A stretch of 64,000 nt of DNA from IMG/VR virus record IMGVR_UViG_3300036762_000188, one strand, 5' to 3'. Positions 1 to 64,000 of the stretch are shown here, piece after piece (the first letter of the stretch is position 1; each line of letters begins with the position of its first letter). Made by a program: the position numbers and the translations under genes. The notes below the pieces were generated by a model, which saw nothing but the letters and a program-made list of their open reading frames with translations, was not told the DNA's origin and ran no database searches. This stretch comes from a virus. Taxonomy: Duplodnaviria > Caudoviricetes.

Positions 1-87
1 CCGAGTATCTTACTCTGAAGGAAGAGATCGTCGGCCTGACTGATGCACAGAAAGTTTTACATTGTATAGATTATCTACGGAGTTAAT

Positions 88-336
88 ATGGAATTTAATT
101 TAGAATATATCGAGTCGCTTGTAGAATCCGTTGAATACGTTAACATCCCAGGGGCTATGAACACTACCTGCTGCCTTACTGTTAAGGGTGGTGCTGAAGT
201 AGTAGGGGTGTCATACTGCTTCGATCCTGCTAAGTTCTCCACGGAGGCCGGTAGAAAGGCAGCCTATAAGGACGCCATAGATGAGCTTTTTAAAGCAGAG
301 GCTTATCATCTTAAACGGCTGTCTAGCGAAAGTTAA
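88..336 (+). CDS. N4 gp49/Sf6 gp66-family small protein (possible Acb4-like nucleotide-signal sponge)
   Basis: TTCCLTVKGG..VVGVSYCFDPAKFSTEAGRKAAY..AI..LF..EAYHL matches the gp49/66 family pattern (T.C.L.L.NGF.V.G.SAC..P.NFD.E.G.K.A); GGAG RBS. Confidence 0.7.
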   Translation: MEFNLEYIESLVESVEYVNIPGAMNTTCCLTVKGGAEVVGVSYCFDPAKFSTEAGRKAAYKDAIDELFKAEAYHLKRLSSES

Positions 337-352
337 TTTTCGCAGTGTACCG

Positions 353-363
353 TGTTATAAGTA
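353..363 (+). promoter_or_regulatory. Recurrent phage promoter-like motif TGTTATAAGTA
   Basis: Intergenic and upstream of a gene; the same motif recurs at 3124, 4458, 11982, 19541, 32639, 43246, 46465 and 53698, with variants at 16725, 22323, 25606 and 47008. Confidence 0.7.
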
Positions 364-393
364 ATAGGTATACACTTAAACTCGGATGATATT

Positions 394-726
394 ATGTATA
401 ATTGGATCAAAGAAAACCCATTAGCAGCCGCTGGTATTGCCATCGGCGGTTTAATAGTACTCGGCCTGTCGGCTGGAGCCGCTGTATCTTATAACTCAGA
501 CGCGCGTGTAATGCTGCGTGCTTCTGAGAAAAAACGTAAGGAGGAGACGAATAGTATCCGTCGAGAGAAATCTCTTGAAGAGCGTAAGGCCCTGGCTAAG
601 CTCGACCGCTCTACTAATGAAGCAGAGCTGGCCTTCTACCGTCGATTGGAGGAGGCTACCAACGAGTACGAGGATGAGATAGACGAAATCCGCATAGAGC
701 TAGAACGCTCTACGCGGGAAATTTAA
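394..726 (+). CDS. Membrane-anchored coiled-coil hypothetical protein
   Basis: N-terminal hydrophobic helix, then a charged helical region; follows a promoter motif. Confidence 0.6.
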   Translation: MYNWIKENPLAAAGIAIGGLIVLGLSAGAAVSYNSDARVMLRASEKKRKEETNSIRREKSLEERKALAKLDRSTNEAELAFYRRLEEATNEYEDEIDEIRIELERSTREI

Positions 727-770
727 AGGGCTGAAGGGAGGGAGGGGATTTATACCCCCTCTTTTACGTT

Positions 771-1043
771 ATGCAAGATATAATCGAAGAATTAGCAGTA
801 CTTTGGATAATGCAGCTACGATGTCTATTAGATTCTACTGAGGTTTACAAAGAGCCTTTGCTAGAGGTAATAGACATCATAGAAGCGGGGATGCATAATG
901 ATATTTTTATCGACGATCACCAGGTGGATCTAGTATCCCTACTGGCGAAGTATGTCGTACCCTTCTACAGGGAGATTTCAGTAGATGTGGAGATTGAAAT
1001 TCTTAGTAATACTCTGGGCGGTGAACGTACAGGCTCATCCTGA
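771..1043 (+). CDS. Hypothetical protein
   Basis: ORF in a co-directional gene block. Confidence 0.5.
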   Translation: MQDIIEELAVLWIMQLRCLLDSTEVYKEPLLEVIDIIEAGMHNDIFIDDHQVDLVSLLAKYVVPFYREISVDVEIEILSNTLGGERTGSS

Positions 1044-1434
1044 ACTCCACCGAATGGCTGAAGCCATTTACTACGAGGCTGACGGGGAGAGTCTTCCCTG
1101 TAAGATTTTAGTGGCGCAGACTATACTTAATAGAGTAGATGACCCGCGATTCCCCTCTAGTGTAGAGGGGGTAGTGACGCAGCGTAAGTTCCGTAAAGGT
1201 CGTTGGGTGTGTCAATTCTCTTACCTATGCGACGGTTTTCCTGAGGATATGTCTCGCTGGAATTCCGCTTACAATAGCTATAAAGTGGCGCAGATGGTAT
1301 TAGATGGTGAAGTACCGCGGCTGACTAACGCCGATCATTATTATAACCCTAAGAAGGTTACGCCCTCGTGGTCTTCTGAGATGGAGGATGTAGTATCATG
1401 CGATGGACACGTATTCGGCCGTGTGCCGTGGTAA
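985..1434 (+). CDS. Cell wall hydrolase, SleB/CwlJ (Hydrolase_2) family
   Basis: AEAIYYEADGE..VAQTILNRV.DPRFP..V..VV..CQFS..ADHYY..P.W..GHVF; signal-like N-terminus. Confidence 0.9.
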   Translation: MWRLKFLVILWAVNVQAHPELHRMAEAIYYEADGESLPCKILVAQTILNRVDDPRFPSSVEGVVTQRKFRKGRWVCQFSYLCDGFPEDMSRWNSAYNSYKVAQMVLDGEVPRLTNADHYYNPKKVTPSWSSEMEDVVSCDGHVFGRVPW

Positions 1435-1715
1435 AAGATAATGACGAGGTAGAAATATGGGGCCTGACCGAAGAGGATAATCTTAATTATCTAGGAGGTA
1501 TTGCCACTGTATTAGATGCACGTGCCGGTGTTAGAGTTGTAGATGGAGAGACGGTACGTGTGTCTAGGATTTTACACAGTGGTACTACTCTTATATGCAC
1601 CGCTAATTGTTTATATAAGTTCGACCAGGACTGTGTCCCTGCATGGTTGCCTCCTTTTACTAACGATGATAATATGGATTTCCAATCTGAAGATCCTATA
1701 TGGCTAAACAGGTGA
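1398..1715 (+). CDS. Hypothetical protein
   Basis: ORF between annotated genes; start uncertain. Confidence 0.45.
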   Translation: MRWTRIRPCAVVKDNDEVEIWGLTEEDNLNYLGGIATVLDARAGVRVVDGETVRVSRILHSGTTLICTANCLYKFDQDCVPAWLPPFTNDDNMDFQSEDPIWLNR

Positions 1716-1718
1716 TTT

Positions 1719-2312
1719 ATGAAAGTTATAATCATGGACGTAGATCAAGTATTACTAGATTGTATATCTAGGCTACGAGACTACATGCTAGAGCACGAAG
1801 GTAAGAAGGTAAGCTCTATGCCTACTGCATGGGACTTATCTAAGTGGATGGATTGCGATTCCGAAGGTGCCATGGATACCGTCAGATCATTCCATTCCAA
1901 TTGGATGTTCGGCACCCTAGATGCCATGCCCGGAGCCTCTAACGCACTTAACCGATTGGTGCGTAAGGGGTACGGATTAATATTCGTAACGGCATGTGGT
2001 GATAGCCCTATCACTACCGCCCTTCGTAAGGTGAATCTATACTCAGAGTTCGGGGATATATTCTTAGAAGAGCATTTTGTACCGGTTAACGGATCTAAGT
2101 TAGCAGTACTGCAAGACCTGGCCGCTCGTTACGATGTAAGAATGTTCGTAGACGATCGTCCTAAGAACCTAGAGGCAGGTATTGAGGCCGGCGTGCCGGT
2201 TGTACTCATGAAAGCCCCTCACAACCGCGATCAGCGGGATAAATATACCTGCGCTTACAGCTGGTATGAACTTTTAGACATTGTAGAAGGATTAGAGAAT
2301 GTTACTAACTAG
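1719..2312 (+). CDS. HAD-family 5'(3')-deoxyribonucleotidase-like phosphatase
   Basis: DVDQVLLD motif I, VTA motif II, K, FVDDRPKN motif IV, PHNR. Confidence 0.8.
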   Translation: MKVIIMDVDQVLLDCISRLRDYMLEHEGKKVSSMPTAWDLSKWMDCDSEGAMDTVRSFHSNWMFGTLDAMPGASNALNRLVRKGYGLIFVTACGDSPITTALRKVNLYSEFGDIFLEEHFVPVNGSKLAVLQDLAARYDVRMFVDDRPKNLEAGIEAGVPVVLMKAPHNRDQRDKYTCAYSWYELLDIVEGLENVTN

Positions 2313-2467
2313 TAAAGGCAAGACCGTAATCTATCAATCTAAATCGATGGTTACACCACCGTTCGTAGAAGAAGGTACGCCTGATTCCTACCTATGTGTG
2401 GTAGTTAATGAAGACGGTACTCGGTCTCAGCAGTATCTGCATAAACGCAATATAGTCGAGGTAAAGG

Positions 2468-3106
2468 ATGCGTAAACTCCCCGATATAACCGGTCGTACC
2501 TTTACGGTCGGAGACATCCACGGTGAGTATGATAAACTTATGGAGGCTCTTGCCTCCGTAGGTTTTGATTTTAGCACCGACAGGTTAATAGCCGTAGGAG
2601 ACCTGATAGATAGAGGCCCTGATAGTTGGAAGTGTATTAACTTAATATACGAGCCTTGGTTCCATTCAGTATTAGGTAATCACGAGGATTTAATGGTAGG
2701 AGCCGTGACCCGCGGTAGCGAAGAGCACTATCGCTGCTGGATGCAGAATGGTGGGCTCTGGGCTTTAGATCATCTCGATGAGGACGCATTTAATAATATA
2801 GTCTGGGATGTGCCGGATCGTATGCCGATAGCTATAGAGGCTAATGGCTGCGGGTTTATACATGCATGCCCTCCCGCTATATGGAGTCGTTTAGAATCCG
2901 TAACTCCTATGGAGCGTAATTACTATCTATGGAACCGTGGGCTAGTCGGAGAGTATCTGCAGGTAAAGGGTGTGGACTTCGTATACGTAGGGCATACTCC
3001 AGTACCTGAAGTATCCTGCTACGGTAACGTAGTATACATAGATACCGGGGCTGTATTTAACGATACACCCTTAGTGGTACTGGAGGTCTTAAAGGTTGAG
3101 ACTTAA
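2468..3106 (+). CDS. Ser/Thr protein phosphatase (lambda NinI/PphA-like metallophosphoesterase)
   Basis: GDIHG, GDLIDRG, GNHE, WMQNGG.W, GHTP and IDTGA motifs. Confidence 0.9.
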   Translation: MRKLPDITGRTFTVGDIHGEYDKLMEALASVGFDFSTDRLIAVGDLIDRGPDSWKCINLIYEPWFHSVLGNHEDLMVGAVTRGSEEHYRCWMQNGGLWALDHLDEDAFNNIVWDVPDRMPIAIEANGCGFIHACPPAIWSRLESVTPMERNYYLWNRGLVGEYLQVKGVDFVYVGHTPVPEVSCYGNVVYIDTGAVFNDTPLVVLEVLKVET

Positions 3107-3140
3107 ACTTACCATCACCCAGCTGTTATAAGTATAATGT

Positions 3141-3212
3141 AATGCAATAGCTCAATGGTTAGAGCATAAGACGGTAGTCTTAGTGTTGTTGGTTCGAGTC
3201 CAACTTGCAGGG
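3141..3212 (+). ncRNA. Atypical tRNA-like element (pseudo-tRNA)
   Basis: Canonical D arm (TAGCTCAATGGTTAGAGC) and T arm (GTTGG-TTCGAGT-CCAAC), but a 6-nt anticodon loop, only a 5-bp acceptor stem and no CCA. Confidence 0.55.
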
Positions 3213-3438
3213 GCCGCAAGGCCCACTACTTTTAGGTGAGCAGACTTAAATGACAGGGTTGGCATCCCGAGTCGCCCGGTAGCTTAGACCCTCGCGTTTT
3301 ACAGGACTAAAGATCCTTAAGGCCAGGTAGCGTTCCGGTGGAAATATTGCCAGGAAGACTACTCAATTTTAGAGATGAGATTAATAGAGGAATATGAGAC
3401 ACCTAGGTTGACCTAGGTGTCTCTTTAAGAGGAATAGC

Positions 3439-4455
3439 ATGATAACCACTAAGTTTACTGACGTTGGCAGTGAAATACGTCTACTGACGTATGAAGAGGA
3501 TAGACTGACTGATACCTTGCCTATGGGCATTTATTCTGTTAAGTACCTCGAGATGACGGGAGAGTACTATCTGTCAAAGACTACTATGGCAGCGCATTCT
3601 ACTAAGATATACGGTGACGTAGATGAAATGGTAGATACTATCTGTAGTAGATACTCTACAGGTGACTCCTCATGGGGTGTGCTACTGTCCGGAGCTAAAG
3701 GCTCAGGCAAGACTGCTATGGCTTCTAAAATATGCCTTAAAGCAGGCGTACCTGTAGTACTAGTTGAAGATGAGTTTGACTCATATGGATTGACCACTTT
3801 CATCTCTAAATTAGGACCGTGTGTGCTAGTTATAGATGAGATGGAGAAGAAATTCACCAATGATCAGGATGGGCTTCTAAGCCTTTTAGACGGGATGAAC
3901 TCATCTAAAAGGTTAGTAATATTCACTGTTAATAATATACACCTAGTCAGTGAAAACATAGTTGGACGCCCTGGCCGGATGCACTATCTCCGCGAGTTCG
4001 GTAAGGTAGACATCAGTATTATCCACGAGTATTGCACGACTAATGATGTACCAGGATCCTTGGTAGATGACATAATTCTGTGTCAGCAGAATAGCCTCGA
4101 GTTCAGTTTCGACTCTATGCGAGCTATAGTGCTGGAATATAAATTGACAGGTTCTACTGACTTTGATAAAATAACTAAATACTTGAATATCGAGAAGATA
4201 AAGCCCAAGGTATTCTACGACGTCCTTAACGTCACTCTATCATCTGGTGAGGTAGAGGTAGAGACCTCTAGATTGCGCCTTTATGGTAGCGGGAACTTCG
4301 ATGATCTAATACTCAAATCAGGAGCCGACCGTATATACCTGGGAGACCTCTCTCTTCAGAACATAGTCAGTGCCGCTGATGGTGTATACACGCTAGTCAC
4401 TCAGAGAAGAGAGGGTCTTATAACTATTAACTTGAAATTAAATTCTATGAAGTAA
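3439..4455 (+). CDS. AAA+ ATPase
   Basis: Walker A GAKGSGKT, Walker B LVIDEMEK, LLSLLDG, TVN, RPGR. Confidence 0.85.
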   Translation: MITTKFTDVGSEIRLLTYEEDRLTDTLPMGIYSVKYLEMTGEYYLSKTTMAAHSTKIYGDVDEMVDTICSRYSTGDSSWGVLLSGAKGSGKTAMASKICLKAGVPVVLVEDEFDSYGLTTFISKLGPCVLVIDEMEKKFTNDQDGLLSLLDGMNSSKRLVIFTVNNIHLVSENIVGRPGRMHYLREFGKVDISIIHEYCTTNDVPGSLVDDIILCQQNSLEFSFDSMRAIVLEYKLTGSTDFDKITKYLNIEKIKPKVFYDVLNVTLSSGEVEVETSRLRLYGSGNFDDLILKSGADRIYLGDLSLQNIVSAADGVYTLVTQRREGLITINLKLNSMK

Positions 4456-4475
4456 TCTGTTATAAGTAAATTAAG

Positions 4476-4552
4476 GCGCCCGTAGCTCAATAGGATAGAG
4501 CATCGGCCTTCTAAGCCGAGGGTTACAGGTTCGAACCCTGTCGGGCGCGCCA
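4476..4552 (+). tRNA. tRNA-Arg(TCT)
   Basis: Cloverleaf GCGCCCG/CGGGCGC; anticodon arm TCGGC-CTTCTAA-GCCGA; encoded CCA. Confidence 0.95.
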
Positions 4553-4578
4553 TCATAATATGAAACTGGGGATACAAT

Positions 4579-5106
4579 ATGGAACGTGTAAATACTGATT
4601 ACTCGAACTTAACCTTGGAAGAAGGTAAGGCTCTGTGGTTAGAGAAGAAAGGTATAGTCCACACTTTAGTGGCTTACCACCCCGTGGCGCGAGGCCATAT
4701 CATTGAAGGCCCTTACTGGGGCGCTAAATGGGTGGCGACCAACGGTGTTGGTAACCAGGGTAAACTCATTATCACGCCTCGATGTAAAGAGGCACGAGAC
4801 TTCGTCCGTGGTGAGGTAGTTAAGGGGCTACAGGAGAAGTATAGTATTGACGAGGCGCTGGCTCTTAGAGTATATCGCGCGCCTATAGAGTTTCGATATG
4901 AAATTCTAGACACCGTCATGATTATGCTGGAGGATAAAGCGGCCGTAGAGGCTGCAGGGCACTTCCCGGGAATAGGCCCTAGAAGCCATATACCCTGGCT
5001 TGAACGCTGGGGTAATGTAGTCGAAGACTACTTAGTGTACTCCTGGCCGCGTAACCAGGCCGTGCTTGACGCAGTTAAGCATATAGGTTGTGACAGCCTC
5101 GGTTAA
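4579..5106 (+). CDS. Hypothetical protein
   Basis: 175-aa ORF with GGGG RBS between tRNAs. Confidence 0.6.
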   Translation: MERVNTDYSNLTLEEGKALWLEKKGIVHTLVAYHPVARGHIIEGPYWGAKWVATNGVGNQGKLIITPRCKEARDFVRGEVVKGLQEKYSIDEALALRVYRAPIEFRYEILDTVMIMLEDKAAVEAAGHFPGIGPRSHIPWLERWGNVVEDYLVYSWPRNQAVLDAVKHIGCDSLG

Positions 5107-5117
5107 ACGAGGTTTAA

Positions 5118-5193
5118 GGGCCTTTAGCTCAGTGGTTAGAGCATGCGACTCATAATCGCCAGGTCCCCGGTTCAAGTCCGGGAAGGCCCACCA
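5118..5193 (+). tRNA. tRNA-CAT, probably Ile2 (lysidine type)
   Basis: Cloverleaf; GCGA-CTCATAA-TCGC anticodon arm resembles enterobacterial tRNA-Ile2; CCA. Confidence 0.85.
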
Positions 5194-5279
5194 TTTTCAG
5201 AGATTATCTCTTGAAAGACAATATATGAGTTTTAAGTAAAGGCTTATACATTGTGTAAGATATAGGGTGCCTGTTTGTA

Positions 5280-5356
5280 GGGCCTTTAGCTCAGTTGGTT
5301 AGAGCATCCGGCTCATAACCGGATGGTCCCCGGTTCAAGTCCGGGAAGGCCCACCA
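5280..5356 (+). tRNA. tRNA-CAT (elongator Met or Ile2)
   Basis: Cloverleaf; TCCGG-CTCATAA-CCGGA; CCA; body nearly identical to 5118-5193. Confidence 0.9.
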
Positions 5357-5371
5357 TTTTCAGAGGTATGT

Positions 5372-5623
5372 ATGAATGATGATGTATGTAATACTCGTAT
5401 ATTTGAAGAAGGTATTGTCGTAGGCATCTTTGATATCCCTAAGGAATTAGCCAATACCCTATGCCGTGAGTTAACTAGCAGCGGCTACGCAGAGGTAGAC
5501 TGGCACTACGTAGGCGGTAGAGTAGTCATGAAAGCTCTGATCAGCGATGCCGATAGATTCGCGTATACTCTTAGATCCCTACACGATACGCATAACCAGG
5601 TAGTTATTTGGGAGGCTGTATGA
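5372..5623 (+). CDS. Hypothetical protein
   Basis: GAGG RBS; VDWHYVGGRVVMK is a common phage small-protein motif. Confidence 0.6.
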   Translation: MNDDVCNTRIFEEGIVVGIFDIPKELANTLCRELTSSGYAEVDWHYVGGRVVMKALISDADRFAYTLRSLHDTHNQVVIWEAV

Positions 5624-5862
5624 AGTGTTATTACTGCTCAAAGGAATTCCCTCTGGAGGAAGTTCGTCCGTACGGTCTGGGTGGCTCCTATATATGCTAT
5701 CCATGTATGGTATCAGACACTCTCAGAGAGAAACTGGCTATTGAAGAGGTTACTAAACTCTTAAGTAAAATTAAGATTCCTGTAGTAACTAGCACGGGTA
5801 TAAAAGACCTTAGTGAGCTTGAAGATCAGGATGTATTACCGATCCTCTTTACTAAGGTTTAA
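5620..5862 (+). CDS. Small Zn-ribbon protein
   Basis: CYYC...RPYG..G..ICYPC; GGAGG RBS before the ATG at 5620. Confidence 0.6.
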   Translation: MKCYYCSKEFPLEEVRPYGLGGSYICYPCMVSDTLREKLAIEEVTKLLSKIKIPVVTSTGIKDLSELEDQDVLPILFTKV

Positions 5863-5865
5863 AGA

Positions 5866-6180
5866 ATTGCTGTAATCCCTTGAAGGATTAACTATGGCGG
5901 ACGCGGGTTCGAATCCCGCCAGCTCCACCAAATACGTCTTAGTGGTTTACCCCCAATGGCTGCTAGGGCGTATTTGATGGGGCTGTAATGGTTTCGACGT
6001 TGTAGTGAGGCTAGAGAGGCAGCACGAGAGGTGACCTAGCGTATATAGGCACAAACTATCTAAATGCAGATGCATATGAGATGAAAGCAGCAGCTTAAAC
6101 TGCGCTTTCCCAGGACGGCGGTCGCCTACGGGCCCTGGTCATCAAAGACCGCCCTCGAATTCGAATAGTGTTGCGACTAT
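5866..6180 (+). ncRNA. ssrA: Circularly permuted (two-piece) tmRNA, tag ADAYEMKAAA
   Basis: 3' acceptor piece GGACGCGGGTTCGAATCCCGCCAGCTCCACCA ends at 5930; intervening hairpin; 5' piece GGGGCTGTAATGGTTTCGAC starts at 5979; G3.U70 Ala identity pair; tag ORF 6066-6098 ends in AAA-stop. Outer ends are approximate. Confidence 0.9.
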
Positions 6181-6184
6181 AGGC

Positions 6185-6200
6185 AGGGGCTACGGCCCCT
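6185..6200 (+). terminator. Hairpin after tmRNA
   Basis: AGGGGC-TACG-GCCCCT. Confidence 0.5.
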
Positions 6201-6218
6201 TAAGTCCTTGGAGTTATT

Positions 6219-6458
6219 ATGGTAACCTTTATTTATTACAGCCCGTTAGAGTTCTCTGAATTATTCATCACTCCGTGTATGGCAGATGATAAGGGTGGTG
6301 TAGTCAAGTCCTGGGGTGAGTTCAATCTAATCACTGCTTACGGTATGCGCGATGGGATAGAGGTGGCGGTAGTAGACTTTTCCCCGGAGTCCTCTAAAGA
6401 GTATATCCAGAGCGTCCTCTCTGTACCCTTGAAGTTTATGGGTGGGGTATGCAGGTAG
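6219..6458 (+). CDS. Hypothetical protein
   Basis: GGAG RBS. Confidence 0.55.
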   Translation: MVTFIYYSPLEFSELFITPCMADDKGGVVKSWGEFNLITAYGMRDGIEVAVVDFSPESSKEYIQSVLSVPLKFMGGVCR

Positions 6459-6614
6459 TATATATCTTCGGACTTCTCTTTGTGTCCCTTTCCCTGATGC
6501 GTTCGTCCTATCTGCTATACACATAATGTCTGGGCGCGCGCCTATACGTGTATGGGTGATGGCATTATCTTTAATATTCTCATCCCTATTATACATAGGA
6601 TCCTTGGAGGTTAT

Positions 6615-6791
6615 GTGATGTTTTTCTCTATAGTATTCTTCCTGTTTGTGTCATGCCCGTTAATGATATCTCCTAAGGCAGAACACTTGATATGCCGCGA
6701 GTATCGTATCGATCACTTCCTGATAGTCTTAGGTGCGGGGATGCTCTTAATATCACTACTAGTGACTCTAGCGGATACCCGATATGGTTAA
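6615..6791 (+). CDS. Small membrane protein
   Basis: Two hydrophobic helices; GGAGG RBS upstream; start approximate. Confidence 0.5.
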   Translation: MMFFSIVFFLFVSCPLMISPKAEHLICREYRIDHFLIVLGAGMLLISLLVTLADTRYG

Positions 6792-7005
6792 ATTCGTTCT
6801 GTACCTGATCGTACTATTACTAGTACTAATATCTCCTCTATGGGATGGTACTCCCCGATATTACATCGATGTAGCCAAGGTACTACTACTAATACTATGC
6901 TACCTATTCGCAACCATAGTCTGTACGATAAACTTAAGATTCCGTTATTTCCTAGTGCTCTATTCTATAGTGTTACTAGTGACTATATGTCTACCTCGTA
7001 TCTAA
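6784..7005 (+). CDS. Small membrane protein (3 TM)
   Basis: Highly hydrophobic, overlaps the previous stop codon. Confidence 0.55.
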   Translation: MVKFVLYLIVLLLVLISPLWDGTPRYYIDVAKVLLLILCYLFATIVCTINLRFRYFLVLYSIVLLVTICLPRI

Positions 7006-7224
7006 TTAAGTGGTAGGGCCGATGGCTCCTTTAATGAGTGGGTCCTGTGGGTTATATTAATGTACCCTATTACAGGAAGCAGACCGGACTGCGTCCCTTT
7101 GGCGAAAGCACACCACGTAATCCCGGCCAGGGTATGGCAGACGGGTAAGGTGATTGGCAGGTCACCTAATGCCCGTCGACTTTTTTTAGCTAAAATAGGT
7201 ATATGAAACCAGGGAGGACCTATT

Positions 7225-7500
7225 ATGCAGCTAGAAAACACACAGATAAAGTACGGCACCTTTAGCGGGCAGCTTGTACTACCTATATCACCCAATCTAT
7301 CTACTATATCAGTGGCTATCGACGGGGTCGACTTTGTTACTCTACAGACCATGCCTATAGGTATGGGCGTACCTAAGAATGTAGGAGATGGAGTAGTTAC
7401 TACTGACACTCCTGGGGTATTTAACATAGTGCCATCCTCTACTCTTATTATCATACCGTCTACTGAAGATGTGTACTCTTATACTGTAGGTCAGTACTAA
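7225..7500 (+). CDS. Probable virion or tail accessory protein
   Basis: GGAGG RBS; beta-rich; first gene of a tail-fibre-like module; TAAAATA upstream at 7191. Confidence 0.55.
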   Translation: MQLENTQIKYGTFSGQLVLPISPNLSTISVAIDGVDFVTLQTMPIGMGVPKNVGDGVVTTDTPGVFNIVPSSTLIIIPSTEDVYSYTVGQY

Positions 7501-8219
7501 TGAGATTACCTAGCAGAGAACCTATAACCCTACCTGCTAGGCTTGACGTTACTTACGGTAACCTAGTAGTTCGCAGGGCATTTCGTAAAAATGTAGGTGA
7601 TTCCTTAGTATCTATACCAGAGCTTAATCTAACAGACTTTAACATGACCTGGATAGGGTCTGATAGTTATCTAAGTGATACCCCTTTTTTAGGTACTGAT
7701 AGTGGTAGTTATTTCGCTCACAGGTCTAACGGCGATGTAGTAGTATACTCTAACGGTTACGTAGTCCTGGGTAACACCGCGGCTCTAGGTAAGAGAAGAT
7801 TCTACCGGTTGAGTAGGGTAGGAGGAGTGCTGAGCTGTCACATTGATGGCGTATTAGTAGGCTCCATATCCTTTGCAGATGTATGGACTTTAAAATACCT
7901 ACAGGGTGGTATGGCGGATACTATGAAGTATTCCACCGGTGTAATGGCTAATTTTAGAGTAACAAGTACTGTTCCGGTACGATACTACCCCTTAGATAAC
8001 GATTTAGTCATAGACTATATATCGGCGGAGCATGGTTCAATACTAGGCACTAGTAATTGGGATGAGACTGGTGTCGTAGTCGCAGGGGCCTATTGGCTAG
8101 GGGTTGAGTCTATAAGAGTAGAGCGATCTCTTTTAGAATGGCTTGACTATAATGGTGCAGTCTTTTATGATATAGACGAGCCTTTCAAATACGATGTAGA
8201 TAATTATTTCTACTGGTAA
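7500..8219 (+). CDS. LamG/concanavalin-like tail accessory protein
   Basis: RLSRVGGVLSCHIDGVLVGS, GVMANFRV and YYPLD are typical of LamG-like virion proteins. Confidence 0.55.
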   Translation: MRLPSREPITLPARLDVTYGNLVVRRAFRKNVGDSLVSIPELNLTDFNMTWIGSDSYLSDTPFLGTDSGSYFAHRSNGDVVVYSNGYVVLGNTAALGKRRFYRLSRVGGVLSCHIDGVLVGSISFADVWTLKYLQGGMADTMKYSTGVMANFRVTSTVPVRYYPLDNDLVIDYISAEHGSILGTSNWDETGVVVAGAYWLGVESIRVERSLLEWLDYNGAVFYDIDEPFKYDVDNYFYW

Positions 8220-8233
8220 TTACAGGATGTAAT

Positions 8234-10018
8234 ATGACCGAAACACTTAAAGTTTTAACTAAAGGCATGACCCCGTCTCAGATAGGTACTGCTATAAGCG
8301 CATCTGCTAATAGACAGGGCGTTATGTATACTGAGTTAGGCCTATCTCTTTTAGACCAGGGACGTTCTCCTTCTTATATATCTCAGGTTGACGCTGACAT
8401 GCAGACTCGCATGCGTAAGTTCGACCAGAAGGGTGTTTACGCGTGGCTTAAGCGTTGGACTAAGAACGGTTTTACCTACCTAGAGACGGCTGGTAAATCT
8501 GGAGACACTAACGAAGGATCACTGGCTCGTATACAACGCGATGTTCTGGAGCAGGATGTCCTACCGGATTATTGTAATATCTGGTTAGGAGGTAATGATA
8601 TTAACGCTCTGCAGAACTACCCTACTTCTGAGGCAGAAGTGGAAGCAATGAAGGCAGATCTAGAGGCTATCATACAGATACTACACGACAATAACATTAA
8701 GGTTATCCTGTCGATTCTACCTAATAACGGTCTGTGGATGACTCGCTATAACGCTATGTACGCCCAGAACCTATGGGAAGCATATTGTATAGAGCTAGGA
8801 CGTAAGGGTAAGGTAGCCGCTCTTATTAACTACGGGCCTCTTCTGGCAGATCCAGAAGCGGTAGTTCCACGCACTGGAGTGACCTTCAACCGCAACTCTA
8901 ACGTGGTAACTGTTAACTCTCCCGGGCACGGACTGATAACAGGCAATCGTATAGTGGTATCTGGAACTCCTAACCCATCATTCCAGAACAATAGTATGCC
9001 AGTGGGGTTCATTGTAACAGTAATTAACCCCAATACTTTTACTTATGATAATGTAGGCCCTAACGCTGTTACTATCGGCGATTTCGTTAAGGTAAACGTA
9101 CTTCAAGACAGTGTATCTGACGGTACTACTCACTTGACTACTGAAGGTGCGTGTAAAGCCGCTCATATGGCTCTACCTATATTCGAGAAGTTATTCCCTA
9201 TGCGTGACATCCTGTCAGCATCAGAGAATGATTTTATGAACCTAGTCGGAGTGACTAAGACTACCGCGGGTACACGCTGGAACCTTGGCATGATGTACGG
9301 TACAGGCGGTACTAAGAGTGGAAGCCCTCTGCCTACAGGGGTAGTAGCCCGTAGTTATGAGGTTAGGACTGTATCAGGTAACCCTACTAGCGTAACATGT
9401 TCTATAGAACAGGATGATTCTATAGCGTACAGCCAGTATCTATGGCAGCGCATTGACATTGTAGCTGGTGCTAGTGATTGTGAAGTATCATTCGAGATGG
9501 CGCATAGTAAGCCTACTAACTGGAGACTTAACTTCTCCGTTATCGCAGGCGGTTGGGTACGTCCCAACGTAGAGAACGGTTACTTCTATGTCAACGTAGG
9601 TAGTGCTACTGGTACTACTGGCACTGTAGAGCCTATATGGCCTACTAGGGTAGGGGAGAGAGTTACTGATGGTGATATAGTGTTCGAATGTCGTCTAGGT
9701 TTTATTGAGGGTGTTACTAAATGCTACGCAGCCGCAGCATATAAGATACCTGCATGTGATCCTCGAGCCATCCACGCTATAAGCTTCGGTATAATCGATA
9801 ACACTACAGGTGCTGACTCTATACTAGACTTTAACAATAACGTTGATCCTAACGGAGTAGCTCCTTATTATACAGCAGGGGAGGAAGGTCACTTCTGTAC
9901 ACCTGAGGCTGTATTAGGTGCTTCTGGTAGTTCGTTCACTATAGCCACTAAGATACGAGTGGCGGCTGGGAAATCGGCTTCTGTGATGATAGCCAGAAAC
10001 ACTTGGAGAGTAGTATAA
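8234..10018 (+). CDS. Tail spike/fibre protein with SGNH/GDSL esterase domain
   Basis: G-L-S-L block I, GKSGD, GGND block III, DGTTH block V; inserted beta module (VVTVNSPGHGLITGNRI); EPIWPT..G..VTDG repeat. Confidence 0.7.
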   Translation: MTETLKVLTKGMTPSQIGTAISASANRQGVMYTELGLSLLDQGRSPSYISQVDADMQTRMRKFDQKGVYAWLKRWTKNGFTYLETAGKSGDTNEGSLARIQRDVLEQDVLPDYCNIWLGGNDINALQNYPTSEAEVEAMKADLEAIIQILHDNNIKVILSILPNNGLWMTRYNAMYAQNLWEAYCIELGRKGKVAALINYGPLLADPEAVVPRTGVTFNRNSNVVTVNSPGHGLITGNRIVVSGTPNPSFQNNSMPVGFIVTVINPNTFTYDNVGPNAVTIGDFVKVNVLQDSVSDGTTHLTTEGACKAAHMALPIFEKLFPMRDILSASENDFMNLVGVTKTTAGTRWNLGMMYGTGGTKSGSPLPTGVVARSYEVRTVSGNPTSVTCSIEQDDSIAYSQYLWQRIDIVAGASDCEVSFEMAHSKPTNWRLNFSVIAGGWVRPNVENGYFYVNVGSATGTTGTVEPIWPTRVGERVTDGDIVFECRLGFIEGVTKCYAAAAYKIPACDPRAIHAISFGIIDNTTGADSILDFNNNVDPNGVAPYYTAGEEGHFCTPEAVLGASGSSFTIATKIRVAAGKSASVMIARNTWRVV

Positions 10019-10022
10019 TTAA

Positions 10023-10043
10023 AGGCCCTTCGGGGCCTTATTT
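10023..10043 (+). terminator. Rho-independent terminator-like hairpin
   Basis: AGGCCC-TTCG-GGGCCT followed by TATTT. Confidence 0.6.
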
Positions 10044-10053
10044 GTGAGGTAAT

Positions 10054-10221
10054 ATGAAGACATTTAAAGAAGTTACCGGTGGGTTGACTCCTGAAGAGAT
10101 AGGCACTAAGATAAAAGACGCAGTAGTCAGTGACGTTATAAGTAGTATCATACCTTTAACTCAAGCTGAATATGATGCATTAACCCCTGACCCTAACGTA
10201 TTATATATAATAACGGAGTAA
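10054..10221 (+). CDS. Short tail-fibre adaptor peptide (not in ORF track)
   Basis: GAGG RBS; MKTFKEVTGGLTPEEIGTKI...LTQAEYDALTPDPNVLYIITE; TQAEYDAL..D...LY is a tail-fibre motif. Confidence 0.7.
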   Translation: MKTFKEVTGGLTPEEIGTKIKDAVVSDVISSIIPLTQAEYDALTPDPNVLYIITE

Positions 10222-10223
10222 CT

Positions 10224-11627
10224 ATGGATTCCACAGCTGTAAAAGCATTTAGGGTTGGTGATAGTCCGGCCGTAGCTCAGTACCTAGGAGGAGTGCGCAC
10301 GGATTATAACCTACAGCGATATTTCCGCGATAATAATGGCGTGGGTGACTATTATCAGTTATTAGAACCTATAGTATTGTCTGGCGATTTTGAGTTTGAG
10401 TTAAGCGTATATATTGACGCAACAGGAACATTTCACCAACTGCTGTCAGGCATTGGGTTTACATTTAATGTCAAAGCGGATGACTCAATTATACTCTTTA
10501 AAAATGGATATATTAATAAGAGTTTCAACCAAAAAGTTATTAGAGGTAGTTTCAATACTATTATCATAAAACGGTTAGGTGGATTACTGATATGTGTTGT
10601 TAATGGTGTGTCAGAATCTTCAAATCAACCAGTGACTAATTTCAACATACAGGTAATTGCAGGTTGGTATGATTATGGAACACCATCGCCTTTGGAAGGT
10701 ATTGTTGCTGGTCTAAAAATCTGGCAAGGAGGCGACCGGAACAGTGATAATAGCGTACTAACAGACTGGTACAAATTCGATAACCCTAACTCTGCTTATC
10801 AGCGCAATTATGTAGTGGCGCAGGGTGAAAACCTATGCTTAGAGGAGCCAGTCTACCTTGGTATGGGGTGGACTCAAATAGTTGACGGTTTTACGGCTAA
10901 CACAGAAAACTACACAGGTGTTATGTGGAGCGGTGCTATTGAGGGCGAGACATACCTAATTTCTTGTTATCAATACGACATAGAAAATCCAGGCTTGTCT
11001 AGTAGCGGTAGCTTAGAGGGTGACGATTGGCGCTACAGCGAAATTGATGGCGTCAGATATTGGTTAGTTACAGCCTCTTCGTCCGGCAGATTGGGCTTTA
11101 AAGCTGACAATAATGGTATCTTTAAAATCAAAGACTGTTCTATACAAAAATGGTCAGGCGCAGAGATTATAGGAGGGATGCCAAAGGATTGGTTTAAGGT
11201 TGAAAGGCAGCCGCATTGGGATTATTGGTTAGGGCCTGAGCTATCTCCTAACTTAACGATGGACACTGATTTATACGGCTGGGCTGGATCCGGGGTTGAT
11301 GACGGTTACTGGTTTTGGGATAACGGTCGTGCCGCTTGCGCGGGTTTAAACTCCTACAATCATAATATTGCTAAATATGGAATTTTTGAACTTGGCAATA
11401 CTTACCGAATTTCTTACGACGGCTGGGTTGATAATGCGGGATTCGGGCATCAAGACGGTGGTAATCAGGTAATCCCAGAGTTAACAATTAATACATTGGT
11501 AAATCACGTTGAGCACGACTGGGTTGCTGATTCTTCAAACTTTAATATTAAGCGAACAATAGGGACTGTCAATAACGGCTGGTTGGATAACGTATCTATC
11601 CGCAGAAAACTGGAGATAGCCCAATGA
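10224..11627 (+). CDS. Tail fibre / receptor-binding protein (LamG plus carbohydrate-binding-like domains)
   Basis: N-terminal G.....YLG adaptor, LamG-like region, C-terminal NGWLDNVSIR CBM-like end. Confidence 0.65.
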   Translation: MDSTAVKAFRVGDSPAVAQYLGGVRTDYNLQRYFRDNNGVGDYYQLLEPIVLSGDFEFELSVYIDATGTFHQLLSGIGFTFNVKADDSIILFKNGYINKSFNQKVIRGSFNTIIIKRLGGLLICVVNGVSESSNQPVTNFNIQVIAGWYDYGTPSPLEGIVAGLKIWQGGDRNSDNSVLTDWYKFDNPNSAYQRNYVVAQGENLCLEEPVYLGMGWTQIVDGFTANTENYTGVMWSGAIEGETYLISCYQYDIENPGLSSSGSLEGDDWRYSEIDGVRYWLVTASSSGRLGFKADNNGIFKIKDCSIQKWSGAEIIGGMPKDWFKVERQPHWDYWLGPELSPNLTMDTDLYGWAGSGVDDGYWFWDNGRAACAGLNSYNHNIAKYGIFELGNTYRISYDGWVDNAGFGHQDGGNQVIPELTINTLVNHVEHDWVADSSNFNIKRTIGTVNNGWLDNVSIRRKLEIAQ

Positions 11628-11977
11628 TTTCCAGTCGCCTTCCGAATCACGCTGTATCAATAAATCTAGCGGGTACAGCAACGCACCGAGTGGAAACCAC
11701 GGGTGCGGTTACTGCGTTAACCGTTGCGCTGGCAATAACGATCACTAAAGCCGGTGTGCCGCTGGATTTAGAATTATTCCGCGGTTTTGATTTATTAAAC
11801 ATTGATCCAGAAACTGGCGAGCAAACAGAAATCACGCCTATCGGTTATTTATCTAACGAAGAATTCCGTGCGTTAAATCAAATGATCGAAGCTGAGACTC
11901 TACCGGCGAGCTGGGAGGAGATAGACGCTCTAGTCGAGGAGATGAGGTCTCTTAATGAGGAATCAATTACTGGGTAA
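11624..11977 (+). CDS. Hypothetical protein, possible fibre chaperone
   Basis: Coupled to the fibre gene by an ATGA overlap. Confidence 0.5.
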   Translation: MISSRLPNHAVSINLAGTATHRVETTGAVTALTVALAITITKAGVPLDLELFRGFDLLNIDPETGEQTEITPIGYLSNEEFRALNQMIEAETLPASWEEIDALVEEMRSLNEESITG

Positions 11978-11995
11978 ACCGTGTTATAAGTATAG

Positions 11996-12018
11996 AGGCA
12001 GCTTAGGCTGCCTTTTTT
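11996..12018 (+). terminator. Rho-independent terminator
   Basis: AGGCAGC-TTAG-GCTGCCT-TTTTT. Confidence 0.75.
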
Positions 12019-12033
12019 GTGTCCGGAGGTTTT

Positions 12034-12414
12034 ATGGAAACGTTAGACATACATAATGAACTACTCAGCCTACAATTAGATGCTATGACCAGTGATCGTG
12101 CTAACATACGATACTGTGAGCTACAGGAAGAGTTAGACAGGCGGCTAGGATTCTTTAAGATAGTAGACTATCCCGCCGGCTACCACTTGCTAGGAACCCA
12201 GGTATGCACAGGTCACGTACCCAATAGTATACAGCTTGACATAAGAGTACCGGTCAAGCCTGAGTACTACGTAGATGCCTGTATGCGGGTTCAGGGAGGT
12301 CCTGATGCGGGTCATATACGAGTGGGTAACTTCTTCGCCACTTACGCAGAGGCCCGCTCAGCCGCCGCTAAAATGAAAGAGTTACTTAAGGATTTGAAAT
12401 GTGTAAAACACTGA
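12034..12414 (+). CDS. Hypothetical protein
   Basis: GGAGG RBS before ATG 12034; GNFFATYAEA motif is common in phage proteins. Confidence 0.6.
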   Translation: METLDIHNELLSLQLDAMTSDRANIRYCELQEELDRRLGFFKIVDYPAGYHLLGTQVCTGHVPNSIQLDIRVPVKPEYYVDACMRVQGGPDAGHIRVGNFFATYAEARSAAAKMKELLKDLKCVKH

Positions 12415-12421
12415 GGTCTAT

Positions 12422-12637
12422 ATGTTAATGTCACGTAAGTCATATGAGGATACTATGCTAGACATAAACACCTTAAACCATAGGATTAAAGCTACTTTAA
12501 TCACGGATAGTTGGCCGGTGACACGTAGGTGCATGGGCCTGACTAACATTACAGTAGTAAGGGACTATTTATCATCTCTAGGCTGGAATGTACTCGTGGC
12601 CGGTAGGGATATTACTGTGGATAAGCCTTATGATTAG
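12422..12637 (+). CDS. Hypothetical protein (paralog of next gene)
   Basis: MS...Y..T...I......I......WP....L..LGW pattern shared with 12630-12827. Confidence 0.55.
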   Translation: MLMSRKSYEDTMLDINTLNHRIKATLITDSWPVTRRCMGLTNITVVRDYLSSLGWNVLVAGRDITVDKPYD

Positions 12638-12827
12638 TGCAGAAGACTATTTAAAGACCAGAAACGTTATAAGTAATATAGATTGTGAGATTCGTAAGAA
12701 TATCATCAATCCAGTATGGCCTATAGTAGCGCCCTATGTCCCGGATGTGTTTAACGTACTAACAGAGTTAGGTTGGTACATTGATCTTGACGGGGATTTT
12801 ATGAACATACACCCAAGGAAGCCATGA
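12630..12827 (+). CDS. Hypothetical protein
   Basis: Paralog of the preceding ORF; likely start at ATG 12630. Confidence 0.55.
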   Translation: MISAEDYLKTRNVISNIDCEIRKNIINPVWPIVAPYVPDVFNVLTELGWYIDLDGDFMNIHPRKP

Positions 12828-13150
12828 TGAAAAAAGTAATAGCAGTAGCGATTGTAGCAGTGATTTTAATCACTTTAGGAATGGTTAAAAATAACCGCGG
12901 CTTTACCGAGCGTCGCGCCTATGCTAACGCCGATGTATTTATCACTAGTAATAAGATAGATGTTAAGCGCGTCACCTGCGCTGGCGATAGCGATAATGAT
13001 GGCTACGGCAGCTGCACTGTGGTAGCTCAGGATGATAGTAAGATCCGCCTGGACTGCCCTACAGACTTCGTTAATGTTTACATATTCCAGGCGCGTAGCT
13101 GTAAGGAAGTATTCATTAACTTTGGTATCATGCCTAATAGCGCTGGGTGA
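12824..13150 (+). CDS. Membrane-anchored/exported protein with Cys-rich DSDNDGYGSC motif
   Basis: N-terminal TM; CAGDSDNDGYGSC...C...CK. Confidence 0.65.
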   Translation: MMKKVIAVAIVAVILITLGMVKNNRGFTERRAYANADVFITSNKIDVKRVTCAGDSDNDGYGSCTVVAQDDSKIRLDCPTDFVNVYIFQARSCKEVFINFGIMPNSAG

Positions 13151-13594
13151 ACCTGTTCTTCTTAGATATGGATCCCGTCCTAGCGGCACAATATCAGTGT
13201 GACCAGCACGTAGTTAAAAATGCCTACAGAGACAGCTCAGATGCTCTGTACGGCACACTACGTGCTAGACGGTAGTAACGTATGGAAACCTTCTTATATA
13301 AACCACCCGTGTAACGTGTGGATACGGGAGTCCATAGAGAATTATGAATGGGCAGCTCTTCACTACAGTGCTTTGTACGACGAGTTTCGTAGGCGCTATA
13401 AGCCTTACCACCGCTCGTTCTTTGAGCACCTTACTCACCCTCCTTTAAACATCCCCAACCGGGGTTTCACTCAACCTCCTCTATGCATGCCGGACGAGTA
13501 CGCTGGATACGACCTGGTAGAATCTTACCGGGCGTACTATCGTAGCAAGACGTTCGCACGCTGGAGATATACTGATAAGCCGGAGTGGCTATAG
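13147..13594 (+). pseudogene. Pyrimidine-dimer DNA glycosylase (DenV-like), frameshifted
   Basis: GTG 13147 gives MNLFFLDMDPVLAAQYQCDQHVVK, continuing in the +1 frame as MPTETAQML..NHPCNVW..CMPDEY..ESYRAYY; one extra A in the A5 run at 13216-13220. Confidence 0.75.
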
Positions 13595-13655
13595 ATGATA
13601 CAGAACGGTACCTCTCCTAGCTGTCGGTTAGAGAACATTCAAGTAGGTAAGCACA

Positions 13656-13934
13656 ATGATTAAACCGGGATTGATGGTTACATTCACTGTAGTAGACACG
13701 GGCGTGAAGGTTTACAGCTTCGGGCTATCAGAGGAGGATGTATCCTTGTACCGTAGGCTGAACGACATCAGCGACGCTGTTAGAAGTTTTCTGGATGTAA
13801 AGGGTAGTGACCTGTATGACTGTAGTGATATAGATCACTATATCAACCTAGTAGGTTCTGATGACGGATTCTTATACACCATGCGTGACTTCAAGGTATA
13901 CAATATAACATCAGTAGAGCTGACTGAATGCTAA
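13656..13934 (+). CDS. Hypothetical protein (paralog 1 of 3)
   Basis: IKPG..VTF..GL.E.D...YRRL..ISDA..ID.Y. Confidence 0.6.
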   Translation: MIKPGLMVTFTVVDTGVKVYSFGLSEEDVSLYRRLNDISDAVRSFLDVKGSDLYDCSDIDHYINLVGSDDGFLYTMRDFKVYNITSVELTEC

Positions 13935-14227
13935 AGATTAAGTCAGGCATAGCGGCTACTTTTACTACGAGTGAGGGGGATTACGACTACGTCAGAGATG
14001 AAGCTGTGTATGGACTTGATGAGTCTGACATCCCTAAGTACCGCCGTCTATGTGCGTTAAGCGACGCTATGGTGAACGGTAGTATGAAGGGGTTGACCGG
14101 ATTTACTCAGGAAGAGATCGATCTATATAAATCTGTAATAGGTTACGCAGAACACTCTGACTATAGAAATGTAGAGATGATGAGGTTTTATTTAGTAGAA
14201 TGCACTTTTAAACCATACGGGAAATAA
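13928..14227 (+). CDS. Hypothetical protein (paralog 2 of 3)
   Basis: IKSG...TF..GLDESD..YRRLCALSDA..IDLY. Confidence 0.6.
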   Translation: MLKIKSGIAATFTTSEGDYDYVRDEAVYGLDESDIPKYRRLCALSDAMVNGSMKGLTGFTQEEIDLYKSVIGYAEHSDYRNVEMMRFYLVECTFKPYGK

Positions 14228-14228
14228 T

Positions 14229-14534
14229 ATGATCAACGCGAAGCCAGGCCGGGCACTGGAAGTGGTAATTGAAGGGGCCACTCATACCTACTATGACTGC
14301 TCTCCAGAGTATCTAGCCAAATGGGATACCTTCCGTGAGTTAAGTGATCTCATCGAAAACTCACGTATAGCAGGGCACTTTAATGTACCTAAGGACAGAT
14401 GGGGTGATATGCATGATTACTGTGAAGTCGTAGGCTCTATGGTACCTGTAGACTCTATCACCACGTTCTTATTAGCATTAGAAGAGAAAGATGACACAAT
14501 TATCTTGACTCTGTCTGATATAACAGTAAAATAA
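14229..14534 (+). CDS. Hypothetical protein (more distant paralog 3)
   Basis: AKPG....V..FRELSDL..Y..VVGS. Confidence 0.55.
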   Translation: MINAKPGRALEVVIEGATHTYYDCSPEYLAKWDTFRELSDLIENSRIAGHFNVPKDRWGDMHDYCEVVGSMVPVDSITTFLLALEEKDDTIILTLSDITVK

Positions 14535-14538
14535 TAGT

Positions 14539-14618
14539 GGGGCTGTGGTGGAATTGGCAGACACGCTGGACTTAGAATCCAGTGCTTAGGCGTGAGGGTT
14601 CGACCCACGGCCCTACCA
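14539..14618 (+). tRNA. tRNA-Leu(TAG) with truncated T arm
   Basis: D loop GGAATTGGCAGACAC; anticodon arm CTGGA-CTTAGAA-TCCAG; variable arm; CCA; T arm about 3 nt short. Confidence 0.75.
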
Positions 14619-14627
14619 AGGATTATT

Positions 14628-14852
14628 ATGGAAATAGAGTATACTGCAGTACTAACCGGTAGATGCTTAGAGTTATCTGAGAGATATTTAAAATACCGCG
14701 ACGTGCCCATACCCTGCCGTAAGCGATATAAACAACATGCCGATAGGGTGTTAGAGCACTTATCTAATATGCTAAGGAGGAAGGGTATAGTTAACTTCCG
14801 TGTAACTACTAATCGGGACGTACATCGTGTTTTCTGGCCGTTAGCTCAGTAG
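14628..14852 (+). CDS. Hypothetical basic protein
   Basis: AGGA RBS before ATG 14628; 3' end overlaps tRNA-Lys. Confidence 0.45.
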   Translation: MEIEYTAVLTGRCLELSERYLKYRDVPIPCRKRYKQHADRVLEHLSNMLRRKGIVNFRVTTNRDVHRVFWPLAQ

Positions 14853-14910
14853 GTAGAGCACGGGGCTTTTAACCTCGTGGTCCTGGGTTCGAGTCCCAGA
14901 CGGTCAACCA
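14835..14910 (+). tRNA. tRNA-Lys(TTT)
   Basis: TGGCCGT/ACGGTCA acceptor; CGGGG-CTTTTAA-CCTCG; CCA. Confidence 0.93.
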
Positions 14911-14913
14911 TTC

Positions 14914-14940
14914 AAGGCAGCTTCGGCTGCCTTTTTCTTT
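14914..14940 (+). terminator. Rho-independent terminator
   Basis: AAGGCAGC-TTCG-GCTGCCTT-TTT. Confidence 0.8.
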
Positions 14941-14949
14941 GGGTGAAAT

Positions 14950-15168
14950 ATGAACATATTTAAGAGATTATACATAGCGCTGACATACGGGCCTGAGCTG
15001 GAGACCATGTTAGCTCAGATACGTAAAGAAGCCGAGGATAAAGAAGCCAAGCGCACCGAGGAGTTTGTATTCCTATGTGCCCGCCATCAACCTAAATATC
15101 CAGGGTATGAAAGTGGTATAACAGACTGTGCAGTGTGTAGGGACATATACCTTAGTGACGGGGTTTAG
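14950..15168 (+). CDS. Hypothetical protein, possible Zn-binding
   Basis: CARH...CAVC. Confidence 0.55.
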   Translation: MNIFKRLYIALTYGPELETMLAQIRKEAEDKEAKRTEEFVFLCARHQPKYPGYESGITDCAVCRDIYLSDGV

Positions 15169-15627
15169 ATGATACTACTAAAAGTAACGCTAGAGTGTAG
15201 TGATGGATTCGATGAACCTTATACGGAGGTACTCAATATGTTTACCGACGTAGACGTTAAGTGTATGTATCAACTATTCACCCTACCCCTAGATTTAGAA
15301 TACCTGATTAAGTACCGTGCATCCGTAAGCAGCGCTAAGGTCAGTATACACTTCTTCCCTCACAGCCCTTTCCTGGAAAAACATTTAGTTCAGACTGATC
15401 TAACCTCCTTAATTAACCTAGCCAGTATACCTATGAACTCGGAGTTGCTCAAAGAGTTTCAGGAGTATTATAAGGCTGGTATACTGGACGTGCCTACCGC
15501 TTTAATAACGTTCTTCAAGGAGAAGGGTATACCCTATCAGCCTATACCTGTAGAGACCTTCCGCTGTAACAAGGATTTAATCTGGTGTATTTTAGAGATT
15601 AACGCTAATAGGGACATAGTATGCTGA
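15169..15627 (+). CDS. Hypothetical protein
   Basis: Abuts neighbouring ORFs. Confidence 0.5.
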   Translation: MILLKVTLECSDGFDEPYTEVLNMFTDVDVKCMYQLFTLPLDLEYLIKYRASVSSAKVSIHFFPHSPFLEKHLVQTDLTSLINLASIPMNSELLKEFQEYYKAGILDVPTALITFFKEKGIPYQPIPVETFRCNKDLIWCILEINANRDIVC

Positions 15628-16610
15628 CTAGACAGGAGTTTAGAGAAGCGGTGCTCGCCAGGGACGGCGGCTGCGTGTTCTGCGATAAGCCTGCAGTGGA
15701 TGCACATCATATCCTAGAGCGCAGGCTATGGCCTGACGGCGGATATCACCTGGATAACGGAGTGGCAGTATGCTCCGACCATCACATGGAGTGCGAGAAG
15801 ACTTTAATATCTGTAGAAGACGTACGTTTAGCCTGCGGAGTCAAGACTGTAGTACCACCACATCTATATGCAGATCAGGCCTATGATAAGTGGGGTAACC
15901 CTATTCTAGAGAATGGTATGCGCCTACGCGGGGAACTATTCTTCGACGAGAGTGTACAGAAGGTCCTGTCCGAAGTACTGCATCTATTCGTTCATTGGGT
16001 TAAATACCCGCGTACTCATCACTTACCTTGGTCTGAAGGTATTAACAGTGACGACCGTATAATACCCTCGCTAGATGGTCTACAGGGCGATGTAGTGGTC
16101 ACTGAGAAGATGGACGGCGAGAATACTACTATGTATAGGGATTATATACACGCTCGTAGTGTAGATGGTAGGAGCCACCCTAGCCGCAGTTGGGTTAAGC
16201 AGTTCTGGAGTACCATATGCGCAGATATACCTGAAGGCTGGCGTATATGTGGGGAGAATATGTACGCGCAGCACTCTATAGCATACGATGCGCTTCCATC
16301 GTATTTCCTCGGATTCTCTATATGGAACGAGCATAATGTATGCCTGCCGTGGGATGAGACCCTGGAATGGTTCGAGCTACTAGGTATAACCCCTGTGCCT
16401 GTGATATACCGCGGTGTCTTCAGTGACAGTATACGAGATATCAAGAATGAGTGGGGTACTTGTGAAGGCTACGTGATAAGATCTACGGGCCCTATAGCAT
16501 ACGGTGAATTTAAACATAAGATAGCTAAGTTCGTAAGGGCCGGACATATCCAGACGATTAAACACTGGATGTATGGTCAACCTATTATACCTAACAAGCT
16601 GAGGTCGTGA
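15621..16610 (+). CDS. HNH endonuclease domain fused to an ATP-dependent RNA ligase domain
   Basis: RDGGCVFC..DAHHI..NGVAVCSDHH (HNH); KYPRTHHLPWS, TEKMDGEN (motif I), GENMYAQHS, EGYVIR, KFVR. Confidence 0.85.
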   Translation: MLTRQEFREAVLARDGGCVFCDKPAVDAHHILERRLWPDGGYHLDNGVAVCSDHHMECEKTLISVEDVRLACGVKTVVPPHLYADQAYDKWGNPILENGMRLRGELFFDESVQKVLSEVLHLFVHWVKYPRTHHLPWSEGINSDDRIIPSLDGLQGDVVVTEKMDGENTTMYRDYIHARSVDGRSHPSRSWVKQFWSTICADIPEGWRICGENMYAQHSIAYDALPSYFLGFSIWNEHNVCLPWDETLEWFELLGITPVPVIYRGVFSDSIRDIKNEWGTCEGYVIRSTGPIAYGEFKHKIAKFVRAGHIQTIKHWMYGQPIIPNKLRS

Positions 16611-16752
16611 TGTACTGTCTACCTTATACCGAGCGCTCTATACGGCTCGAGGAGTTAAGAGAATTATAATTTCATAATGAGGGGTTTTATGAAATTATAG
16701 TTACATAAAGCCCTCCATTATAGGTATAAGTACTATAGTCAAAGGAGGCAAT

Positions 16753-17022
16753 ATGAAAACTGTATATCAAGTAAACCCTGAAAAAATGAAAGAAGTATAT
16801 GCTGCACTGAATGATATGGCTGTAGTCCACGGTGATGTAGAGGTAGACTCTACTCTATGGTGCCGCCGAGCAGAGGCCGCATGCCAATTAGACATGAAGG
16901 CCTGCACGGTCACACTAGTAGGTTATGCCGAATCTGTACGTAAGTACTTCGGTAGTATGTTCGCGGATTACCCTGTAATATTCTCCATGCGTGACATGGA
17001 TATCAATCGCTTTGTAAAGTAA
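16753..17022 (+). CDS. Hypothetical protein
   Basis: AGGAGG RBS; TATAAGTA upstream; terminator downstream. Confidence 0.65.
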   Translation: MKTVYQVNPEKMKEVYAALNDMAVVHGDVEVDSTLWCRRAEAACQLDMKACTVTLVGYAESVRKYFGSMFADYPVIFSMRDMDINRFVK

Positions 17023-17042
17023 CTCCACCTTAGCCTAATGGC

Positions 17043-17103
17043 ACCCTTGTACTACAAGGGTTTTTTTTAGTATACGACCCCCTTGTACCACAGGGGAGTT
17101 TTT
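17043..17103 (+). terminator. Tandem near-duplicate terminator hairpins
   Basis: ACCCTTGT-ACT-ACAAGGGT-TTTTTTT, then CCCCTTGT-ACC-ACAGGGG-AGTTTTT. Confidence 0.6.
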
Positions 17104-17136
17104 CAGTTAGAATTACTATAGGGTTATGGAGTAGCT

Positions 17137-17343
17137 ATGGACACTAAAGAAATAATTGAGTTTATCGAAGATAATACGACAGGCGGTAATTACTTAGTAG
17201 TAATCAATTATTATGTTGAAGACTTATTAAGATACGCACCTGCCGAGTTACAAAATCGAGCACAACGCATACTTAGTAGTGCAGGTGTTCGTAGCGGGGC
17301 CGGACGGAGCATGGGTATACATATAAGGAGTAGACATGACTAA
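17137..17343 (+). CDS. Hypothetical protein
   Basis: GGAG RBS. Confidence 0.5.
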   Translation: MDTKEIIEFIEDNTTGGNYLVVINYYVEDLLRYAPAELQNRAQRILSSAGVRSGAGRSMGIHIRSRHD

Positions 17344-17848
17344 GATCGTAAATTTATACGGAGGACCAGGGTCCGGTAAAAGTACTACTGCAGCAGCTTT
17401 ATTCGCAGAGATGAAGAATCAAGGGATTAACTGTGAATTGGTCACAGAGTACGCTAAGGAGTTAGTATGGGAGCAGTCTAATTGCAAACTAGACGATCAG
17501 CTGTACATATTCGCTAAGCAATACCGTAGGATCAGTAGGCTCTTAGGCAGGGTAGACTACGTGGTGACAGACGCACCTATACTTAATTCATTGGTATACG
17601 GCGTGACCACTGATACATTCAAAGACTTAGTGCGTGAGACTTATGCTTCTATGGATAACATAGACGTATTCCTGCGTAGGGTTAAGGTTTACAACCCTGC
17701 CGGCCGTCAGCAGACGGAGGGTCAGGCACGTGATCTTGACCAGGATATCGAGTTGATATTAAATGATATAGCTGACTTACACTATGTTAATGGGGATAGG
17801 AGTGCTATACCGCCTTTAATGGAGTTAATAGGACATGTCACGGAGTAG
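17336..17848 (+). CDS. P-loop kinase/ATPase (NadR-kinase/AAA_28-like)
   Basis: VNLYGGPGSGKST, ELVTEYAKELVW, VVTDAP, GRQQTE. Confidence 0.75.
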   Translation: MTKIVNLYGGPGSGKSTTAAALFAEMKNQGINCELVTEYAKELVWEQSNCKLDDQLYIFAKQYRRISRLLGRVDYVVTDAPILNSLVYGVTTDTFKDLVRETYASMDNIDVFLRRVKVYNPAGRQQTEGQARDLDQDIELILNDIADLHYVNGDRSAIPPLMELIGHVTE

Positions 17849-18068
17849 ACGGAAGCTTCCGGGTTATGCAGATCGTAATCCCTATATGAAGAATTACGCT
17901 AACCGTCGTTTACGCGTACTAGAGCGTACGGATCCCTACCACGAATCTATGAATCACGGACGGTACCGTAGGCTCACTAGCCCGTGGAATATATGTGACT
18001 GGAGGGTTATATATACTAGGCAGGAGTGGTTAGCCACTAAACACCCTTACAAATGGATAAGAAAATGA
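17835..18068 (+). CDS. Small basic protein (MSRSRRK type)
   Basis: MSRSRRK..K..ANRRLR..YRR...W.I.D. Confidence 0.6.
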   Translation: MSRSRRKLPGYADRNPYMKNYANRRLRVLERTDPYHESMNHGRYRRLTSPWNICDWRVIYTRQEWLATKHPYKWIRK

Positions 18069-18355
18069 ATTACTTCGAACGCGTAGAGTCTTCTCTAAGA
18101 GGATGCTCTGAGAAACACCTAAGACTCTCTAGTCGCAGGGGTCTTGGATACTCACAAACAGGATGGGATAACGCTAAAGCCAAGGCGTGTGCCCGCCATA
18201 TGCCTCGGGGTAAGGCATATCGCGTAATGTCCAGTATCGATCGTACTAAGAGATACATGGATATTATTTCAGATACCTCTAAGATACTCAGAAGTGTGAG
18301 AGAAACTTATGCGGTAGATGATATCTTAGCAGAGTATCTTCCGTGGATAAGATAA
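18065..18355 (+). CDS. Hypothetical basic protein
   Basis: ORF coupled to neighbours; start uncertain. Confidence 0.45.
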   Translation: MNYFERVESSLRGCSEKHLRLSSRRGLGYSQTGWDNAKAKACARHMPRGKAYRVMSSIDRTKRYMDIISDTSKILRSVRETYAVDDILAEYLPWIR

Positions 18356-18525
18356 CAGTATGGAAGCGACTTGATCAGCATGGTAGATGGGAGCACAACC
18401 ATATTGAAAGCGGTTGGGTAGAAGGAACTCCGTTAGTTAAGTTCGAGTCTCAGGCTGGATGGGCTAACGGTAAATGGAAGCATGAACATAAGTACTTAAA
18501 GGATGGTGTAGTATGCAGTATGTAG
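18343..18525 (+). CDS. Hypothetical protein
   Basis: WEHNHIE.GW motif. Confidence 0.5.
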   Translation: MDKITVWKRLDQHGRWEHNHIESGWVEGTPLVKFESQAGWANGKWKHEHKYLKDGVVCSM

Positions 18526-18998
18526 ATATGGTACAATTATTAGCTAAGCCGGGACAGGATATTTTAGATGGCATGACTGCCGATAAGATGCATCTGCTGC
18601 ATATGGCCCTGGGTGTGGCTGGGGAGACCTTCGAGCTATTAAATAGCACTGACGCGGATAATTTTAAGGAAGAGGCCGGGGATCTGCTGTTCTATTTAGT
18701 AGGTCTCGGCGTGCCTACCGTAGAGGTGCCGTTTAGTAGTGATTTTGAATGGGGATTGACGTCTAGCGCGGAATCCGTAGTAGATCAGATTAAGAAGTAC
18801 TGTATCTACGGTAAGGACCTAGATACACAATCTCTAGAGACTGCAGTATCACAGGTTATGTGTTACTTGGAGTGCCTAGTCATTCAAGAAGGTTTGACTA
18901 TGGATGAGATCCGTACTAGTAACTATGATAAGCTTATGAATAAGCGCTACCCTAATGGTTATAGTGATGCTGCCGCTATAGCCCGGGCTGATAAATGA
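18513..18998 (+). CDS. MazG-like NTP pyrophosphohydrolase
   Basis: HMALGVAGETFE, KEEAGDLLFY, NYDKL..RYP.GYSD..A..RAD. Confidence 0.8.
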   Translation: MQYVDMVQLLAKPGQDILDGMTADKMHLLHMALGVAGETFELLNSTDADNFKEEAGDLLFYLVGLGVPTVEVPFSSDFEWGLTSSAESVVDQIKKYCIYGKDLDTQSLETAVSQVMCYLECLVIQEGLTMDEIRTSNYDKLMNKRYPNGYSDAAAIARADK

Positions 18999-19137
18999 GT
19001 GTAGACTTCCGGCTACTTCGAGGTGCTCACGGACTAGCAGGCGGGTATAATTGAGATGCCTTTAAGCACAAGATCCTAAGAAACGAGACCATACCGGTTA
19101 GTGTACTTAATTATTTACATAAAGATAAGGTGATGTT

Positions 19138-19332
19138 ATGGACGCATTTGGAAACCCCCTAGAGATAGGTGATGAAGTAGTATACGGGGCTATGTATTCT
19201 GGAGGCCTTCATATGGGTACTGTCTTACGGGTCACTCCTAAGGGTGCCACGATCCAAAGGTACCCACTTGAAAATCGGCAAGAGCTACCTTATGCCAGAC
19301 GGTCTAAGCATATATATAAGGTGCCTAAATGA
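19138..19332 (+). CDS. Small SH3/KOW-like protein
   Basis: DAFGNPLEIGDEV..G.V...TPK. Confidence 0.55.
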   Translation: MDAFGNPLEIGDEVVYGAMYSGGLHMGTVLRVTPKGATIQRYPLENRQELPYARRSKHIYKVPK

Positions 19333-19538
19333 GAGATTTTAGAGGCTGCGAAATGCAAGAAGGAGATTTAGTAGCATTCTCAGGATGTTCTGATAGTACT
19401 CTTAAGCTAGGCAGAATCATAGGTTTTACACCACGTATGGTATCTATAGAGTATACCGCAGAGGATCGCAGAGGTACGTCCCTTCGCACTACTAGGCGAA
19501 TACCAGACTATGTATGTAACTTAAATATTCAGGCGTAA
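19329..19538 (+). CDS. Small SH3/KOW-like protein (paralog)
   Basis: DFRG..MQEGDLVAF..LGRIIGFTPRMV. Confidence 0.55.
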   Translation: MRDFRGCEMQEGDLVAFSGCSDSTLKLGRIIGFTPRMVSIEYTAEDRRGTSLRTTRRIPDYVCNLNIQA

Positions 19539-19576
19539 CGTGTTATAAGTAAGGTAAGCAACTTTAGGAGTAACGT

Positions 19577-20122
19577 ATGCCTACTATAACTCGTGCATTA
19601 GCACAGATCCGGAAGCTAGACGCTGATATCTCAAATTTTAGATCTGATATATGTGGAGTGACCACTGCAGGTAAAACTGATGGCCAGGATACTGCCGCAA
19701 GAGAGGCTATATTCAAGGTTACCTTCCAGTCGATGGAAGATAAGGTGCGGGAGCGTAATCGCATCAAGATGGCTATCGTAAATTCTAATGCCACCAACAC
19801 CATTACAGTACCTCACTACGGTACTATAACGGTTGCTGCGGCGATAGAATTACGTGCTAGTAATGCCAACCGTAAGAGTTTACTAGATATGTACCAACGG
19901 TCGTACCAGAAGGCTTTACAGCAGATAGCTCAGGGTGTAGAATCTCTTCGTAAAGAAGATAAAAGCCCTGAACTAGTAACTTTAATGACCCCTACTCTAT
20001 GCGATCCAGTTAACATAGCAGGTAATTTAGATGCTATGCGGTCATCATGTATCGAATTCGACTCGGAAATCGACACACTTTTAAGTGAGCATAATGCCGT
20101 TACTACGGTAGAGTACTCCTAA
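19577..20122 (+). CDS. Alpha-helical coiled-coil protein (DIP1984/'septicolysin'-like)
   Basis: TITRALAQIRKLD..I, IKMAIVNSNA.NT, ITVAAAI, LCDP, EID..LSEHNAVT; own promoter motif at 19541 and AGGAG RBS. Confidence 0.65.
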   Translation: MPTITRALAQIRKLDADISNFRSDICGVTTAGKTDGQDTAAREAIFKVTFQSMEDKVRERNRIKMAIVNSNATNTITVPHYGTITVAAAIELRASNANRKSLLDMYQRSYQKALQQIAQGVESLRKEDKSPELVTLMTPTLCDPVNIAGNLDAMRSSCIEFDSEIDTLLSEHNAVTTVEYS

Positions 20123-20127
20123 CCCTT

Positions 20128-20357
20128 TTTGAACAGCCCGGCGAAACACAGAAGTGAATCCTATCTACAGGAGGTTACCTGCAGGAATTGACTATTAATT
20201 AATATACTAGATAAAAGTTCAGAGTTCAAAGCTCAAACTTCAGTATTCAATAGTTCAAATTTCAGCGTTCAACCTTCAAAGATTAAGGAAATCCTACATA
20301 CAAAGTTTAGTGGTTATTCACACCCTTGTGTAACAGTAGGCGGCCGGGATGTTCAAA
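20128..20357 (+). ncRNA. Putative structured ncRNA with a heptamer repeat array
   Basis: Terminal stem TTTGAACAGCCCGGC/GCCGGGATGTTCAAA; inner pairing ACACA..GTGAAT/ATTCAC..TGTGT; nine NNNNTCA units at 20215-20278. Confidence 0.65.
20215..20285 (+). repeat. Degenerate 7-nt tandem repeat, consensus RANTTCA
   Basis: AAGTTCA GAGTTCA AAGCTCA AACTTCA GTATTCA ATAGTTCA AATTTCA GCGTTCA ACCTTCA AAGATTA. Confidence 0.85.
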
Positions 20358-20379
20358 CCCTTATACTTATAGGATCATT

Positions 20380-21366
20380 ATGATAAATGTAGATGAAGAT
20401 TCTTTGGTTCACGATACACTGAATACGGTAGACAATTACTTCACAACAAGCTTCGTATTAACCTGGCTTGATAAGGCGGACCTAGACTTAAAATTACAAA
20501 AATTAGGTAGAGGACCCGTATATTTCAAAGATACAGGTTCTTTGAAATACAAATGTTACAGATGGGGAAATACACTGTTTGCCAGAGGTACCGCTGAAGG
20601 TATACGTTATTTAAGCGACCTGATTGGTAGCGTAGCTCAAGAGGCTCCTAAAGACCTCTCTGGTAGAGCCCATATAAAGCAGCAGCATTACCTAGAAGGG
20701 CGTATGCAGTCTAAGGACTCTTATATCCACGCTAAAGATCTAGAGGTTATGGACTTCCTGAACCCCGGATTAGACGTTAAAACTATGACTCGTCAGTACT
20801 TGACCTCACCTGAGAACCTACTGATATTCGTAGGCCCTCCTGGTACGGGTAAGACCAGTCTAATAAAAGCCATTATCAGTATAGGCGTAGAGATGGGCCT
20901 AGACAAAGTGATATACACCAAGGATACTAGCTTATTAGGGAGCCAGGCATTTTGGTCTCAGCAATTTAATGGCTGCGATCTAGTGATATTGGATGACGTA
21001 GACGGTTTACTCACTCCTCGTAATATGGAGGGCGAGAATACGTTCACAACCAATATACTGTCGGTGACTAACGGCGTGTTCCCTTCTAAGACTAAGTTTA
21101 TCATATCTACCAATCTGCACGACGGTAAAATAGATTCTGCATTAGCTCGTCCTGGACGTTGTTTCGATATTTTAAACCTGAAGACTCTTACAGAGGATCA
21201 GGCTATTGATATATGGACTACTAAGCTGGGATTAGAATTGAAAGACTACCAGTTCTCTGGTAATGTATCCCAGGCTGCTCTTATAAGCGAGGCTGAGAAG
21301 CTTCAAACTAAGGCCAGTATTTATCTTACCGATAAAAGTCTTTCCATACGTAATAATTACGTGTAA
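20380..21366 (+). CDS. AAA+ ATPase
   Basis: GPPGTGKTS, LVILDDVD, ISTN, IDSALARPGRCFD; AGGA RBS before ATG 20380. Confidence 0.85.
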   Translation: MINVDEDSLVHDTLNTVDNYFTTSFVLTWLDKADLDLKLQKLGRGPVYFKDTGSLKYKCYRWGNTLFARGTAEGIRYLSDLIGSVAQEAPKDLSGRAHIKQQHYLEGRMQSKDSYIHAKDLEVMDFLNPGLDVKTMTRQYLTSPENLLIFVGPPGTGKTSLIKAIISIGVEMGLDKVIYTKDTSLLGSQAFWSQQFNGCDLVILDDVDGLLTPRNMEGENTFTTNILSVTNGVFPSKTKFIISTNLHDGKIDSALARPGRCFDILNLKTLTEDQAIDIWTTKLGLELKDYQFSGNVSQAALISEAEKLQTKASIYLTDKSLSIRNNYV

Positions 21367-21379
21367 AATATAAGAATAT

Positions 21380-21455
21380 TCCTTAATAGCTCAATCGGTA
21401 GAGCGGGCGGCTGTTAACCGCCAGGTTGGAGGTTCAAGTCCTTCTTAAGGAGCCA
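21380..21455 (+). tRNA. tRNA-Asn(GTT)
   Basis: TCCTTAA/TTAAGGA; GGCGG-CTGTTAA-CCGCC; G73; CCA. Confidence 0.93.
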
Positions 21456-21642
21456 TTCCGGGGTTTAATAGACCCGGCGAGCCTACGGGCATCTATAGAA
21501 TATCACGGTAGAAGAAGTAGCATACGGACATAATGTAGTAACCTAAAGGTGAAAAAGGTCCCGAGGGCGAAAAGTAAACTTAGGGTATGATATAGTAGAG
21601 CTAAGGGAATATCATTATTGAAACCTTAACTCTTTAAAACAT

Positions 21643-21730
21643 GGAAGGGTGGCCGAGTGGTTTAAGGCTCTAGTCTTGAAAATTAGCGTCCCGAAAGGGG
21701 CCCTGGGTTCGAATCCCAGCCCTTCCGCCA
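21643..21730 (+). tRNA. tRNA-Ser(TGA)
   Basis: GGAAGGG/CCCTTCC; CTAGT-CTTGAAA-ATTAG; long variable arm; GCCA. Confidence 0.93.
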
Positions 21731-21822
21731 GAAGTGGTTATGGATGGACGGTATTGAGACCGTCTACTAATAACTTACTATCCCGACGGCTCACTTCTAA
21801 CGGTAACGTCGGGTAAATATTC
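21731..21822 (+). repeat. Post-CCA structured element, copy 1
   Basis: AAGT-[hairpin]-ACTATCCCGACG..TCTAACGGTAA-CGTCGGGTA; 40 nt identical to 22619-22658. Confidence 0.75.
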
Positions 21823-21860
21823 TAATGTATACACTTTCAGTGTCTATATTTAAGGAGACT

Positions 21861-22250
21861 ATGATGAACGAATATCTAATAGCTGTAATGACTGCAGTAG
21901 CATTGATAGTAGGACTATTATCCTATATATTATTAGCACGTAAACGCGTAGATAAACGTTCTGACGAAATCGAAGGGTATGTAAGAAGAAGTAGAGAGCT
22001 ACGTGCTAAAAAGCTTAAAAGTCTAGAGTCAGATGCTGCACAAGACTCGACGATGGATATAGAGGACTTATACCCTCAGGTATCTACGTCGGACTTATGC
22101 GATAGCTCTAAGCACACGTGTAGTCCTGACGAGAATTCAGTTCTTAGGAATACAGTTTATTCTGATAGCTCTAGCTCAGACAGTTTTAGTAGTTCTAGCT
22201 CATGCAGTTCTAGCTCGTCTAGCTCGTCTAGCTCATGCAGTTACGATTAA
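21861..22250 (+). CDS. Membrane-anchored protein with Ser-rich tail
   Basis: N-terminal TM; C-terminal poly-Ser encoded by TCTAGCTC(G/A) repeats; AGGAG RBS. Confidence 0.65.
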   Translation: MMNEYLIAVMTAVALIVGLLSYILLARKRVDKRSDEIEGYVRRSRELRAKKLKSLESDAAQDSTMDIEDLYPQVSTSDLCDSSKHTCSPDENSVLRNTVYSDSSSSDSFSSSSSCSSSSSSSSSSCSYD

Positions 22251-22334
22251 GATAGTTAACATTATAGCTGCAATAGCGGTGTATACTGTAGTGGCAGTTG
22301 TATTATGCTACGTGGTGTACACTATAAGTATTGA

Positions 22335-22409
22335 ATCCGTTTCGTCCAGCGGTTAGGACACTACCCTTTCAAGGTGGTAACACGAGTTCGAATCTCGTAG
22401 CGGATACCA
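22335..22409 (+). tRNA. tRNA-Glu(TTC)
   Basis: ATCCGTT/AGCGGAT; CTACC-CTTTCAA-GGTGG; CCA. Confidence 0.9.
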
Positions 22410-22413
22410 ATTA

Positions 22414-22501
22414 GGAAGGTTGGCTGAGAGGATTAAGGCACTCCCCTGCTAAGGGAACGTCCCGAAAGGGACCGATGGTTCGAATCCATCACCTTCCGCC
22501 A
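22414..22501 (+). tRNA. tRNA-Ser(GCT)
   Basis: GGAAGGT/ACCTTCC; TCCC-CTGCTAA-GGGA; long variable arm; GCCA. Confidence 0.93.
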
Positions 22502-22577
22502 GAAGTAACCCTCCCACTGGGTGGAGGGTAACTATCCCCGTGGTTAAACATCTAACGGTAACACGGGGTAAATATTC
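22502..22577 (+). repeat. Post-CCA structured element, copy 2
   Basis: AAGT-[hairpin]-ACTATCCCCGTG..TCTAACGGTAA-CACGGGGTAAATATTC; compensatory stem changes relative to copy 1. Confidence 0.7.
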
Positions 22578-22593
22578 GGCTACGGCCTTACCA

Positions 22594-22658
22594 AAGTAAT
22601 AGTCTAAATGTAGGCTGATACTATCCCGACGGCTCACTTCTAACGGTAACGTCGGGTA
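22594..22658 (+). repeat. Post-CCA structured element, copy 3
   Basis: CCA-AAGT-[TAGTCTA/TAGGCTG hairpin]-ACTATCCCGACG...CGTCGGGTA. Confidence 0.75.
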
Positions 22659-22661
22659 CAA

Positions 22662-22737
22662 TGCGGGGTAGTTCAGAGGTTAGAATGCAGGACTCATAAT
22701 CCTGATGTCGCCGGTTCGAATCCGGCCCCCGCAACCA
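22662..22737 (+). tRNA. tRNA-Met(CAT) with initiator-like acceptor stem
   Basis: TGCGGGG/CCCCGCA; CAGGA-CTCATAA-TCCTG; ACCA. Confidence 0.9.
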
Positions 22738-22758
22738 GTTTTGCCGTGATACTTACGG

Positions 22759-22830
22759 GATTAATGTGTTAAGTTTGGTGACATAGCCGCTACCAAGGTG
22801 GCTATTAACGGTTCGACTCCGGTATTATAC
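22759..22830 (+). pseudogene. Degenerate tRNA-like remnant
   Basis: TAGCCGC-TACCAAG-GTGGCTA hairpin followed by CGGTTCGACTCCG T loop; no convincing acceptor stem. Confidence 0.35.
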
Positions 22831-22856
22831 TACGCGTAAGGAGTACCATCGGCTCT

Positions 22857-22934
22857 CGGGGTTTAGCTCAGTTTGTGTAGAGCGCTCGGTTTGGGACCGA
22901 GAGGTCATAGGTTCGAATCCTATAACCCCGACCA
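22857..22934 (+). tRNA. tRNA-Pro(TGG)
   Basis: CGGGGTT/AACCCCG; CTCGG-TTTGGGA-CCGAG; ACCA. Confidence 0.93.
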
Positions 22935-22949
22935 ATTTTAAGGAGTGCT

Positions 22950-23168
22950 ATGAGAGCATATGGCATACCTAGGGTACTCGATACGGAGTACCCGGATGTA
23001 GCGGATATAAGGAAGTTTGGTTTTAACACCTCCACGGGTGGCAGGGATTACTTTAAGAATAAAGCATCTAAAGCCGCCTCTAGGCGTTACTATAAGAAAC
23101 GCCACCGCTTACAGATTAAAGCAGAGTTAAGGATAGGTACGCATGCTGGAAAATGCACCGCGCTGTAA
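22950..23168 (+). CDS. Small basic protein
   Basis: AGGAG RBS; 3' end runs into tRNA-Tyr. Confidence 0.55.
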   Translation: MRAYGIPRVLDTEYPDVADIRKFGFNTSTGGRDYFKNKASKAASRRYYKKRHRLQIKAELRIGTHAGKCTAL

Positions 23169-23214
23169 ACGCGCTGGGAAACCTTTGGGGGTTCGAGTCC
23201 CTCCCTATCCACCA
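23131..23214 (+). tRNA. tRNA-Tyr(GTA)
   Basis: GGATAGG/CCTATCC; CGCG-CTGTAAA-CGCG; variable arm; ACCA; atypical D arm. Confidence 0.85.
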
Positions 23215-23346
23215 GATATGATCGATAGGAAAGAGTATCCAGGACTGAATGATCTGAGATGCTCGTAGGTATCTAGATAGTGTTAGCAGAGAGGAGCAGC
23301 TTTTAGTGGATAGGTTATGTAAAACTTACGGTAAGGGGTTATTCCT

Positions 23347-23730
23347 GTGATAAAGATTATATTAGGTGATATATCTAATGATGGACATGAACAGAAATCT
23401 ATTTATCTCATGCAGATAAACTGCGAGATAGAGGAGATGCAGGCTGCCTATAAGAAATCATGTGAGGATACAGGTATACTATTCCACAATATAGTTTCTA
23501 TGTACGAAGACGCCCAAATACCACTGAATATAGTAGAGCGTTTTAAAGAGCTCGGCATGGATCTAGAGGGTATCGACACTGATCATCTGGATGAAGATAT
23601 GTACCTACATCTTCTAGAGCAGTTCATAGTATTAAGCCTACCTGGATTCAACATGAAAGAAGTAGAGGTGCCTATTTTTAATAGGATGGCAGCGGATATT
23701 TTCTTAGGCTACGGTCTATTCAGCATGTAA
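23347..23730 (+). CDS. Hypothetical phage protein
   Basis: LGD.S.DGH...AYKKSC...YED...GYGLF, a conserved phage-family pattern. Confidence 0.65.
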   Translation: MIKIILGDISNDGHEQKSIYLMQINCEIEEMQAAYKKSCEDTGILFHNIVSMYEDAQIPLNIVERFKELGMDLEGIDTDHLDEDMYLHLLEQFIVLSLPGFNMKEVEVPIFNRMAADIFLGYGLFSM

Positions 23731-23805
23731 GCGGGATTAACTCAGAGGTAGAGTCTCTGCCTTCCAAGCAGTAGGTCGGGGGTTCGATTCCCCCATCCCG
23801 CTCCA
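23731..23805 (+). tRNA. tRNA-Gly(TCC)
   Basis: GCGGGAT/ATCCCGC; CTGC-CTTCCAA-GCAG; TCCA (U73). Confidence 0.93.
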
Positions 23806-23811
23806 TATTAT

Positions 23812-23832
23812 AGCCGCACTGCGGCTTTTTTT
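23812..23832 (+). terminator. Rho-independent terminator
   Basis: AGCCGCA-C-TGCGGCT-TTTTTT. Confidence 0.6.
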
Positions 23833-23847
23833 ACGTCCGGAGGAAAG

Positions 23848-24525
23848 ATGAAAGGATGCAAGATTATAGATTCCCGTGTAGCTGAGGTAGGTAGTTTCGC
23901 TACTGAAGTATCCAATGATGACATACGTAACGAACCTATGTTCTTTAATTGTGACGTAGATTTTAGCTATAAGCACGGCGGTCCTATAACACGGTCGTTC
24001 CTGGATAATCTGCCAGCAGGATGGGACGGTGTGTTCGATAGTCGCGTGCATATGTTAATGAAAGGCTGGTACCCGGCTATACCAGGCTATCATCATGACG
24101 ACGTACCCCGCCCAGATATACCTGCAGGGCAACACTTCATTACAGCCGGTCAGCCGGACTACGATAATCCTACATATAAGTCTAATCATATCCTAGGCCT
24201 AGTGAACGCTGATGTAGCTCCTACTCACTTCGCCTTAGGTAGAGCTACCTTCTCAGAGATACCTGACGGCGAGCTGATATATCGTGCCTGGCACTTAGAG
24301 GTATTGGATAAGATTATGTCAGGTGAGTTGACTCCCTATAAGACTCCTGATAGAACCTTACTACAGTTTAACTGGCAGTCCTGGCATCAGGGTGTAGAGG
24401 CCGTAGGTCACGGCTGGCGCTGGTTCGGTAGAGTCAGTAAGGATACGGGCAGGCTTAGCAAGATAACTAATGAGATAAGGGTCAATTCCCAGGTGTATAT
24501 GAAATTCCCTATGGAAGGGTGGTAA
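23848..24525 (+). CDS. Putative 2OG-Fe(II) dioxygenase-fold protein
   Basis: IPGYHHD (HxD) ... WHQG (distal H) ... GWRWFGR (R); GGAGG RBS. Confidence 0.55.
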   Translation: MKGCKIIDSRVAEVGSFATEVSNDDIRNEPMFFNCDVDFSYKHGGPITRSFLDNLPAGWDGVFDSRVHMLMKGWYPAIPGYHHDDVPRPDIPAGQHFITAGQPDYDNPTYKSNHILGLVNADVAPTHFALGRATFSEIPDGELIYRAWHLEVLDKIMSGELTPYKTPDRTLLQFNWQSWHQGVEAVGHGWRWFGRVSKDTGRLSKITNEIRVNSQVYMKFPMEGW

Positions 24526-24937
24526 TGTTTATGAGAGATTATGAAGAGTTAATGAGACGCTCTAGTGAGGAGTTCAGGGCTAAGGTGGCGGCTGATGCAC
24601 CTAGAAGGGTATTGGAGAATGCTAAGAGGTTTACTAATGAGTGTTATCTCCTTCAAACGCACAATAATCGTATATACGGACCTTTAAAGGAGGTATCATG
24701 GTAAAATTCCTGAAGTGGTTAAAGCCCTATAGAATCTGGGCGTACACTGGACGTACGCGCCTGATATGTAGGATATACCTGAGCGTGCTGTATTGGACAG
24801 CACGCGGAGATATGAGTTTAACGCTAGACGTCTACCGTACGTGTAAGTGCTACGGCCTAACCTCCAGTGAGCTTACTAGGCTAATGCGTCGGTATAATAC
24901 CGAATTCTCCGTGACTCACACTAACGGTATGATAACG

Positions 24938-25579
24938 TTAACTTGGTGACAGTGCGTGGGCTGCTAGAGCGGCCCCCGCCAATCCCATACCTATACCGTT
25001 AGCTAATCTTCTCTTACCACCCTTAACACCTACATACTCCTTAAGATTCTTTAGGCGTGCATACTGACGTGCGCCGCGGTAATGCTTAGAGCCCTTTATC
25101 TTAGTAGCTGGTATGCTACGCTCCACTGTAAAGGCGTTCCTTTTAGATATAGCACCGCCAGATAGGGTCTGTACTAAAGGATCTTTTTTAGCGTTGGAAT
25201 ATTGCTTATGTGAGATTTTACCACTCACTATTTTTCTAGCGTCAGTGCCGCTAAATATATCTTTAGTATAAGTTAATGCATACGGCTTATTCTTAGTAAG
25301 GAAAACCTTACCCTGTGCGTGTATATGGTGTGAGGAACTACCACCCGCATTAAGCGCACTATCCGCCATAGATACTCCGGTACCACTGTAGTTCTTACGC
25401 AGGCCCTGCTTCTTGATGTTAGTCACCGCAGCAGCATTACTATTGCCGTGGTATACCCGGTGGTATCCCAGTACTTTAGGAGCTGCATGGTATGCTAAAG
25501 CACCTCCAGCTGCTATTTCCGCAGCACGACCCTTCTTACTGCGCTCAGCAAGTTTTTCTAAACATTTCTCATATAACAT
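24938..25579 (-). CDS. Basic protein with ADP-ribosyltransferase-like (Tpt1/KptA/PARP-type) domain
   Basis: VYHGNS....NIKKQGL, GKVFLT, IPATKI; lone minus-strand gene; Gly/Ala hydrophobic ends. Confidence 0.5.
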   Translation of the reverse strand: MLYEKCLEKLAERSKKGRAAEIAAGGALAYHAAPKVLGYHRVYHGNSNAAAVTNIKKQGLRKNYSGTGVSMADSALNAGGSSSHHIHAQGKVFLTKNKPYALTYTKDIFSGTDARKIVSGKISHKQYSNAKKDPLVQTLSGGAISKRNAFTVERSIPATKIKGSKHYRGARQYARLKNLKEYVGVKGGKRRLANGIGMGLAGAALAAHALSPS

Positions 25580-25640
25580 AGGGTGTTACCTAATAGTGTA
25601 ATTGGTGTTATAAGCACTTTAGGACCTAGAGGAGGACCTT

Positions 25641-26321
25641 ATGAAGTACTTAATTCTAATTCTTATTTTAGTTACTGGTTGTGATGGTATGACAGATCGC
25701 GAGCGTACGTGCCTAGAACTTACAGGAGACGTGGCCTGCGTTAAGACGTACACTAACTACTACGGTAGTCCCGAGCACGGTAGCTGGGTAAACGGGCAGT
25801 ATCAATTCCATAACCCTAACGGTCAGTACGCTAGTCAGACTAACTCATTCCTTTTAGGTGCGGGGCTGGGAGGCCTGGCTGCGTATGCACTTACTAGCTC
25901 TTCTAATAAGAGTGAGTGGGAGCGTACTAATCCTAAGGGGTGGTCGCCGGAGTATAGAGATAATAAGGGATCTATTAGCAAGGCAGAGATGGAGCGTCGT
26001 AAGATGCAGTCTGAGAGGGATAAGTTAAAAGCTAAGCTGGCTACACCTGCCACTCCTGCCAAACCCGCTACACCTGCCACTCCTGCCAAACCCGCTACAC
26101 CTGCCACACCTGCCACACCTGCCACACCTGCAAAACCCGCTACACCTGCAAAACCGGCTACACCTGCAAAACCCGCTACACCTGCCAAACCGGCTACACC
26201 GGCTAAGCCTAACTTCAGCAAGCCTGCCAAACCAGCCACACCGGCTAAGCCTAACTTCAGCAAGCCTGCTAAATCCTATAGCCAATCAAAACCTAATTTC
26301 AGCAAGCCAACTAAAAGGTAG
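25641..26321 (+). CDS. Lipoprotein with PAT/PAK low-complexity tail
   Basis: Lipobox LVTG-C; (PATPAK)n and KPNFSKP repeats; GAGGAGG RBS. Confidence 0.75.
   Translation: MKYLILILILVTGCDGMTDRERTCLELTGDVACVKTYTNYYGSPEHGSWVNGQYQFHNPNGQYASQTNSFLLGAGLGGLAAYALTSSSNKSEWERTNPKGWSPEYRDNKGSISKAEMERRKMQSERDKLKAKLATPATPAKPATPATPAKPATPATPATPATPAKPATPAKPATPAKPATPAKPATPAKPNFSKPAKPATPAKPNFSKPAKSYSQSKPNFSKPTKR
26040..26310 (+). repeat. Coding tandem repeat (9/18-bp units)
   Basis: CCTGCCACA / CCTGCAAAA / CCCGCTACA units encoding PAT/PAK. Confidence 0.85.
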
Positions 26322-26325
26322 TTAT

Positions 26326-27129
26326 ATGCTTACATTAAACGGCGTACCAGTAGAGTCCTTTAAATTCCCTGCAGGGGAGTCTATGCTAGCGGTTAAACCA
26401 TCGGTATCAATGGGCGACACCTCTATTGTAGAGTGGGACTACGAGAGTGACGAAGAGTTCTTTCAATTAAGTCTCTTGGTGGATATAATCCGTCGCAATG
26501 GTGGTACTGATATTGAGCTAGTAGTGCCTTATATGCCGCATGGTAGACAGGATCGGGTTATGAAACCAGGCGATCCTCTATCTATACGAGTAGCCTGCGA
26601 CTTGATCAATACTATGAATTTCAGTCGCGTAATAACTCTAGATGATCATAGTAGTGTTGTAAGTGCGCTGCTTAATAATCACTACCCGATAGACAGGCTG
26701 TATATACTAGCATCCTTCCCCTCTGTTATGGAGCTGTTAGAGGGCGGGGCGGTGATAATCAGTCCTGATGCAGGTGCTCAGAAGACTAATGACTCTATAG
26801 CTAAGGAGTTCTCTGTACCACATCTATGTGCCAGTAAGACACGGGATGTTACGACTGGTAATATCATAGGTGTAGTGGCACCTGAGGTGCAGGGTAAGGT
26901 ATGCCTTATAGTTGACGATATCTGTGATGGAGGACGTACCTTTATCGAGTTGAGTAAAGCCCTACGCGCTAATGGTGCTACAGAAGTATACCTATATGTC
27001 ACTCATGGCATATTCAGTAAGGGTGTAGATATATTCGACGGTTTAATCGACGGGGTGTTCGTGGCCAATATGATAAATCAAGTAGAGGGAGTAGAAGTAT
27101 GGAGCGACATGTCCTCTTCAGCTACGTAA
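26326..27129 (+). CDS. prs: Ribose-phosphate pyrophosphokinase-like enzyme (Adps of NARP1 by context)
   Basis: FPAGE, PYMPHGRQDR, SPDAGA, LIVDDICDGGRTF, VTHGIFS. Confidence 0.9.
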   Translation: MLTLNGVPVESFKFPAGESMLAVKPSVSMGDTSIVEWDYESDEEFFQLSLLVDIIRRNGGTDIELVVPYMPHGRQDRVMKPGDPLSIRVACDLINTMNFSRVITLDDHSSVVSALLNNHYPIDRLYILASFPSVMELLEGGAVIISPDAGAQKTNDSIAKEFSVPHLCASKTRDVTTGNIIGVVAPEVQGKVCLIVDDICDGGRTFIELSKALRANGATEVYLYVTHGIFSKGVDIFDGLIDGVFVANMINQVEGVEVWSDMSSSAT

Positions 27130-27503
27130 AATGTCCCGATGGGACTGAGTTAGTGTACAGAGGGAGTGAGGTGTGCCACTTTGATAATTCAGGAATACTT
27201 TATAGCCTGAAAGGATTAGTATGTACGCCCCCTCTTAAAGTGCACCGAATATACTTAGATTCCCCACACAGAGTATTACGGAAGTACTGTGTCTGGGGGA
27301 ATCGCGGTTTAGAAGGCAGGGATCCTCTGCAGTTCGTACCTGTAAGAGAGCTTGATACCGACCATATAGAAGCCATAATAAGGGGAGGTTATGGCGGCGG
27401 TTATATGCTAAATGTATTATCAACTGAATTAGAATACAGAAACGTTCCTAGTGAACGTATTGATGAACTTAAACGTACAAGATACTCGAGGTATAAATGT
27501 TAG
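27099..27503 (+). CDS. Hypothetical protein
   Basis: CPDGT.L, WG.RG..G..PL, LDTDHI.AI; conserved phage-protein pattern. Confidence 0.6.
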   Translation: MERHVLFSYVKCPDGTELVYRGSEVCHFDNSGILYSLKGLVCTPPLKVHRIYLDSPHRVLRKYCVWGNRGLEGRDPLQFVPVRELDTDHIEAIIRGGYGGGYMLNVLSTELEYRNVPSERIDELKRTRYSRYKC

Positions 27504-29017
27504 ATATACAAGCCACTTTATTCAAAGACGTGTACAAAGAAAGTCATGTAGCCCAGGTACAGCAGTACTTAGACCGTGCGTATACCACCTTTACCAACCG
27601 TAGCGGTAAGCACTCTACCTGTAACGTAGGTAAGGTCATGTCGTTCGGTATGCAGATGACCGTACTGGACTTCTTAATTGATGAGTTTGATAACTTCTTT
27701 GCCATGGATAAAGAGGAGGCGCTTAATACCCACTTCGAAGTAATCGAGAGTATGGTAGAAGGTGATCACTCAGCGTCTCGCAAGGCTCTAGGAGAGCTGC
27801 ACGATCTAGGGTATCTACCTATACGCATTAAGAGTATTAAAGAGGGTAAGATGGTTCCTTATGGAATGCCTACCTTCACGATCAAGACTACCCGCCAGGG
27901 TTTTGCATGGGTAGGACAGTCGCTAGAGACTGTAATATCTATGGAGATGTGGCCTCTTCAGACTAGTGCTACCACTGCACTTATCTACTACCGTAACTTC
28001 TATCGTGCCGCCGTGACTACCGGGTTAGATCCTGAGTACGCTAAGTTCCAGGCCCATGATTTCTCTATGCGTGGTCTATTCGGGCGTCACGCCTCTGTTA
28101 AATCTATAGCGCATTTAGCTGCCGGTAACTGCGGTACCGACGTAATACCGGCAGTAGTGGCTGCACGTGAGTTCTACGGAGCTAACCTGCAGACTGAAGT
28201 AGTAGGCAAGTCTATCAATGCTACAGAACACTTCGTGATGTGCATGGGTGCCGGTACTGATGATAGTATCGAATACTACCGTAAGCTCATCACTGAGGAC
28301 TACCCTAGCGGACCTATATCTATAGTATGTGACAGTAAGGACTTCTGGAAGGTAGTCACTGAGTATTTCTTAGAACTGCGCGACGTAGTACTATCCCGCG
28401 ACGGCGTAGTGGTTATACGTCCGGACTCTGGTAACCCTGTTCGTATCCTATGTGGCTATCGGGAAGATGAGATCATCCGCGGAGAGACAGTTACTACACT
28501 GGACGGCGAGCCTCTTATGGAATGTGAGGTTAAGGGGTTAGTGCGCTGCCTGGATGAGATCTACGGCCATGATACTACTGACACAGGTTTCAAGATGTTA
28601 TGCCATAAGGTAGGTACCATCTATGGCGACTCTATCTCTATCGAGGTTCAGGAAGATATTCTAGCCCGTCTTATAGCCATGGGTTACGCTACTACTACTG
28701 TACTCGGTATAGGCAGTTATACCTATCAGTACGTCACTCGTGATACACACGGATCTGCTATGAAAGGTACGGCTGTGCAGTACAAAGGCGATCTAGACTG
28801 GTCTGCTATCTTCAAGGCACCTAAGACGGATATGTCTAAAGCCTCTCAACGGGGACTTATTCGCATAGACCTAGTCGATGATGAATACGTCATGAGAGAG
28901 GGTGTGACTGAAGAAGAAGAGGAAGGTGGAGAGCTAGAGGTGGTGTTCGAGGATGGTATCGCATACAATCTTACTACACTAAATGAAATCAGAGCGAGAG
29001 CGTTTGAATATGTATAA
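27497..29017 (+). CDS. nadV: Nicotinamide phosphoribosyltransferase-like enzyme (Namat of NARP1 by context)
   Basis: DVYKESH, HDFSMRG, GTD, ATEH, IRPDSG, IYGDSI, LGIGSYTYQYVTRDT, K.PKTD..K.S..G. Confidence 0.9.
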   Translation: MLDIQATLFKDVYKESHVAQVQQYLDRAYTTFTNRSGKHSTCNVGKVMSFGMQMTVLDFLIDEFDNFFAMDKEEALNTHFEVIESMVEGDHSASRKALGELHDLGYLPIRIKSIKEGKMVPYGMPTFTIKTTRQGFAWVGQSLETVISMEMWPLQTSATTALIYYRNFYRAAVTTGLDPEYAKFQAHDFSMRGLFGRHASVKSIAHLAAGNCGTDVIPAVVAAREFYGANLQTEVVGKSINATEHFVMCMGAGTDDSIEYYRKLITEDYPSGPISIVCDSKDFWKVVTEYFLELRDVVLSRDGVVVIRPDSGNPVRILCGYREDEIIRGETVTTLDGEPLMECEVKGLVRCLDEIYGHDTTDTGFKMLCHKVGTIYGDSISIEVQEDILARLIAMGYATTTVLGIGSYTYQYVTRDTHGSAMKGTAVQYKGDLDWSAIFKAPKTDMSKASQRGLIRIDLVDDEYVMREGVTEEEEEGGELEVVFEDGIAYNLTTLNEIRARAFEYV

Positions 29018-29438
29018 GCGTGTTAAAGCAGATTTAATGGGAGCACGTCGCGCAAGCGACGTATTCTCTCGTAGTAATCTAACGGTACTTCTAGCCGAGT
29101 TCCAGAAGGAATCACTGGCGGAGCTAAAGGCAGATCGTAATTATGTGGTACCTGATGATAAGTGCCTGGCTGTACTTAAGAATCAGATTAAATCCCTGCG
29201 CAAAGGTTATGAAGATTCTGCCGCAGAAGAACTTCTTAAACAGGCAGAGTTCCTCGAGCAATATCTACCTCAACAGGTATCAGAGGAGGAGCTGCGTATG
29301 GTATTGAAGGGTTGTACCAGCCCTAAGGTAGGTATGCCTCTAGTAAATAAACTGGCTAAAGATACATGCAGGGACGTAGATCGCAGTTTGGCTAGCCGTA
29401 TAATCAAGGAGAATGCTGATGGAATTCAAAAAGTATAG
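29010..29438 (+). CDS. GatB/YqeY-domain protein
   Basis: VKADLMGAR..L..LLAE..DD....VLK..L..YLPQQVSEEEL. Confidence 0.75.
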   Translation: MYKRVKADLMGARRASDVFSRSNLTVLLAEFQKESLAELKADRNYVVPDDKCLAVLKNQIKSLRKGYEDSAAEELLKQAEFLEQYLPQQVSEEELRMVLKGCTSPKVGMPLVNKLAKDTCRDVDRSLASRIIKENADGIQKV

Positions 29439-30306
29439 CTCTATAAAGACTATTAAGGATATAGGTCGTGTGGATAGCATAGCTAAGGTCAACTCAGTAG
29501 CCACTGAGAAGGTCCATGGCATGAACGCGTCGCTGTACTATGATGGTACCGTACGCTACGCTATGCGTAATGAGTTTAATGACCATGCGTTCGAGACCGT
29601 ACGTGATTACACTGAAGAGTGTAGGCGCTTAGCAGAGTTTTACGAGTGCAAAGAGTTAATCGTGTACGGAGAGGTATTCGGCGGTAGTTACGCTGGAGAG
29701 ATTACGGACGGTGCTCGTAAGATCTTGAAGGGTAATGATTATATCCCTTTCAATGACTTCATAGTATTCGACGTCATGGCCGACGGCGAGATGCAGGTGT
29801 TCAGGCCTGATATATGGCGTGCAGTAGGCTTCAAGGTAGTGCCTGTAATAAAATACGGTCCATACCATGAGTTGATGAAACTAGACCCTTCAGGTAAAAC
29901 CTCTGTGTCTAGTATGTATGGTTTGGACGATATAGGGCGAAGAGAAGGTCTAGTAGTAAAGACTGTAGCCCCTATGTATCGTCCGGACGGCCTGCGTTAT
30001 ATCAACAAGCTTATATCTCCTGCGTTCAAGCCTCGTAAAGGGCCTACGGTACGCACGAAGCCTGTAGATATACCGGAGAGGTTGATGGAGACTTACCAAG
30101 CTATACGTAGTGAGATTAACGAGATACGCTTGGAGAATGCTCTTAGTAAGCTGCCAGGTGAACATGCTATACATAAAGTAGCCGGTATTATGATGCAGGA
30201 TATTTTAGAGGACTTTGATATCACTAAAAAAGACTGGAATTCCATCAAGAAAATGCCTATAGAAGAGGCTATCGAGTTAACTAGGGAGTATATGTTAAGT
30301 GAATAA
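29413..30306 (+). CDS. rnlB: RNA ligase 2 (T4 Rnl2 family)
   Basis: FKKYSSI, TEKVHGMN, YGEVFGG, FDV, EGLVVK, RLENALSK. Confidence 0.85.
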   Translation: MLMEFKKYSSIKTIKDIGRVDSIAKVNSVATEKVHGMNASLYYDGTVRYAMRNEFNDHAFETVRDYTEECRRLAEFYECKELIVYGEVFGGSYAGEITDGARKILKGNDYIPFNDFIVFDVMADGEMQVFRPDIWRAVGFKVVPVIKYGPYHELMKLDPSGKTSVSSMYGLDDIGRREGLVVKTVAPMYRPDGLRYINKLISPAFKPRKGPTVRTKPVDIPERLMETYQAIRSEINEIRLENALSKLPGEHAIHKVAGIMMQDILEDFDITKKDWNSIKKMPIEEAIELTREYMLSE

Positions 30307-30574
30307 ATTAATCATTACTGCTATGAACCCTACAGAGCGGGTATCCTCAGTCGAGTTAAATCTCGCCGGTGATAGTAAAGCTGTAGTAAAAAAGAGACTT
30401 TCGGTATTCCGAAAGGAGATAGTACATTATCTACTGACATCCTATCAATATAGCAGACCGGATGTCGCTATAGATAAGCTAGATTATCTACTAGAAAATC
30501 TGGATAATCTAGATAAGGATGAATGGGTATCAGCTGAGATAGGGAATTTATCTTTCGTATGGCAAACATGTTAA
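30299..30574 (+). CDS. Hypothetical protein
   Basis: Coupled ORF. Confidence 0.5.
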   Translation: MNKLIITAMNPTERVSSVELNLAGDSKAVVKKRLSVFRKEIVHYLLTSYQYSRPDVAIDKLDYLLENLDNLDKDEWVSAEIGNLSFVWQTC

Positions 30575-31281
30575 CTTTAGAACTGGCAGAGTTAACTCTG
30601 CACCGTAAAGGCTTAGTAGATGACGGATGGGTGGATGCCCTTGATCTATTCATAGCCTGTGGATATAAGACTAGTAATATTAGTCAAACCAATCAACGCA
30701 TGATTGAGGCTCACAAATTAGGGCCTCATGAATATCGAACTGTCACAACGCCTAGTGTAAGGGGTCGTCCTTCTATAGCGTATCAATTCACTATTAACTC
30801 TGCGCGGCATATTTTACTATCAGCGCTCACTAAGCCTGGTAAGATAGCTAGACAGGGCGCTATAGATTTCATGAGTAGTTCTCCTGCAGAGCTACTGCAG
30901 TACGTATCTACTTTAATAGAGGACATAGAGCTTAAGGATAAGATACTAGCAACCCGTGACGAGGTTATAAAGTCGCTAGACAGTCAGATTAAAGATATGA
31001 TGTCGTATCTTACGGATGATGTGACGGTACATGAGTTCTCTAGAACTCTACACGGTGTTAATAGTATGATGGTATCGCGATATCTATCCTGTAAAGGATG
31101 GCTCCGCGGCCACCCTCAGGCATGGAGGACTACTAGTTATGCGCGGGACAGGTACGTGAGGGAATTGCTGGTAGATACTCGCAACGGCCCTCGTGTGAAG
31201 ATTTTATTAACCAAAGCTGGATCTAAGATACTCATGGAAGAGTATCGTAAGGGTTTATTACCGATGAGAAAAGGGATGTAA
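30559..31281 (+). CDS. Antirepressor-like DNA-binding protein (KilAC/ANT C-terminal domain)
   Basis: RGRPS..Y; coiled coil; TVHEFSRTL.GVN....YL..KGWL..YARDRY..LTKAG. Confidence 0.65.
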   Translation: MANMLTLELAELTLHRKGLVDDGWVDALDLFIACGYKTSNISQTNQRMIEAHKLGPHEYRTVTTPSVRGRPSIAYQFTINSARHILLSALTKPGKIARQGAIDFMSSSPAELLQYVSTLIEDIELKDKILATRDEVIKSLDSQIKDMMSYLTDDVTVHEFSRTLHGVNSMMVSRYLSCKGWLRGHPQAWRTTSYARDRYVRELLVDTRNGPRVKILLTKAGSKILMEEYRKGLLPMRKGM

Positions 31282-31938
31282 ATGAAGAACTTAAGGGATA
31301 TATTTAGTCGATCAAGTTACACTAACTACAGTTACTTCATTAGAAACGTGGTTAGACCTGTGGTCGGTAGTAAGGGACTACATGTAATCCCCTCCTCTGG
31401 GAGGGGTACAGAATACGGAGTATCGCTTAGAAATCTCGTTAAGGTATGTAATAGATTAGGGCTACCTGTACCTTCTGAGGCAGATCCTATGCGCAAGGTG
31501 GCGTCTGACTTACTAAAGCGTACGTCTAAGTCCGCGTTATTAGATCTGGTCACAGAGGCTGTTAGGCATAATCTTAAAATTTATCCTTTAGATTTTAGGA
31601 TTAACATCCATCCATTCTCCATTAATAGTCAGTATGAGGCTTTCAATGGGTCGCTGGTGAGTACTAGTGATTATAGAGAATGGCGTGACCAGATGGTTGA
31701 ACTGCTAAAGCTAGTAGAGGCTCCGGAGGGTTTAGACCTAAAGGGTAAGATGGAGGTAGACCTAGTGTTCTGTCATAGACCGTCTTTTGATACTGATAAT
31801 TTCATTAAGTCGGCCATAGACGCCCTGGCGTCACACCTTAAATTCAACGATAAGTTAATAAGAGTATACACTGTTAAAGGTGTTGAAACTAACGACGATA
31901 GTGATTCTTACATTAGGTATAGACTTCGTAATTTATAG
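31282..31938 (+). CDS. rusA: RusA-like Holliday junction resolvase domain protein
   Basis: PFSIN, YREWR, FDTDNFIKSAIDAL, FNDKLI. Confidence 0.7.
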   Translation: MKNLRDIFSRSSYTNYSYFIRNVVRPVVGSKGLHVIPSSGRGTEYGVSLRNLVKVCNRLGLPVPSEADPMRKVASDLLKRTSKSALLDLVTEAVRHNLKIYPLDFRINIHPFSINSQYEAFNGSLVSTSDYREWRDQMVELLKLVEAPEGLDLKGKMEVDLVFCHRPSFDTDNFIKSAIDALASHLKFNDKLIRVYTVKGVETNDDSDSYIRYRLRNL

Positions 31939-31946
31939 GAGGAACC

Positions 31947-32636
31947 ATGTTCGAGGTAGGTGTATATCCAGGTATAAAACATCTAGATCTACTTACCACC
32001 TTAGTGGGTAGCCGCTTACGCGGCACTCACTTCGATGGAGAGAAGGATGTAGACGGTAAGGTTCTTCACAGCGATGTAGATACGCGTATAGTATATGCTG
32101 TACCTATAGAGGATCGCGTTAGATGCAGTAGTTTTACTAGTAGGTTTAAAGAGGATACTGTAGCCTTTTTCTTAGATGACTACGCGCATAATCTACACCG
32201 CGGTAGAAGCAATGAAATGACTATGCTGTTCAGTAATAAGGCAGTGGTGCATCCAGCTATGAAACCCTTAATGGACTTTAAGCATAGGTTTATAAATGAA
32301 GTATCAGCTCTAGCTCACTTAAACCGTATTAATTCGGCTATAAACAATGTAGGTAATCCTCATATGACAGATAAGCGTCTGGCAGATGAGTTATACACAT
32401 CCGAGTCTTTCATGCTAGGCATGCAATCTCAGTGTAGCGTACAGTATTTAAAAGATGTAATTCTGGGGGCGATACCTAGGGAAGATGCTGTAGAAGTGTT
32501 GCATGGGCGATACCAATCCTTATCAGATAGAATATCTTCCGGGTATTATAATGCGGCTCCTTCTAATGCAGAGGTTGCAGAGGTACTGTCAGAAGTACAC
32601 AGAGAGGTGTATAGGATCTTCGATAATGACCTCTAA
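31947..32636 (+). CDS. Predicted nucleotidyltransferase (pol-beta superfamily)
   Basis: VGSRLRGT...SDVDTR.VY. Confidence 0.65.
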   Translation: MFEVGVYPGIKHLDLLTTLVGSRLRGTHFDGEKDVDGKVLHSDVDTRIVYAVPIEDRVRCSSFTSRFKEDTVAFFLDDYAHNLHRGRSNEMTMLFSNKAVVHPAMKPLMDFKHRFINEVSALAHLNRINSAINNVGNPHMTDKRLADELYTSESFMLGMQSQCSVQYLKDVILGAIPREDAVEVLHGRYQSLSDRISSGYYNAAPSNAEVAEVLSEVHREVYRIFDNDL

Positions 32637-32669
32637 TATGTTATAAGTAATATAACTAAAGGAGGGCTT

Positions 32670-32912
32670 ATGCAAGAGTTAATTTTACTAAATGAACATG
32701 GTGAAGTTATATCGGAAGAAGATATAATCAAAGACAGGATTGTTAGTATGAGCGAGGCTATCCTAGCACGTTCTGACACCCTAATACGATTCTTTTCAAA
32801 ACGCTACGTAGAGGCGTGGGTGCACGGGAGCTCATTAATGATGTCTTACAAAGGGCGTGAATATGTAATGGTAGTAAGTGCAGACACTGCTAAGCCCTGG
32901 AGAATACCTTGA
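32670..32912 (+). CDS. Hypothetical protein
   Basis: AGGAGG RBS; promoter motif at 32639. Confidence 0.6.
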   Translation: MQELILLNEHGEVISEEDIIKDRIVSMSEAILARSDTLIRFFSKRYVEAWVHGSSLMMSYKGREYVMVVSADTAKPWRIP

Positions 32913-32946
32913 TGCATACGCCTAGACGGTCTATACCGTCTAGGCA
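32911..32946 (+). repeat. Duplicated 5' end of the RNA ligase 1 gene (left boundary of island)
   Basis: GATGCATAC...TAGACGGTCTATACCGTCT(A)GGCA matches 36108-36166 GATGCATAC...TAGACGGTCTATACCGTCT(G)GGCA. Confidence 0.75.
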
Positions 32947-32969
32947 CTAAAACTGGAGTACATACAGTA

Positions 32970-33557
32970 ATGGAAAAACCAATGACTAGACTGTTCGAAT
33001 GCTACGTTTATCGACCTATGCATATTGAGGCCGTTGAGATTATTGAGCGGTTAATTGCTAATGGTGCGAAGGTTTTTGACTCCATTTGTGGCATGGGGGT
33101 TGGTGGCAAAGAAGGCGTCTATGACAAGTACGATTGCTGGGGCTATCACTCAGGTTCCGGCACATACACATATGATGGGTATAGCCCCCTGGCCTCTAGC
33201 GCCAAACGGCTAACCATGCCAGAATTCCGCGCTGCTTTTCCTTGTGAGAAGTACGATGTACAAAATGACAAATGGTTGCCGGCTATAGGGGAGTGGTTTG
33301 AGGTATGGGTCGATACCGTCGGGTATTGGGCTAGAGCGCAGGCCAAGGCGCACATAGACGGTGGTGTACTGTGGCGTAACGGTTCGGACAGGTCTAGTTA
33401 CCAAGTGGCATTGCCTGATGAGGTACGTCCGCTTGAATCAGAGCGCGAGAAGTTTATTGAGGCTGCTATAGAGGCGGTTGGAGGTAGGCAGGCTGTTATA
33501 TCTGCGGATTCAGTATTCGGCAAACTCTACGACGCAGACTTTAAAGCACCGAAATGA
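32970..33557 (+). CDS. Hypothetical protein
   Basis: GGAG RBS; WLPAIGE..E and PLESEREKFIE..LYDA.F motifs seen in gammaproteobacterial phage proteins. Confidence 0.6.
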   Translation: MEKPMTRLFECYVYRPMHIEAVEIIERLIANGAKVFDSICGMGVGGKEGVYDKYDCWGYHSGSGTYTYDGYSPLASSAKRLTMPEFRAAFPCEKYDVQNDKWLPAIGEWFEVWVDTVGYWARAQAKAHIDGGVLWRNGSDRSSYQVALPDEVRPLESEREKFIEAAIEAVGGRQAVISADSVFGKLYDADFKAPK

Positions 33558-33591
33558 CTGATGAATTCGCGGGGCATTTTGGAGATAAGAA

Positions 33592-33792
33592 ATGAGGATT
33601 AGCAAAAAACAACTGGAACTCATCGTGCTACTAGAGCGCAGTGGAGGCATGTTCCGCAACGAACTGAATGAAGCGCAATACCCAAAGAGCCTTATAGATG
33701 CCATGATAGATAAGGGGTTGGTTGCTGAATTTAAAGGAAAACTCACAAGCTACACTGCCGACCACAAACTAAAGGCACGTAGCGTACAGTGA
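33592..33792 (+). CDS. Small winged-helix-like protein
   Basis: ISKKQLELI..L......LIDAMIDKGLV. Confidence 0.5.
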   Translation: MRISKKQLELIVLLERSGGMFRNELNEAQYPKSLIDAMIDKGLVAEFKGKLTSYTADHKLKARSVQ

Positions 33793-33992
33793 ATAGGGAT
33801 ACTGCAATGAATTTTGAGATAAAACTAAGTAGCGAAACCGGCGAAAAAGAGTTATATTTATTCGATGAATTCCAAGCCTCGTGGGACGCTAAAGTTAGTG
33901 ATATGAAAATTATTCAGTACGCCATCGGTCGAGCTGTAGAAATTGGTAAGGAAACCAAGGCTAAAGAGGTACGGGAAGCGCTCGGGCTATAG
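33789..33992 (+). CDS. Hypothetical protein
   Basis: G...KAKEVREALGL C-terminal motif. Confidence 0.55.
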   Translation: MNRDTAMNFEIKLSSETGEKELYLFDEFQASWDAKVSDMKIIQYAIGRAVEIGKETKAKEVREALGL

Positions 33993-34031
33993 TCCCAAGC
34001 TAGCTGGTATGTACCGAAGGTCTCATGTGTA

Positions 34032-34337
34032 CAACTAGATTTAGGTGTAAGTTCTGGGAGGTAGGCTTAGAAGCAGCCATCCTTTAAAGAGTAGGGTCTT
34101 TGCTCCTTGTGACAAAATAGCAACTCGAAGTACTTGAATTAGAGTTGTGAAAGTTGAACTAACCTCTATCCACTGATCACGGTAAGTTAGTTAAACGAGT
34201 TGCGTGGAGGTATAGTACCAAAGAGCTAGTAAGAACCTGTGAAATGACATAGGCATAGCGTGAGCGGTAGAAGTCATACCCGCCTAGCCGCCCTTTTGGT
34301 GTAACAACACACCAGAGCTTACACCTAAATCTAGTTG
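34032..34337 (+). ncRNA. ncRNA containing a split mimic of 23S rRNA H43-H44 (L11-binding GTPase-associated centre)
   Basis: 26-bp terminal stem; GGAGGTAGGCTTAGAAGCAGCCATCCTTTAAAGAGT at 34057-34092 and GGTGTAACAACACACCAG at 34298-34315. Confidence 0.8.
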
Positions 34338-34339
34338 GA

Positions 34340-34387
34340 AACCACGTATTAAAAGGCAGCGCTGTCCGCTTTGAATTATTTATTGTT
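34340..34387 (+). repeat. attC-like site A
   Basis: AAC..ATTAAAAGGCAG-CG-CTGTCCGCTTTGAAT..TTGTT, an imperfect palindrome with bulged bases. Confidence 0.55.
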
Positions 34388-34406
34388 GCTCTTGAGGGTA
34401 AGGATT

Positions 34407-34577
34407 ATGAAATATACAGAATGTAAACACGGGAACAAAGGCGCGAATTGCTTAGAGTGCATAACTGAATTTGAAATTGAACTTAAAAATGTATTTAAGA
34501 AAGGAGAACAGGTAAATAAAGTAAAAAGGCAGGCAGTAGTCGAATCACAGTACCGCGCAAATAAACGGCGCTGGTGA
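34407..34577 (+). CDS. Cassette ORF, small Cys/His protein
   Basis: AGGA RBS; CKHG....NCLEC. Confidence 0.5.
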   Translation: MKYTECKHGNKGANCLECITEFEIELKNVFKKGEQVNKVKRQAVVESQYRANKRRW

Positions 34578-34906
34578 GCAACCCAGAGTTAGTTTGCAGA
34601 ACGAAGCGGGGTGTAGAAATGTCAGAATTGAACGACTTGTTATCTGTGATTGAGCCACAACCCCGAGGCATTAAATATATGCTTGGTGGTGAATCATGGA
34701 TGGATGAAAAAGACCAAAGCCCGATCAGACTTAATTGTGAAGAATGGGGCAATCTAGGGCCGATGGAACTAAACCCAGAGATAGAGCCTAATAAGGCCGG
34801 ACTTCGGGTCAAGTGTACGGAAACTATAGCACCAGAAAATGCCAGAGGTTTTACGGTAGTTGATGGTATTTATTATTGGACTAGATCAAGCGTGTGGGAT
34901 AGATAA
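34574..34906 (+). CDS. Cassette ORF, hypothetical
   Basis: Ends in TAA-C at an attC-like left arm; N-terminus SELNDLL is encoded by the attC right arm. Confidence 0.5.
   Translation: MSNPELVCRTKRGVEMSELNDLLSVIEPQPRGIKYMLGGESWMDEKDQSPIRLNCEEWGNLGPMELNPEIEPNKAGLRVKCTETIAPENARGFTVVDGIYYWTRSSVWDR
34579..34643 (+). repeat. attC-like site B (read through by the next ORF)
   Basis: CAAC-CCAGAG...GTCAGAATTGAACGACTT-GTTAT. Confidence 0.6.
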
Positions 34907-34963
34907 CCCTTGCCATAAACGGCGGGTGAAGTCATAATGGGATTATACACCAAGGAAGGTAGC

Positions 34964-35179
34964 ATGAATACGATTGATTTTTGTTTTTGGTTGCAAGGAT
35001 ATTTTGAAATTAGTGGTGATACTGAAATCACGAAAGAGCAGGTACAGGTCATCAAAGATCATTTGAGTCTTGTTTTTAAGCATGAGATTGACCCGTTGCG
35101 AGAGAAGCAGACTACTACACCTGCCAGCGTTTTAAATGCCGCGCATTCGCCGGTCAATGATATGCAGATTCGGTGCTAG
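34964..35179 (+). CDS. Cassette ORF, conserved phage protein
   Basis: FCFWLQGYFEI...QVQVIKDHL.LVF motif; AGG RBS. Confidence 0.65.
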   Translation: MNTIDFCFWLQGYFEISGDTEITKEQVQVIKDHLSLVFKHEIDPLREKQTTTPASVLNAAHSPVNDMQIRC

Positions 35180-35184
35180 ACGTA

Positions 35185-35233
35185 TAACCCAGAGCTTCGC
35201 CGAAGTGAGGTCTGAAACAGTGAACTGTTAGTT
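35185..35233 (+). repeat. attC-like site D
   Basis: TAAC-CCAGAGCTTCGC..GTGAGGTCTG..CAGTGAACT-GTTAGTT. Confidence 0.65.
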
Positions 35234-35252
35234 CTTATCAAAAGGGTGATTT

Positions 35253-35447
35253 ATGAAGAAAGGTAAGGGTGGTCGTTGTAATTTAACAGCGTGCCAAACA
35301 CCGGAGGAGCCGGCTGAATGGTATAATCATGGCAGCCGCGCTTATTACTGTGAAGGTTGCGCAAAGATGCTGAATGAAGACCCGTTTAATAAGCGCGATG
35401 CCCAGGAAATGTTTGGGCATCCTCTTTGCACAATAGAAGAAACGTAA
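35253..35447 (+). CDS. Cassette ORF, Zn-finger protein
   Basis: KG..GG.CN.TACQ..A.WYNH....YYC..CA..LN; stop TAA overlaps the attC TAAC. Confidence 0.7.
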   Translation: MKKGKGGRCNLTACQTPEEPAEWYNHGSRAYYCEGCAKMLNEDPFNKRDAQEMFGHPLCTIEET

Positions 35448-35498
35448 CCCAGGTTTGCTGTGAGCCACGGCGATTATCTAACCAGTGAATTGTTAGTT
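35445..35498 (+). repeat. attC-like site E
   Basis: TAAC-CCAGG...CAGTGAATT-GTTAGTT. Confidence 0.65.
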
Positions 35499-35517
35499 CA
35501 CGAAATGAGGATTAGTT

Positions 35518-35721
35518 ATGAATAGAATAGTAATTGACGCGGATGTTGTATGGCCTATTTCAATCGGTATGGTTCTCATAGTGCTGATAATTAATGTGAC
35601 AAGTTGTTCTGAGAAATTTAATCAACTAAAGCACGATGAAACGGTACTATACCTTAATAAAGGGTGTGAGCGAACTATTGTTGCCGGTGGTCCAGGTACA
35701 CATTGGATCTGTACCAAGTGA
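35518..35721 (+). CDS. Cassette ORF, small membrane protein
   Basis: One TM helix; GAGG RBS. Confidence 0.6.
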   Translation: MNRIVIDADVVWPISIGMVLIVLIINVTSCSEKFNQLKHDETVLYLNKGCERTIVAGGPGTHWICTK

Positions 35722-35723
35722 AA

Positions 35724-35769
35724 TAACCCACAAACAGAGGCGAAGCCTGGCTTTATGCGCTTGTTAGTA
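35724..35769 (+). repeat. attC-like site F
   Basis: TAAC-CCAC..AGAGGC-GAA-GCCTGGCTTT..GCTT-GTTAGTA. Confidence 0.6.
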
Positions 35770-35788
35770 GCCTAACCGTAGAGATGAA

Positions 35789-36043
35789 ATGGAAAGAAAA
35801 GAATTCATTAAAAAGTATGGTGAGGTCGAGGTTACCTTCTCTCATTACTATAAATACACATTTACTTTTACTGGAGTCCTAGAAAATGGGAGTATTATAA
35901 GTGTGGATATTGGCGGTAACGCTGATGATATTTATCGCGAAGAGGTTAGTAATGATGAGAAACAAGTGATTTCACATTTAGAGCCGTATGCCGGGCGAGT
36001 TTATAATCAAGGCAAAGAAGTGCATAGTTTCTACGACTACTGA
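35789..36043 (+). CDS. Cassette ORF, conserved phage protein
   Basis: V.FSHYYKYTFTF.G...GG..DDIYR.EV. Confidence 0.65.
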   Translation: MERKEFIKKYGEVEVTFSHYYKYTFTFTGVLENGSIISVDIGGNADDIYREEVSNDEKQVISHLEPYAGRVYNQGKEVHSFYDY

Positions 36044-36088
36044 CAAAGAGCTTGCGTACCGCAGGTCACGCAGAATGAAGTGTTATTT
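36041..36088 (+). repeat. attC-like site G
   Basis: TGAC-AAAGAGCTTGCGT-ACC-GCA-GGTC-ACGCAG..GAAGT-GTTATTT. Confidence 0.55.
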
Positions 36089-36108
36089 CACGAACTGAGG
36101 ATATCTAG

Positions 36109-37137
36109 ATGCATACACTTAAACTTTTGAAGGAATCAGGCTTAGACGGTCTATACCGTCTGGGCATCAGGCCTGTTAAGAGAGACGGGCTTATACTCTT
36201 GAATTATAGTCAAGTGGAAAGTCCTAAGTTTCACCCCGTAGTAAATGAATGTCGTAGCCTACTCTTAACAGAGGACTTACAATTAGTAAGCCGCAGCTTC
36301 GACAGATTTTATAATCATAGTCAAGTAGACTCTTCAGAGGATATATCTGATTGTGATGTTTTTGAGAAGATGGATGGTTCTCTTCTGAATATGTACTACC
36401 ATAACGGATGGAAGTATAGATTAAGTGGATCCCTGGATCTTAACCATGGAGTATGGGATCCTACCGGTCTAGACAGTACTACATGGAAAGACTACGTCAA
36501 TAAATGTATGGCTGACGCGCCTCTGCATCTGGCTAATGATCGTGATTGCACTTATATATTTGAGATAGTCGGTAAGAGTAATAAGATAGTAGTGCAGTAC
36601 CCTGAAGCTGATTATAGGCTACTAGCTGTACGGCATAGAGACGGGCGTTATATGCCTATACCTGAGGGTTTTAAACGCCCGCGCAGTTATAAATTCAGTA
36701 CATTAACGGAATGTGTACAGGCTGCTAACTCATTACCTAACCTAGAAGAAGGCTTCGTTATATATAAAGACGGCCCGATTTTAAAGGTCAAAAGTGACGT
36801 CTATATAAAGAGTCATCATATGCGCTTCAATGATATAAGCGCTCGTAGGGTGATGGACATGGTTGTAGAAGGTGATTATGATGAGTACCTCTCGGTATTC
36901 GCAGAACATAAACCTATGTTCGAGCCTTTTATACAAGCTGTAGAGCGTATGAGGCTTGATATGATCAGGCTTAAAGCGGAGAGTGAAGGTTATACTACTC
37001 AGGAATTGAGTAGAATGTATTCTGGAGTAGAACTTTCCATGATATGGTGGGTTAGAAGTGATCGCTCTATATATGAGAATCTAAAAAGTTCAAAGCCTAA
37101 TGCGCGCATTCGTTTATTTAAACATTACATGGAGTAG
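36109..37137 (+). CDS. rnlA: RNA ligase 1 (T4 RnlA family)
   Basis: LNYSQ..ECRSL..SRSFDRFYN, FEKMDGS (motif I), TYIFE, NKIVV.Y, EEGFV, LKVKS. Confidence 0.88.
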   Translation: MHTLKLLKESGLDGLYRLGIRPVKRDGLILLNYSQVESPKFHPVVNECRSLLLTEDLQLVSRSFDRFYNHSQVDSSEDISDCDVFEKMDGSLLNMYYHNGWKYRLSGSLDLNHGVWDPTGLDSTTWKDYVNKCMADAPLHLANDRDCTYIFEIVGKSNKIVVQYPEADYRLLAVRHRDGRYMPIPEGFKRPRSYKFSTLTECVQAANSLPNLEEGFVIYKDGPILKVKSDVYIKSHHMRFNDISARRVMDMVVEGDYDEYLSVFAEHKPMFEPFIQAVERMRLDMIRLKAESEGYTTQELSRMYSGVELSMIWWVRSDRSIYENLKSSKPNARIRLFKHYME

Positions 37138-37139
37138 AT

Positions 37140-37973
37140 ATGATAACATTAACGGTAGGGATACCGGGTAGCGGTAAGAGCACTTGGGCTAAAAAACAAG
37201 ATGCAGTAGAAGTTAACAGGGATATGATACGTAAATCACTATTCTGTAATGGTGATACAGACGCCATGTTTGAGTATCGGTTCACTTCAGATAAAGAGGG
37301 TATAGTCACTGCCACCTCTGTAGCGGCAGTATCTAGTGCAGTATCTGTCGGTAGGGATGTGATAGTGTCGGATACTAATTTAGTAGCCTCGACTAGGGAT
37401 AGGTATAAACTGTTGGCTAAAAACCTGGGAGTAGATTATAAGGAAGTAGTCTTCCCTGACATCGATAAGGCGTTTAAACGTAACCTACAACGCTCTATCC
37501 CGGTACCTATGCAGGTGATGTTGAATATGTATAGGCTATTCCGCCAGTATGAAGGAAGGACACCTTATACACCTGGAGCAGATCCTTGTATCATCTGTGA
37601 TCTGGACGGTACTCTGTATGACATGAACGGTCGCAGTCCTTACGCTGACGATGTGTCAGGTGATTTAGTAAACGAGGTGATACTGAACTTACTTCGTAAG
37701 GTAGAATACCCTATCATCCTCATGTCTGGTCGTAAGGAATCGGCCCGGGCTAGCACCGAGGCTAAGCTGGCAGAGGATGGTGTAGAATATGAGCGACTCA
37801 TAATGCGTGCTACTAGTGATAATAGGCCTGATTATATAGTTAAGGAAGATCTTTTTGATACGCACCTGTCTGATAGGGATGTATGGTTTATCTTAGACGA
37901 CAGGGCTCAGGTAGTTAACATGTGGAGGGCTAAGGGGCTTACATGCTTTCAAGTCGCAGATGGATATTTCTGA
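37140..37973 (+). CDS. pseT: Polynucleotide 5'-kinase/3'-phosphatase
   Basis: GIPGSGKSTWA, NRD.IR, SDTNL; DLDGT, SGR, DNRPD..VK, LDDR.QVV.MWR..GL.CFQVA.G.F. Confidence 0.92.
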   Translation: MITLTVGIPGSGKSTWAKKQDAVEVNRDMIRKSLFCNGDTDAMFEYRFTSDKEGIVTATSVAAVSSAVSVGRDVIVSDTNLVASTRDRYKLLAKNLGVDYKEVVFPDIDKAFKRNLQRSIPVPMQVMLNMYRLFRQYEGRTPYTPGADPCIICDLDGTLYDMNGRSPYADDVSGDLVNEVILNLLRKVEYPIILMSGRKESARASTEAKLAEDGVEYERLIMRATSDNRPDYIVKEDLFDTHLSDRDVWFILDDRAQVVNMWRAKGLTCFQVADGYF

Positions 37974-38054
37974 ATGGGGTAGTGCCGGTATTAATGTTAC
38001 CGGCTACATATGTAGTAGAAGAGCTTTTTATATTTAATTTAATAGGAGTATTGT

Positions 38055-38360
38055 ATGGGATATCTATTTGCACTATCGATCGTGTGTATAGTAACTTCAC
38101 TGTTCACCGCTAAACTAGGCGTATTATACCTAGTGCTACTGGTGGCTAGTATTCTCGGCGGATTAGTGCTAGGTGGGTCTAAGCGGTTAGTAAAGGTTTT
38201 ACTGGTGGGGTTTATCATTATACCGGTAGTATACGCTGTTATGCCAGTTATAATGGCTATATACGGAGGCGTGGTATTAGGCTATACTATAGCACAGGCT
38301 TCTGATATCGGCAGGGTAGTAGGAGAGATTGTAGAAGGGATTGTAGACGCGATTGATTAA
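38055..38360 (+). CDS. Membrane protein (3 TM)
   Basis: Hydrophobic; AGGAG RBS. Confidence 0.65.
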   Translation: MGYLFALSIVCIVTSLFTAKLGVLYLVLLVASILGGLVLGGSKRLVKVLLVGFIIIPVVYAVMPVIMAIYGGVVLGYTIAQASDIGRVVGEIVEGIVDAID

Positions 38361-38368
38361 GGAGTTTC

Positions 38369-38884
38369 ATGAATTCATGGCTTACTAGTGACTTACACGC
38401 AGGGCATGCTGGTATCTCACGTTTCCGGAAGATACCCGATGGCCTTACGAATGAGGAATGGCTAGAGAGGGAATGGGGTAAACACATAGGCAAGCGGGAT
38501 ATCGTGAGATGCCTAGGCGACAATGTGTTTACCCCTGAGATGATAGAGTGGCTTAAAGGACTACCAGGGACCAAACATGGTATTGGAGGCAATCATGACG
38601 ATCTACCCGCACATCTATATCTGGAGTGTTTCGCCACTTACCGAGGGATGGATCGTTACAAAGGTGTGTGGCTCACACATTCTCCGATGCATCCCGCAGA
38701 GTTACGTGGAAGGTTTAATGTTCATGGGCATGTGCATTATCAGAGCATAGACGACTGGCGTTATATTAATGTGTGCTGCGACAATCTATGGGAGAATATA
38801 GGTAGGCCCTTTATAACCCTGGATGAGCTACGGGCTACTATGGAATTAAGGAAGATTTCAAGGAAGGTGGAATTTGCGTTATAA
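38369..38884 (+). CDS. Calcineurin-like phosphoesterase
   Basis: TSDLHAGH, LGD, GNHD, THSP.H, NVHGHVH, INVCCD. Confidence 0.88.
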   Translation: MNSWLTSDLHAGHAGISRFRKIPDGLTNEEWLEREWGKHIGKRDIVRCLGDNVFTPEMIEWLKGLPGTKHGIGGNHDDLPAHLYLECFATYRGMDRYKGVWLTHSPMHPAELRGRFNVHGHVHYQSIDDWRYINVCCDNLWENIGRPFITLDELRATMELRKISRKVEFAL

Positions 38885-39054
38885 GAAACATGTGACACGA
38901 GATACAATACGTACTGTCCTAGCCGGCAGTACTAACAAAGAGCGCCTATGCGCTCTTTTTGATTCCATTGGTCTGTCCGAAGGCTTCGTAGTGTTCGAGG
39001 AGTCTAATGGTACGGTACAGGCAGTAGATATAACCATAAACTACGAGGATTGAT

Positions 39055-39288
39055 ATGACAGTTTTATTTAAAGTGAACGGTGGGTCTATCTCTGAACGAC
39101 TAAAGGGTGAGACACGTAAGGAATTCCTAGAGAACGTGTATAAGACCATAGGTGACGACGAGGTGTACTTAGTTTTTAAACCGGTAGGCTTTAGATATAT
39201 GGCTACAGGTATACTCCCTATGCACCAAGCATGCCCATGGCCTGTAGTAAAGGATAGTACCCTGAACGATCTGTTACAAAAGCCTTAA
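39055..39288 (+). CDS. Hypothetical protein
   Basis: GAGG RBS. Confidence 0.5.
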   Translation: MTVLFKVNGGSISERLKGETRKEFLENVYKTIGDDEVYLVFKPVGFRYMATGILPMHQACPWPVVKDSTLNDLLQKP

Positions 39289-39582
39289 GAAATGTAACAC
39301 GTTTGTAACACCATAATTCCAGCAATGGCGTGGCTTTTTCTTGATTTGTTACAAAAAAACATTGTTACATAAAATAATACACATACTATGAGAGAGAGAG
39401 GAAGAGGGAGGAATGTATATATAAATACACTATATAAGAAAAGTGTGTTTTTATATATAGGCCTCTCCCTCTCTCATAGTATGTGTGTGTTCTGGTGTTT
39501 CTGTGTTTTCTGTAACGACTCCTCCCCAGCCCGCATAGAAGCTAGGATCCGGCGTTACACGGGTGTTACAGGAATTGTTACA
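39273..39582 (+). other. Non-coding region with TGTAAC/GTTACA iterons and an 18-bp inverted repeat; candidate replication origin or packaging site
   Basis: About 9 hexamer copies in both orientations; ACACATACTATGAGAGAG (39379-39396) and its inverse (39469-39486) flank an AT-rich core. Confidence 0.5.
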
Positions 39583-39610
39583 GTAAACTATTATAATCAA
39601 GGAGAAGATT

Positions 39611-40063
39611 ATGAAGACAGATTGTAAGCAGTTCCCTAAATCTATGCCTGTAATAGTTAATGATAAACCTAAGGGTGTCAACTTCAGGTTAACGGAGGTA
39701 TGTACAAACACCCTTATCTATAGGGGTAAACGCTTACCCAATAGAAGTGGAGGTCTTGTCGATATTAAGTGTAGTAGTGTTCATGGATATTCTAACCTAT
39801 ACACTTTAACTATCACAGCTAGGGCTGGGTATGAGTTCGACGGCGCTAGCATACCACGAGTTTCCTGGTCCATAGGACATCCTATGTCTCCTAAGTTCCA
39901 GCGTGCTGCGCTTATACACAATATCCTCTACGGGTTTCGTACGGATCGAGAGACCAACGATGAGCTATTCTACCAGTTATTACTAGAGGATGGCGTCAAT
40001 AAATTCAGAGCTAAACTGATGTGGACTGCGGTCCGCGTTGGTGGTGTATTTTACTATCTATAA
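39611..40063 (+). CDS. DUF1353-family protein
   Basis: GYEFDGASIPR..W..G.P....AALIH..LY..D.LF...L..DGV...A.LMW.AVRVGG. Confidence 0.75.
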   Translation: MKTDCKQFPKSMPVIVNDKPKGVNFRLTEVCTNTLIYRGKRLPNRSGGLVDIKCSSVHGYSNLYTLTITARAGYEFDGASIPRVSWSIGHPMSPKFQRAALIHNILYGFRTDRETNDELFYQLLLEDGVNKFRAKLMWTAVRVGGVFYYL

Positions 40064-40083
40064 GCGGCTTCGGCCGCTTTTTT
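40062..40083 (+). terminator. Rho-independent terminator
   Basis: AAGCGGC-TTCG-GCCGCTT-TTTT. Confidence 0.8.
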
Positions 40084-40095
40084 ATTGGGTGTAAT

Positions 40096-40335
40096 ATGGC
40101 AGAACATGAAGTGGCTATGGCCAGACTGCAGCGTAAGCTGGATAAGAAGGATAAGAGGATAGAGCGATTGGAGCAGCATATAGCTAGACTAGAGCATACT
40201 CTAGCTTGCAGGACGTTAGATCTTAAGTCTATAACACCTGATGTAACTAAGGCTGTGTCAGATGCGTTATGTAATGTACGGATGATACCTGTATTGGGCC
40301 CATCTAAAAGATTAGAAGTGAAGGTGGTAGAATGA
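40096..40335 (+). CDS. Hypothetical coiled-coil protein
   Basis: ATG 40096 after the terminator; AVSDALCNVRMIPV. Confidence 0.55.
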   Translation: MAEHEVAMARLQRKLDKKDKRIERLEQHIARLEHTLACRTLDLKSITPDVTKAVSDALCNVRMIPVLGPSKRLEVKVVE

Positions 40336-40910
40336 CTAGATTTAAATGTGAACAGCGATACATAGTCTTGAAGTGTAAAGACCTTGACTACCTTGATAAC
40401 GAATCTATAGTGCAGTTGAATAATATTCAAATAGCTATAGATGATGGTAGAGCGTCCGATGGTAAACCACCGTTGAATGCAGTGGTAGTAGAGGAGGACT
40501 GGCCTGAATACGAAATGGTATGGCGCTCAATAGAGGCTAGATCAGTCTTAGCAACACCTACTCTCGCGCGGTGTCACATTGAGGAGGTACTTATGGAGAT
40601 GTTAGCTAACTTCCATAAAGAGATCCCTTTAGACTCTGGTATAGAAGGTTTAACCCCTGAGGCAGTATATGCCATACTCCACAGTAAACTGGCGTGCGAA
40701 TATCATACGGTAAAGGGTAAGAGTGTACCGGCCCCAGTAAAGGTAATACCCAGCATTTACTACTATGTATCAGATACCGGTAATGTACTTAGATGTGTAG
40801 TACATAGCAGTCCAACCGATATTGATAACTTCCGCCTTAAGACTGGTAACGTGTATCGTAATGAAGACGATGCCTTTTTGAATTATAAAGCTTCCGTGGA
40901 GTTACTATGA
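40332..40910 (+). CDS. Hypothetical two-domain protein
   Basis: N-terminal RYIVLK.KD..GKPPL..VVVE.DWPEYE.VW phage motif; C-terminal part paralogous to the next two genes. Confidence 0.65.
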   Translation: MTRFKCEQRYIVLKCKDLDYLDNESIVQLNNIQIAIDDGRASDGKPPLNAVVVEEDWPEYEMVWRSIEARSVLATPTLARCHIEEVLMEMLANFHKEIPLDSGIEGLTPEAVYAILHSKLACEYHTVKGKSVPAPVKVIPSIYYYVSDTGNVLRCVVHSSPTDIDNFRLKTGNVYRNEDDAFLNYKASVELL

Positions 40911-41266
40911 GTGAACTTATAGACGTACTCGATAAGATGCGTGCTAACTTAGCAGATGGTATACCTTTTAACCGCGGTATAGCCGGGGCCGACTTGCTCT
41001 ACGAAGATTTATCTAAGTGCTATGTGGTAAGGACTCACGTGGTCAACGGAGAGACTGTACCTGCACCCCTATCGTATCTACCAGCCCCATCTTACTTCTT
41101 CATAAATTCATCAGGGGCAGTCACTAGAGATTCTAACATTCGGTCACACGACGTGACAGAGGCCTATCCTGAGCTTAATCATACAGACACCTATCGTATT
41201 CGTACAGGTAATGTATTCAAAAGTAAACATGATGCTATGGTAAACTTATTGGCTACGATGAAGTGA
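40907..41266 (+). CDS. Hypothetical protein (paralog)
   Basis: V.G..VPAP...YF.I..G.V..D.YR..TGNVF. Confidence 0.6.
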   Translation: MSELIDVLDKMRANLADGIPFNRGIAGADLLYEDLSKCYVVRTHVVNGETVPAPLSYLPAPSYFFINSSGAVTRDSNIRSHDVTEAYPELNHTDTYRIRTGNVFKSKHDAMVNLLATMK

Positions 41267-41269
41267 CGG

Positions 41270-41461
41270 GTGGTATGTTACATAGACCTAGGAGACACTT
41301 ACTTCTACATAAGTGACGTCGGTACTGTAAATAAAGAGACTTACGAGAGAACTGCTGCAGACTGTTACAGGCTTGCCACAGGTAATACTTACTGTAGCCG
41401 TGAAGAGGCGGAGTCTTATATGATAGATGACATACGTAAAAAATATGAGGGTATTGTATGA
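41270..41461 (+). CDS. Hypothetical protein (paralog)
   Basis: YFYISD.G.V..D.YRLATGN.Y. Confidence 0.55.
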   Translation: MVCYIDLGDTYFYISDVGTVNKETYERTAADCYRLATGNTYCSREEAESYMIDDIRKKYEGIV

Positions 41462-41501
41462 AGATAGAACTGAGAGCCCGTACTATAGTGAGAGGTGGTC
41501 T

Positions 41502-42398
41502 ATGAGATTAATAGGTATGACGCCTACCGGCGTTCCGCACTTAGGTCACTACGTAAGCATCCTGCGTAATCCACAGGACTCACTATGCTTAGTAGCAGAC
41601 TATCACGCTATGGTTAAAGGATCTACTGACCTACTAGGTAACAGTCGGGTGCTTCACGCAGCCTTCGAGGCGACAGGCGCTGATCCTACCAAAATCTACA
41701 CTCAGTCCAGTATACCAGAGGTCTTGGAGTTATATTGGATCCTCAACTGCATGACCCCTAAGGGTATGCTCAACCGCTCACATGCTTACGTCAGCGCCCT
41801 ACAGGGTGATCAGGGTCGTATACAGGCTGGTCTCTTCAATTATCCAGTGCTCATGGCTGCAGACATCCTGTTAGTCAATGCGGATACGGTAGTAATAGGG
41901 CGCGATCAGTTATCCCATATGGAGTTAGCAGCCTTCTTAGCTAACCGCTTCAACAAACGCTACGGCGAGGTGTTCCGCGTACCCGCGTATGAGGTAACTG
42001 ATATACTTCCCGGCAGGGATGGGTTGAAGATGGGTAAGAGCGCCGGTAATAGTATACCGCTGTTCTCTTCACCCGAGCAATTGCTTAAGGATATCAAAGG
42101 TATTAAGACGGATAGTAGACTCCCAGGGGAGCCTAAGGATCTTATACCTATCTTCGACTTGTGGAAGGCCTTCGCTACCGAGGAGCAGACGGAGGAGATG
42201 CGGGTAGCCTTCAGAGAGGGTATAGGCTGGGGTGACTTTAAGGTCAAGCTATTCAACCTTATTAACGATGAAATCAAGGACGCACGCGAGCGATACTATG
42301 AGCTAATGAATAAGCCATATCAGCCAGTAAACGACGTGTATTATACTGCACGCAGTACCTTAGATAAAGTCAAAGAGCTAGTATGGAGTAAGACATGA
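41502..42398 (+). CDS. trpS: Tryptophanyl-tRNA synthetase
   Basis: G.TPTG.PHLGHY (HIGH), ADYHA, YTQS.IPE, GLFNYPVLMAADIL, G.DQ..H.E, LPG.DG.KMGKS (KMSKS); GAGG RBS before ATG 41502. Confidence 0.93.
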   Translation: MRLIGMTPTGVPHLGHYVSILRNPQDSLCLVADYHAMVKGSTDLLGNSRVLHAAFEATGADPTKIYTQSSIPEVLELYWILNCMTPKGMLNRSHAYVSALQGDQGRIQAGLFNYPVLMAADILLVNADTVVIGRDQLSHMELAAFLANRFNKRYGEVFRVPAYEVTDILPGRDGLKMGKSAGNSIPLFSSPEQLLKDIKGIKTDSRLPGEPKDLIPIFDLWKAFATEEQTEEMRVAFREGIGWGDFKVKLFNLINDEIKDARERYYELMNKPYQPVNDVYYTARSTLDKVKELVWSKT

Positions 42399-43234
42399 AG
42401 AATTACTTAGACTTAATACACTACGTTAAAGATAACGGCCGTACCGCCCAGACCCGTAGCGGTGAGACCCTGCGCGTATTTGATTACAAGCTAGAATACG
42501 ACGTGCGCTATGGCTTCCCTGCAGTAACTACTAAACGACTACCGTTCAACCTTATATCCGGGGAGCTACTCTGGTTCCTTAACGGCTATACCACCCTGCG
42601 TAGCCTCAGAAGGCTCTCAGGGCTCGCAGAGGACGCGCGGACCATCTGGACTGATGATTACCTTAGATGGAGCGCTGGAAGCTCTGAGCGCCCTCTCAAC
42701 GACCCTCAGGACCTAGGTAAGCTGTATGGGTACCAGTGGCGTCGTGGGGTGGATCAGGTAGCCCGTCTGGTCGATACCATACAGAAGGATCCTACTAGCC
42801 GCTACCTACGTGTGGAAGCCTGGAATCCAGAGACGGTAGTTAACGGCGAGGCTGCCCTACCGCCCTGCCACACCGGCTTCACAGTATTCGTAGAGGATGG
42901 ATATCTAGATCTTAAATGGCGCCAGCGCTCTGTAGACGTGTTCCTCGGACTGCCCTTTAACATAGCCAGCTACGCGCTGCTACTACACATACTAGCCAGT
43001 ATCACTGGGCTAATCCCGCGCCGACTCATAGGCGATCTGGACGACGTGCATATTTACACGGCTCACATGAGCGCAGTGGATGAGCAGTTAGCCCGTACCC
43101 CTAAGGCTCTACCCACCCTGGTCATGCCGGAAATACCCTCCCTCCTCAGTGTAACTGATCTAACCTGCCATGACTTCAGATTAGACGGCTATGAACCACA
43201 TCCTACTATAAAAGCCCCTCTACTGGTAGGATAA
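42395..43234 (+). CDS. thyA: Thymidylate synthase
   Basis: FPAVTTK, GELLWFL, YGYQWR, LPPCH, QRSVD.FLGLPFNIASY, HIY. Confidence 0.95.
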   Translation: MKNYLDLIHYVKDNGRTAQTRSGETLRVFDYKLEYDVRYGFPAVTTKRLPFNLISGELLWFLNGYTTLRSLRRLSGLAEDARTIWTDDYLRWSAGSSERPLNDPQDLGKLYGYQWRRGVDQVARLVDTIQKDPTSRYLRVEAWNPETVVNGEAALPPCHTGFTVFVEDGYLDLKWRQRSVDVFLGLPFNIASYALLLHILASITGLIPRRLIGDLDDVHIYTAHMSAVDEQLARTPKALPTLVMPEIPSLLSVTDLTCHDFRLDGYEPHPTIKAPLLVG

Positions 43235-43276
43235 TACCCGTATAGTGTTATAAGTACATTATACTAAGGAGGTACT

Positions 43277-43624
43277 ATGTACTTATATCGTCTAGAATCA
43301 TTTGATAAGTTTATAGGCTACGTCAATAGTGGCCCCTGGCGCTGTGACAATGCCTTCGCAGCAGGTATAGTACCTCATGACATAGATGATCTCTCTCATC
43401 CACATCCCTATGATGATGGACTTACTATACACGAAAACGAGGTGTGTGGAGTAAGGTCTATGAGGGATATAGACCACTGGTTTCCTCGTAGGTTTAAGAC
43501 CCGCTCTAAGTTCAGGGTAGTCAAGTATTACGTACCTACGGAGCACTGTAAGATCGGCCGCCGTCAGGTAGTATTCCCTGCCGAGAAGGCTCGAGTAGTA
43601 CACACCCTATACATCAAGGATTAA
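43277..43624 (+). CDS. Hypothetical protein (possible degenerate ART-like fold)
   Basis: YLYR.E..GPW..HP.P.DDG..WF..QVVF; AGGAGG RBS; promoter motif at 43246. Confidence 0.6.
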   Translation: MYLYRLESFDKFIGYVNSGPWRCDNAFAAGIVPHDIDDLSHPHPYDDGLTIHENEVCGVRSMRDIDHWFPRRFKTRSKFRVVKYYVPTEHCKIGRRQVVFPAEKARVVHTLYIKD

Positions 43625-43626
43625 AT

Positions 43627-44832
43627 ATGAAGAAAGCTATTATAATAGGTGGAGGTACGTTCTCACACGTCACCAGCCACCTATCACTGGCGGCGCCGGC
43701 CTTCGGTACTACTGCTAGATATCTGCACAGCATATTCCCGTCCGGTATGGACTCGGAATTGGTGCTGACTAAGATGGCAGATCCTGCTAGCAGTATAGTC
43801 ACTAACCGGGATTTAGAGGATTACGTTGATACTCTGATATCCCTCAACACCACTAAGATAGTATTCTTTAACCCTGCCGTATGTGATTTTGAAGGGTCCG
43901 TAAGCGGACACCAGGGTAAGTACTCTACTAGATTGAAATCCTCTGCTCCTGCCATCATAGACTTAACTCCGGCTGATAAGATCGTAGGCAAGATCCGTAA
44001 GAAGCGTAAGGATATACTCGTAGTAGCCTTCAAGACTACCTGCGGGGAGACTCGCGCCGAGCAGTTCCGCCAGGGTCTGGATATGCTTAAGCGCAACTCT
44101 GTTAACCTAGTAGTGGTTAATGATGTTAAGACGCGGGAGAATATGATTGTAACTCCAGAGGAAGGGGTGTACTACGGTACTCGAGAGGAGGTACTTAATA
44201 TGGCTGTAGAAATGGCGTACCTACGCAGCCATCTTAGTTTTACCCGCTCTACCGTAATAGCAGGCGACACGATACCATGGGTAAGTGATTTAGTACCTGC
44301 CAATTTACGCACCGTAGTTGACTGGCTAGTATCGGAGTCTGCGTACCATGTGTTTAATGGTGCTACTACGGGGCATTTCGCGGCTAAGCTAGGGCACGGA
44401 CATTTCCTGACTTCTATCCGGAAGACTAATTTTAACGACATCTTCACTAACGGTATGGTGGAGGTGCGCACTTCAGGCCTTGACGAGGTGATAGCCATAG
44501 GAGCTAAGCCTTCCGTAGGCGGGCAGAGTCAGCGGGTTATATTCGACGCTACTGATCTAGACTGCATAGTGCACTTCCACTGTCCACTACTAGAGGGATC
44601 TAAGGTACCGGTAGTATCACAACGTGAGTACGAGTGCGGCAGCCTTCAGTGTGGTATAAACACCCGCGATGGGCTTAAGAAGTTCGAACACTGCCTAGCG
44701 GTCATGCTGGACATGCACGGGCCTAACATAGTGTTCAGTAAGGATACTGATCCAGCGGATATCATAGAGTTTATCCGACTTAACTTCGACCTATCTAAGC
44801 CTACTAACGGCTTTAGTGAGGTCTACCTATAG
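43627..44832 (+). CDS. CoaB/DFP-like amide ligase fused to a class II aldolase/adducin-like domain
   Basis: IIIGGGT...GTTA, PAVCDF, KIVGKIRK..VVAFK, VVVND; C-terminal GHFA, PSV, IVHFH, CGS, HG. Confidence 0.7.
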   Translation: MKKAIIIGGGTFSHVTSHLSLAAPAFGTTARYLHSIFPSGMDSELVLTKMADPASSIVTNRDLEDYVDTLISLNTTKIVFFNPAVCDFEGSVSGHQGKYSTRLKSSAPAIIDLTPADKIVGKIRKKRKDILVVAFKTTCGETRAEQFRQGLDMLKRNSVNLVVVNDVKTRENMIVTPEEGVYYGTREEVLNMAVEMAYLRSHLSFTRSTVIAGDTIPWVSDLVPANLRTVVDWLVSESAYHVFNGATTGHFAAKLGHGHFLTSIRKTNFNDIFTNGMVEVRTSGLDEVIAIGAKPSVGGQSQRVIFDATDLDCIVHFHCPLLEGSKVPVVSQREYECGSLQCGINTRDGLKKFEHCLAVMLDMHGPNIVFSKDTDPADIIEFIRLNFDLSKPTNGFSEVYL

Positions 44833-44833
44833 T

Positions 44834-45617
44834 GGATATTTTGCAGCACGCTTACAATATAGGTGCCACACACATGTCAGTCTATGATACTTATTATAAG
44901 GATATAACCGCAGGTAGTTACATGATCTCCTTCTGCAAAATCCCCCAGAAGGGGGAGGATCCTGAGGCAAACTGGCATTACCGTAACGGCATACCTCAGG
45001 GTTTTTTTAAAGGGGATGTGGTAAAGATAGATTATACGCCCTTAGGTCCTAACCCAGAGCGTAATACCCCGGAGATGAAGCGGTTGAGATACGCTTACGA
45101 TAGGAAGGCTACTCATAGATCCACGACCGTCAACCTCTATTACAGAAACATTCTTAAAGGCGCGTCTTATGAAACCTGTACTGATGCTTCTGACTGGATT
45201 CATCGCAAAGGTAGCCCTGACGGTGACATAGTAGAGATAGACTATAGCCCGTTGCTCCTAAGAATCGCACCGCGTGATATGCGGTGTTTCGATAAGGTAT
45301 ACAGTGTTATAGGAGAGGCTGCTAAGGAGGAATTGCAGAGAGTCATTGATAGCATGCATACTAAAGGCTACTGTATCGAGGATATGATTAACAAACCCTT
45401 AGTCGATGCCTTTAATTGGAAGATCTCTCCTCAGGGAGATACTTTCTGGCAGGATATTAACAAAGGGCATACCCCCAGGGGTTATGTACAGACTACGGGC
45501 AACCAGTTTTCACAAGGGATTACGTGTATTATATCTAATGGATGCGATGAGTTACAGGTAGCTATGGATATTCTAACTTTAGCACGGGCTGAAGTACACC
45601 GTCTTACCAAGGAGTAG
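44834..45617 (+). CDS. Hypothetical protein with internal repeat
   Basis: Two copies of AY...ATH...YY..I...W....G..GD.V.IDY.PL; AF.W..SPQG..FW motif; start approximate. Confidence 0.6.
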
Positions 45618-45620
45618 CTC

Positions 45621-46061
45621 TTGATAAAACTAAGTATCAGGCAATTGAAACGCGCCCTTGACGTATCTGCCACTCACGTAGATCCTATAAGTAAACCCTA
45701 CCGCTTTTGCAAAGGAGTTAACAGGGTAACAGGAGAGTACCTGTCTAGATCTCCTAAGGACTCTGACTGGGTGCATAATGGTCTACTTTACGGTAATGCT
45801 TTCCATCTATGTAAGATAGACTTTCAGCCGCTCTTACGGTCCGGTGAGTACCTAGTATTCCCTCTTCACTCCTCTTTGATCGGCAGGAAGGTTGTATTCA
45901 ACGGTTACGCCAAGCATGGGCTTAATAAGTACGAGAAGGGAGTAGCTTACACTATAGAGGAGCACTCCGGAGGCGGTATAGGTCCTTTAGATGAGGATGG
46001 GTCTATACCCACGCCTAACTGCTACAACAGCTATGTATTTACACTGGAGGGTGGATCATGA
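45621..46061 (+). CDS. Hypothetical protein (shares the ATH..W..IDF.PL repeat)
   Basis: AGGAG RBS; paralogous module. Confidence 0.55.
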   Translation: MIKLSIRQLKRALDVSATHVDPISKPYRFCKGVNRVTGEYLSRSPKDSDWVHNGLLYGNAFHLCKIDFQPLLRSGEYLVFPLHSSLIGRKVVFNGYAKHGLNKYEKGVAYTIEEHSGGGIGPLDEDGSIPTPNCYNSYVFTLEGGS

Positions 46062-46990
46062 AGTATAGGATGAGACCGTTAGTAGTAGACGCCGTTCAGT
46101 GGACTGGAGATAATCTGCTAGAGGTGACTAGACATCTGGGTAACAAGGTTAATGCCATGGATCGGCGATGGGAAGACTACGTAGATTTAGTGGCGCGTAG
46201 AGGCTTGGAGATACAGTCACTAAGAGGTAGGATACCTGTAAACATAGGTGACTACATAATTAATGACTCCTGGTATAGCGTAGTTGATCCTGCGACTTTC
46301 AAGAAGCTCTATGAGCTGGTAGAACCCTATACTTTTACTCTACGTAAGACCCAGGGTTATAGTGAGTTGGTCATGCGCCGGGCAGAGATCACTGAGACTT
46401 CACTGGCAGATGAGGATTCTAACTCATGCGCCTCCTGTGAGAATACAATAGAGCCGAGTGGACCTGTTATAAGTACTACGTATACACAGGAGAAACTTAT
46501 GAATTTAGATAACAAAGCAGTAAGAACAGGAGTATTGGTTAAGCAATATTTATTATTGCGTATCCTAGAGAACACCAGCACTACTGTGCTGCGCAAGGAT
46601 TTATCAGGCTGCCCAGACATACTAAACCGGCGCAATCTGGCTACGTTAATCGATCCACTGCTACGCCGTGGGTGGGCTACTAGCCAGGAGTCGCTGGTAG
46701 AGGGGGTATACTGGTATAACATAACTTCCCTAGGGTGTTTGATATTATCCGAGTACTTCGGTAAGTCAATATCCCGCGCTAACGCCATTAAGGCTTTAGA
46801 GTTCTCACATCACTTCTGTGATGTAACCACTCTACAGCTTAAGGCTATGATGGAGCTTCGGAGGGGCCGTGAGGTACGCCCTGGACATCCGGTAGTTATG
46901 CTGGAGAAGAAGGGTTTAGTGGAAGAGGGTCACCTCACCGCTAGCGGGGCGCATGCGCTAAGTGTAATGCGCAAGCTGTTCAAGAAGTAA
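46058..46990 (+). CDS. Apparent fusion of a phage PGDYG-like protein and a winged-helix protein
   Basis: VDAVQWTGDN..GDYII..F.KLYE; internal promoter motif at 46465 and AGGAG-ATG at 46498. Confidence 0.55.
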   Translation: MKYRMRPLVVDAVQWTGDNLLEVTRHLGNKVNAMDRRWEDYVDLVARRGLEIQSLRGRIPVNIGDYIINDSWYSVVDPATFKKLYELVEPYTFTLRKTQGYSELVMRRAEITETSLADEDSNSCASCENTIEPSGPVISTTYTQEKLMNLDNKAVRTGVLVKQYLLLRILENTSTTVLRKDLSGCPDILNRRNLATLIDPLLRRGWATSQESLVEGVYWYNITSLGCLILSEYFGKSISRANAIKALEFSHHFCDVTTLQLKAMMELRRGREVRPGHPVVMLEKKGLVEEGHLTASGAHALSVMRKLFKK

Positions 46991-46997
46991 ACATTAA

Positions 46998-47033
46998 GGT
47001 TGCAACGCGTTATAAGTATAATGTGTTGCAACC
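46998..47033 (+). promoter_or_regulatory. ter-operon promoter motif embedded in an inverted repeat with two GTTGCAAC palindromes
   Basis: GGTTGCAACGCGTTAT-AAGT-ATAATGTGTTGCAACC. Confidence 0.55.
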
Positions 47034-47075
47034 GCCTTCTTAGCGGAAGGCACCTTTTTAATTAGGAGAAATACC

Positions 47076-47675
47076 ATGGACTTTACCAAAATACCTGCAG
47101 GCGTACATACAGCTAAGCTGAACTTCAGCAAAGCCACTTTGGCTACTAGCGTAGAGCTATCGGCCAAAAATCTCCGCGTGGAGATGTTCTGGGAAAATGA
47201 AGGTGACGGCGAGTTAATCGCGGTCCTTACCGAAGCCGGTAAGATGATACCCGGTGCAGACGCCTCGGACAGCTACAAGCTGAACGGTGCTTTGTACTAC
47301 CACAATAAATCTCTGCCGGGCCTTAAGCACCTGGGTGACTGCCGTGAAGGCGGTGACGGCGATCCGTCTACCCCGGAAGAGACTATTAGCATTAACTTGT
47401 CTGAAGTAATGGTTAATGAGATCAGTCTTATCGTCGGTACTTCAAGCGAAAGCGAACCTCTGCCGTTAGGCAAACTGGGAGGCTGCCGCATGCTCCTAGT
47501 GGATGATGATACTAACGACGTGCTTCTGGGCACTGAAATCGTGGATGCTGATAACACATCTAACGAGATCTGTACGCTTAAGCGCGACAACGGTCGTTGG
47601 TTCTACGAGAAGACTGGTCGCTCAATCGGCAAGTCTGCCATGGCTATGGCGGACGTGTACGCTTCCTATCAGTAA
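47076..47675 (+). CDS. terD: TerD-family protein
   Basis: YYHN...GLKHLGD.REG.GD...ETISINL..W.Y. Confidence 0.75.
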   Translation: MDFTKIPAGVHTAKLNFSKATLATSVELSAKNLRVEMFWENEGDGELIAVLTEAGKMIPGADASDSYKLNGALYYHNKSLPGLKHLGDCREGGDGDPSTPEETISINLSEVMVNEISLIVGTSSESEPLPLGKLGGCRMLLVDDDTNDVLLGTEIVDADNTSNEICTLKRDNGRWFYEKTGRSIGKSAMAMADVYASYQ

Positions 47676-47713
47676 GTTTAAAGCCCTCCTACGGGAGGGC
47701 CTCTGGAGACAAT

Positions 47714-48325
47714 ATGAATTTCAACCTTGATTTTAGTAAAGCCCAGACTATATCTGCTGGCCAGACCATTCAGTTCGCTAAAGATAACCCTGGTCTGACC
47801 AAGGTACGCGCTGAGCTATACTGGCAGAGCGAGCATGACGCTGACGTCAGCGTATTAGTGCTTGAAAACGGTAAGATTCTACCTGGGTTAATGAACTCAG
47901 ATAGTAATTCTACCAAGGGCATGCTCTGGTATTTCAACCCTGTACTACCAGGGCTTAAGCATAGCGGAGACGTCCTGGAGTCTACCGGTACTGGACCGGA
48001 AGAGACTATTTACATCGACCTGTCTAAGACGGAAGGTGACGAGCTGCTGATAGTAGCTTCTACCGACTGCGGCGGGGTGGCCGGTCAATCACTACCAGGC
48101 GTACCATTCGGTAAGGTACGCAATTGTAAGATCCTGATCATCAACGATCTTACCAACGAGGTATTATACTCGTATGAATTGGACGAAGACTTTAGCACCT
48201 ACACCTCTGTAGAGATGGCTTCTTTCTACGTCCGTAATAATGAATGGCGCTTTAAATCCCGCGGTGTTGGTGTAGCCAACACTCCACATGGCCTAGAAGG
48301 CATCTACCTCAAGTATAAAGGTTAA
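47714..48325 (+). CDS. terD: TerD-family protein
   Basis: DADVS, HSGD...G.GPEETI.IDL, FGKVRN, YEL.EDFS..T.V....Y..NNEWRF; GGAG RBS before ATG 47714. Confidence 0.85.
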   Translation: MNFNLDFSKAQTISAGQTIQFAKDNPGLTKVRAELYWQSEHDADVSVLVLENGKILPGLMNSDSNSTKGMLWYFNPVLPGLKHSGDVLESTGTGPEETIYIDLSKTEGDELLIVASTDCGGVAGQSLPGVPFGKVRNCKILIINDLTNEVLYSYELDEDFSTYTSVEMASFYVRNNEWRFKSRGVGVANTPHGLEGIYLKYKG

Positions 48326-48327
48326 TT

Positions 48328-48957
48328 ATGTTAAACTTCGCTAAAGTACAACCTGGTTCTTCCCTGAATTTCGCCAAGGATACCGGTGTATTACACTTCG
48401 GTATGAACTGGTCTACTATGAAAAATGGAAGTTCCGTCGACTTGGACGCCGGTATTCTAATCGCTAAGAAGTCCTCAGTTAAGGGTTTCCTAGGCTTCGG
48501 TAGTAAGTCATCTGCGGAAGTCGTAGAGTTCTGTAACTTCGGATCTCCTCTAGTACCAGGTGATCCGCGTGGATCTAAGCGTCGTGCTACCGCTCGTATC
48601 ACCCATAGTGGTGACGATCGTGTCGGCGACACCAGTCTTGACTACTCAGACAATGAAGTAGTCTCATTCGACCCGGCTTCCCTGAAAGAAGACGAAGTAG
48701 CTTTGATCGGACTGTGGTCTTTCCAAGGGCATAACCTTAAGGATGTCCCTCGTGCAGGCGTGCGCGTATACAAAGGGGCGCCTAATGCGCCTACTGAAGC
48801 CCTGGCTGAAGTAGATCTTACTGATATGTCGGGACGCAGTCTTACACTGGGCTCTGTGACATTCGAGAACGGTGCAGCGGTATTCCGTAGCATCGGTAAA
48901 TGCGGTAATTCTACATACCCTAGTGACTGGTCTAAGGAGGCCTTAGCATATGTTTGA
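48328..48957 (+). CDS. terZ: TerD/TerZ-family protein
   Basis: FGMNW..VDLDA, ITHSGDDRVGD..DNEV, SFQG. Confidence 0.8.
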   Translation: MLNFAKVQPGSSLNFAKDTGVLHFGMNWSTMKNGSSVDLDAGILIAKKSSVKGFLGFGSKSSAEVVEFCNFGSPLVPGDPRGSKRRATARITHSGDDRVGDTSLDYSDNEVVSFDPASLKEDEVALIGLWSFQGHNLKDVPRAGVRVYKGAPNAPTEALAEVDLTDMSGRSLTLGSVTFENGAAVFRSIGKCGNSTYPSDWSKEALAYV

Positions 48958-49375
48958 TGCAGCGTCTATCTTGAATAAAGTGATGAATGCACTGCCTGCC
49001 GCTGTCAATGACGAGCGTCAGTACGTTAAGTCCCTATCTGCAGCACTGACTCTGTCAGTAGCAGCTGACGGTGTGTACGAAGCCGGTGAGTTTCAGCAGG
49101 CTTGCGATTATATCTCCAAGGATACTGTGGTAGTACGACACGATATGCAGGAGATCTCGTTAGACTACTTCCGCGGTTACGTTAAGTACATCGAAGAAGC
49201 TATGAAGGCTAATGATCATAACTTCGTGATGATGCGTCAGGAACTACTCAACGAGGTCAAGAAGACTCCGTCTGAGTATAACCGTACGCTGCGTAACGTA
49301 TTAACTGATCTCAAGCGATACGTTGAAGTGGCTGCTGAGCGTAAAATGATCGAGTCCATGGAGGCCGTTCTATAA
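48950..49375 (+). CDS. terB: TerB-like protein
   Basis: AALTLSVAADG.....E; helical; ter operon context. Confidence 0.6.
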   Translation: MFDAASILNKVMNALPAAVNDERQYVKSLSAALTLSVAADGVYEAGEFQQACDYISKDTVVVRHDMQEISLDYFRGYVKYIEEAMKANDHNFVMMRQELLNEVKKTPSEYNRTLRNVLTDLKRYVEVAAERKMIESMEAVL

Positions 49376-50475
49376 TGGAAACCCTTATGATGGCATGGCC
49401 GTTCCTGGCTATCTTAGCTGCAGGTTATATTCTAAAGTATAGCTGTGACAGCTTCGAAGGTTCTGCCGGCTATCTAGGGCGTAACATGGCACCCGGTATT
49501 AAGGGTGCCACTGTCAATGCCGTAGGTAGTAGTATGCCGGAGTTATTCTCCGTGGTAGCCTGTCTATTCTTCTTTAACGACCCGCAGATGTTTGCAGTAG
49601 GCTTAGGTATTACTGCTGGTTCTGCTATATTTAATGGTTGTATCATCCCAGCTCTAAGTATTCTATGGGCCCGAGATTCTAAAGGCAAACCTGTAGATAA
49701 AATAGTGCTGGATCGTAACTCCCTGCTACGTGATATCTTCTGGGTATTACTAGCCGAGATATCTCTAGTTATCCTGTTAGGGTTCAATGATCTTACCATC
49801 TGGGGTGCCGTAGCTCTTAACGCGATCTACGTAGGGTACGCCTTTCACTTATACTGGGATAGCCGTGGTACCCCGAGTGAATCTGACTACGAGGAGGAGC
49901 TTATGGATGATAAGGGTGTAGTAGGCAATTTACTGACCTTCAACCTTAACGGATTGATGTTCGGCAATAGTAGTTATACAGCTCGCTCAGCCCTATTCGT
50001 CCTGCTAGGTAGTGTAGTGGTAATCGCCGCGGCATCACATCTGCTAGTAGAAGGGATCGTCGGTATACCGGCAGTGGTAGAGGCTACTACAGGTTGGGTA
50101 CTACCTAACTTCTTCGTAGGCCTAGTACTAGGTGCTGCAGCGTCGTCTGTCCCAGATCTCATCCTGTCCGTCAAGGATGCTCGTAAGGGTAATGGAATGG
50201 ACGCCGTGTCTAATCCGCTAGCCTCTAATACTTTCGATACTACCATATCCATAGGCCTGCCTTTACTGGCATGGTTGCTGTGGACCGGTGCCAATGGTAT
50301 AGAGCTTACTCAAGGTGAAGGTCTTACTGAGCTACGTATGTCTATCATAGCGGTTACGATCGCAGTGGCAGCATCACTACTCTTTAAGTACAAGGCAGTT
50401 ACACGCGGTGTAGCATGGACCCTACTCAGCATCTATGCTGGCTGGGTAGCCTTCGCTGTAATGCTTATGAGTTGA
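49375..50475 (+). CDS. Na+/Ca2+ exchanger-family (YrbG-like) antiporter
   Basis: Alpha-1 GAT.NAVGSSMPE..GSAIFN; alpha-2 AAASSVPD..A.SN..SNTFD; about 10 TM helices. Confidence 0.88.
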   Translation: METLMMAWPFLAILAAGYILKYSCDSFEGSAGYLGRNMAPGIKGATVNAVGSSMPELFSVVACLFFFNDPQMFAVGLGITAGSAIFNGCIIPALSILWARDSKGKPVDKIVLDRNSLLRDIFWVLLAEISLVILLGFNDLTIWGAVALNAIYVGYAFHLYWDSRGTPSESDYEEELMDDKGVVGNLLTFNLNGLMFGNSSYTARSALFVLLGSVVVIAAASHLLVEGIVGIPAVVEATTGWVLPNFFVGLVLGAAASSVPDLILSVKDARKGNGMDAVSNPLASNTFDTTISIGLPLLAWLLWTGANGIELTQGEGLTELRMSIIAVTIAVAASLLFKYKAVTRGVAWTLLSIYAGWVAFAVMLMS

Positions 50476-50531
50476 CTATGTGAATTATTCCTGGTAGGGT
50501 ATACTCTACCAGGAATATCTCAGGAGAGATT

Positions 50532-50930
50532 ATGATAGTAGATAAAGGACATGTCTTACACCCTCTGAGGGAGATAACTCTAGATGAGATAGTGTACCCT
50601 ACCGCAGTACACGCTATATGCATAGCTAATCTATATCTAAATAAGGTTAATATCGAGTATCCCGAGGAGTTTCAAGCGGAAACACTTCTGGATATGTGTG
50701 ACTTCACTACAGAGGAATGGAATAGCAAAGCGTTCAATATAGTATCACGCGTGGTGCACGCTTTTTTTAATTGTTACGGCGATGAACTACAGCAGTACTC
50801 TGAGGAGATGCTAGAGGGCGTTATCACTCTGGACGTGGGGTCTAAGATAGGTATGATTGAAGAAGGTGAGAGTTTACGTGGGGCTAATTATTGGGGCAGG
50901 GTAATAAAAATATACTTGGAGAATATATGA
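50532..50930 (+). CDS. Divergent NADAR (YbiA)-like protein
   Basis: ITLD..VYPTAVHA, EEWN, GANYWGRVI resemble NADAR YPT.EH, W and G.N.LG..LM. Confidence 0.5.
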   Translation: MIVDKGHVLHPLREITLDEIVYPTAVHAICIANLYLNKVNIEYPEEFQAETLLDMCDFTTEEWNSKAFNIVSRVVHAFFNCYGDELQQYSEEMLEGVITLDVGSKIGMIEEGESLRGANYWGRVIKIYLENI

Positions 50931-51547
50931 GATATAATGAAGATGGCACTAAGATGTTACCGGCAGCCTTTATCATAGGCATACACGTGGTGCTACTACT
51001 GTCAGGTATGTTATTTGGCGGTCTTATTCTTAATTCCGTAGAGAACACGGCTGAAGGCTCTATGATTCACTCAGAGTTCGATGGGGTGTGGACGGTGTTT
51101 ATGACTATGACTACCATAGGCTTCGGCGACTTCTACCCGGTTACCGCGTTAGGAAGGCTAGTAGTTATGGTATCGTTCTTCTTCGGTGCCTATAATGTTG
51201 GCGTTATAATAAACACTATGGTATCTAGAATTGGTAATAAGGACTCGTCTAATGACTTCCTAATGAGGAGTATCGCAGAGCTGCTTCGTAAGATGGAGGC
51301 TATGGAGTCATGCATGGAGTACAGTAATAAGGAGCATCATCTAGATGCTATACTTCTAGAGTCCTCTTATAAATCTGATCAGGTGACAGGTAGGATAGCC
51401 CTGGGTCGCGATTCCTCAGGGCTGCACATAGTCAGTATATACGGTACTGCAGACTCAGGGGATTTCAACCGCTGGATACCGTGTACCGGATATCTTGATG
51501 CCTTACGTAGGTATCGCACTATTATTAAAGATCCGAACCTCGTTTAG
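50927..51547 (+). CDS. Two-TM potassium channel (KcsA-like)
   Basis: W..FMTMTTIGFGDFYPVT.LGR selectivity filter. Confidence 0.9.
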   Translation: MRYNEDGTKMLPAAFIIGIHVVLLLSGMLFGGLILNSVENTAEGSMIHSEFDGVWTVFMTMTTIGFGDFYPVTALGRLVVMVSFFFGAYNVGVIINTMVSRIGNKDSSNDFLMRSIAELLRKMEAMESCMEYSNKEHHLDAILLESSYKSDQVTGRIALGRDSSGLHIVSIYGTADSGDFNRWIPCTGYLDALRRYRTIIKDPNLV

Positions 51548-51956
51548 TACGCTCCTCTAGTTTACCGACTATAATAGCTAGACCATTATTAGTCTTGATA
51601 AGCTCAGAGGTGCTAGTAGACAGTAGATTAACTGCGTCAGCTAGGTTTTCAAGAGCCGTGATGGATCTGGCTGACGCTACTTCTAGTGCGTTTACCTTTA
51701 TCTCCATAGCTATCAATCTACTACTCTGCCTCTCTACCCTCTTATCCATCTCCTGCATATTAACTACTACAGTATTCGTGTTGTCTATAGCTTTTTTTAG
51801 CTCCTGCGCATTTGTCTCAAGTATAGCTAATCGATTACCCTGAACTGCTAGAGTCTTCTCTGTCACTATCCACGCACCGCCTAGGCTCATAACCAAGGTG
51901 ATCAGTGCTGTTACCAACGCGACTAGGAGGCTTTTATCCATCTGTATATCTGCCAT
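51525..51956 (-). CDS. Membrane-anchored coiled-coil protein (holin or lysis-associated candidate)
   Basis: One N-terminal TM and a long coiled coil; AGGAG RBS; TAAAATA upstream. Confidence 0.6.
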   Translation of the reverse strand: MADIQMDKSLLVALVTALITLVMSLGGAWIVTEKTLAVQGNRLAILETNAQELKKAIDNTNTVVVNMQEMDKRVERQSSRLIAMEIKVNALEVASARSITALENLADAVNLLSTSTSELIKTNNGLAIIVGKLEERTKRGSDL

Positions 51957-52012
51957 GCATTACTCCTTGTCTGTACTTTTATTTTACTAAAATAATGGTA
52001 AAGGAGATCTAT

Positions 52013-52339
52013 ATGCAACATCCGATTATATCAACAAATAGCCTGACTATAGATGGCTCTCTACTTACGCCAGCATACATGGCACCTTTTCGACCTAAAT
52101 ATGGGCACGAAATAACTTACGGAGAGGCATACTTATCCAACACACAGATCGATCATCTAAATAATCTAGCTAAGCGTTATGGATTTAGGGATGCAGCAGA
52201 GGTGGATGAGATCCGGTCACGTCAAGTACGAACAGGGCTAACACTTATAGAGAGGATACGGGGAGTACCTAGTAAAGTGGTTAGTGACTACAATAGACCT
52301 ATTAATATAGCGAGAGATTTATGGGCGCGGGAAATTTAA
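52013..52339 (+). CDS. Hypothetical protein
   Basis: AGGAG RBS before ATG 52013. Confidence 0.55.
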   Translation: MQHPIISTNSLTIDGSLLTPAYMAPFRPKYGHEITYGEAYLSNTQIDHLNNLAKRYGFRDAAEVDEIRSRQVRTGLTLIERIRGVPSKVVSDYNRPINIARDLWAREI

Positions 52340-53697
52340 AGGAACACCAGCAGAGAGTGGTGGATAACGAGAGTAAGGTTGTATACCACGGGCTAGGCTC
52401 GGGTAAGACCCTTATCGGTCTTACTGAACTGGCCCGGGCGGCTAAGAATGGCGGTAGAGGTATCTTCGTAGCACCTACGTCTCTCGTCAATAACGCCCGT
52501 AAGGAGATAGCCAAGCATAACATAGACATAGGCGACGGTGTCATAGTCAGTCCGACTAAGCTAATGCTTAACCCCGATGATTATAAGGATAACTATGACG
52601 TTATGGTCATAGACGAAGCGCACGCCATGCGTAATCCCGGTAAGAAGACTTCCGTACTAAAGAGTATACGTAACGATTCTGCACGTATCATCCCTATGAC
52701 AGCCTCTGCTATGTACAACGATGTATCTGATATAGCACCTCTAGTCAATCTAGTGGCCGGAGATAAGCTATTACCTGAGACCAGGGGTGAGTTTTATGGT
52801 AGATACGTTAAGACCGTAGATGATCCATTTACATTGGGTAATATTATAGGTAAAGCCCGCGGCGTACACTATGATATAGCTCGTAAGGGAGAATTGCGTA
52901 AGGTACTGAATTCTTTTGTAGATAGACATGATACTGATAAAGGTCCCGAGTTCCCTACTACTACGGAAGAGACTATAGCAGTGCCGATGTCAGAGCATCA
53001 GCAGAAAGTATACGATTATGCTATGAGTGCCATACCATCTGATATACGCGCTAAGGTTAACTCTGGAGTAGCACTAGATGCTAAGCAGGTAGCTAAGTTA
53101 CAGGTATTCATGACAGGCCCTCGCATGGCAGCACTATCCTCTGCATATATAGATAAGAGTAGAGATGATAGCGCTAAGATAGATGCTGCCGTAGGCAGAG
53201 TAGTCGCTAGATCAGAGGAGCCTAATTTTAAAGCCCTGGTGTATTCTAACTTCATCGAAGGTGGCTTAGAGCCATATGCACGTAGGCTTGAAGAGAATGG
53301 TCTAGGAGATAAGTATCAGATATTCAAAGGCGGATTATCCTCTAAAAAGCGTGATGAGATAATCTCTTCTTATAATAATGGGGATAAACCGATACTACTA
53401 GTGTCTTCTGCAGGTTCAGAGGGTCTAGATCTTAAGGGTACTCGAGTAACACAGGTTCTAGAACCTCACTTTAACGAAGAGAAGATCAAGCAGGTTATAG
53501 GACGTAGTGCACGATATATGTCTCATACACATCTGCCAGAAGATCAACGTAATGTCCACGTAGAGAAGTATATATCGGTTACTAGGCCGACTATGTGGAG
53601 CGCCAGTAAGCCCACCGTAGACGGTACTATATCTGCGTCTGCGGGTATTAAAAATGATTTAATAAATAAGGTAAAAGCCCTGATACGTAACCAATGA
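52321..53697 (+). CDS. SF2 helicase, SNF2-like
   Basis: HGLGSGKT, IDEAH, MTAS, AGSEGLDL, QVIGRSAR. Confidence 0.88.
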   Translation: MGAGNLKEHQQRVVDNESKVVYHGLGSGKTLIGLTELARAAKNGGRGIFVAPTSLVNNARKEIAKHNIDIGDGVIVSPTKLMLNPDDYKDNYDVMVIDEAHAMRNPGKKTSVLKSIRNDSARIIPMTASAMYNDVSDIAPLVNLVAGDKLLPETRGEFYGRYVKTVDDPFTLGNIIGKARGVHYDIARKGELRKVLNSFVDRHDTDKGPEFPTTTEETIAVPMSEHQQKVYDYAMSAIPSDIRAKVNSGVALDAKQVAKLQVFMTGPRMAALSSAYIDKSRDDSAKIDAAVGRVVARSEEPNFKALVYSNFIEGGLEPYARRLEENGLGDKYQIFKGGLSSKKRDEIISSYNNGDKPILLVSSAGSEGLDLKGTRVTQVLEPHFNEEKIKQVIGRSARYMSHTHLPEDQRNVHVEKYISVTRPTMWSASKPTVDGTISASAGIKNDLINKVKALIRNQ

Positions 53698-53724
53698 TGT
53701 TATAAGTATTAAAAGGGGATTATT

Positions 53725-54024
53725 ATGAAGAAATTAATTATAGCCGCACTACTGCTGTGCACTCAGGTGCACGCAGATGACTACGATAATTATGGATATT
53801 ATCCTGGATACTTGGTATGGGCTTATCAGAACTGTAAGACGAATATAACCAGGCCCGTTGTAGTACTTTATATGAAGGAGGCTACCCAAAGGTTCCCTAC
53901 TGATGAGGAGTTCTACAGACTAAAAGTATTCCAGATGGAATATTTAGACAGGATATCCAAAGAGATAGGCATGCGCACTGTATGCCTAGTCTTTGAGGAT
54001 AGTTATTTCGGAGGAGGCTTATAG
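53725..54024 (+). CDS. Exported hypothetical protein
   Basis: Signal peptide MKKLIIAALLLCTQVHA; promoter motif at 53698. Confidence 0.65.
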   Translation: MKKLIIAALLLCTQVHADDYDNYGYYPGYLVWAYQNCKTNITRPVVVLYMKEATQRFPTDEEFYRLKVFQMEYLDRISKEIGMRTVCLVFEDSYFGGGL

Positions 54025-54036
54025 CCTCCTTTTTTT
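54012..54036. terminator. Terminator between convergent transcription units
   Basis: AGGAGGCT-TAT-AGCCTCCT-TTTTT. Confidence 0.7.
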
Positions 54037-55639
54037 AGATAAAGAACTTCTCTGTAGTATAACTAGAATCGCCTAGAGCAATAAAACCTGCAGGCTTAGC
54101 GGCTACGAAAGACGCATCATCTGTGATGAGCTTAATACTAACTCCTGACGGCGCGTCATTCATAGTAGACAGCAATAGTACAGGTATAGTACCTAATGGA
54201 CTAGTTAAGACTACATCTAGAGCAGGGTCTACTGGGTATGCATCCTCGTGGAGTACATCACCGTATATAGTCAAGGTGCTAGTAGTAGGGTCGTACGCGT
54301 ATCCTAATCTCACATTAGAGTCTATTAACTCAGCAGACATCATATATGGGTTAGAAGGATCAGTAGCCAGCTGCGTTATACAATACTCTAGCGGCAATCC
54401 TACATTGATATAACTACCTGCTACGTCCGAGCTTAGTATCAGATCTGCCGCCGATACATTCAATCCTACTATCACAGATAGTATAACTGTTATATCTTCC
54501 TTAGCTATGTCTATCTCGAAATACACTGGCTCAGTTATATTCGTAAGATTAATACCTGCAGAGGCACCTGACATATCCACTGTAGCATCGAAGTATACTT
54601 CATTGTATCCAGCGGCAATAGTACCTATAGTCATACTCGCCTCTCCTAACAGGCTATCGACTGCAGGCACAGCTTCAAATAAAGCTAGCACCTCAAGAGG
54701 GTCGACTACAGGGTAATCATCAGGGTTTAAAGGATCGCTCCCTACAGCTATCTCACCTGTGTCACTATATCCATCTCCATCCGAATCTACCAGGGTATAC
54801 ACGACCTCTCTCATCAAGTACTTACCTGATAATCCATACTCCGTGCCATCTACTTCGTAGACTATAGAAGTTCCATTAGTAGCGAACATATTAGCCTTTG
54901 CCGCCGATATATGTATTAGACCACTTCTATCATAAGATAAGATCTTAGCGTCTTCTTTAAAAGATAACACCCAGTCGAAGCTGTCGGATACCTCTGCTCT
55001 ACCCGGTCCTTTAACGCTGTGTATAAGTTCTCCGTCACGATCATCGTAGTATAGGGTATTACTATCGTTACTACGATATACTACCTTATAATCATCGTCT
55101 CCTATAACTCGTACCTGAGCTAGCGATCCTGTTATAGTGCGCACCGGTAAATAACTAGTACCTATACGTCTGTATAGCTTGAGATCGGTCTCGTTGATCA
55201 AGGCCAATAAAGTGCCACCGTCTGATATTATCGCTCTCTGATAGTCATCAGTAGGTGTTACGAAAGTTCCAACTACACTGAAGTCACTATTATTGTACAT
55301 AGTATGAGTTCCAGCACCCATGACTATGGTATAATTAGCCGACATACTAGTAAATAATCCAGTACTACCTACCTGCACGCCATCTATGTATGCCACGCCA
55401 CCGCTATGATACAGTACGCTGTCACTACCTAGATACACCGCGTCATCTACTTCGATAGGATAGGTAGCTATCACATTAAAGTCTAAATCATATAAGTAGA
55501 GAGAAGTATCCCATGTCAGTATACGGTTTGAGTATACCTTTATACCACGGGTGTTGCGTGAGCCTATACTCACGCTTTTCTTAGTGTCCATCACCGTCAG
55601 CGCTTCCACTGCCGACACTCTGTTATAGCTATCCATCAT
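54035..55639 (-). CDS. Tail-associated protein (beta-propeller-like, with Ca-binding DSDGDG motif)
   Basis: DSDGDGYSD..E..VGSDPLNPDDYP; KPAGF C-terminal motif. Confidence 0.6.
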   Translation of the reverse strand: MMDSYNRVSAVEALTVMDTKKSVSIGSRNTRGIKVYSNRILTWDTSLYLYDLDFNVIATYPIEVDDAVYLGSDSVLYHSGGVAYIDGVQVGSTGLFTSMSANYTIVMGAGTHTMYNNSDFSVVGTFVTPTDDYQRAIISDGGTLLALINETDLKLYRRIGTSYLPVRTITGSLAQVRVIGDDDYKVVYRSNDSNTLYYDDRDGELIHSVKGPGRAEVSDSFDWVLSFKEDAKILSYDRSGLIHISAAKANMFATNGTSIVYEVDGTEYGLSGKYLMREVVYTLVDSDGDGYSDTGEIAVGSDPLNPDDYPVVDPLEVLALFEAVPAVDSLLGEASMTIGTIAAGYNEVYFDATVDMSGASAGINLTNITEPVYFEIDIAKEDITVILSVIVGLNVSAADLILSSDVAGSYINVGLPLEYCITQLATDPSNPYMMSAELIDSNVRLGYAYDPTTSTLTIYGDVLHEDAYPVDPALDVVLTSPLGTIPVLLLSTMNDAPSGVSIKLITDDASFVAAKPAGFIALGDSSYTTEKFFI

Positions 55640-56967
55640 TACTCCCAGTACAATAGTACATCGGTATCATATAAAAGTGGTTCAGTGTCGTAGAATACAG
55701 CCCCTTCCGTGTTAACAGTATTAGGTACTGATACACTATCTAAAGGATATACTACAGGTACATTTAACGCACTGCCGCCTATCGATTCTCTAAATTTCAC
55801 TAGAACAAACTCTCCTCCAGACAATCCTTCGATAGCCACCCTGGTGATATCGTAATCATCATTACGTGTAGCAGTGTATCCTGAAGAACTCTGCAATCTA
55901 CCATCTATGATCAATTCTATCTCACTGGCGGCTACCGGTAAGTCTATTACTAATCTACTAGCGATAGCGTATCCAGATATCTCATATAACTGACGTAAGT
56001 TACTGAGACGGTAGTATTCAGCCACAGAGTATATCTGCTCTGGAGTAAATATACGTGGGATGCTTATCTTATCTATAAGATCCTGCTCAGTAGCATCAGG
56101 TACACCTATAGTAGGTGCATCTAAACCGCCTACCTTGCGATACGCATTTATAACGCCGCGATCAGTGCTTATAGATAGTGTATTAGATACTACGGACCAT
56201 CCCGTGATAGCATAATTACCTGTCAGATTATCATCTAGTAGCCATATAGCACTCTCGTGTAGGATAGCTGGATACACACCGGAGGTATTAACCACCGGCA
56301 CTCCATTATTAACTACCCATTTCTGAATAGTCTCCCCTACATGCAACTCCTGTAGCTGCCTACTCTCGGTCTCTATGAAGTACTGGTATCCTTCTTTTAT
56401 CTTAGAGAATCTGCTACTCAGAGACTCTACCTTAGAGCCATCGTCTATAAGGTATGTATTAGGATCAGGCCACGCCGAGCGCTGACCTTGGTACACCTCT
56501 AAGGTAGTACCTGCAGGGTAACTTGTACTAAGGGTTATAGAGGATTCGCTGGTAGTGGTATAATCTCTAGGAGATGACAGCAGAGTGTTATCTGCGTTTA
56601 CGCCGCTAATGTAATACTCAGTACCCTCTGTAGTAACCTGCTGCAGATCTACTACTAACTGCCCGTCACTCAATTCTACTCTTTCAGTACGTGCCGCGGA
56701 GAAGGATATACCACCTGCAGAAGCCCTGCCTATAAGCAGTAGTTTAGCACCCTCGGCTAACGGAGTGCTTAGCGTAATACTACCATTAGAAGCTGTGTAA
56801 TCTTCAGACGCACCTGAGAAGAGGCGTATCCCATTTAGATATACCTCTTCATTATCCTGCGTGAAGGTTAGAGGGAACGTAATCTCCCCTCCTGAAGCGG
56901 TATACTGTAATCTGTCTACTATAGATCCACGATCCAAATAACTGGCTACTGTAGAACTTAAACGCAT
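55639..56967 (-). CDS. Tail fibre / baseplate-associated protein
   Basis: VYLNGIRL..DYT....ITL repeats; paralog of 56978-58054. Confidence 0.65.
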   Translation of the reverse strand: MRLSSTVASYLDRGSIVDRLQYTASGGEITFPLTFTQDNEEVYLNGIRLFSGASEDYTASNGSITLSTPLAEGAKLLLIGRASAGGISFSAARTERVELSDGQLVVDLQQVTTEGTEYYISGVNADNTLLSSPRDYTTTSESSITLSTSYPAGTTLEVYQGQRSAWPDPNTYLIDDGSKVESLSSRFSKIKEGYQYFIETESRQLQELHVGETIQKWVVNNGVPVVNTSGVYPAILHESAIWLLDDNLTGNYAITGWSVVSNTLSISTDRGVINAYRKVGGLDAPTIGVPDATEQDLIDKISIPRIFTPEQIYSVAEYYRLSNLRQLYEISGYAIASRLVIDLPVAASEIELIIDGRLQSSSGYTATRNDDYDITRVAIEGLSGGEFVLVKFRESIGGSALNVPVVYPLDSVSVPNTVNTEGAVFYDTEPLLYDTDVLLYWE

Positions 56968-56977
56968 TTGTAACTCC

Positions 56978-58054
56978 TTAGAAGGTACTACCTTCTACTA
57001 GCCAGTCACTACCGTAGCGTACACCGCGATATACTGACAGCGGACCTGGGGTGAATGTTATAGACCAAGATGCAGGTACATTTAAAGTACCGCCTTGATC
57101 ATCCACTATAAGAGTGAATGAATCCTTAGCCGACATAGTAATATTGACAGTGGTAGCTGCTGCTATCACTATCTCAGTTATACCATCGCGTATTTCACAG
57201 TCCGTAGTGTAAGAAGCTCTTACAGGAGCTACTCTTCTGTGAAACACGTAGGTGCGCAGTACGTTATCCGTACCTCTAATTCCTAGCTCCAGAGGTTCCC
57301 CGGGCGTTATAGTCTCTATGTCACCATATATACTATAATTGTCCTGAGGGTCATAGAACACACCGTCATACAATACGGTAGTGAACACGCCGTTATCGTC
57401 CGGTATCTTATCTGTGTAGCGCTGCAGATATGTCCCGATAGTAGCAGTGGAGTAATACCGATTCTGGGCCGTCTCATAATCAGAGTCTATCATAGTAGCT
57501 GCTAGGCGGTCTGATAGACGCATATTAGTCTTACCATCATAGACTATAAAGTCATTGGGGTTAGGCCACGCAGGACGTACGCCTTGATATACTTCCAGTA
57601 CCGTCCCCGCTGCGAAGCTAGACGCCAGTGTTATAGTAGTGGGGTCTGCTATTGTATAATCAGTACCGCTTATTAACTTGCGGCTATCATTGACGTTACT
57701 TACGTATAGCTCTATACCCTCTGTAGTCAGTGAGGCTAATGATACTGTTAGCTGGCCGTTACCTAACGTAATAGTCTCAGAGGCGGAGTTAAACCCTTTA
57801 AAGTCTTGTTGGTTAGAACGCCCTATTAGGTGCACATGCTCCCCTCCTACGAGAGGGGCTGCGAATATAACCGATTCACCATTATATACGTAGTCTAATG
57901 GACTAGACTTACGTAAACCATCTAGGTAAACTTCTTCTACTCCAGGTAGTGATTTAAGCTGGAACTCCGTAGCGCCTGCCAGAGCTGTTACTACTCTGGT
58001 GTCTGTTATAGAGGACCTATTTACATAGTCCCCTGTGTATGAACTTAATCTCAT
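56978..58054 (-). CDS. Tail fibre / baseplate-associated protein
   Basis: VYLDGLR..DY; GTDYT..ITL; MRLSS N-terminus shared with neighbour. Confidence 0.65.
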   Translation of the reverse strand: MRLSSYTGDYVNRSSITDTRVVTALAGATEFQLKSLPGVEEVYLDGLRKSSPLDYVYNGESVIFAAPLVGGEHVHLIGRSNQQDFKGFNSASETITLGNGQLTVSLASLTTEGIELYVSNVNDSRKLISGTDYTIADPTTITLASSFAAGTVLEVYQGVRPAWPNPNDFIVYDGKTNMRLSDRLAATMIDSDYETAQNRYYSTATIGTYLQRYTDKIPDDNGVFTTVLYDGVFYDPQDNYSIYGDIETITPGEPLELGIRGTDNVLRTYVFHRRVAPVRASYTTDCEIRDGITEIVIAAATTVNITMSAKDSFTLIVDDQGGTLNVPASWSITFTPGPLSVYRGVRYGSDWLVEGSTF

Positions 58055-58064
58055 GTCTCACCTG

Positions 58065-59297
58065 TTAATATTTGTAGAATAGCACTGCGCCTACAGGGGA
58101 ATTCATAGGGTACCATGTATTAGAAGACTTACCTACGCTGAAATTAGGTAATCCTACGATTAACCCATTATCGCTCCATGCTACAAAAGCATTTTCATTA
58201 GTCTGAGTTACTCCGAAGGACGCAACGTCATTAACATCTAGCGTACCTACACTTCTGTATCCAGGGTCCTGATGTAGGTATTTACGCATTACCAGTATAC
58301 CAGACGAAGTACCCATAGCCACCGCTATAAAATCATTGTGCTTACTTATCGATACCGGATACCCAGCTGGAGGGGCTGTAGGGGCCAACACCTCGGTTAT
58401 AGTGTTAGAGGTCTCATTATATATAAATATTTTAAGAGGAGCACTATTACCGTTAGCCCCTATAATCACCTCGTCGCCATCACCTCTACCTATACAACTA
58501 AGTATTAGACCTGAGGAGCTTACATCCAGTATAGTAGTGAAAGATGATGACCCTGGTACCAATTTTCTTAAGGTAGAACCATCTATATTGTATAAATTGA
58601 CAGATGTACACTCTCCTCCGTTAACCCTTATATTATTATTAGAGGAGTATGATGCCAATACAGGTGTAGATACGAAATTTCCTGTAATACTGTAGCTGTA
58701 AGTATAACCACGACCAACTGCATATAGATAATTACCATCTCCTGATAAGTATCCCTTACTCCCATGAGCATTTAGAGTAGCAGGTTGAGCAGTGGACACT
58801 ACTCCAGATATAGTGTTATCGCTAGCTATATCGTATATCGTATAACCAAGCCCGCTAGATTCAAAGATCTTTCCGGTAACTACCATTCTAGACCCGTCGC
58901 TATTCATATGTACGCGTAGAGGGATAGGATAGTTACTAGCCAATTGAATAGACTTAACGTTACTTACTGTGCCAGTTCCTAAATCGTCGGTAGGCAGATC
59001 CCCTACATACACCGTAGTAGTAGTAGCCCACGCTACCTTAGAGCCTCTGCAACATACATCGTAACCTTTGAAATAGTTATCTACATCTAAGGCGAAAGTT
59101 CCGGTAGAGGAGTGCTCATACACTCCAGTGAACCCCTGGTTAACAGGAGCATGCATTTTACCACGTAGATCCTGTAAACTAAAAGGGTTTGATAGTGCTT
59201 GCACTGCCGCATCTGTACTAGACACGGCTGATCCTACGGGATAATCCAGTTCGTACTGAATATTCTGAAAGCTTATACTCCCTGTTTTAGCGAACAT
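58065..59297 (-). CDS. Tail fibre tip / receptor-binding protein (beta-propeller-like)
   Basis: GSISF.NI..EL..SLQDLRGK adaptor that typically follows S74 fibres. Confidence 0.6.
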   Translation of the reverse strand: MFAKTGSISFQNIQYELDYPVGSAVSSTDAAVQALSNPFSLQDLRGKMHAPVNQGFTGVYEHSSTGTFALDVDNYFKGYDVCCRGSKVAWATTTTVYVGDLPTDDLGTGTVSNVKSIQLASNYPIPLRVHMNSDGSRMVVTGKIFESSGLGYTIYDIASDNTISGVVSTAQPATLNAHGSKGYLSGDGNYLYAVGRGYTYSYSITGNFVSTPVLASYSSNNNIRVNGGECTSVNLYNIDGSTLRKLVPGSSSFTTILDVSSSGLILSCIGRGDGDEVIIGANGNSAPLKIFIYNETSNTITEVLAPTAPPAGYPVSISKHNDFIAVAMGTSSGILVMRKYLHQDPGYRSVGTLDVNDVASFGVTQTNENAFVAWSDNGLIVGLPNFSVGKSSNTWYPMNSPVGAVLFYKY

Positions 59298-60967
59298 ACC
59301 TGCTCCTTTAGCTCCTTGATAGCCTCTATTAAGAGTCCTACTAAGTTACCGTAAGCTACAGAGTAGTACTCGTCCTCATGCACTGCTTCTGGTATAACCT
59401 TCAGCACTTCCTGTGCGATAACACCTATATTACGCTTACCGTCCTTATCGAAGTATACTCCTCGCATGGCAGAGACTTTAGCTAGAGCATTATCTACAGT
59501 CACTACGTTCTCTTTAAGACGTGCGTCTGACAGACCTGTTATGTTACCTGATGTAGACAGTACACCTGAAGTACTAACAGTCATCACGTTAGTACCGCCA
59601 CTGTTCTTCCACTCCTGGATAGTACCGGTCGTAGTACGCGTAGCTGATATAGCTACTCCAGAAGAGGATGGAGTTATAGAATCAGTGCTAGCCACTAAGC
59701 GTATGGTATACCACACTGAAGATGTCACTGATACTCGTATAACCATATTACCAGGAGCAGCCGATGATAACTTAGTTATACGCTGTACGCGGTATCCTGT
59801 ATTTGCTTCAACATAATTCTCTACTACTACCTGTCCACTTAGCGTACTGGCAGCAGATCCATTCTGAGCCGTGTAAGTAACGCCGTTAGTGCAGATAAAT
59901 ATACCATTGTAATCCTCGTTACCCCATATAGTATCTAAGTTGAAGTTACTAGTAGTAACGTTACTTCTACCTCTATATCTACTAATCATATCGTACACTG
60001 ACAGTACCGCGTCTGCCGATGCTATCTTACCAGTTACGTCCGTAGATATTATCTCAGCTAAATCTACAGGAGCGTTAGTAGTAGGGTTTATACCGTATAC
60101 TTCTACTGAAGTATTCACAGAGCCAGGCACAGTAGTATTGGCTGATAGGTCCCACCCAGTATATGTATTACTTAGCGAGCTACCTACAGCAGTCGCCCTT
60201 ACTATACTAGCCACACCCGGAGCATCTACGCTTATGTTAGCACATATCGCACTGCCTACTAATACTGCTTCACAGGTGATATTAAAATCACCGTTCTGTT
60301 CTATATAGAATACAGTGTCTACACCATTAGTACCGGCTGAAGCCTTAGTAATAAGTACAGAGGCCTCCCCTTTGGTAGTAGATAACTCTACACGTATGCG
60401 GTAGTTACTAACCGAATGTATTATAGGGGTAGTAAGTGCTATAGAGGAAGTGTACGCTACTGGATTTACCGGAGACGTCAGATCTAATAGAGAACTAGTG
60501 TTGCGTAATGCGTTACGTAAGTTATCCTTTAAGCTAGACATATCCACCCTACCGGTTAAAGCAGTAGGAACTTCATCAGGAGTGAGAACTTCGTCCAGAC
60601 CTGATATAGTGGTTACAGGTATATTACCCTCGTCTGTTATTACGCTAGTGGCGCCCATCACTGATAGGGTACCACCATTCAGGGTGGCAGTAGACACTCC
60701 GTTATACTGGTATAGATTACCTGCCTGGTCGAATATTATGACCCCACTAGATAAGTCCATACCGGCCATCAGTGGTATCACTCTACGGCCGAATATCAAG
60801 GAGTAATCCTCTGTATTAGGCTGGAACACGTTACCACTGGCCAGGATTAAACCCTGACCGGTGGATACTACCGTACCTCGCAGAGTAGGAGTCCCCGGGA
60901 CTTCTACTAGCATTCCATTAGTAAGATGCGCTTGACTCAATTGAGTAAGACTGTTAAAAACTCTCAT
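59273..60967 (-). CDS. Tail fibre with C-terminal intramolecular chaperone (peptidase S74)
   Basis: SDARLKENV..ALAKV..MRGV.F..IGVIAQEV..PEAV..SVAYGNLVGLLIEAIKEL. Confidence 0.88.
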   Translation of the reverse strand: MRVFNSLTQLSQAHLTNGMLVEVPGTPTLRGTVVSTGQGLILASGNVFQPNTEDYSLIFGRRVIPLMAGMDLSSGVIIFDQAGNLYQYNGVSTATLNGGTLSVMGATSVITDEGNIPVTTISGLDEVLTPDEVPTALTGRVDMSSLKDNLRNALRNTSSLLDLTSPVNPVAYTSSIALTTPIIHSVSNYRIRVELSTTKGEASVLITKASAGTNGVDTVFYIEQNGDFNITCEAVLVGSAICANISVDAPGVASIVRATAVGSSLSNTYTGWDLSANTTVPGSVNTSVEVYGINPTTNAPVDLAEIISTDVTGKIASADAVLSVYDMISRYRGRSNVTTSNFNLDTIWGNEDYNGIFICTNGVTYTAQNGSAASTLSGQVVVENYVEANTGYRVQRITKLSSAAPGNMVIRVSVTSSVWYTIRLVASTDSITPSSSGVAISATRTTTGTIQEWKNSGGTNVMTVSTSGVLSTSGNITGLSDARLKENVVTVDNALAKVSAMRGVYFDKDGKRNIGVIAQEVLKVIPEAVHEDEYYSVAYGNLVGLLIEAIKELKEQVCSLKQGV

Positions 60968-60968
60968 G

Positions 60969-62657
60969 TTATACCTCTATTAAAGCTCTAAGTTGTGCCA
61001 CTTCGTCTCGAAGAGCGCTTACCTCACTAGTAGTTAAAGAGCCTCCTTGATAACTGAAAGCTTTTATAGCCGCTACTACAGTGCTGTGATTAGGTAGATT
61101 ACGACTACCTGTGTTATCCGTTATAGTAAGCGGAGTTGTTACCGCCGGGTCCGTACCATCTAGAGATAAAACTGCTACACGGTAATCAGAGCCTACAGGA
61201 AGGCCGGCCTGCACCACATCTATACTATAAGTGTTAACGCCGTCGGTGAGCGTAGGGTGACCGTGGGCTTTTACCACTTCATCTCGATGCTCTCCAACAT
61301 ACTTAGTAGAAGTGACGCCTGAAAACACACAGGCGGATACTCTCCAGTAATAATCACTACCCGGGTAAGAGTTACCTCCGGTACCCTTAACTCTCCAGAA
61401 TTTATGGGGAGCCGCTTCCGTACTAGTTATTGAGAACCATATGTTATTTATGGCACTACCCCCAGTGGCGCTTATGGACGCAGCCGACCACACTATTCCA
61501 TTATCAGAATACTCCAGTCGTATAGAGGTTGGTATATAACTAGGTCCTTGATCCTCATCTGTGTGAATCTGTACCTGAGTGATACCTACCGGTGCGTCAA
61601 ACTGATACCCTATGTACTTATCACTAAACTTAACGTACGTAGAGGTAGCAGTATCATTATCCCATAGATTAACGGTACTAGCAGACTCAGTAGTGTCTAA
61701 CCAGCGGCCTAGCTTACCATCACTTAACACTGCAGGTAGTGGATTTGCACCGATAGTATCTGAGCTATCCCATATCTGTAAGAAATCACCACCGTAGTCC
61801 GGTAGGGACACCGTGTCAGCACCGCTACCCTTAGTAAGGTAATCTACTAGCTCAGGGTATACAGAGCGGGTGATAGTCTGCCCTCTACAGTATAACCATC
61901 CATCTGGTAATACGTTATGTGGGTATAATCCTATCATACCTACAGGAGCGTCTGCCACCTTAGTAGCACCAGCTACGCCTATGTGTCGTACTCGTATCTC
62001 TGAATTCTGCACAGACCCGAAGATAAGAGTATTAGCAGTAACTGAGTATTCTGAGGTCGGTACCACTAACCCATTACGTACTATAAGTAGCGACTCTCTA
62101 CTAGGAGGTACTCGTGATAGTAGGTAAGAGTTGTTACCTGCCGGGTAACTCTCTTCAGTTATCTCACTTATGTTGTACGGATGATTTACCTGAGTAATCT
62201 CCCATTTATTCTCAGCGAAAATCAACTGTACGAATGCATTCTTAAGGTCGATTATCAGGCTAGACTCATCTTCAATAGTATCTAGTCCAGAGGGTACTAC
62301 AGTAACAGGCTCTTCATTAAACACACCGAATCTATCGGCTATAGCTACTAGTGTGCCTATGGCAGGGTTATTTGGAAGGGTGATAGTGATACCACCTGAT
62401 GCAAGGTATCCTACTTTATCTAGAGCAGATACGTCCGTGGTAGCGGTAGTCCATTCTAGACCGAACGAAGGGAAGTCCTTCCATGTCAATGTAGTATCGC
62501 CGCCGACTATCTCACTGCCTAGATACTTACCGCTAGACCCTGCTAGGACTGGTACGTCACTTAGATCATCCCATCCTAGGTAATTCCTAAGCGCATCCTG
62601 TATGTATTCTAATAGTTCCGGGGATATGGTAGATATCCCTACTTTAGTTATGCTCAT
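60969..62657 (-). CDS. Tail fibre with tail-collar and discoidin-like domains
   Basis: PVGMI..PDGWLYC.GQ...R..YPEL..LPD..G.F (collar); LEYSDNG..W; GAGGAG RBS before ATG 62657. Confidence 0.8.
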   Translation of the reverse strand: MSITKVGISTISPELLEYIQDALRNYLGWDDLSDVPVLAGSSGKYLGSEIVGGDTTLTWKDFPSFGLEWTTATTDVSALDKVGYLASGGITITLPNNPAIGTLVAIADRFGVFNEEPVTVVPSGLDTIEDESSLIIDLKNAFVQLIFAENKWEITQVNHPYNISEITEESYPAGNNSYLLSRVPPSRESLLIVRNGLVVPTSEYSVTANTLIFGSVQNSEIRVRHIGVAGATKVADAPVGMIGLYPHNVLPDGWLYCRGQTITRSVYPELVDYLTKGSGADTVSLPDYGGDFLQIWDSSDTIGANPLPAVLSDGKLGRWLDTTESASTVNLWDNDTATSTYVKFSDKYIGYQFDAPVGITQVQIHTDEDQGPSYIPTSIRLEYSDNGIVWSAASISATGGSAINNIWFSITSTEAAPHKFWRVKGTGGNSYPGSDYYWRVSACVFSGVTSTKYVGEHRDEVVKAHGHPTLTDGVNTYSIDVVQAGLPVGSDYRVAVLSLDGTDPAVTTPLTITDNTGSRNLPNHSTVVAAIKAFSYQGGSLTTSEVSALRDEVAQLRALIEV

Positions 62658-62733
62658 CGAGTTCTCCTCATGCATGCTTCAATATACCTTTATTTTATGT
62701 TATAAAAGCTATGGGTAGCCAAGGAGTACCTTT

Positions 62734-63195
62734 ATGAATTTTTTAGGAATTGACCCTGCTATACGCACATGCGCAGTGTGTGTACGTACGGAAGGAGGTT
62801 ACTCTACTTCACTGTATGACCTGTCTAAAGTACCACTAGGTAGTATAGTGGGTATACTAGACGAGTTAGTAGGTGACACAGAGATCGAAGGCTTAACCAT
62901 GGAACGCTTCGTGGCGTTTAAAGGGATGCAGACCGGGCATTCTGAAGGGATACTCATGGTAATAGGGGCTATACTAGGATGGGCATACCAGAGAGGTATC
63001 CCTGTTACCTTGAGGAGGAGTATTGAGTGGAAGTCTAAGCTATCATTAGAGCTATTCAAACAGGGGTTCCGTAATAAGAATGAAGGGCTTAACAAGGGCT
63101 TCTCCCTAGACGCTGCAGAATTTATTACAGGGATTAGATTTAAAACGGATCACGAGGCAGATGCAGCATGTCTCGCTTATATGGCTGATGTATGA
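62734..63195 (+). CDS. ruvC: RuvC-like Holliday junction resolvase
   Basis: LGIDPA, MERF, VIGAI, EWK, DHEADAACLA. Confidence 0.75.
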   Translation: MNFLGIDPAIRTCAVCVRTEGGYSTSLYDLSKVPLGSIVGILDELVGDTEIEGLTMERFVAFKGMQTGHSEGILMVIGAILGWAYQRGIPVTLRRSIEWKSKLSLELFKQGFRNKNEGLNKGFSLDAAEFITGIRFKTDHEADAACLAYMADV

Positions 63196-63902
63196 GAAAA
63201 TATACTGAGTATCAAGGATGTATACTGGAGTCGGTAGATATTGATGGTAAACCTATGGCTAAGATGGATCTTATCCTAGAGAGCATAGTACCTAGTGGAT
63301 GGAGGGACTATGAGCAGATTCTTAACTCTGAAGTAGATCTTACGGAAGACTTACAGGTATGTAGGCTAGGCGTCGCAGATGGGAAACCTGGGTTGTATAT
63401 ACCCGTGTACAATATAAGTCGCTGGCTGTATACTATAAAACTCCGCGACGTTAATAGTAGGCTTAAGAACCTATTCAGGTTGTATAGAAGGGACTGTGAG
63501 AAGTCTTTTAGGTTAACCTGGGCTATGCCGGTAGGAGAGCTGCACTATCGCAGTATGAGCACTCCTTACGTAGAGCCTACCGGGGTCACTATAGCTGACC
63601 TAGCCAACTTCATGGAGAGCGAAGGTATCGAGTTGAATATGAGAGCTGATAGCGCTCTAGACGTTTTATATGAGCTGGCTGCTTCTAATAAGTCGGGCGT
63701 AGGAGGAGTTAAGCTTAAGGAGATGCTAGAGTATATAGAGGACCTTCCTTTTTCAGACCATATCATGGGATATATAGAGGAGAAGATTTCTATAGGATTA
63801 CCTGAGTCATACTCTGGGTTGTCTGAATACTTAACCCGTATTAATACTCTGATATCTTTCATAATCACACAGTTCTTCGGAGAGAGAAATGCCGTTAAAT
63901 AA
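63192..63902 (+). CDS. Hypothetical protein with possible P22-antirepressor-like N-terminal domain
   Basis: ADGK....IP....RWL.TI....V...L..YR.DC. Confidence 0.5.
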   Translation: MRKYTEYQGCILESVDIDGKPMAKMDLILESIVPSGWRDYEQILNSEVDLTEDLQVCRLGVADGKPGLYIPVYNISRWLYTIKLRDVNSRLKNLFRLYRRDCEKSFRLTWAMPVGELHYRSMSTPYVEPTGVTIADLANFMESEGIELNMRADSALDVLYELAASNKSGVGGVKLKEMLEYIEDLPFSDHIMGYIEEKISIGLPESYSGLSEYLTRINTLISFIITQFFGERNAVK

Positions 63903-64000
63903 AATCCACGATATCGTAGATGATGCAGAGGACCAGGTAGGAGTGGATGTAGAACATTCTACTCGTATAGGCCTGGCGCGTAACACAGTCGAGCAAGCCA
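63889..64000 (+). CDS. 5' part of a gene continuing beyond the window
   Basis: GGAG RBS; MPLNKIHDIVDDAEDQ... stays open to the window end. Confidence 0.5.
   Translation, partial: MPLNKIHDIVDDAEDQVGVDVEHSTRIGLARNTVEQA

Follow-up and report, generated by a model that had tools for sequence, protein, structure and literature searches.

What is the short gene at 19577-20122 in this phage, and what is the periodic sequence that begins almost directly behind it? The locus lies in a 64-kb stretch of DNA (hereafter, the window), which is contained in a complete phage genome of 148,929 bp. An earlier note, made from the letters of the window, had described here a gene for a helical protein followed by a structured RNA that carries an array of heptamers, and had proposed that protein and RNA belong together. 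We asked whether gene and element form one unit, whether the element acts as RNA, and what such a unit may do. The features of the locus that are considered below are as follows.

19541..19550, + strand: promoter-like motif TGTTATAAGT of the extended -10 type, recurrent, 27 nt 5' of the start codon
19577..20122, + strand: gene of a 181-aa protein, a phrog_1491 member and T5.085 homologue
20128..20142, + strand: 5' strand of P1, the terminal closing stem (duplex with 20343-20357, -23.7 kcal/mol)
20142..20145, + strand: CGAA junction motif directly 3' of the P1 5' strand (YGAA in the family)
20146..20159, + strand: 5' strands ACACA (20146-20150) and GTGAAT (20154-20159) of a long-range pairing into the 3' domain, read from the sequence
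20160..20213, + strand: variable 5' hairpin region (MFE fold; compared with L001-L007, L031, L035 and other loci)
20214..20284, + strand: heptad array of nine or ten NNUUCAR units (TRF period 7; fits the family (N)UYAAAG)
20289..20297, + strand: AAAUCC motif and 5' strand CCUAC (20293-20297) of the core helix (RNAalifold covariation; R1 alignment)
20316..20331, + strand: 3' partners ATTCAC (20316-20321) and TGTGT (20327-20331), inside the core helix, likewise from sequence
20336..20343, + strand: 3' strand GUAGG (20336-20340) of the core helix and GCGG junction (family consensus GGCUG)
20343..20357, + strand: 3' strand of P1, which pairs with 20128-20142

The element and its array in the window

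The features that the earlier note had described (the gene, the 15-nt closing stem with its one mismatch, the inner pairings, the array and the motif at 19541) were all found in place, and the observation itself is confirmed. The motif, which had been taken for a promoter, is a recurrent extended -10-like sequence: the + strand of the window has all 9 exact copies of TGTTATAAGT, and allowing one mismatch or fewer gives 17 matches (16 on the + strand) where 7.9 would be expected. Further copies stand just 5' of a tRNA-like element (3124) and of a tRNA-Arg gene (4458). The copy at 19541 was not called by a two-hexamer sigma-70 scan.

The element spans 232 nt (20127-20358, + strand), with P1 starting 5 nt 3' of the stop codon, and is the shortest member of the RNA family described below. 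Its fold has an energy of -63.7 kcal/mol (z = -4.84 against shuffles). P1 has 14-15 bp with no G-U pair, and in this copy is not strand-informative. The inner helices ACACA/TGTGT, GTGAAT/ATTCAC and CCTAC/GTAGG are all present, and the last of these, suggested previously as a possible pseudoknot, has proved to be a real helix, with covariation across the family; the other inner pairings cross it, and the core is therefore pseudoknotted. The region 20160-20213 corresponds to a site that elsewhere in the family holds an H-type pseudoknot and optional tRNA-like inserts; in the window copy the canonical 5' H-type pseudoknot was not recognised in the sequence or the MFE fold, which contain simple hairpins only. 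At the junction, the window has GCGG in place of the family GCUG. P1 is not followed by a terminator in the window, and Rfam 15 has no match at the element, whether at the gathering threshold or at permissive E-values. The tmRNA of the window is a separate gene at 5838-6189 (ARAGORN and Rfam), and the element, which lacks both an acceptor/CCA end and a tag reading frame, was rejected as a tmRNA.

The array contains nine TCA triplets between 20219 and 20278, at spacings of 7, 7, 7, 7, 8, 7, 7 and 7 nt, as had been noticed before, and TRF reports a period of 7 with 9.6 copies. Such regularity is found nowhere else in the 64-kb window, where the longest other chain of TCA at a spacing of 7 or 8 nt on the + strand has 2 members, the best chain of any other trinucleotide outside the array has 4, and self-identity at lag 7 has its highest peak at 20209 (0.67). 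A coding reading of the array was rejected, the T5 copy showing stops in all frames by eye and the window a single open frame without a listed start; a CRISPR-like array was rejected as well, the units being too short.

Gene and RNA across phages

By sequence comparison, the window locus is one copy of a gene-plus-RNA module that is carried by hundreds of tRNA-rich phages, T5 included. A gene of this family followed by an element of 230-460 nt was found in T5-like, rV5-like, Flaumdravirus, Agrican-like jumbo, C. difficile and Bacillus phages; the T5 copy consists of T5.085 and the ~355 nt downstream, at about 43,140-43,495 on the minus strand of NC_005859, and gene and RNA are present at 80-100% identity in 441 T5-like records. 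At the protein level, phrog_1491 homologues amount to 592 representative clusters (E <= 0.001) and at least 644 phage records. The structured RNA had been proposed to be genetically coupled to the gene, and the homologues support this, as a heptad array lies 3' of the gene in every homologous locus examined with enough downstream sequence. In 47 of 50 loci the lag-7 maximum of the whole locus falls ~80-440 nt (mostly 100-310) past the stop codon of the homologue, and in most loci only 5-55 nt separate the stop codon from P1. In a GC-rich relative, L059, the scaffold has been lost and short heptad arrays are kept on both sides of the gene.

The family shares a P1 rich in G-U, a YGAA/GGCUG junction, a 5' pseudoknot, an (N)UYAAAG array, and an AAAUCC motif followed by a covarying helix. 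The AAAUC is nearly invariant in alignment A3 (the broad alignment, A1, is too divergent for pattern scans), and the 5' H-type pseudoknot, in the order S1, S2, S1', UAAA, S2', is clear in T5-like and rV5-like phages, in L031, L035, L040 and L051, and in others. The arrays are low in G and A/U-rich, with the consensus (N)UYAAAG; in a matrix of 276 units from 39 arrays, unit spacing is mostly 7 nt, followed by 14-15 and 21, and many units contain AAAGCUU-like half-palindromes. Candidates for what UYAAAG may mimic or pair with were compared by eye, namely the anticodon loops of tRNA-Leu, tRNA-Phe and tRNA-Lys, T-loops, the anti-Shine-Dalgarno sequence, and RNase E, Hfq or Rho sites; no consistent fit was obtained with any of them.

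Several lines of evidence indicate that what is conserved is RNA. In the core helix, RNAalifold covariation gives UA 19, AU 10, UG 5, CG 3 and GC 1 for pair 19-86, and GC 20, UA 8, AU 5 and CG 4 for pair 20-85, with 95% of cells paired against 26-48% when the partner is slid; this helix was partly selected by requiring pairing when the anchors were placed, and the counts therefore lean towards structure. In T5-like and rV5-like phages, the counterpart of the long-range pairing of the window changes from AUCUUAC/GUAAGAU to AUCUUGC/ACAAGAU, which is a compensatory change. The end-to-end stem P1 is kept in 38 distinct loci of unrelated sequence, where 159 of 874 pairs (18%) are G-U and where the gene strand gives the more stable stem in 34 of the 38 (mean -26.3 versus -20.3 kcal/mol). 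The P1 5' strand is followed by CGAA in 21 of these 38 loci and by YGAA in 28. A covariance model of the 3' domain (R1, AAAUCC-helix...helix-GGCUG), which was built without the window, has a single match in the window, at 20277-20368 on the + strand (27.9 bits, E 0.0015), and this remains the single match when the whole 149-kb genome is searched (E 0.0033). The T5 copy scores 56.8 bits. Among four independent test loci, R1 matched two, at the correct place and strand; L056 was missed, and its membership is accepted by eye only.

Transfer RNA genes are frequent neighbours of the module. They occur within the flanks of 27 of 42 loci, all on the same strand, are embedded in the element itself in L045, L046 and L053, and in rV5-like phages a tRNA-Thr begins where P1 ends. 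A terminator-like hairpin with a U-run follows P1 in L011, L038, L050 and L056 (by eye), and in KIL1 one is annotated in the record. The phrog_1491 gene and the RNA are inherited together, in phages of Gram-negative and Gram-positive hosts and mostly inside tRNA gene clusters. The genes 3' of the module differ from phage to phage. The earlier suggestion that the AAA+ ATPase downstream takes part is not supported, as such a gene adjoins the module in the window and in L015/L016 and is near in L011, but is absent beside it in the T5-like, rV5-like and other groups examined; the neighbouring ATPases share only generic AAA similarity, and the ATPase was rejected as part of the module. As for the RNA-repair neighbourhood mentioned in the earlier note, an RNA ligase gene is indeed nearby in the window, L011 and KIL1, but only in these. 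The RNA is annotated in none of the phage records examined, and a literature search on T5 non-coding RNA and on the protein family returned no description.

The upstream protein

The 181-aa protein matches phrog_1491 with an E-value of 4e-25. It has no match in Pfam, and NCBIfam and PADLOC give nothing; one search for homologous proteins returned the query alone, a search for related loci on the single protein found none, and in the protein atlas the matches are unnamed viral clusters only. The AlphaFold2 model (pLDDT 96) is a helical hairpin bundle with a small beta-sheet at one tip, so that the earlier description as an all-helical coiled coil stands for the mostly helical fold and not for a pure coiled coil. 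The best PDB match is 3kdq, with a profile E-value of 0.0099 and, in Foldseek, a probability of 0.98, a TM score of 0.55-0.63 and an E-value of 0.14. Together with DUF6847 (PF20935), of which weak, sub-threshold Pfam matches were obtained in 8 of 92 members of the phrog_1491 family, 3kdq represents the closest structural and profile match of the phage protein, at weak similarity. As DUF6847 is itself an uncharacterised bacterial family, this match explains nothing about the phage protein. The 'tail fiber' label that the protein carries is probably wrong.

In the family alignment, N71 and N173 are invariant and lie within two SNAxT motifs, and S70, N71, N173, T176 and the basic K12, R60, K64 and K93 are conserved in at least 89% of 92 sequences; these residues are the alignment consensus at window positions, and the window protein itself has R12 and R93. 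The family is mildly acidic, with a median pI of 5.95 and 74% of members below 6.5, an unusual property in proteins that bind RNA.

Oligomer modelling, which the earlier note had proposed, predicts that the window protein associates with itself (ipSAE 0.51, against 0.00 for the best of 3 controls). Among proteins whose solved structure is a pair of one chain, 20 of 30 reach that mark, and among those solved as single chains 1 of 23 does, counts that are only rough in this case because four copies and an alignment made for this analysis were used. The runs agree in at least 91% of contacts, with a partner pLDDT of at least 82. The predicted contacts run along the long helices and join one pair of copies; the model, which covers the protein only, has no ring or filament.

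A candidate ribonucleoprotein and its alternatives

Among the closest known systems are the Y RNAs of bacteria and phages (YrlA, RF02553), which go with Ro60/Rsr. In these and in the RNA family described here, the 5' and 3' ends are paired in a long stem, a second effector module gives a modular build, and there are ties to tRNA processing and RNA-repair neighbourhoods. Bacterial Y RNAs have a GNCGAAN0-1G motif near the 5' end (PMC4201824), which the CGAA-containing motif after the 5' strand of the phage RNA resembles; in the window it reads GGCGAAAC. The pairing context of this CGAA differs from that of the Rfam YrlA consensus. Some members of the phage family also contain a tRNA mimic of the YrlA type, with a T arm, a capped acceptor hairpin and a D arm, and the YrlA model has its only matches within L007, at 44.5 bits, and L038, at 37.8 bits, neither of which attains the gathering score of 69. 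A tRNA-like domain is lacking from the window RNA, where YrlA has no match even at E <= 10, and a search for Ro60/TROVE (PF05731) that detected it in control genomes found none in the complete genome of 148,929 bp. The phage RNA differs from Y RNAs in that its partner gene encodes a helical, DUF6847-like protein, and the 7-nt array, the AAAUCC-helix-GGCUG core and the 5' pseudoknot are foreign to them.

For the array, the likeness is to TRAP on the trp leader (11 G/UAG triplets) and to other periodic-site assemblies, in which a short motif is likewise repeated at constant spacing on single-stranded RNA, and this constant spacing suggests one site per protein subunit. The phage motif is, however, UYAAAG recurring every 7 nt, the prediction for the protein is a helical dimer rather than a beta-sandwich 11-mer ring, and the array is held in a closed scaffold RNA and not in an mRNA leader. 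The sponges CsrB, RsmY and RsmZ also present many copies of a short protein-binding motif on a dedicated non-coding RNA, but theirs is GGA in hairpin loops, irregularly spaced and aimed at a host regulator, whereas the phage repeats keep a strict period and the gene of the candidate partner is adjacent. The phage RNA family further resembles tmRNA, GOLLD and ROOL as stable, structured RNAs among phage tRNA genes, with H-type pseudoknots and tRNA-shared processing.

We therefore propose, with a confidence that comes near to an even chance without reaching it, that the element belongs to a large, uncurated family of stable non-coding phage RNAs, with a Y-RNA-like scaffold and heptads that recruit the upstream protein. 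The RNA would be transcribed with the upstream gene, on the + strand and from the motif at 19541. P1 forms the long stem beside the YGAA/GGCUG junction, and the pseudoknotted core holds out the 7-nt array, which, judging from its composition, may be kept single-stranded. On the array, several copies of the upstream protein, probably as dimers, would then dock to form a ribonucleoprotein, while P1 and the flanking tRNAs may set the RNA ends via RNase III and RNase P-type processing. Such a particle might have its target in the RNA or tRNA metabolism of host or phage, or might counter an RNA-targeting defence, in what would be an accessory rather than a core function. A more specific form of the proposal, which should be regarded as doubtful, is that of a new class of phage ribonucleoprotein, in which a Y-RNA-like scaffold carries a 7-nt UYAAAG ruler that is read one by one by DUF6847-type dimers, so as to build a defined protein lattice on RNA, with a tRNA mimic tethered in some phages, and in which the particle captures or redirects a tRNA-processing, RNA-processing or defence enzyme.

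Other explanations should be considered when this proposal is weighed. The RNA could work without the upstream protein, as a multi-site, CsrB-like sponge or decoy for a conserved host protein that binds single-stranded RNA, or a ribonuclease, that reads UYAAAG, or for an RNA-targeting defence nuclease, the gene being merely co-transcribed or functionally related. We consider this rather unlikely. It agrees with the many identical short sites on a stable scaffold, with the acidic nature of the protein, and with the position of the module among tRNA genes, some phage tRNAs being known as counter-defence tools (PMC11464382). The knock-down of T5.085, which was scored 'Not Fit', with no fitness effect in the laboratory host (PMC11879866 supplement), is also what an accessory or anti-defence role leads one to expect. 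Nonetheless, the adjacency of gene and array lasts across very distant phages, even in the scaffold-less L059, which is hard to explain without a direct relationship, and no host factor of such specificity can be named. The short distance from stop codon to P1, together with the heptads of L059 in the 5' and 3' UTR alike, would instead suit a cis-acting element of the 3' UTR or operon, either an operator to which the protein binds so as to regulate its own or downstream expression, or a module for the processing and stability of a polycistronic transcript; in the window, with no terminator after P1, this transcript probably includes the AAA+ gene. For an operator, however, a pseudoknotted scaffold of 230-460 nt with embedded tRNA mimics and terminators of its own seems excessive, and the downstream genes vary between phages, so that this explanation appears improbable.

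ROOL and GOLLD RNAs are reported to self-assemble into multimeric particles, and the phage RNA, being large, structured and next to tRNA genes, might do the same, with its A/U heptads, often near-palindromic (AAAGCUU), as intermolecular contacts. Contacts of this kind would consist of weak A-U pairs, the strict linkage to a protein gene would be left unexplained, and there is no Rfam similarity to ROOL or GOLLD, which makes self-assembly highly improbable. A type III toxin-antitoxin-like pair, in which a repeat RNA neutralises a toxic protein, had been put forward in the earlier note, and phages do carry pseudo-ToxI decoys. ToxI, CptI and TenpI are, like the array here, tandem-repeat RNAs beside a small protein gene in phage-host conflict, but their repeats are of ~34-45 nt, each a pseudoknot, and stand upstream of the endoribonuclease toxin that cuts them. 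The phage units are of 7 nt and lie 3' of the gene, the protein is a helical bundle with no PADLOC, ToxN, AbiQ or Pfam nuclease match, and the module is found in virulent phages and not in defence islands; the chance that this logic applies is very faint. We give hardly any credence to an element that works as DNA (an origin, iterons or a packaging site). Short direct repeats may function as iterons, and another iteron-like element has been proposed elsewhere in the genome, but the compensatory changes in the helices, the share of G-U pairs and the strand asymmetry of P1, the terminators and tRNA junctions at the ends, and a 7-bp period that is out of phase with the DNA helix all speak against it.

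T5 and at least 644 sequenced phages, with Gram-negative and Gram-positive hosts, thus carry the module, and its RNA has no match in Rfam 15. Since it is found in T5 and in the T5-like phages of BASEL, it can be tested directly in E. coli K-12. If the ribonucleoprotein reading is true, it would add a new architecture to the few periodic protein-RNA assemblies and widen the Y-RNA concept beyond Ro60; a lattice on RNA, if true, would provide the first function for the DUF6847/phrog_1491 proteins and a new stable RNA for T5. The module also suggests that phages control host RNA or tRNA biology, or RNA-targeting defences, at a level so far unexplored.

The gene and its heptad-array RNA in the window

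The earlier note had described a gene followed by a closed-stem RNA with inner helices and nine TCA units, and all of these are present in the window sequence, as listed below.

Features of the window around the gene of the 181-aa protein, with the copies of the putative promoter motif
19577-20122, + strand: gene with a 181-aa product (ORF call)
20128-20142 with 20343-20357, + strand: pairing of P1, the terminal closing stem, with one mismatch
20219-20278: heptad array, nine TCA at spacings of 7, 7, 7, 7, 8, 7, 7 and 7
20121-20127 and 20356-20362: AACCCTT direct repeat on either side of P1
353, 3124, 4458, 11982, 19541, 32639, 43246, 46465 and 53698, all + strand: the nine exact copies of TGTTATAAGT in the window

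Five bases separate the stop codon from the 5' strand of P1, inside which ACACA/TGTGT, GTGAAT/ATTCAC and CCTAC/GTAGG are all found. Outside the array, the longest TCA chain of such spacing on the + strand of the window has 2 members and the best chain for any other trinucleotide has 4, while lag-7 self-identity reaches its whole-window maximum at 20209 and TRF reports a period of 7 with 9.6 copies. Folding of a 240-nt stretch gives -63.7 kcal/mol (z = -4.84). The AACCCTT repeat that flanks P1 may have arisen by chance or may serve as a processing signal. Two copies of TGTTATAAGT lie directly 5' of tRNA or tRNA-like genes and several precede such genes or ORFs; the motif, including the copy at 19541, is plausibly an extended -10 promoter used by the phage.

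The virus record is complete (148,929 bp, with direct terminal repeats), almost all genes run on the + strand, and RNA annotation of the window (ARAGORN and Rfam) gives 14 tRNA genes plus a permuted tmRNA. The latter, of the circularly permuted two-piece type, lies at 5838-6189 and has the tag ADAYEMKAAA. The gene and the element sit in a tRNA-rich part of the window, between tRNAs at 14.5-14.9 kb and others at 21.4-23.8 kb. Also seen here are a gene (15621-16610) whose 329-aa product carries an RNA ligase domain and matches HNH weakly at its N-terminus, an AAA_28 kinase-like gene downstream of it (17336-17848) and a MazG-like gene (18513-18998).

Linkage and shared architecture across phages

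The feature is real, non-random and conserved, and we are highly confident that the element is a structured RNA, conserved and linked to this gene of the phrog_1491 family. An exhaustive HMMER search for homologues of the protein gave 592 representative clusters, and tblastn found 644 phage records, among them T5-like Demerecviridae, rV5-like Vequintavirinae, Flaumdravirus and other Pseudomonas phages, Agrican-like jumbo phages, one C. difficile phage and Bacillus Bastille-like phages. Gene and RNA occur together in 441 T5-like records at 80-100% identity. In all annotated phages that were opened, the annotated gene that comes next lies 400-640 nt beyond the homologue, and farther away where tRNA genes are unannotated; these gaps contain 7-nt arrays of the same kind. 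In 47 of 50 loci the locus-wide lag-7 maximum lies about 80-440 nt (mostly 100-310) 3' of the homologue's stop. The unit consensus, N-U-Y-A-A-A-G (A 98%, 87% and 87%, G 85%; 276 units from 39 arrays), agrees with the window units (UUCAAAG, UUCAGAG etc.), and successive units are spaced by 7 in 113 cases, followed by 14-15 and 21.

The elements share one order: P1 5' strand, YGAA, pseudoknot, variable middle, heptad array, AAAUCC, helix, GGCUG and P1 3' strand. P1 joins both ends by 12-30 bp, with sequences unrelated between phages; G-U pairs make up 159 of its 874 pairs, and the gene strand is the more stable in 34 of 38 loci. The motif 3' of its 5' strand (CGAA in 21 of 38, YGAA in 28 of 38) faces the GGCUG that precedes its 3' strand. 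Read by eye, the second stem of the 5' H-type pseudoknot differs fully between phages with pairing kept; the pseudoknot was not seen by eye in the window's shorter copy. The 5' region also pairs over a long range with the loop within the AAAUCC helix (AUCUUAC/GUAAGAU in T5-like phages, AUCUUGC/ACAAGAU in rV5-like phages, ACACA..GUGAAU with AUUCAC..UGUGU in the window).

The partner strand of the AAAUCC helix lies immediately before GGCUG, and RNAalifold recovered this helix with compensatory changes from 38 3' domains aligned by MAFFT. Pairing holds in 95% of its cells, as against 26-48% once the partner is slid, and none of 500 shuffles attains its covariation score, but these counts are biased towards the helix, as the anchors were chosen requiring at least 4-5 pairs. 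The independent tests are the searches with R1, a covariance model built from the 38 domains with the window excluded. With both strands scanned, R1 gave a single match in the 64-kb window (20277-20368, +; 27.9 bits, E 0.0015) and a single one in the whole genome. Among four later loci reached via distant family proteins it matched L057 and L058, on the gene strand and 3' of the gene, and in T5 it scored 56.8 bits between T5.085, the homologue, and T5.084. In L056, which R1 missed, P1, AAAUCC...GGGGGCUG and a terminator were seen by eye, with a degenerate array. The scaffold is not present in L059, from a GC-rich phage, where four or five CAACNNU/UUCAAAA heptads stand directly 5' of the gene and are repeated directly 3' of it. 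The L059 arrays span 517-545 (5' leader) and 1176-1212 (after the stop), followed by a terminator-like hairpin.

tRNA context and likeness to Y RNAs

No Rfam 15 family was found at the element at gathering or permissive thresholds. tRNAs lie in the flanks of 27 of 42 loci, always on the same strand, and some adjoin or interrupt the element.

tRNA and tRNA-like features at elements of other phages (locus coordinates)
L007 (Erwinia phage Simmy50) 2238-2301 and L038 2193-2301: permuted tRNA-like module within the element (T arm, capped acceptor hairpin, D arm), from sub-threshold Rfam YrlA matches of 44.5 and 37.8 bits
L045 2302-2373, L046 2299-2371 and L053 2210-2284: tRNA or tRNA-like genes inside P1, between the 5' domain and the array
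L005 2535, L019 2525, L023 2523 and L004 2545: tRNA-Thr(UGU) of rV5-like phages, starting at or a few bases from the P1 3'-strand end
L034 and L053: tRNA directly 3' of P1
L040: tRNA 5' of P1

Excision of the embedded tRNAs would give two RNA pieces joined by P1, likewise split as in two-piece tmRNA. In the rV5-like phages, the tRNA-Thr start at the end of P1 means that RNase P would set the 3' end of the RNA; more generally, RNase III and tRNA-processing enzymes may release it. The T5 record also annotates, at a different locus (40848-41566; 2849-3567 in L060, our T5 locus), 'rnaX', a 719-nt stable RNA of unknown function adjoining tRNA-Arg.

Bacterial Y RNAs, as described by Chen et al. 2014 (PMC4201824), combine paired ends with a 5'-proximal GNCGAAN0-1G motif and a module that resembles tRNA. 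The phage family shares the paired ends, the motif in part and the module in a few members. As the window RNA lacks a tRNA-like domain and no gene for TROVE/Ro60 exists in its genome, this RNA is Y-RNA-like in layout and not a Y RNA family member.

The protein and its possible role

The 181-aa protein has no match in Pfam, NCBIfam or PADLOC and matches phrog_1491 (E 4e-25). The 'tail fiber protein' label of this family is very likely an annotation artefact, since its neighbours are early genes and tRNA genes and a T5 re-annotation classes the homologue as 'unknown' (PMC11879866 supplement). AlphaFold2 (92-sequence alignment; pLDDT 96) predicts two long antiparallel helices, additional helices and a small beta-sheet at one tip; the closest solved structure is 3kdq, an uncharacterised DUF6847 protein. 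Only N71 and N173 are invariant, one in each of two SNAxT motifs, and the family is mildly acidic (median pI 5.95).

The earlier note had imagined an oligomer, each heptamer holding one subunit of a ring or filament. Self-pairing is indeed predicted: a four-copy model gave a partner ipSAE of 0.51 (best of 3 controls, 0.00). Among proteins of solved structure, 20 of 30 same-chain pairs and 1 of 23 single chains attain this mark; the benchmark is only roughly applicable, as four copies and an own alignment were used here. Runs agreed in at least 91% of contacts, with partner pLDDT of at least 82. As the modelled contacts join two copies along the long helices, the model supports a dimer rather than a ring. 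The gene-array linkage, above all in L059, suggests that the array could be the binding platform of the upstream protein, a reading that we hold tentatively. Judging by its composition (14% G, 41% A), the array would be kept single-stranded.

Other proposals of that note found less support. The size of the units, the order of gene and array and the kind of protein all speak against a type III TA-like system; as a neighbour, the AAA+ ATPase is not conserved across phages; and RNA-ligase neighbours occur only in some phages. No host factor or RNA could be named as a target of UYAAAG mimicry or pairing. In a laboratory host, CRISPRi-ART knock-down of T5.085 was scored 'Not Fit' (PMC11879866 supplement).

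The RNA family is strictly linked to the protein family and embedded in tRNA clusters. The family is new, is laid out like a Y RNA and has gained a new candidate partner in this protein; the two together may form an RNP with an accessory role in RNA or tRNA metabolism or in counter-defence.

Follow-up and report, generated by a model that had tools for sequence, protein, structure and literature searches.

An apparently undescribed two-hairpin RNA element at tRNA 3' ends in the tRNA cluster of a phage

The window analysed here, a stretch of 64,000 nt, is part of a complete phage genome of 148,929 bp with terminal repeats, and it holds all 14 phage tRNA genes as well as a permuted tmRNA. Among these genes we find a two-hairpin element of 65-85 bases, present in three plus-strand copies that all have the orientation of the tRNAs (Table 1). 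Copies 1 and 2 begin at the base right after the encoded CCA of tRNA-Ser(TGA) and of its paralogue tRNA-Ser(GCT), from which it differs at numerous stem positions. Copy 3 is preceded by TTACCA (22588-22593), and its GGGTA ends 3 nt from tRNA-Met. This arrangement, its coordinates and the consensus of the element are those of the original prediction, which sequence and alignment bear out: ARAGORN places the ends of the two serine tRNAs at 21730 and 22501, and copy 3 stops at 22658, before a tRNA-Met that starts at 22662. Only 3 of the 15 tRNA-type gene ends carry the element. The trailers of the remaining phage tRNAs are plain and for the most part AU-rich, and the two-hairpin element is thus a special feature of a few tRNA ends and not their default.

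Table 1. Positions in the window of the element copies and of the features around them
Feature	Position	Strand	Details	Evidence
tRNA-Ser(TGA)	21643..21730	+	encoded CCA	ARAGORN, Rfam tRNA
Copy 1	21731-21815	+	G, AAGU 21732-21735; hairpin I up to ACU 21777-21779; linker AU; UA last	
Copy 1, hairpin II	21782-21788 / 21807-21813	+	stem II; invariant part of loop 21796-21806	sequence
AAUAUUC flank	21816..21822 (copy 1)	+	3' flank common to copies 1 and 2	alignment
CTATAAGTA	22322..22330	+	variant of phage promoter motif, 13 nt upstream of tRNA-Glu	motif scan
tRNA-Ser(GCT)	22414..22501	+	encoded CCA	ARAGORN, Rfam tRNA, alignment
Copy 2	22502-22570	+	hairpin I 22503-22533; stem II 22536-22542 / 22562-22568, three compensatory pairs	
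Copy 2, invariant part of loop	22551-22561	+		sequence
Truncated tRNA 3' end (probable)	22574..22593	+	half T-loop, acceptor strand and CCA; holds TTACCA	alignment
Copy 3	22594-22658	+	AAGU 22594-22597; hairpin I up to ACU 22620-22622; stem II 22625-22631 / 22650-22656	
tRNA-Met	22662..22737	+	3 nt past end of copy 3	ARAGORN, Rfam tRNA
Terminator-like hairpin and T run	23812..23826	+	intrinsic type, 3' of tRNA-Gly	

The copies appear to belong to the transcripts of the neighbouring tRNAs. The promoter-like motif TTATAAGTA is found in 13 exact copies between positions 355 and 53708 of the window, on the plus strand every time; copies or variants lie, e.g., at 3126, 4460, 19543 and 22322. Three copies or variants of it lie 13-16 nt upstream of tRNA-type genes, namely tRNA-Glu, a tRNA-like gene at 3140 and tRNA-Arg at 4476, which suggests that certain tRNA transcripts may begin near the mature 5' end. 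The CTATAAGTA before tRNA-Glu is the likely start of the transcript with copies 2 and 3, and the terminator-like hairpin behind tRNA-Gly is the likely end of the tRNA operon. Since the element copies lie between promoter-motif copies and this terminator, they should be co-transcribed with the tRNAs and form part of their precursors. Two further features of the cluster are worth recording. The spacer of 119 nt between tRNA-Met and tRNA-Pro (22738-22856) contains CGGTTCGACTCCG, which resembles a T-arm, and a hairpin of 9 bp (AUAGCCGCU / GGUGGCUAU) whose loop has 5 nt; neither ARAGORN nor Rfam calls a tRNA in it, and it may be a degenerate or non-canonical one. Between copy 1 and the RBS and ATG of ORF 21862-22250, whose product is small, membrane-anchored and Ser-rich, lies another hairpin, ATACACT-TTC-AGTGTCTAT (21826-21850), which may act as a 5' stabiliser of the mRNA remaining once the AU-rich site is cut.

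All three copies follow the same plan: the CCA is followed by (G)AAGU, a variable hairpin (hairpin I), ACU-AU, a 7-bp stem CCCNNNG/CNNNGGG (stem II) with the loop G-N6/7-UCUAACGGUAA, and a final UA. The 11-mer TCTAACGGTAA occurs exactly three times in the window, at 21796, 22551 and 22639, and a covariance model of hairpin II retrieves only these three copies from the whole 148,929-bp genome (E<=10), copy 1 scoring 77 bits with model R1. Behind tRNA-Leu or tRNA-Tyr the model reveals no diverged further copies at E<=10, and alignments of their trailers are not significant. The AAUAUUC flank of copies 1 and 2 offers a candidate cleavage site: RNase E prefers RN↓WUU, and the AU↓AUU within 21816..21822 fits this preference. 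A protein-coding reading of the element is unfit, as the two hairpin II copies contained in a 70-aa minus-strand ORF are 88 nt apart and therefore out of frame with each other.

The TTACCA in front of copy 3 had been regarded as an orphan, a description that has to be revised. The segment 22574-22593 matches the 3' end (14598-14618) of the phage tRNA-Leu(TAG) (14538-14618) at 17 of 21 positions (P=0.0017; about 0.0125 when tested as the best of 14 tRNAs) and is probably a truncated tRNA-Leu-like 3' end. We also tried it as a fragment of a tRNA-Ser, without success (P about 0.9). Its break falls at a TTC common to the 3' flank of copy 2 and to the T-loop, i.e. at a microhomology. With this relic taken as a tRNA 3' end, all three copies follow the end of a tRNA, one of them a dead fragment.

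Both hairpins bear signs of selection. Hairpin I folds at -17.3, -14.1 and -8.7 kcal/mol in copies 1, 2 and 3 (z of -4.4, -3.9 and -4.2 relative to shuffles), and copy 1 as a whole at -30.8 kcal/mol (z of -3.8). Its closing pairs AGU/ACU are fixed in all three copies and its interior is variable, as is its length, which is about 19 bp in copy 1 and 10-11 pairs in copies 2 and 3. The stem of hairpin II has 7 bp, and all 21 of its 21 cells are paired. Three of the seven pairs are altered on both sides in copy 2, by the adjacent double changes G-C to C-G, A-U to G-C and C-G to U-A, so that the covariation originally proposed for this stem holds, with 7/7 pairs kept through the three double changes. 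When the partner strand is slid by 1-3 columns as a control, pairing in stem II drops to 29-43% and there are no double changes. A shuffle control gave 23/500; it is weak, and the covariation statistics are thin, because hairpin II exists in just two distinct versions. Within hairpin II the base CCC/GGG is fixed, the rest of the stem covaries and the 11-nt loop segment UCUAACGGUAA is invariant.

In the trailers of the two serine tRNAs (copies 1 and 2), GGGTAAATATTC, ACTATCCC and the 11-nt loop segment are identical, and the conservation of this trailer core is at least that of the tRNAs themselves. Despite the double changes in its stem II and a rewritten hairpin I, copy 2 has kept the 11 loop bases, ACUAUCCC and GGGUAAAUAUUC unaltered. 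Copies 1 and 3 share a segment of exactly 40 identical nt, TACTATCCC...GGGTA, which comprises hairpin II and its flanks and has sharp borders, whereas the adjoining hairpins I of the same two copies cannot be aligned. This contrast suggests gene conversion or the insertion of a discrete DNA unit. The original prediction, right in that hairpin I pairs in every copy, went too far in calling its sequences wholly unrelated: those of copies 1 and 2 share 11 of 13 positions between TGGATGGACGGTA (21741-21753) and TGGGTGGAGGGTA (22518-22530) (P=0.002). The match occupies opposite arms, 5' in copy 1 but 3' in copy 2, an arrangement suggestive of arm swapping or template switching in the evolution of the palindrome.

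Several observations bear on the strand and on possible partners. Hairpin I has three G.U pairs, on the plus strand only, and the plus-strand fold is stabler than the minus-strand fold (-30.8 vs -25.1 in copy 1, -17.8 vs -14.4 in copy 3); together these point to a folded transcript in the orientation of the tRNAs. Pairing between the loop and the tRNA-trailer junction, which had been proposed for copies 1 and 3, extends over 7 bp in copy 1, is reduced to AAGU/ACUU (4 bp) in copy 3 and is absent from copy 2, so there is no conserved pseudoknot. Neither hairpin I nor the loop pairs beyond chance with other sequences or tRNAs of the phage; the best case was tRNA-Lys at -11.7 kcal/mol (0.02, uncorrected for the 15 targets). 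Two other ideas were rejected: rRNA mimicry or complementarity, as alignment to the E. coli rrn operon is no better than that of shuffles, and a sigma-70 promoter within the element, as there is merely a weak 9/12 match in copy 1, unlike the TTATAAGTA motif of this phage. Overall, the element is real, looks selected and is apparently an undescribed structured RNA.

Searches for known families and for relatives agree with this. Rfam 15 matched none of its families to the element, neither at gathering thresholds nor at E<=10 on 2.6 kb, and with slices of 139-171 nt and the laxest filters it returned just two chance matches of 9-11 bits (E<=10). The novelty of the element relative to Rfam is thereby upheld, and so is its poor fit to HDV, twister, pistol and hammerhead ribozymes: the HDV-type models hit no copy at the gathering threshold or at E<=10, the hammerhead, twister, twister-sister, pistol, hatchet and hairpin models gave no match at E<=10 on the 139-171-nt slices, and inspection found no CUGANGA...GAAA core. 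Homologues beside tRNAs in other phages did not turn up in pattern scans of IMG/VR or by BLAST of GenBank phages. More generally, in IMG/VR, in JGI metagenomes and among 185,579 prokaryote genomes, strict-pattern scans met only chance matches in coding sequence, with no stem and no tRNA close by, and BLAST with either the core or the full element found nothing among GenBank phages, plasmids or E. coli genomes. One external occurrence is the same phage in an independent assembly, Logan contig SRR11729898_78927, base-identical over 5.4 kb and ending inside hairpin II of copy 1, which suggests that the repeat breaks short-read assembly graphs.

The phage itself lacks close relatives. For its AAA ATPase, encoded just upstream, a search of 5.8 billion proteins yielded, identical copies aside, nothing beyond 40% identity, and the closest kin of its helicase are in Salmonella phage Arash (37%), Pseudanabaena phage PA-SR01 (35%) and an IMG/VR contig (34%). 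In Arash, the element is missing from the tRNA-Ser trailer. Just past the tRNA operon, the 225-aa product of ORF 23848-24525 is 66-73% identical to RB69ORF132c-type proteins from phages of the T-even coliphage, Klebsiella and Aeromonas groups. Such identity, in a phage otherwise devoid of close kin, suggests recent gene exchange, and the matches hint at a gammaproteobacterial host. The ORFs adjoining the element have no Pfam or PHROG nuclease match, and the phage genome encodes neither an RNase III domain nor a CCA-adding enzyme domain. It does encode an Rnl1 (RNA ligase 1, 36109-37137), directly followed by an AAA_33 kinase-domain ORF of 283 aa (about 37146-37526; G000:C1:100267-100647), which is a Pnkp-like partner and would form with Rnl1 a tRNA repair pair of the T4 type.

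We tentatively favour, at a little short of an even chance, the explanation that the element is an RNA module within polycistronic tRNA precursors, from which nucleases excise a small stable RNA whose invariant loop is read by a specific partner. The nucleases that set the boundaries of the element would recognise its neighbours and not the element itself. At the 5' end, a tRNA-guided cut at or just past the CCA, by recognition of the RNase BN/Z or RNase P type, would be followed by RNase T/PH trimming. The 3' end of copies 1 and 2 may be produced by RNase E at the conserved UAAAU↓AUUC, and that of copy 3 may be defined by the RNase P site of tRNA-Met. The released RNA would have about 70-90 nt, and its two hairpins would shield it from exonucleases. 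An 11-nt loop that stays invariant in three paralogous copies implies a specific partner; this could be a protein, of the host or of the phage, or a further RNA. It would read the loop and the junction, and either direct the cut at the CCA or be bound by the released RNA. As for their origin, the three copies may derive from duplicated tRNA-plus-trailer units, two belonging to the Ser paralogues and one to a Leu-like gene that is now truncated. A stable small RNA from tRNA processing was among the original proposals and is the one that fits the anatomy best, given the tRNA strand, the G.U pairs, the conserved loop and the nuclease-type boundaries. Yet with a hairpin placed 2 nt past the CCA, 3' trimming by exonucleases, the usual route, should be impeded and not aided. 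Moreover, copy 3 is perfectly kept behind a dead tRNA fragment, so that maturation of the upstream tRNA cannot be the sole role of the element.

The most serious competitor, unlikely as we judge it, places the history of the element at the level of DNA: it would be what is left of an element, selfish or duplicative, that targets the 3' ends of tRNA genes or moves along with them, and its hairpins would be inherited and not reflect a selected RNA function. That each copy abuts a tRNA 3' end, one of them a truncated relic joined at a TTC microhomology, that the identity of copies 1 and 3 stops so sharply, and that so few tRNA ends are occupied would all be natural outcomes of such a process. The relic and the 40-nt identity thus lend something to the miniature element that had been suggested, but the rest of its portrait is lacking. 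The complete 148,929-bp genome has no match to GIY-YIG (PF01541) and no significant HNH domain, the copies have neither terminal inverted repeats nor target duplications in their sequence, and the want of a single copy in the databases searched is unexpected of something that spreads. Besides, the compensatory changes in stem II and the invariance of the loop show that selection has acted on a folded single strand, and the G.U pairs favour the transcribed one. If the hairpins are instead plain processing signals, i.e. RNase III sites or exonuclease blocks with no specific partner, their sequence conservation would reflect recent duplication only. RNase III stems are a common device of phage operons, and hairpin I of copy 1, with its 19 bp or so, resembles one. 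Yet RNase III stems span roughly two helical turns, and the other copies fall short of this with just 10-11 pairs. Nor does recent duplication explain why copy 2, otherwise diverged, has kept its 11 loop bases, ACUAUCCC and GGGUAAAUAUUC, which one would not expect in the absence of a sequence-specific constraint. We therefore consider plain hairpins improbable.

Might the element itself cut the precursor? It could belong to a new class of small self-cleaving ribozymes, releasing the tRNA 3' end by a cut at CCA↓G, theta-like in function but different in fold, with hairpin I as a variable peripheral stem and the junction and the hairpin II loop as the core. The exact position at the tRNA 3' end, the G at +1 of copies 1 and 2 and the resemblance to the context of theta ribozymes (PMC10879173) speak for it, as does a constant junction and loop alongside a freely varying stem, and a hairpin touching the CCA calls for an endonucleolytic cut. 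The Rnl1 and Pnkp-like proteins could heal a 2',3'-cyclic phosphate, but they are generic tRNA-repair equipment and lend weak support. A new ribozyme nevertheless obtains no backing from Rfam, from threading or from the unconserved pseudoknot. HDV-like ribozymes were described by a nested double pseudoknot, with P1 from +1, P3/L3 immediately 5' of the P1 3' strand, P1.1, P2 and P4, and this fold fails in all copies: copy 1 has a 7-bp P1 (GAAGUGG/UCACUUC) but no P3 preceding its 3' strand, copies 2 and 3 have no P1 of at least 5 bp, and in the descriptor scan there is no P4/P2 arrangement in which to place a catalytic C at the first position of J4/2. The loop-junction pairing, the sole candidate for a tertiary contact, is not conserved either. 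As the tRNAs here encode their CCA, cleavage would leave a blocked A76, and among theta-associated tRNAs 95.5% lack an encoded CCA and only 4.5% have one (PMC10879173). Copy 3 has an A, not a G, at +1, behind a dead tRNA, and the prior for self-cleavage in any new structured RNA is low; we hold this reading to be improbable as well. We would be scarcely more confident in the wider claim that the element provides a new route to tRNA 3' ends, be it by a self-cleaving fold so far unseen or as an RNA handle that recruits a nuclease to CCA↓G; with both variants the released RNA could also be a specific binder. Least probable of all, to our mind, is a put-like cis-acting antitermination or anti-pausing RNA: as a nascent transcript, the two stems would attach to RNA polymerase during elongation and take it through the structured tRNA operon into downstream genes. 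At about 65-85 nt and with a pair of adjoining stem-loops, the element resembles HK022 putL and putR (PMC9378689), both putative transcription units contain one or more copies, at about 180-360 nt downstream from copies of the promoter motif, and copy 1 is followed by a hairpin and an ORF. But put has conserved and needed residues in both stems where stem I of the element varies freely, its sequence is unlike that of the element, tandem copies such as 2 and 3 are not expected, and the exact abutment to CCA ends is left unexplained.

The clusters of tRNAs in phages are usually annotated as tRNAs separated by junk spacers. Here, the spacer that contains the element bears the marks of selection for a folded RNA: its stems covary, its loop is invariant and its junction is fixed. 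Its position is exactly at tRNA 3' ends, and yet it is unlike the one known class of ribozymes found there. Should the element carry out the cut at the CCA or direct it, phages would have a second, unrelated solution to the maturation of tRNA 3' ends. If, as the processed RNA module would have it, a small RNA with a specific partner is released, this would be a new phage regulatory RNA. The weak point is that the evidence, so far as one can see, comes from three copies in a single orphan phage lineage.

How does the element compare with known systems? Theta ribozymes are minimal HDV-like ribozymes found next to phage tRNA genes, at the tRNA 3' ends, mostly in gut phages of Bacteroidota (PMC10879173). 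The element resembles them in its phage tRNA context, its start at the tRNA 3' end, its compact size and the G+1 near the tRNA 3' end, which copies 1 and 2 have by position and copy 3 replaces by an A. It differs in having neither the nested double pseudoknot nor a match to Rfam HDV-type models, and in being attached to tRNAs with an encoded CCA. In the put RNA of HK022, residues of both stems are conserved and needed for binding to RNA polymerase (PMC9378689). Put and the element are alike in their ~70 nt, two adjacent stem-loops, multiple paralogous copies and sense orientation in early-type operons (PMC9378689), but stem I of the element is unconserved, the sequences are dissimilar and the element is sited at tRNA ends and not simply close to promoters. 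For the DNA-level alternative, the nearest likeness is that of cassettes with a GIY-YIG nuclease. Phage T4 SegB is the published analogue of selfish cassettes at tRNA ends with miniature GIY-YIG nucleases, whereas the genome studied here lacks the nuclease gene and other genomes lack copies of the element. The species 1 and 2 RNAs of T4, punctuated by RNase III, RNase E and RNase P, have no homology of sequence or structure with the element, and it differs from them by its three paralogous copies and its invariant 11-nt loop. Yet both are structured non-tRNA RNAs inside a tRNA operon, both have tRNA ends and AU-rich sites as their boundaries, and both are likely by-products of tRNA processing. 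The element is best filed as an apparently undescribed member of the kin of structured spacer RNAs in phage tRNA operons.

Follow-up and report, generated by a model that had tools for sequence, protein, structure and literature searches.

A candidate phage RNA that carries a split copy of the uL11-binding centre of 23S rRNA under its own closing stem

The uL11-binding piece of the bacterial 23S rRNA, the GTPase-associated centre (GAC), is the meeting point of the translation GTPases. In E. coli it comprises nucleotides 1051-1108, the fragment of ~58 nt that is used for binding of uL11 and thiostrepton, and activation of RelA requires uL11 (relC phenotype). The H43/H44 substructure of this region is bound tightly by the C-terminal domain of uL11 (PMC3592554). 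In the RelA-bound state the elbow of the A/R-tRNA stacks on A1067 (PMC5829649), and Tre23 ADP-ribosylates H44 at nucleotides 1095-1098 (PMC8661411). In the 'ribosome-in-pieces' approach, synthetic RNAs of the sarcin-ricin loop (SRL) as well as of the thiostrepton domain bind EF-G or IF2 in vitro, so that isolated rRNA domains act as free ligands of the factors and recognition off the ribosome is possible (PMC3496166). These RNAs are laboratory constructs, whereas the phage RNA described here is a natural, selected gene.

Non-ribosomal imitations of a protein-binding site of rRNA are also found in the r-protein leaders, for instance the L10 leader and the L1 site in the leader of the L11 operon. 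They act in cis in cellular mRNAs, resemble the rRNA loosely and regulate the synthesis of their own protein. In addition, the tRNA clusters of phages harbour tmRNA, the Y-RNA-like YrlA and small ribozymes. These share with the phage RNA the niche, the strand and probably the release by tRNA enzymes; however, they are unrelated to it in sequence and structure and do not imitate domains of rRNA.

The window analysed here is a stretch of 64,000 nucleotides from the IMG/VR virus record IMGVR_UViG_3300036762_000188 (Duplodnaviria; Caudoviricetes). Its positions 34032-34337 (+) appear to encode a phage non-coding RNA of 306 nt, both ends of which together rebuild the GAC. An earlier note, made from the letters of the DNA, had described at this place a stem of 26 bp enclosing a split GAC with the A1067 and A1095 loops preserved. 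All elements quoted there were recovered, the two adenines at 34069 and 34303, and the locus is composed as follows.

34032..34057, + strand: 5' half of the terminal stem, which replaces H42; the last two bases equal 1054-1055
34056..34092, + strand: 5' GAC block, equal to E. coli 23S 1054-1090 (partial Rfam LSU match, conservation and pair statistics)
34059-34083, + strand: H43, inside the 5' GAC block; A1067 is 34069
34093..34096, + strand: AGGG, the 5' side of helix P-i at the base of the insert, pairing with 34291-34294
34097..34290, + strand: accessory domain, a multi-helix insert (RNAalifold with the relative L059)
34291..34294, + strand: 3' strand (CCCU) of P-i, pairing with 34093-34096
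34295..34298, + strand: UUUG linker from the insert to H44, a signature of the family
34299..34313, + strand: 3' GAC block, equal to 1091-1105, the H44 hairpin; A1095 is 34303, and A1101, C1102 and A1103 are included
34312..34337, + strand: 3' half of the terminal stem (read directly; MFE fold)

The end of H42, H43 and H44 are thus copied as a self-closed GAC, and the accessory domain forms a three-way junction between 1090 and 1091. The sequence separating the two GAC blocks measures 205 nt (34093-34297). All six pairs of H43 are present (1057-1059/1079-1081 and 1062-1064/1074-1076), and its loop of 9 nt with A1067, UUAGAAGCA, is identical to that of E. coli. The 5' block also holds the U1082-A1086 turn and G1087-A1088-G1089-U1090. 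In H44 the pair G1087-C1102 is G-C, the pairs 1091-1092/1099-1100 are G-C and U-A, and the hexaloop reads GUAACA. Furthermore, U1060/A1088, G1071, C1072, A1085, the U1082-A1086 turn and G1056.A1103 are kept. The phage RNA therefore has the helices, the 1067 and 1095 loops, the turn, the G1056.A1103 pair and the bases of the tertiary core in common with the bacterial GAC, and ~52 nt are near-identical. Compared with E. coli, 1053-1106 is U-A, 1054-1105 is G-C, 1058-1080 is G-C and 1092-1099 is U-A, which confirms the compensatory changes that the earlier note had claimed for the closing helix and H44. The pair U1092-A1099 is a double change from C-G, the state of 148 of the 149 family members introduced below, and is unique among them.

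In contrast to the GAC of 23S rRNA, the phage RNA is a stand-alone phage gene outside any rRNA gene. It has its own closing stem in place of H42, a 205-nt domain with the UUUG linker between 1090 and 1091, and A1101 instead of U1101. An uninterrupted H44, with 1090 beside 1091, and a continuity of H42 with the rest of 23S are absent in the window, where the flanks consist of phage ORFs.

The terminal stem of 26 bp is made of 25 Watson-Crick pairs and one U.G wobble, and it belongs to both the MFE and the centroid fold. For the entire RNA the predicted folding energy is -102.8 kcal/mol (z = -5.4, 100 shuffles). No ORF of at least 40 aa overlaps it on either strand, and the small ORFs at its flanks lie on the + strand.

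Among the Rfam models, that of the archaeal LSU matches 34056-34106 with its H43/H44 positions 1181-1232 at 24 bits and an E value of 3.6e-5. This is well under the gathering score of 50, as expected from a piece of only 51 nt. At the gathering score none of the families of Rfam 15 matched the window RNA. With E values up to 10 the partial LSU match was the sole match at the locus, with no group I/II intron, ribozyme or leader model, and six relatives gave no Rfam matches. Unlike the r-protein leaders, the RNA is a near-exact copy, is encoded by phages, lies usually between tRNA genes, mostly has no ORF beside it and matches no leader model of Rfam. A description of such an RNA was not found in the openly searchable literature. 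Relative to the RNA families described, this one stands well apart.

In total, 149 distinct relatives that are split in the same manner were collected from IMG/VR, MAG contigs and cultured phages. By blastn of the GenBank phages the H43 block was found in unannotated DNA of the Pseudomonas phages pf16, Milchi, Astolliot and UNO-G1W1, as well as in Aeromonas phage 4_4572 and the Xanthomonas jumbo phage XacN1. The loci read in these phages share one layout: a terminal stem whose sequence is unrelated, then the 5' block, an insert that varies and a 3' block of the CCCUUUGGCGUA..AGCACACC type. Later searches added GAP32, CBB, Serratia BF, several Erwinia phages, XbC2, Kaldavass, Yersinia fHe-Yen9-04 and Acinetobacter ME3 as carriers. 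A degenerate pattern of the 5' block matched 65 IMG/VR contigs, of which 63 leave the rRNA sequence right after AAAGA; the exceptions are L027, a true rRNA, and L053, a copy free of an insert. A pattern of the 3' block, designed in such a way that true rRNA cannot match, gave at least 120 matches in IMG/VR.

The same 3' pattern gave 114 matches in the GTDB genomes. The 5' block lies upstream in 39 of them, nearly all on MAG contigs and many with tRNA arrays. It is absent in the other 75, a number below the ~280 matches calculated by chance (16 fixed bases, 596 Gb). A cellular, non-viral distribution was rejected, since the GTDB matches are either chance or phage binned into MAGs. Judged from the distribution of the 149 members and of the GTDB matches, the family is essentially viral. 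The window RNA aligns end to end with 45 relatives and displays every element of the family: both blocks, P-i, the UUUG linker, A1101 and the terminal stem.

The helices of the GAC are paired in 97-100 % of the 149 members, and every helix covaries. For the six pairs of H43 the pairing is 99-100 %, with compensatory changes on both sides at five of the six. The pair 1058-1080 occurs as GC (60), UA (46), AU (32) and CG (7), with up to five pair types, and 1082-1086 shows three types (UA 95, CG 37, AU 13). Pair 1057-1081 alternates between AU and CG, and 1054-1105 between GC, AU and UA; G1056.A1103 stays non-canonical across the family, as in rRNA. In a MAFFT alignment of 46 sequences, on which a hand-specified structure was tested, 87.8 % of the cells are paired compared to 66.1 % after shuffling. 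The covariation score is 0.578 versus 0.164 in shuffled alignments; none of 500 shuffles reached 0.578, and the score falls to 0.10-0.18 when the partners are slid by 1-3 columns.

These data bear directly on the question whether the locus is rRNA debris, either a captured and decaying fragment of 23S or a chimeric assembly with host rRNA reads. The near-identity of ~52 nt to rRNA and the match of the Rfam LSU model over 51 nt would fit such an origin. However, 149 distinct sequences, from unrelated phages that infect different hosts, are split in this way at one and the same insertion point; the helices covary, and the terminal stems differ from the sequence of H42. Moreover, A1101, the UUUG linker and P-i are signatures unlike host rRNA, and the inserts have no significant similarity to other parts of 23S. 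The virus itself is complete, with 148.9 kb, terminal repeats and a single copy of the RNA. Debris is consequently refuted as an explanation. The view of the earlier note that selection acts on the structure rather than on a decaying rRNA agrees with the 149 relatives, their covarying helices and their family-specific differences from rRNA. Homologues with conserved loops and covarying stems, which it had proposed to search for, were found in these 149 members, and the chimeric assembly that it had considered is ruled out by the complete genome with its terminal repeats.

The degree of conservation differs within the GAC. For this comparison 100 relatives, among the matches listed, were retrieved via the 3' block only, which leaves their 5' block unbiased. 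The bases U1060, A1088, G1071, C1072, A1085 and G1087, which reportedly form the tertiary core of the GAC crystal structures (Conn 1999; Wimberly 1999), as well as C1079, are conserved in 99-100 % of these 100 relatives among the matches listed. In the same set, again among the matches listed, the exposed A1067 is conserved in 88 % and G1068 in 76 %, and both are less conserved in the phage family than in rRNA. A1095 is kept in 145 of the 149 members, a value that is partly constrained by the search patterns, and 1096-1097 are the most variable positions of the H44 loop. The conservation of A1067 (88 %) against that of the folding core (96-100 %) points to selection that acts mainly on the fold and less on a faithful docking of factors. 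Such docking does not seem to be universally required, because ~10 % of the members alter A1067 or A1095. Since the C-terminal domain of uL11 binds the H43/H44 substructure tightly, we infer that binding of uL11 is probably what is selected.

That the RNA is an off-ribosome mimic of the GAC which binds host uL11 is the reading we favour, with a confidence slightly above even. Any single downstream effect is much less probable than this general model. The earlier note had proposed a decoy or scaffold for stalk proteins, translational GTPases, RelA or defences as a possible role.

The insert had been described as ~200 nt of unrelated, hairpin-rich sequence. Its size (205 nt) and its structured character hold, but it is no unrelated filler: an insert is the norm in the family and has a conserved, covarying basal helix. 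It opens directly after U1090 with its own helix P-i, which is paired in 90 % of the cells across the family and shows double changes at all four pairs; the first pair, for example, is A-U in the window and G-C in L059. The insert ends in TTT in 146 of 149 members (79 CTTT, 46 TTTT, 17 ATTT and 4 GTTT), and a G follows this UUU before G1091 in 143 of 149. U1090 is conserved in 100 % of the members, and position 1101 is A in 98 % versus U in bacterial rRNA; the pf16 type has G1101. C1090/G1101 in the insert-free L053, A1090/U1101 in E. coli and U1090/A1101 in the family all fit pairing. We therefore infer, from these combinations of bases, a 1090-1101 pair that would flank the three-way junction made in H44.

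The one close relative of the window RNA is L059, from a 241-kb IMG/VR contig (86 % identity), and a search for further relatives of the window's own insert returned L059 alone. RNAalifold predicts 85 pairs for the window RNA together with L059, nine of them doubly compensated and several of these within the insert; 34120-34126/34142-34148 and 34159-34163/34186-34190 are examples of insert helices. A block of 31 nt at ~34218-34248 is identical in L059. In 19 of 50 listed members a sub-domain lies beside the 3' strand of P-i, consisting of a short (3-bp) covarying stem around ACC-(CCG-GNRA-CGG)-UAAG; the window has a diverged version, GGC-AUAGC-GUGA-GCGGU-AGAA-GUC. Also in L059 the terminal stem is retained, by compensatory and wobble changes.

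The insert might be the functional part (an sRNA, an aptamer or a protein-binding domain) and the GAC a stabilising clamp, in other words a compact, uL11-protected and nuclease-resistant closure. This possibility draws on the structured and selected state of the inserts, visible in the compensatory changes between the window and L059, and on the recurrence of the covarying basal helix and the ACC-hairpin-UAAG sub-domain in many members. Against it, the inserts vary from 28 to 368 nt (3'-anchored set, among the matches listed) and are largely unrelated in sequence, and at least one member, L053, has none. The GAC is the sole universally conserved part, and its conservation goes far beyond the needs of a generic clamp. 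A clamp function is hence improbable, and because rare members have no insert, the insert is accessory. On the other side, P-i, the UUUG linker and the recurrent sub-domain are left unexplained by a pure decoy model.

The terminal stem is found in nearly all members with unrelated sequences and six pair types per position. Its length is continuous across the family, between 3 and 30 bp. Within 1 kb of family members 313 tRNA genes were counted; all share the strand of the RNA, and none is on the opposite one. Among 140 evaluable members, 81 have a tRNA within 300 nt and 62 within 50 nt, often only 1-14 nt from the stem. Nine members possess stems of at least 19 bp (30, 30, 30, 26 in the window, 24, 22, 20, 19 and 19 bp). 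All nine are without a tRNA within 300 nt, and none of the 81 tRNA-adjacent members has a stem of this length (hypergeometric p ~3e-4, calculated from the counts); for stems of at least 14 bp the association with tRNA adjacency gives p = 0.006 (Fisher). Members distant from tRNAs are mostly short-stemmed, with a median of 8 bp.

The copy in the window is situated outside any array, with the nearest tRNA ~10 kb away, in a string of small ORFs on the + strand. All 15 tRNA/tmRNA genes of its phage are on the + strand, like the RNA. Neither a sigma-70-like promoter nor a + strand terminator was predicted around it. A perfect duplex of two helical turns is a classical substrate of RNase III, and 23S rRNA is excised likewise. 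This substrate form and the occurrence of long stems only in members without a nearby tRNA suggest that the long-stem copies may be cut from mRNA by RNase III. It is not the general route, as most of the tRNA-distant members keep short stems. The copies in arrays are presumably freed by the 5' and 3' processing of the tRNAs.

The same context data speak to two further interpretations of the locus. As a cis-acting mRNA element comparable to the r-protein leaders, the RNA would respond to free uL11 and regulate the small ORFs that lie downstream. In line with this, the window copy is found inside a string of + strand small ORFs, and neither a promoter nor a + strand terminator is predicted nearby. 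Nevertheless, the members with a tRNA within 300 nt (81 of 140, 62 of them within 50 nt) have no ORF to regulate, a conserved downstream gene was not found, and no leader model of Rfam matches, which makes regulation in cis very unlikely. More doubtful still is a miniature mobile element, with the 26-bp repeats as transposon ends, or a self-splicing intron between rRNA-like exons. The inverted repeat of 26 bp at both ends and the HNH endonuclease genes near some members could be read in this sense. However, the U.G wobble of the stem, which pairs on the + strand only and is an A-C mismatch on the other strand, fits the pairing of RNA and not the identity of DNA repeats. Besides, the stem length is continuous from 3 to 30 bp, the flanks show no target-site duplication, each genome has one copy, and no model of a group I/II intron or ribozyme matches up to an E value of 10.

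The genome containing the window is that of a complete virus with 148,929 bp, direct terminal repeats and 44.5 % GC. It encodes 14 tRNAs, a permuted tmRNA and a single copy of the GAC-mimic RNA. Homologues of uL11, bL12, uL10 and RelA/SpoT were not found in the complete 148,929-bp genome. A dedicated partner protein in the neighbourhood was rejected, since all-versus-all clustering of 1575 flanking ORFs gave no family shared beyond close relatives. Given the missing conserved neighbour and the absence of uL11, bL12, uL10 and RelA/SpoT genes, any protein partner must be host-encoded or an unrecognised phage protein. An Rnl1-Pnkp RNA-repair pair lies 1.8 kb downstream of the window RNA, and in XacN1 a gene for a 2'-5' RNA ligase is placed directly upstream of the family member; this association with RNA repair is suggestive but anecdotal.

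For an off-ribosome mimic of the GAC the following course can be proposed. The window RNA would be transcribed along with the surrounding + strand genes and probably be excised by host RNase III at the 26-bp duplex, as no neighbouring tRNAs define its ends. The folded RNA would then bind host uL11, whose C-terminal domain recognises exactly such a tertiary fold, and would imitate the stalk base away from the ribosome. In a first version uL11 would be withdrawn from the exchangeable pool or from ribosomes, and the uL11-dependent activation of RelA would be blunted. In a second one the GAC-uL11 surface would serve as decoy or pseudo-substrate and soak up whatever docks on or attacks this site. 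Put together, the RNA, released by tRNA processing or RNase III and loaded with uL11, may be a free stalk-base decoy that traps a ribosome-docking defence effector or sensor, or that strips uL11 against the RelA alarm; this extended proposal is tentative, and we hold it with less than even confidence. In quantitative terms, simple competition by a decoy is weak, since the ribosomes it faces number in the tens of thousands; it would take a very high abundance of the RNA or a ligand that prefers the free GAC. A ligand with preference for an uL11-free or free-standing GAC would escape this objection.

A variant of this idea is a protective decoy or pseudo-substrate against a defence system or competitor that attacks the GAC, for example an ADP-ribosyltransferase, a nuclease or else a thiopeptide-like ligand. 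Tre23 proves that a toxin can target the GAC (PMC8661411), and the variable positions 1096-1097 fall within the nucleotides 1095-1098 that it modifies. Cleavage of rRNA and tRNA by defence nucleases is known as well, namely by the retron HEPN nucleases (Retron-Kva2; bioRxiv 10.64898/2026.07.14.738597), members of the family are located among phage tRNA genes, and RNA-repair genes are near in the window (Rnl1-Pnkp) and in XacN1 (2'-5' RNA ligase). On the other hand, a literature search for defence systems aimed at rRNA gave none specific to the GAC, the link to RNA repair is anecdotal with no neighbour conserved family-wide, and stoichiometric decoys stop catalytic toxins poorly. We regard the protective variant as unlikely, though less so than the clamp.

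If the RNA acts as an off-ribosome mimic of the GAC, it would be the first case of a virus imitating a functional centre of rRNA and would form a new class beside the known RNA mimics, that is tRNA-like structures, 6S RNA and r-protein leaders. Large phages of many hosts, including Pseudomonas, Xanthomonas, Aeromonas, Cronobacter, Serratia, Erwinia, Pectobacterium, Acinetobacter and many uncultured lineages, would then encode an imitation of a functional site that ranks among the ribosome's most conserved. Viruses would thereby have a new handle on translation, on the stringent response or on immunity directed at the ribosome. The question is directly testable, because cultured phages carry members of this abundant and sharply defined family. 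In addition, a GAC that folds by itself and tolerates an insertion at one point of H44 is a natural design of an RNA scaffold. New in this analysis are the connection of stem length with tRNA context, the reading of the 1090-1101 junction, the graded conservation of core and exposed loop, and the finding that matches in bacterial genomes are chance or phage binned into MAGs.

Several further ideas about the insert were followed. Antisense targets of the insert were sought across the phage genome, with nothing above chance. A promoter inside the insert was rejected, as the 12-mer AGGTATAGTACC recurs in the genome without a common upstream context. Other pieces of 23S were sought by blastn-short of 48 inserts against the Salmonella 23S and likewise rejected, with 38 weak matches versus 19-36 for shuffled inserts. 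The SRL core was found with up to three errors in 7 of 48 inserts versus 2.2 after shuffling, an enrichment insufficient for a general SRL copy. No SRL-type hairpin (AGUA-N-GNRA-N-GAA/GAC) is conserved between the window and L059, and the window insert has no SRL copy. The one clean hairpin of this type that was seen, AGUAC-GGGA-GGAA, is that of L020.

Among the phage relatives that mimic the GTPase-associated centre (GAC) of 23S rRNA, one member lacks the insert:

L053:1597-1650 (IMGVR_UViG_3300045988_112927), insert-free GAC mimic, about 54 nt

It carries C1090/G1101 (E. coli 23S numbering), the pair read as flanking the insert junction in H44, and a tRNA gene is located 13 nt away. Since L053 is a version without the insert, its sequence shows that this domain is dispensable for the putative core function of the family. 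Inside the inserts of relatives, the following motifs were recognized:

L020 (IMGVR_UViG_3300007354_000004), sarcin-ricin-type hairpin GCAU-AGUAC-GGGA-GGAA-AUGC
L001:800-880 and many other members (e.g. L004, L010, L028, L039, L063), recurrent sub-domain

The hairpin lies at about position 225 of an insert of 312 nt and matches the architecture of the sarcin-ricin loop, a bulged-G motif plus a GNRA loop. The recurrent sub-domain, for which Rfam gave no match, consists of AAGU-N6-[3-bp covarying stem]-ACC-(CCG-GNRA-CGG)-UAAG-[stem]-GAA and immediately precedes the 3' strand of the helix at the base of the insert. The insert of the window RNA contains a repeated element:

Window 34208-34219, 12-mer AGGTATAGTACC

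Five exact copies are present in the complete 149-kb genome to which the window belongs (0.02 expected), and the 10-mer core occurs there 38 times on both strands with at most one mismatch; no upstream context common to these 38 copies was found in this genome. The 12-mer is not kept in the insert of L059, the closest relative.

A shared arrangement was observed in a jumbo-phage group comprising GAP32, CBB, Serratia BF and Erwinia phages, where the RNA region is without annotation in almost all records:

L130:1052-1312 (289510-289770 of Cronobacter phage GAP32), GAC mimic

In this group a CDS stop codon lies only a few bases 5' of the RNA start. A U run follows the terminal stem, which may therefore also serve as an intrinsic terminator.

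Further RNA-related genes are encoded in the window:

36109-37973, +, Rnl1-type RNA ligase (PF09511) and, immediately 3', polynucleotide kinase-phosphatase
5807-6155, +, permuted tmRNA gene, two-piece type (Rfam tmRNA_permuted, 109.6 bits)
3140-3215, +, tRNA-like gene (Rfam 44.9 bits, model positions 3-68; ARAGORN 'tRNA-???')

The ligase/kinase pair, 1.8 kb downstream of the GAC mimic, is a predicted tRNA-repair pair like that of T4; its second protein joins a PNKP HAD domain with a P-loop kinase. The tmRNA gene, located within the first tRNA cluster, encodes the tag peptide ADAYEMKAAA (ARAGORN), and its permuted form hints at a host lineage with a two-piece tmRNA. The tRNA-like gene has an abnormal anticodon loop with a 2-base anticodon (ARAGORN).
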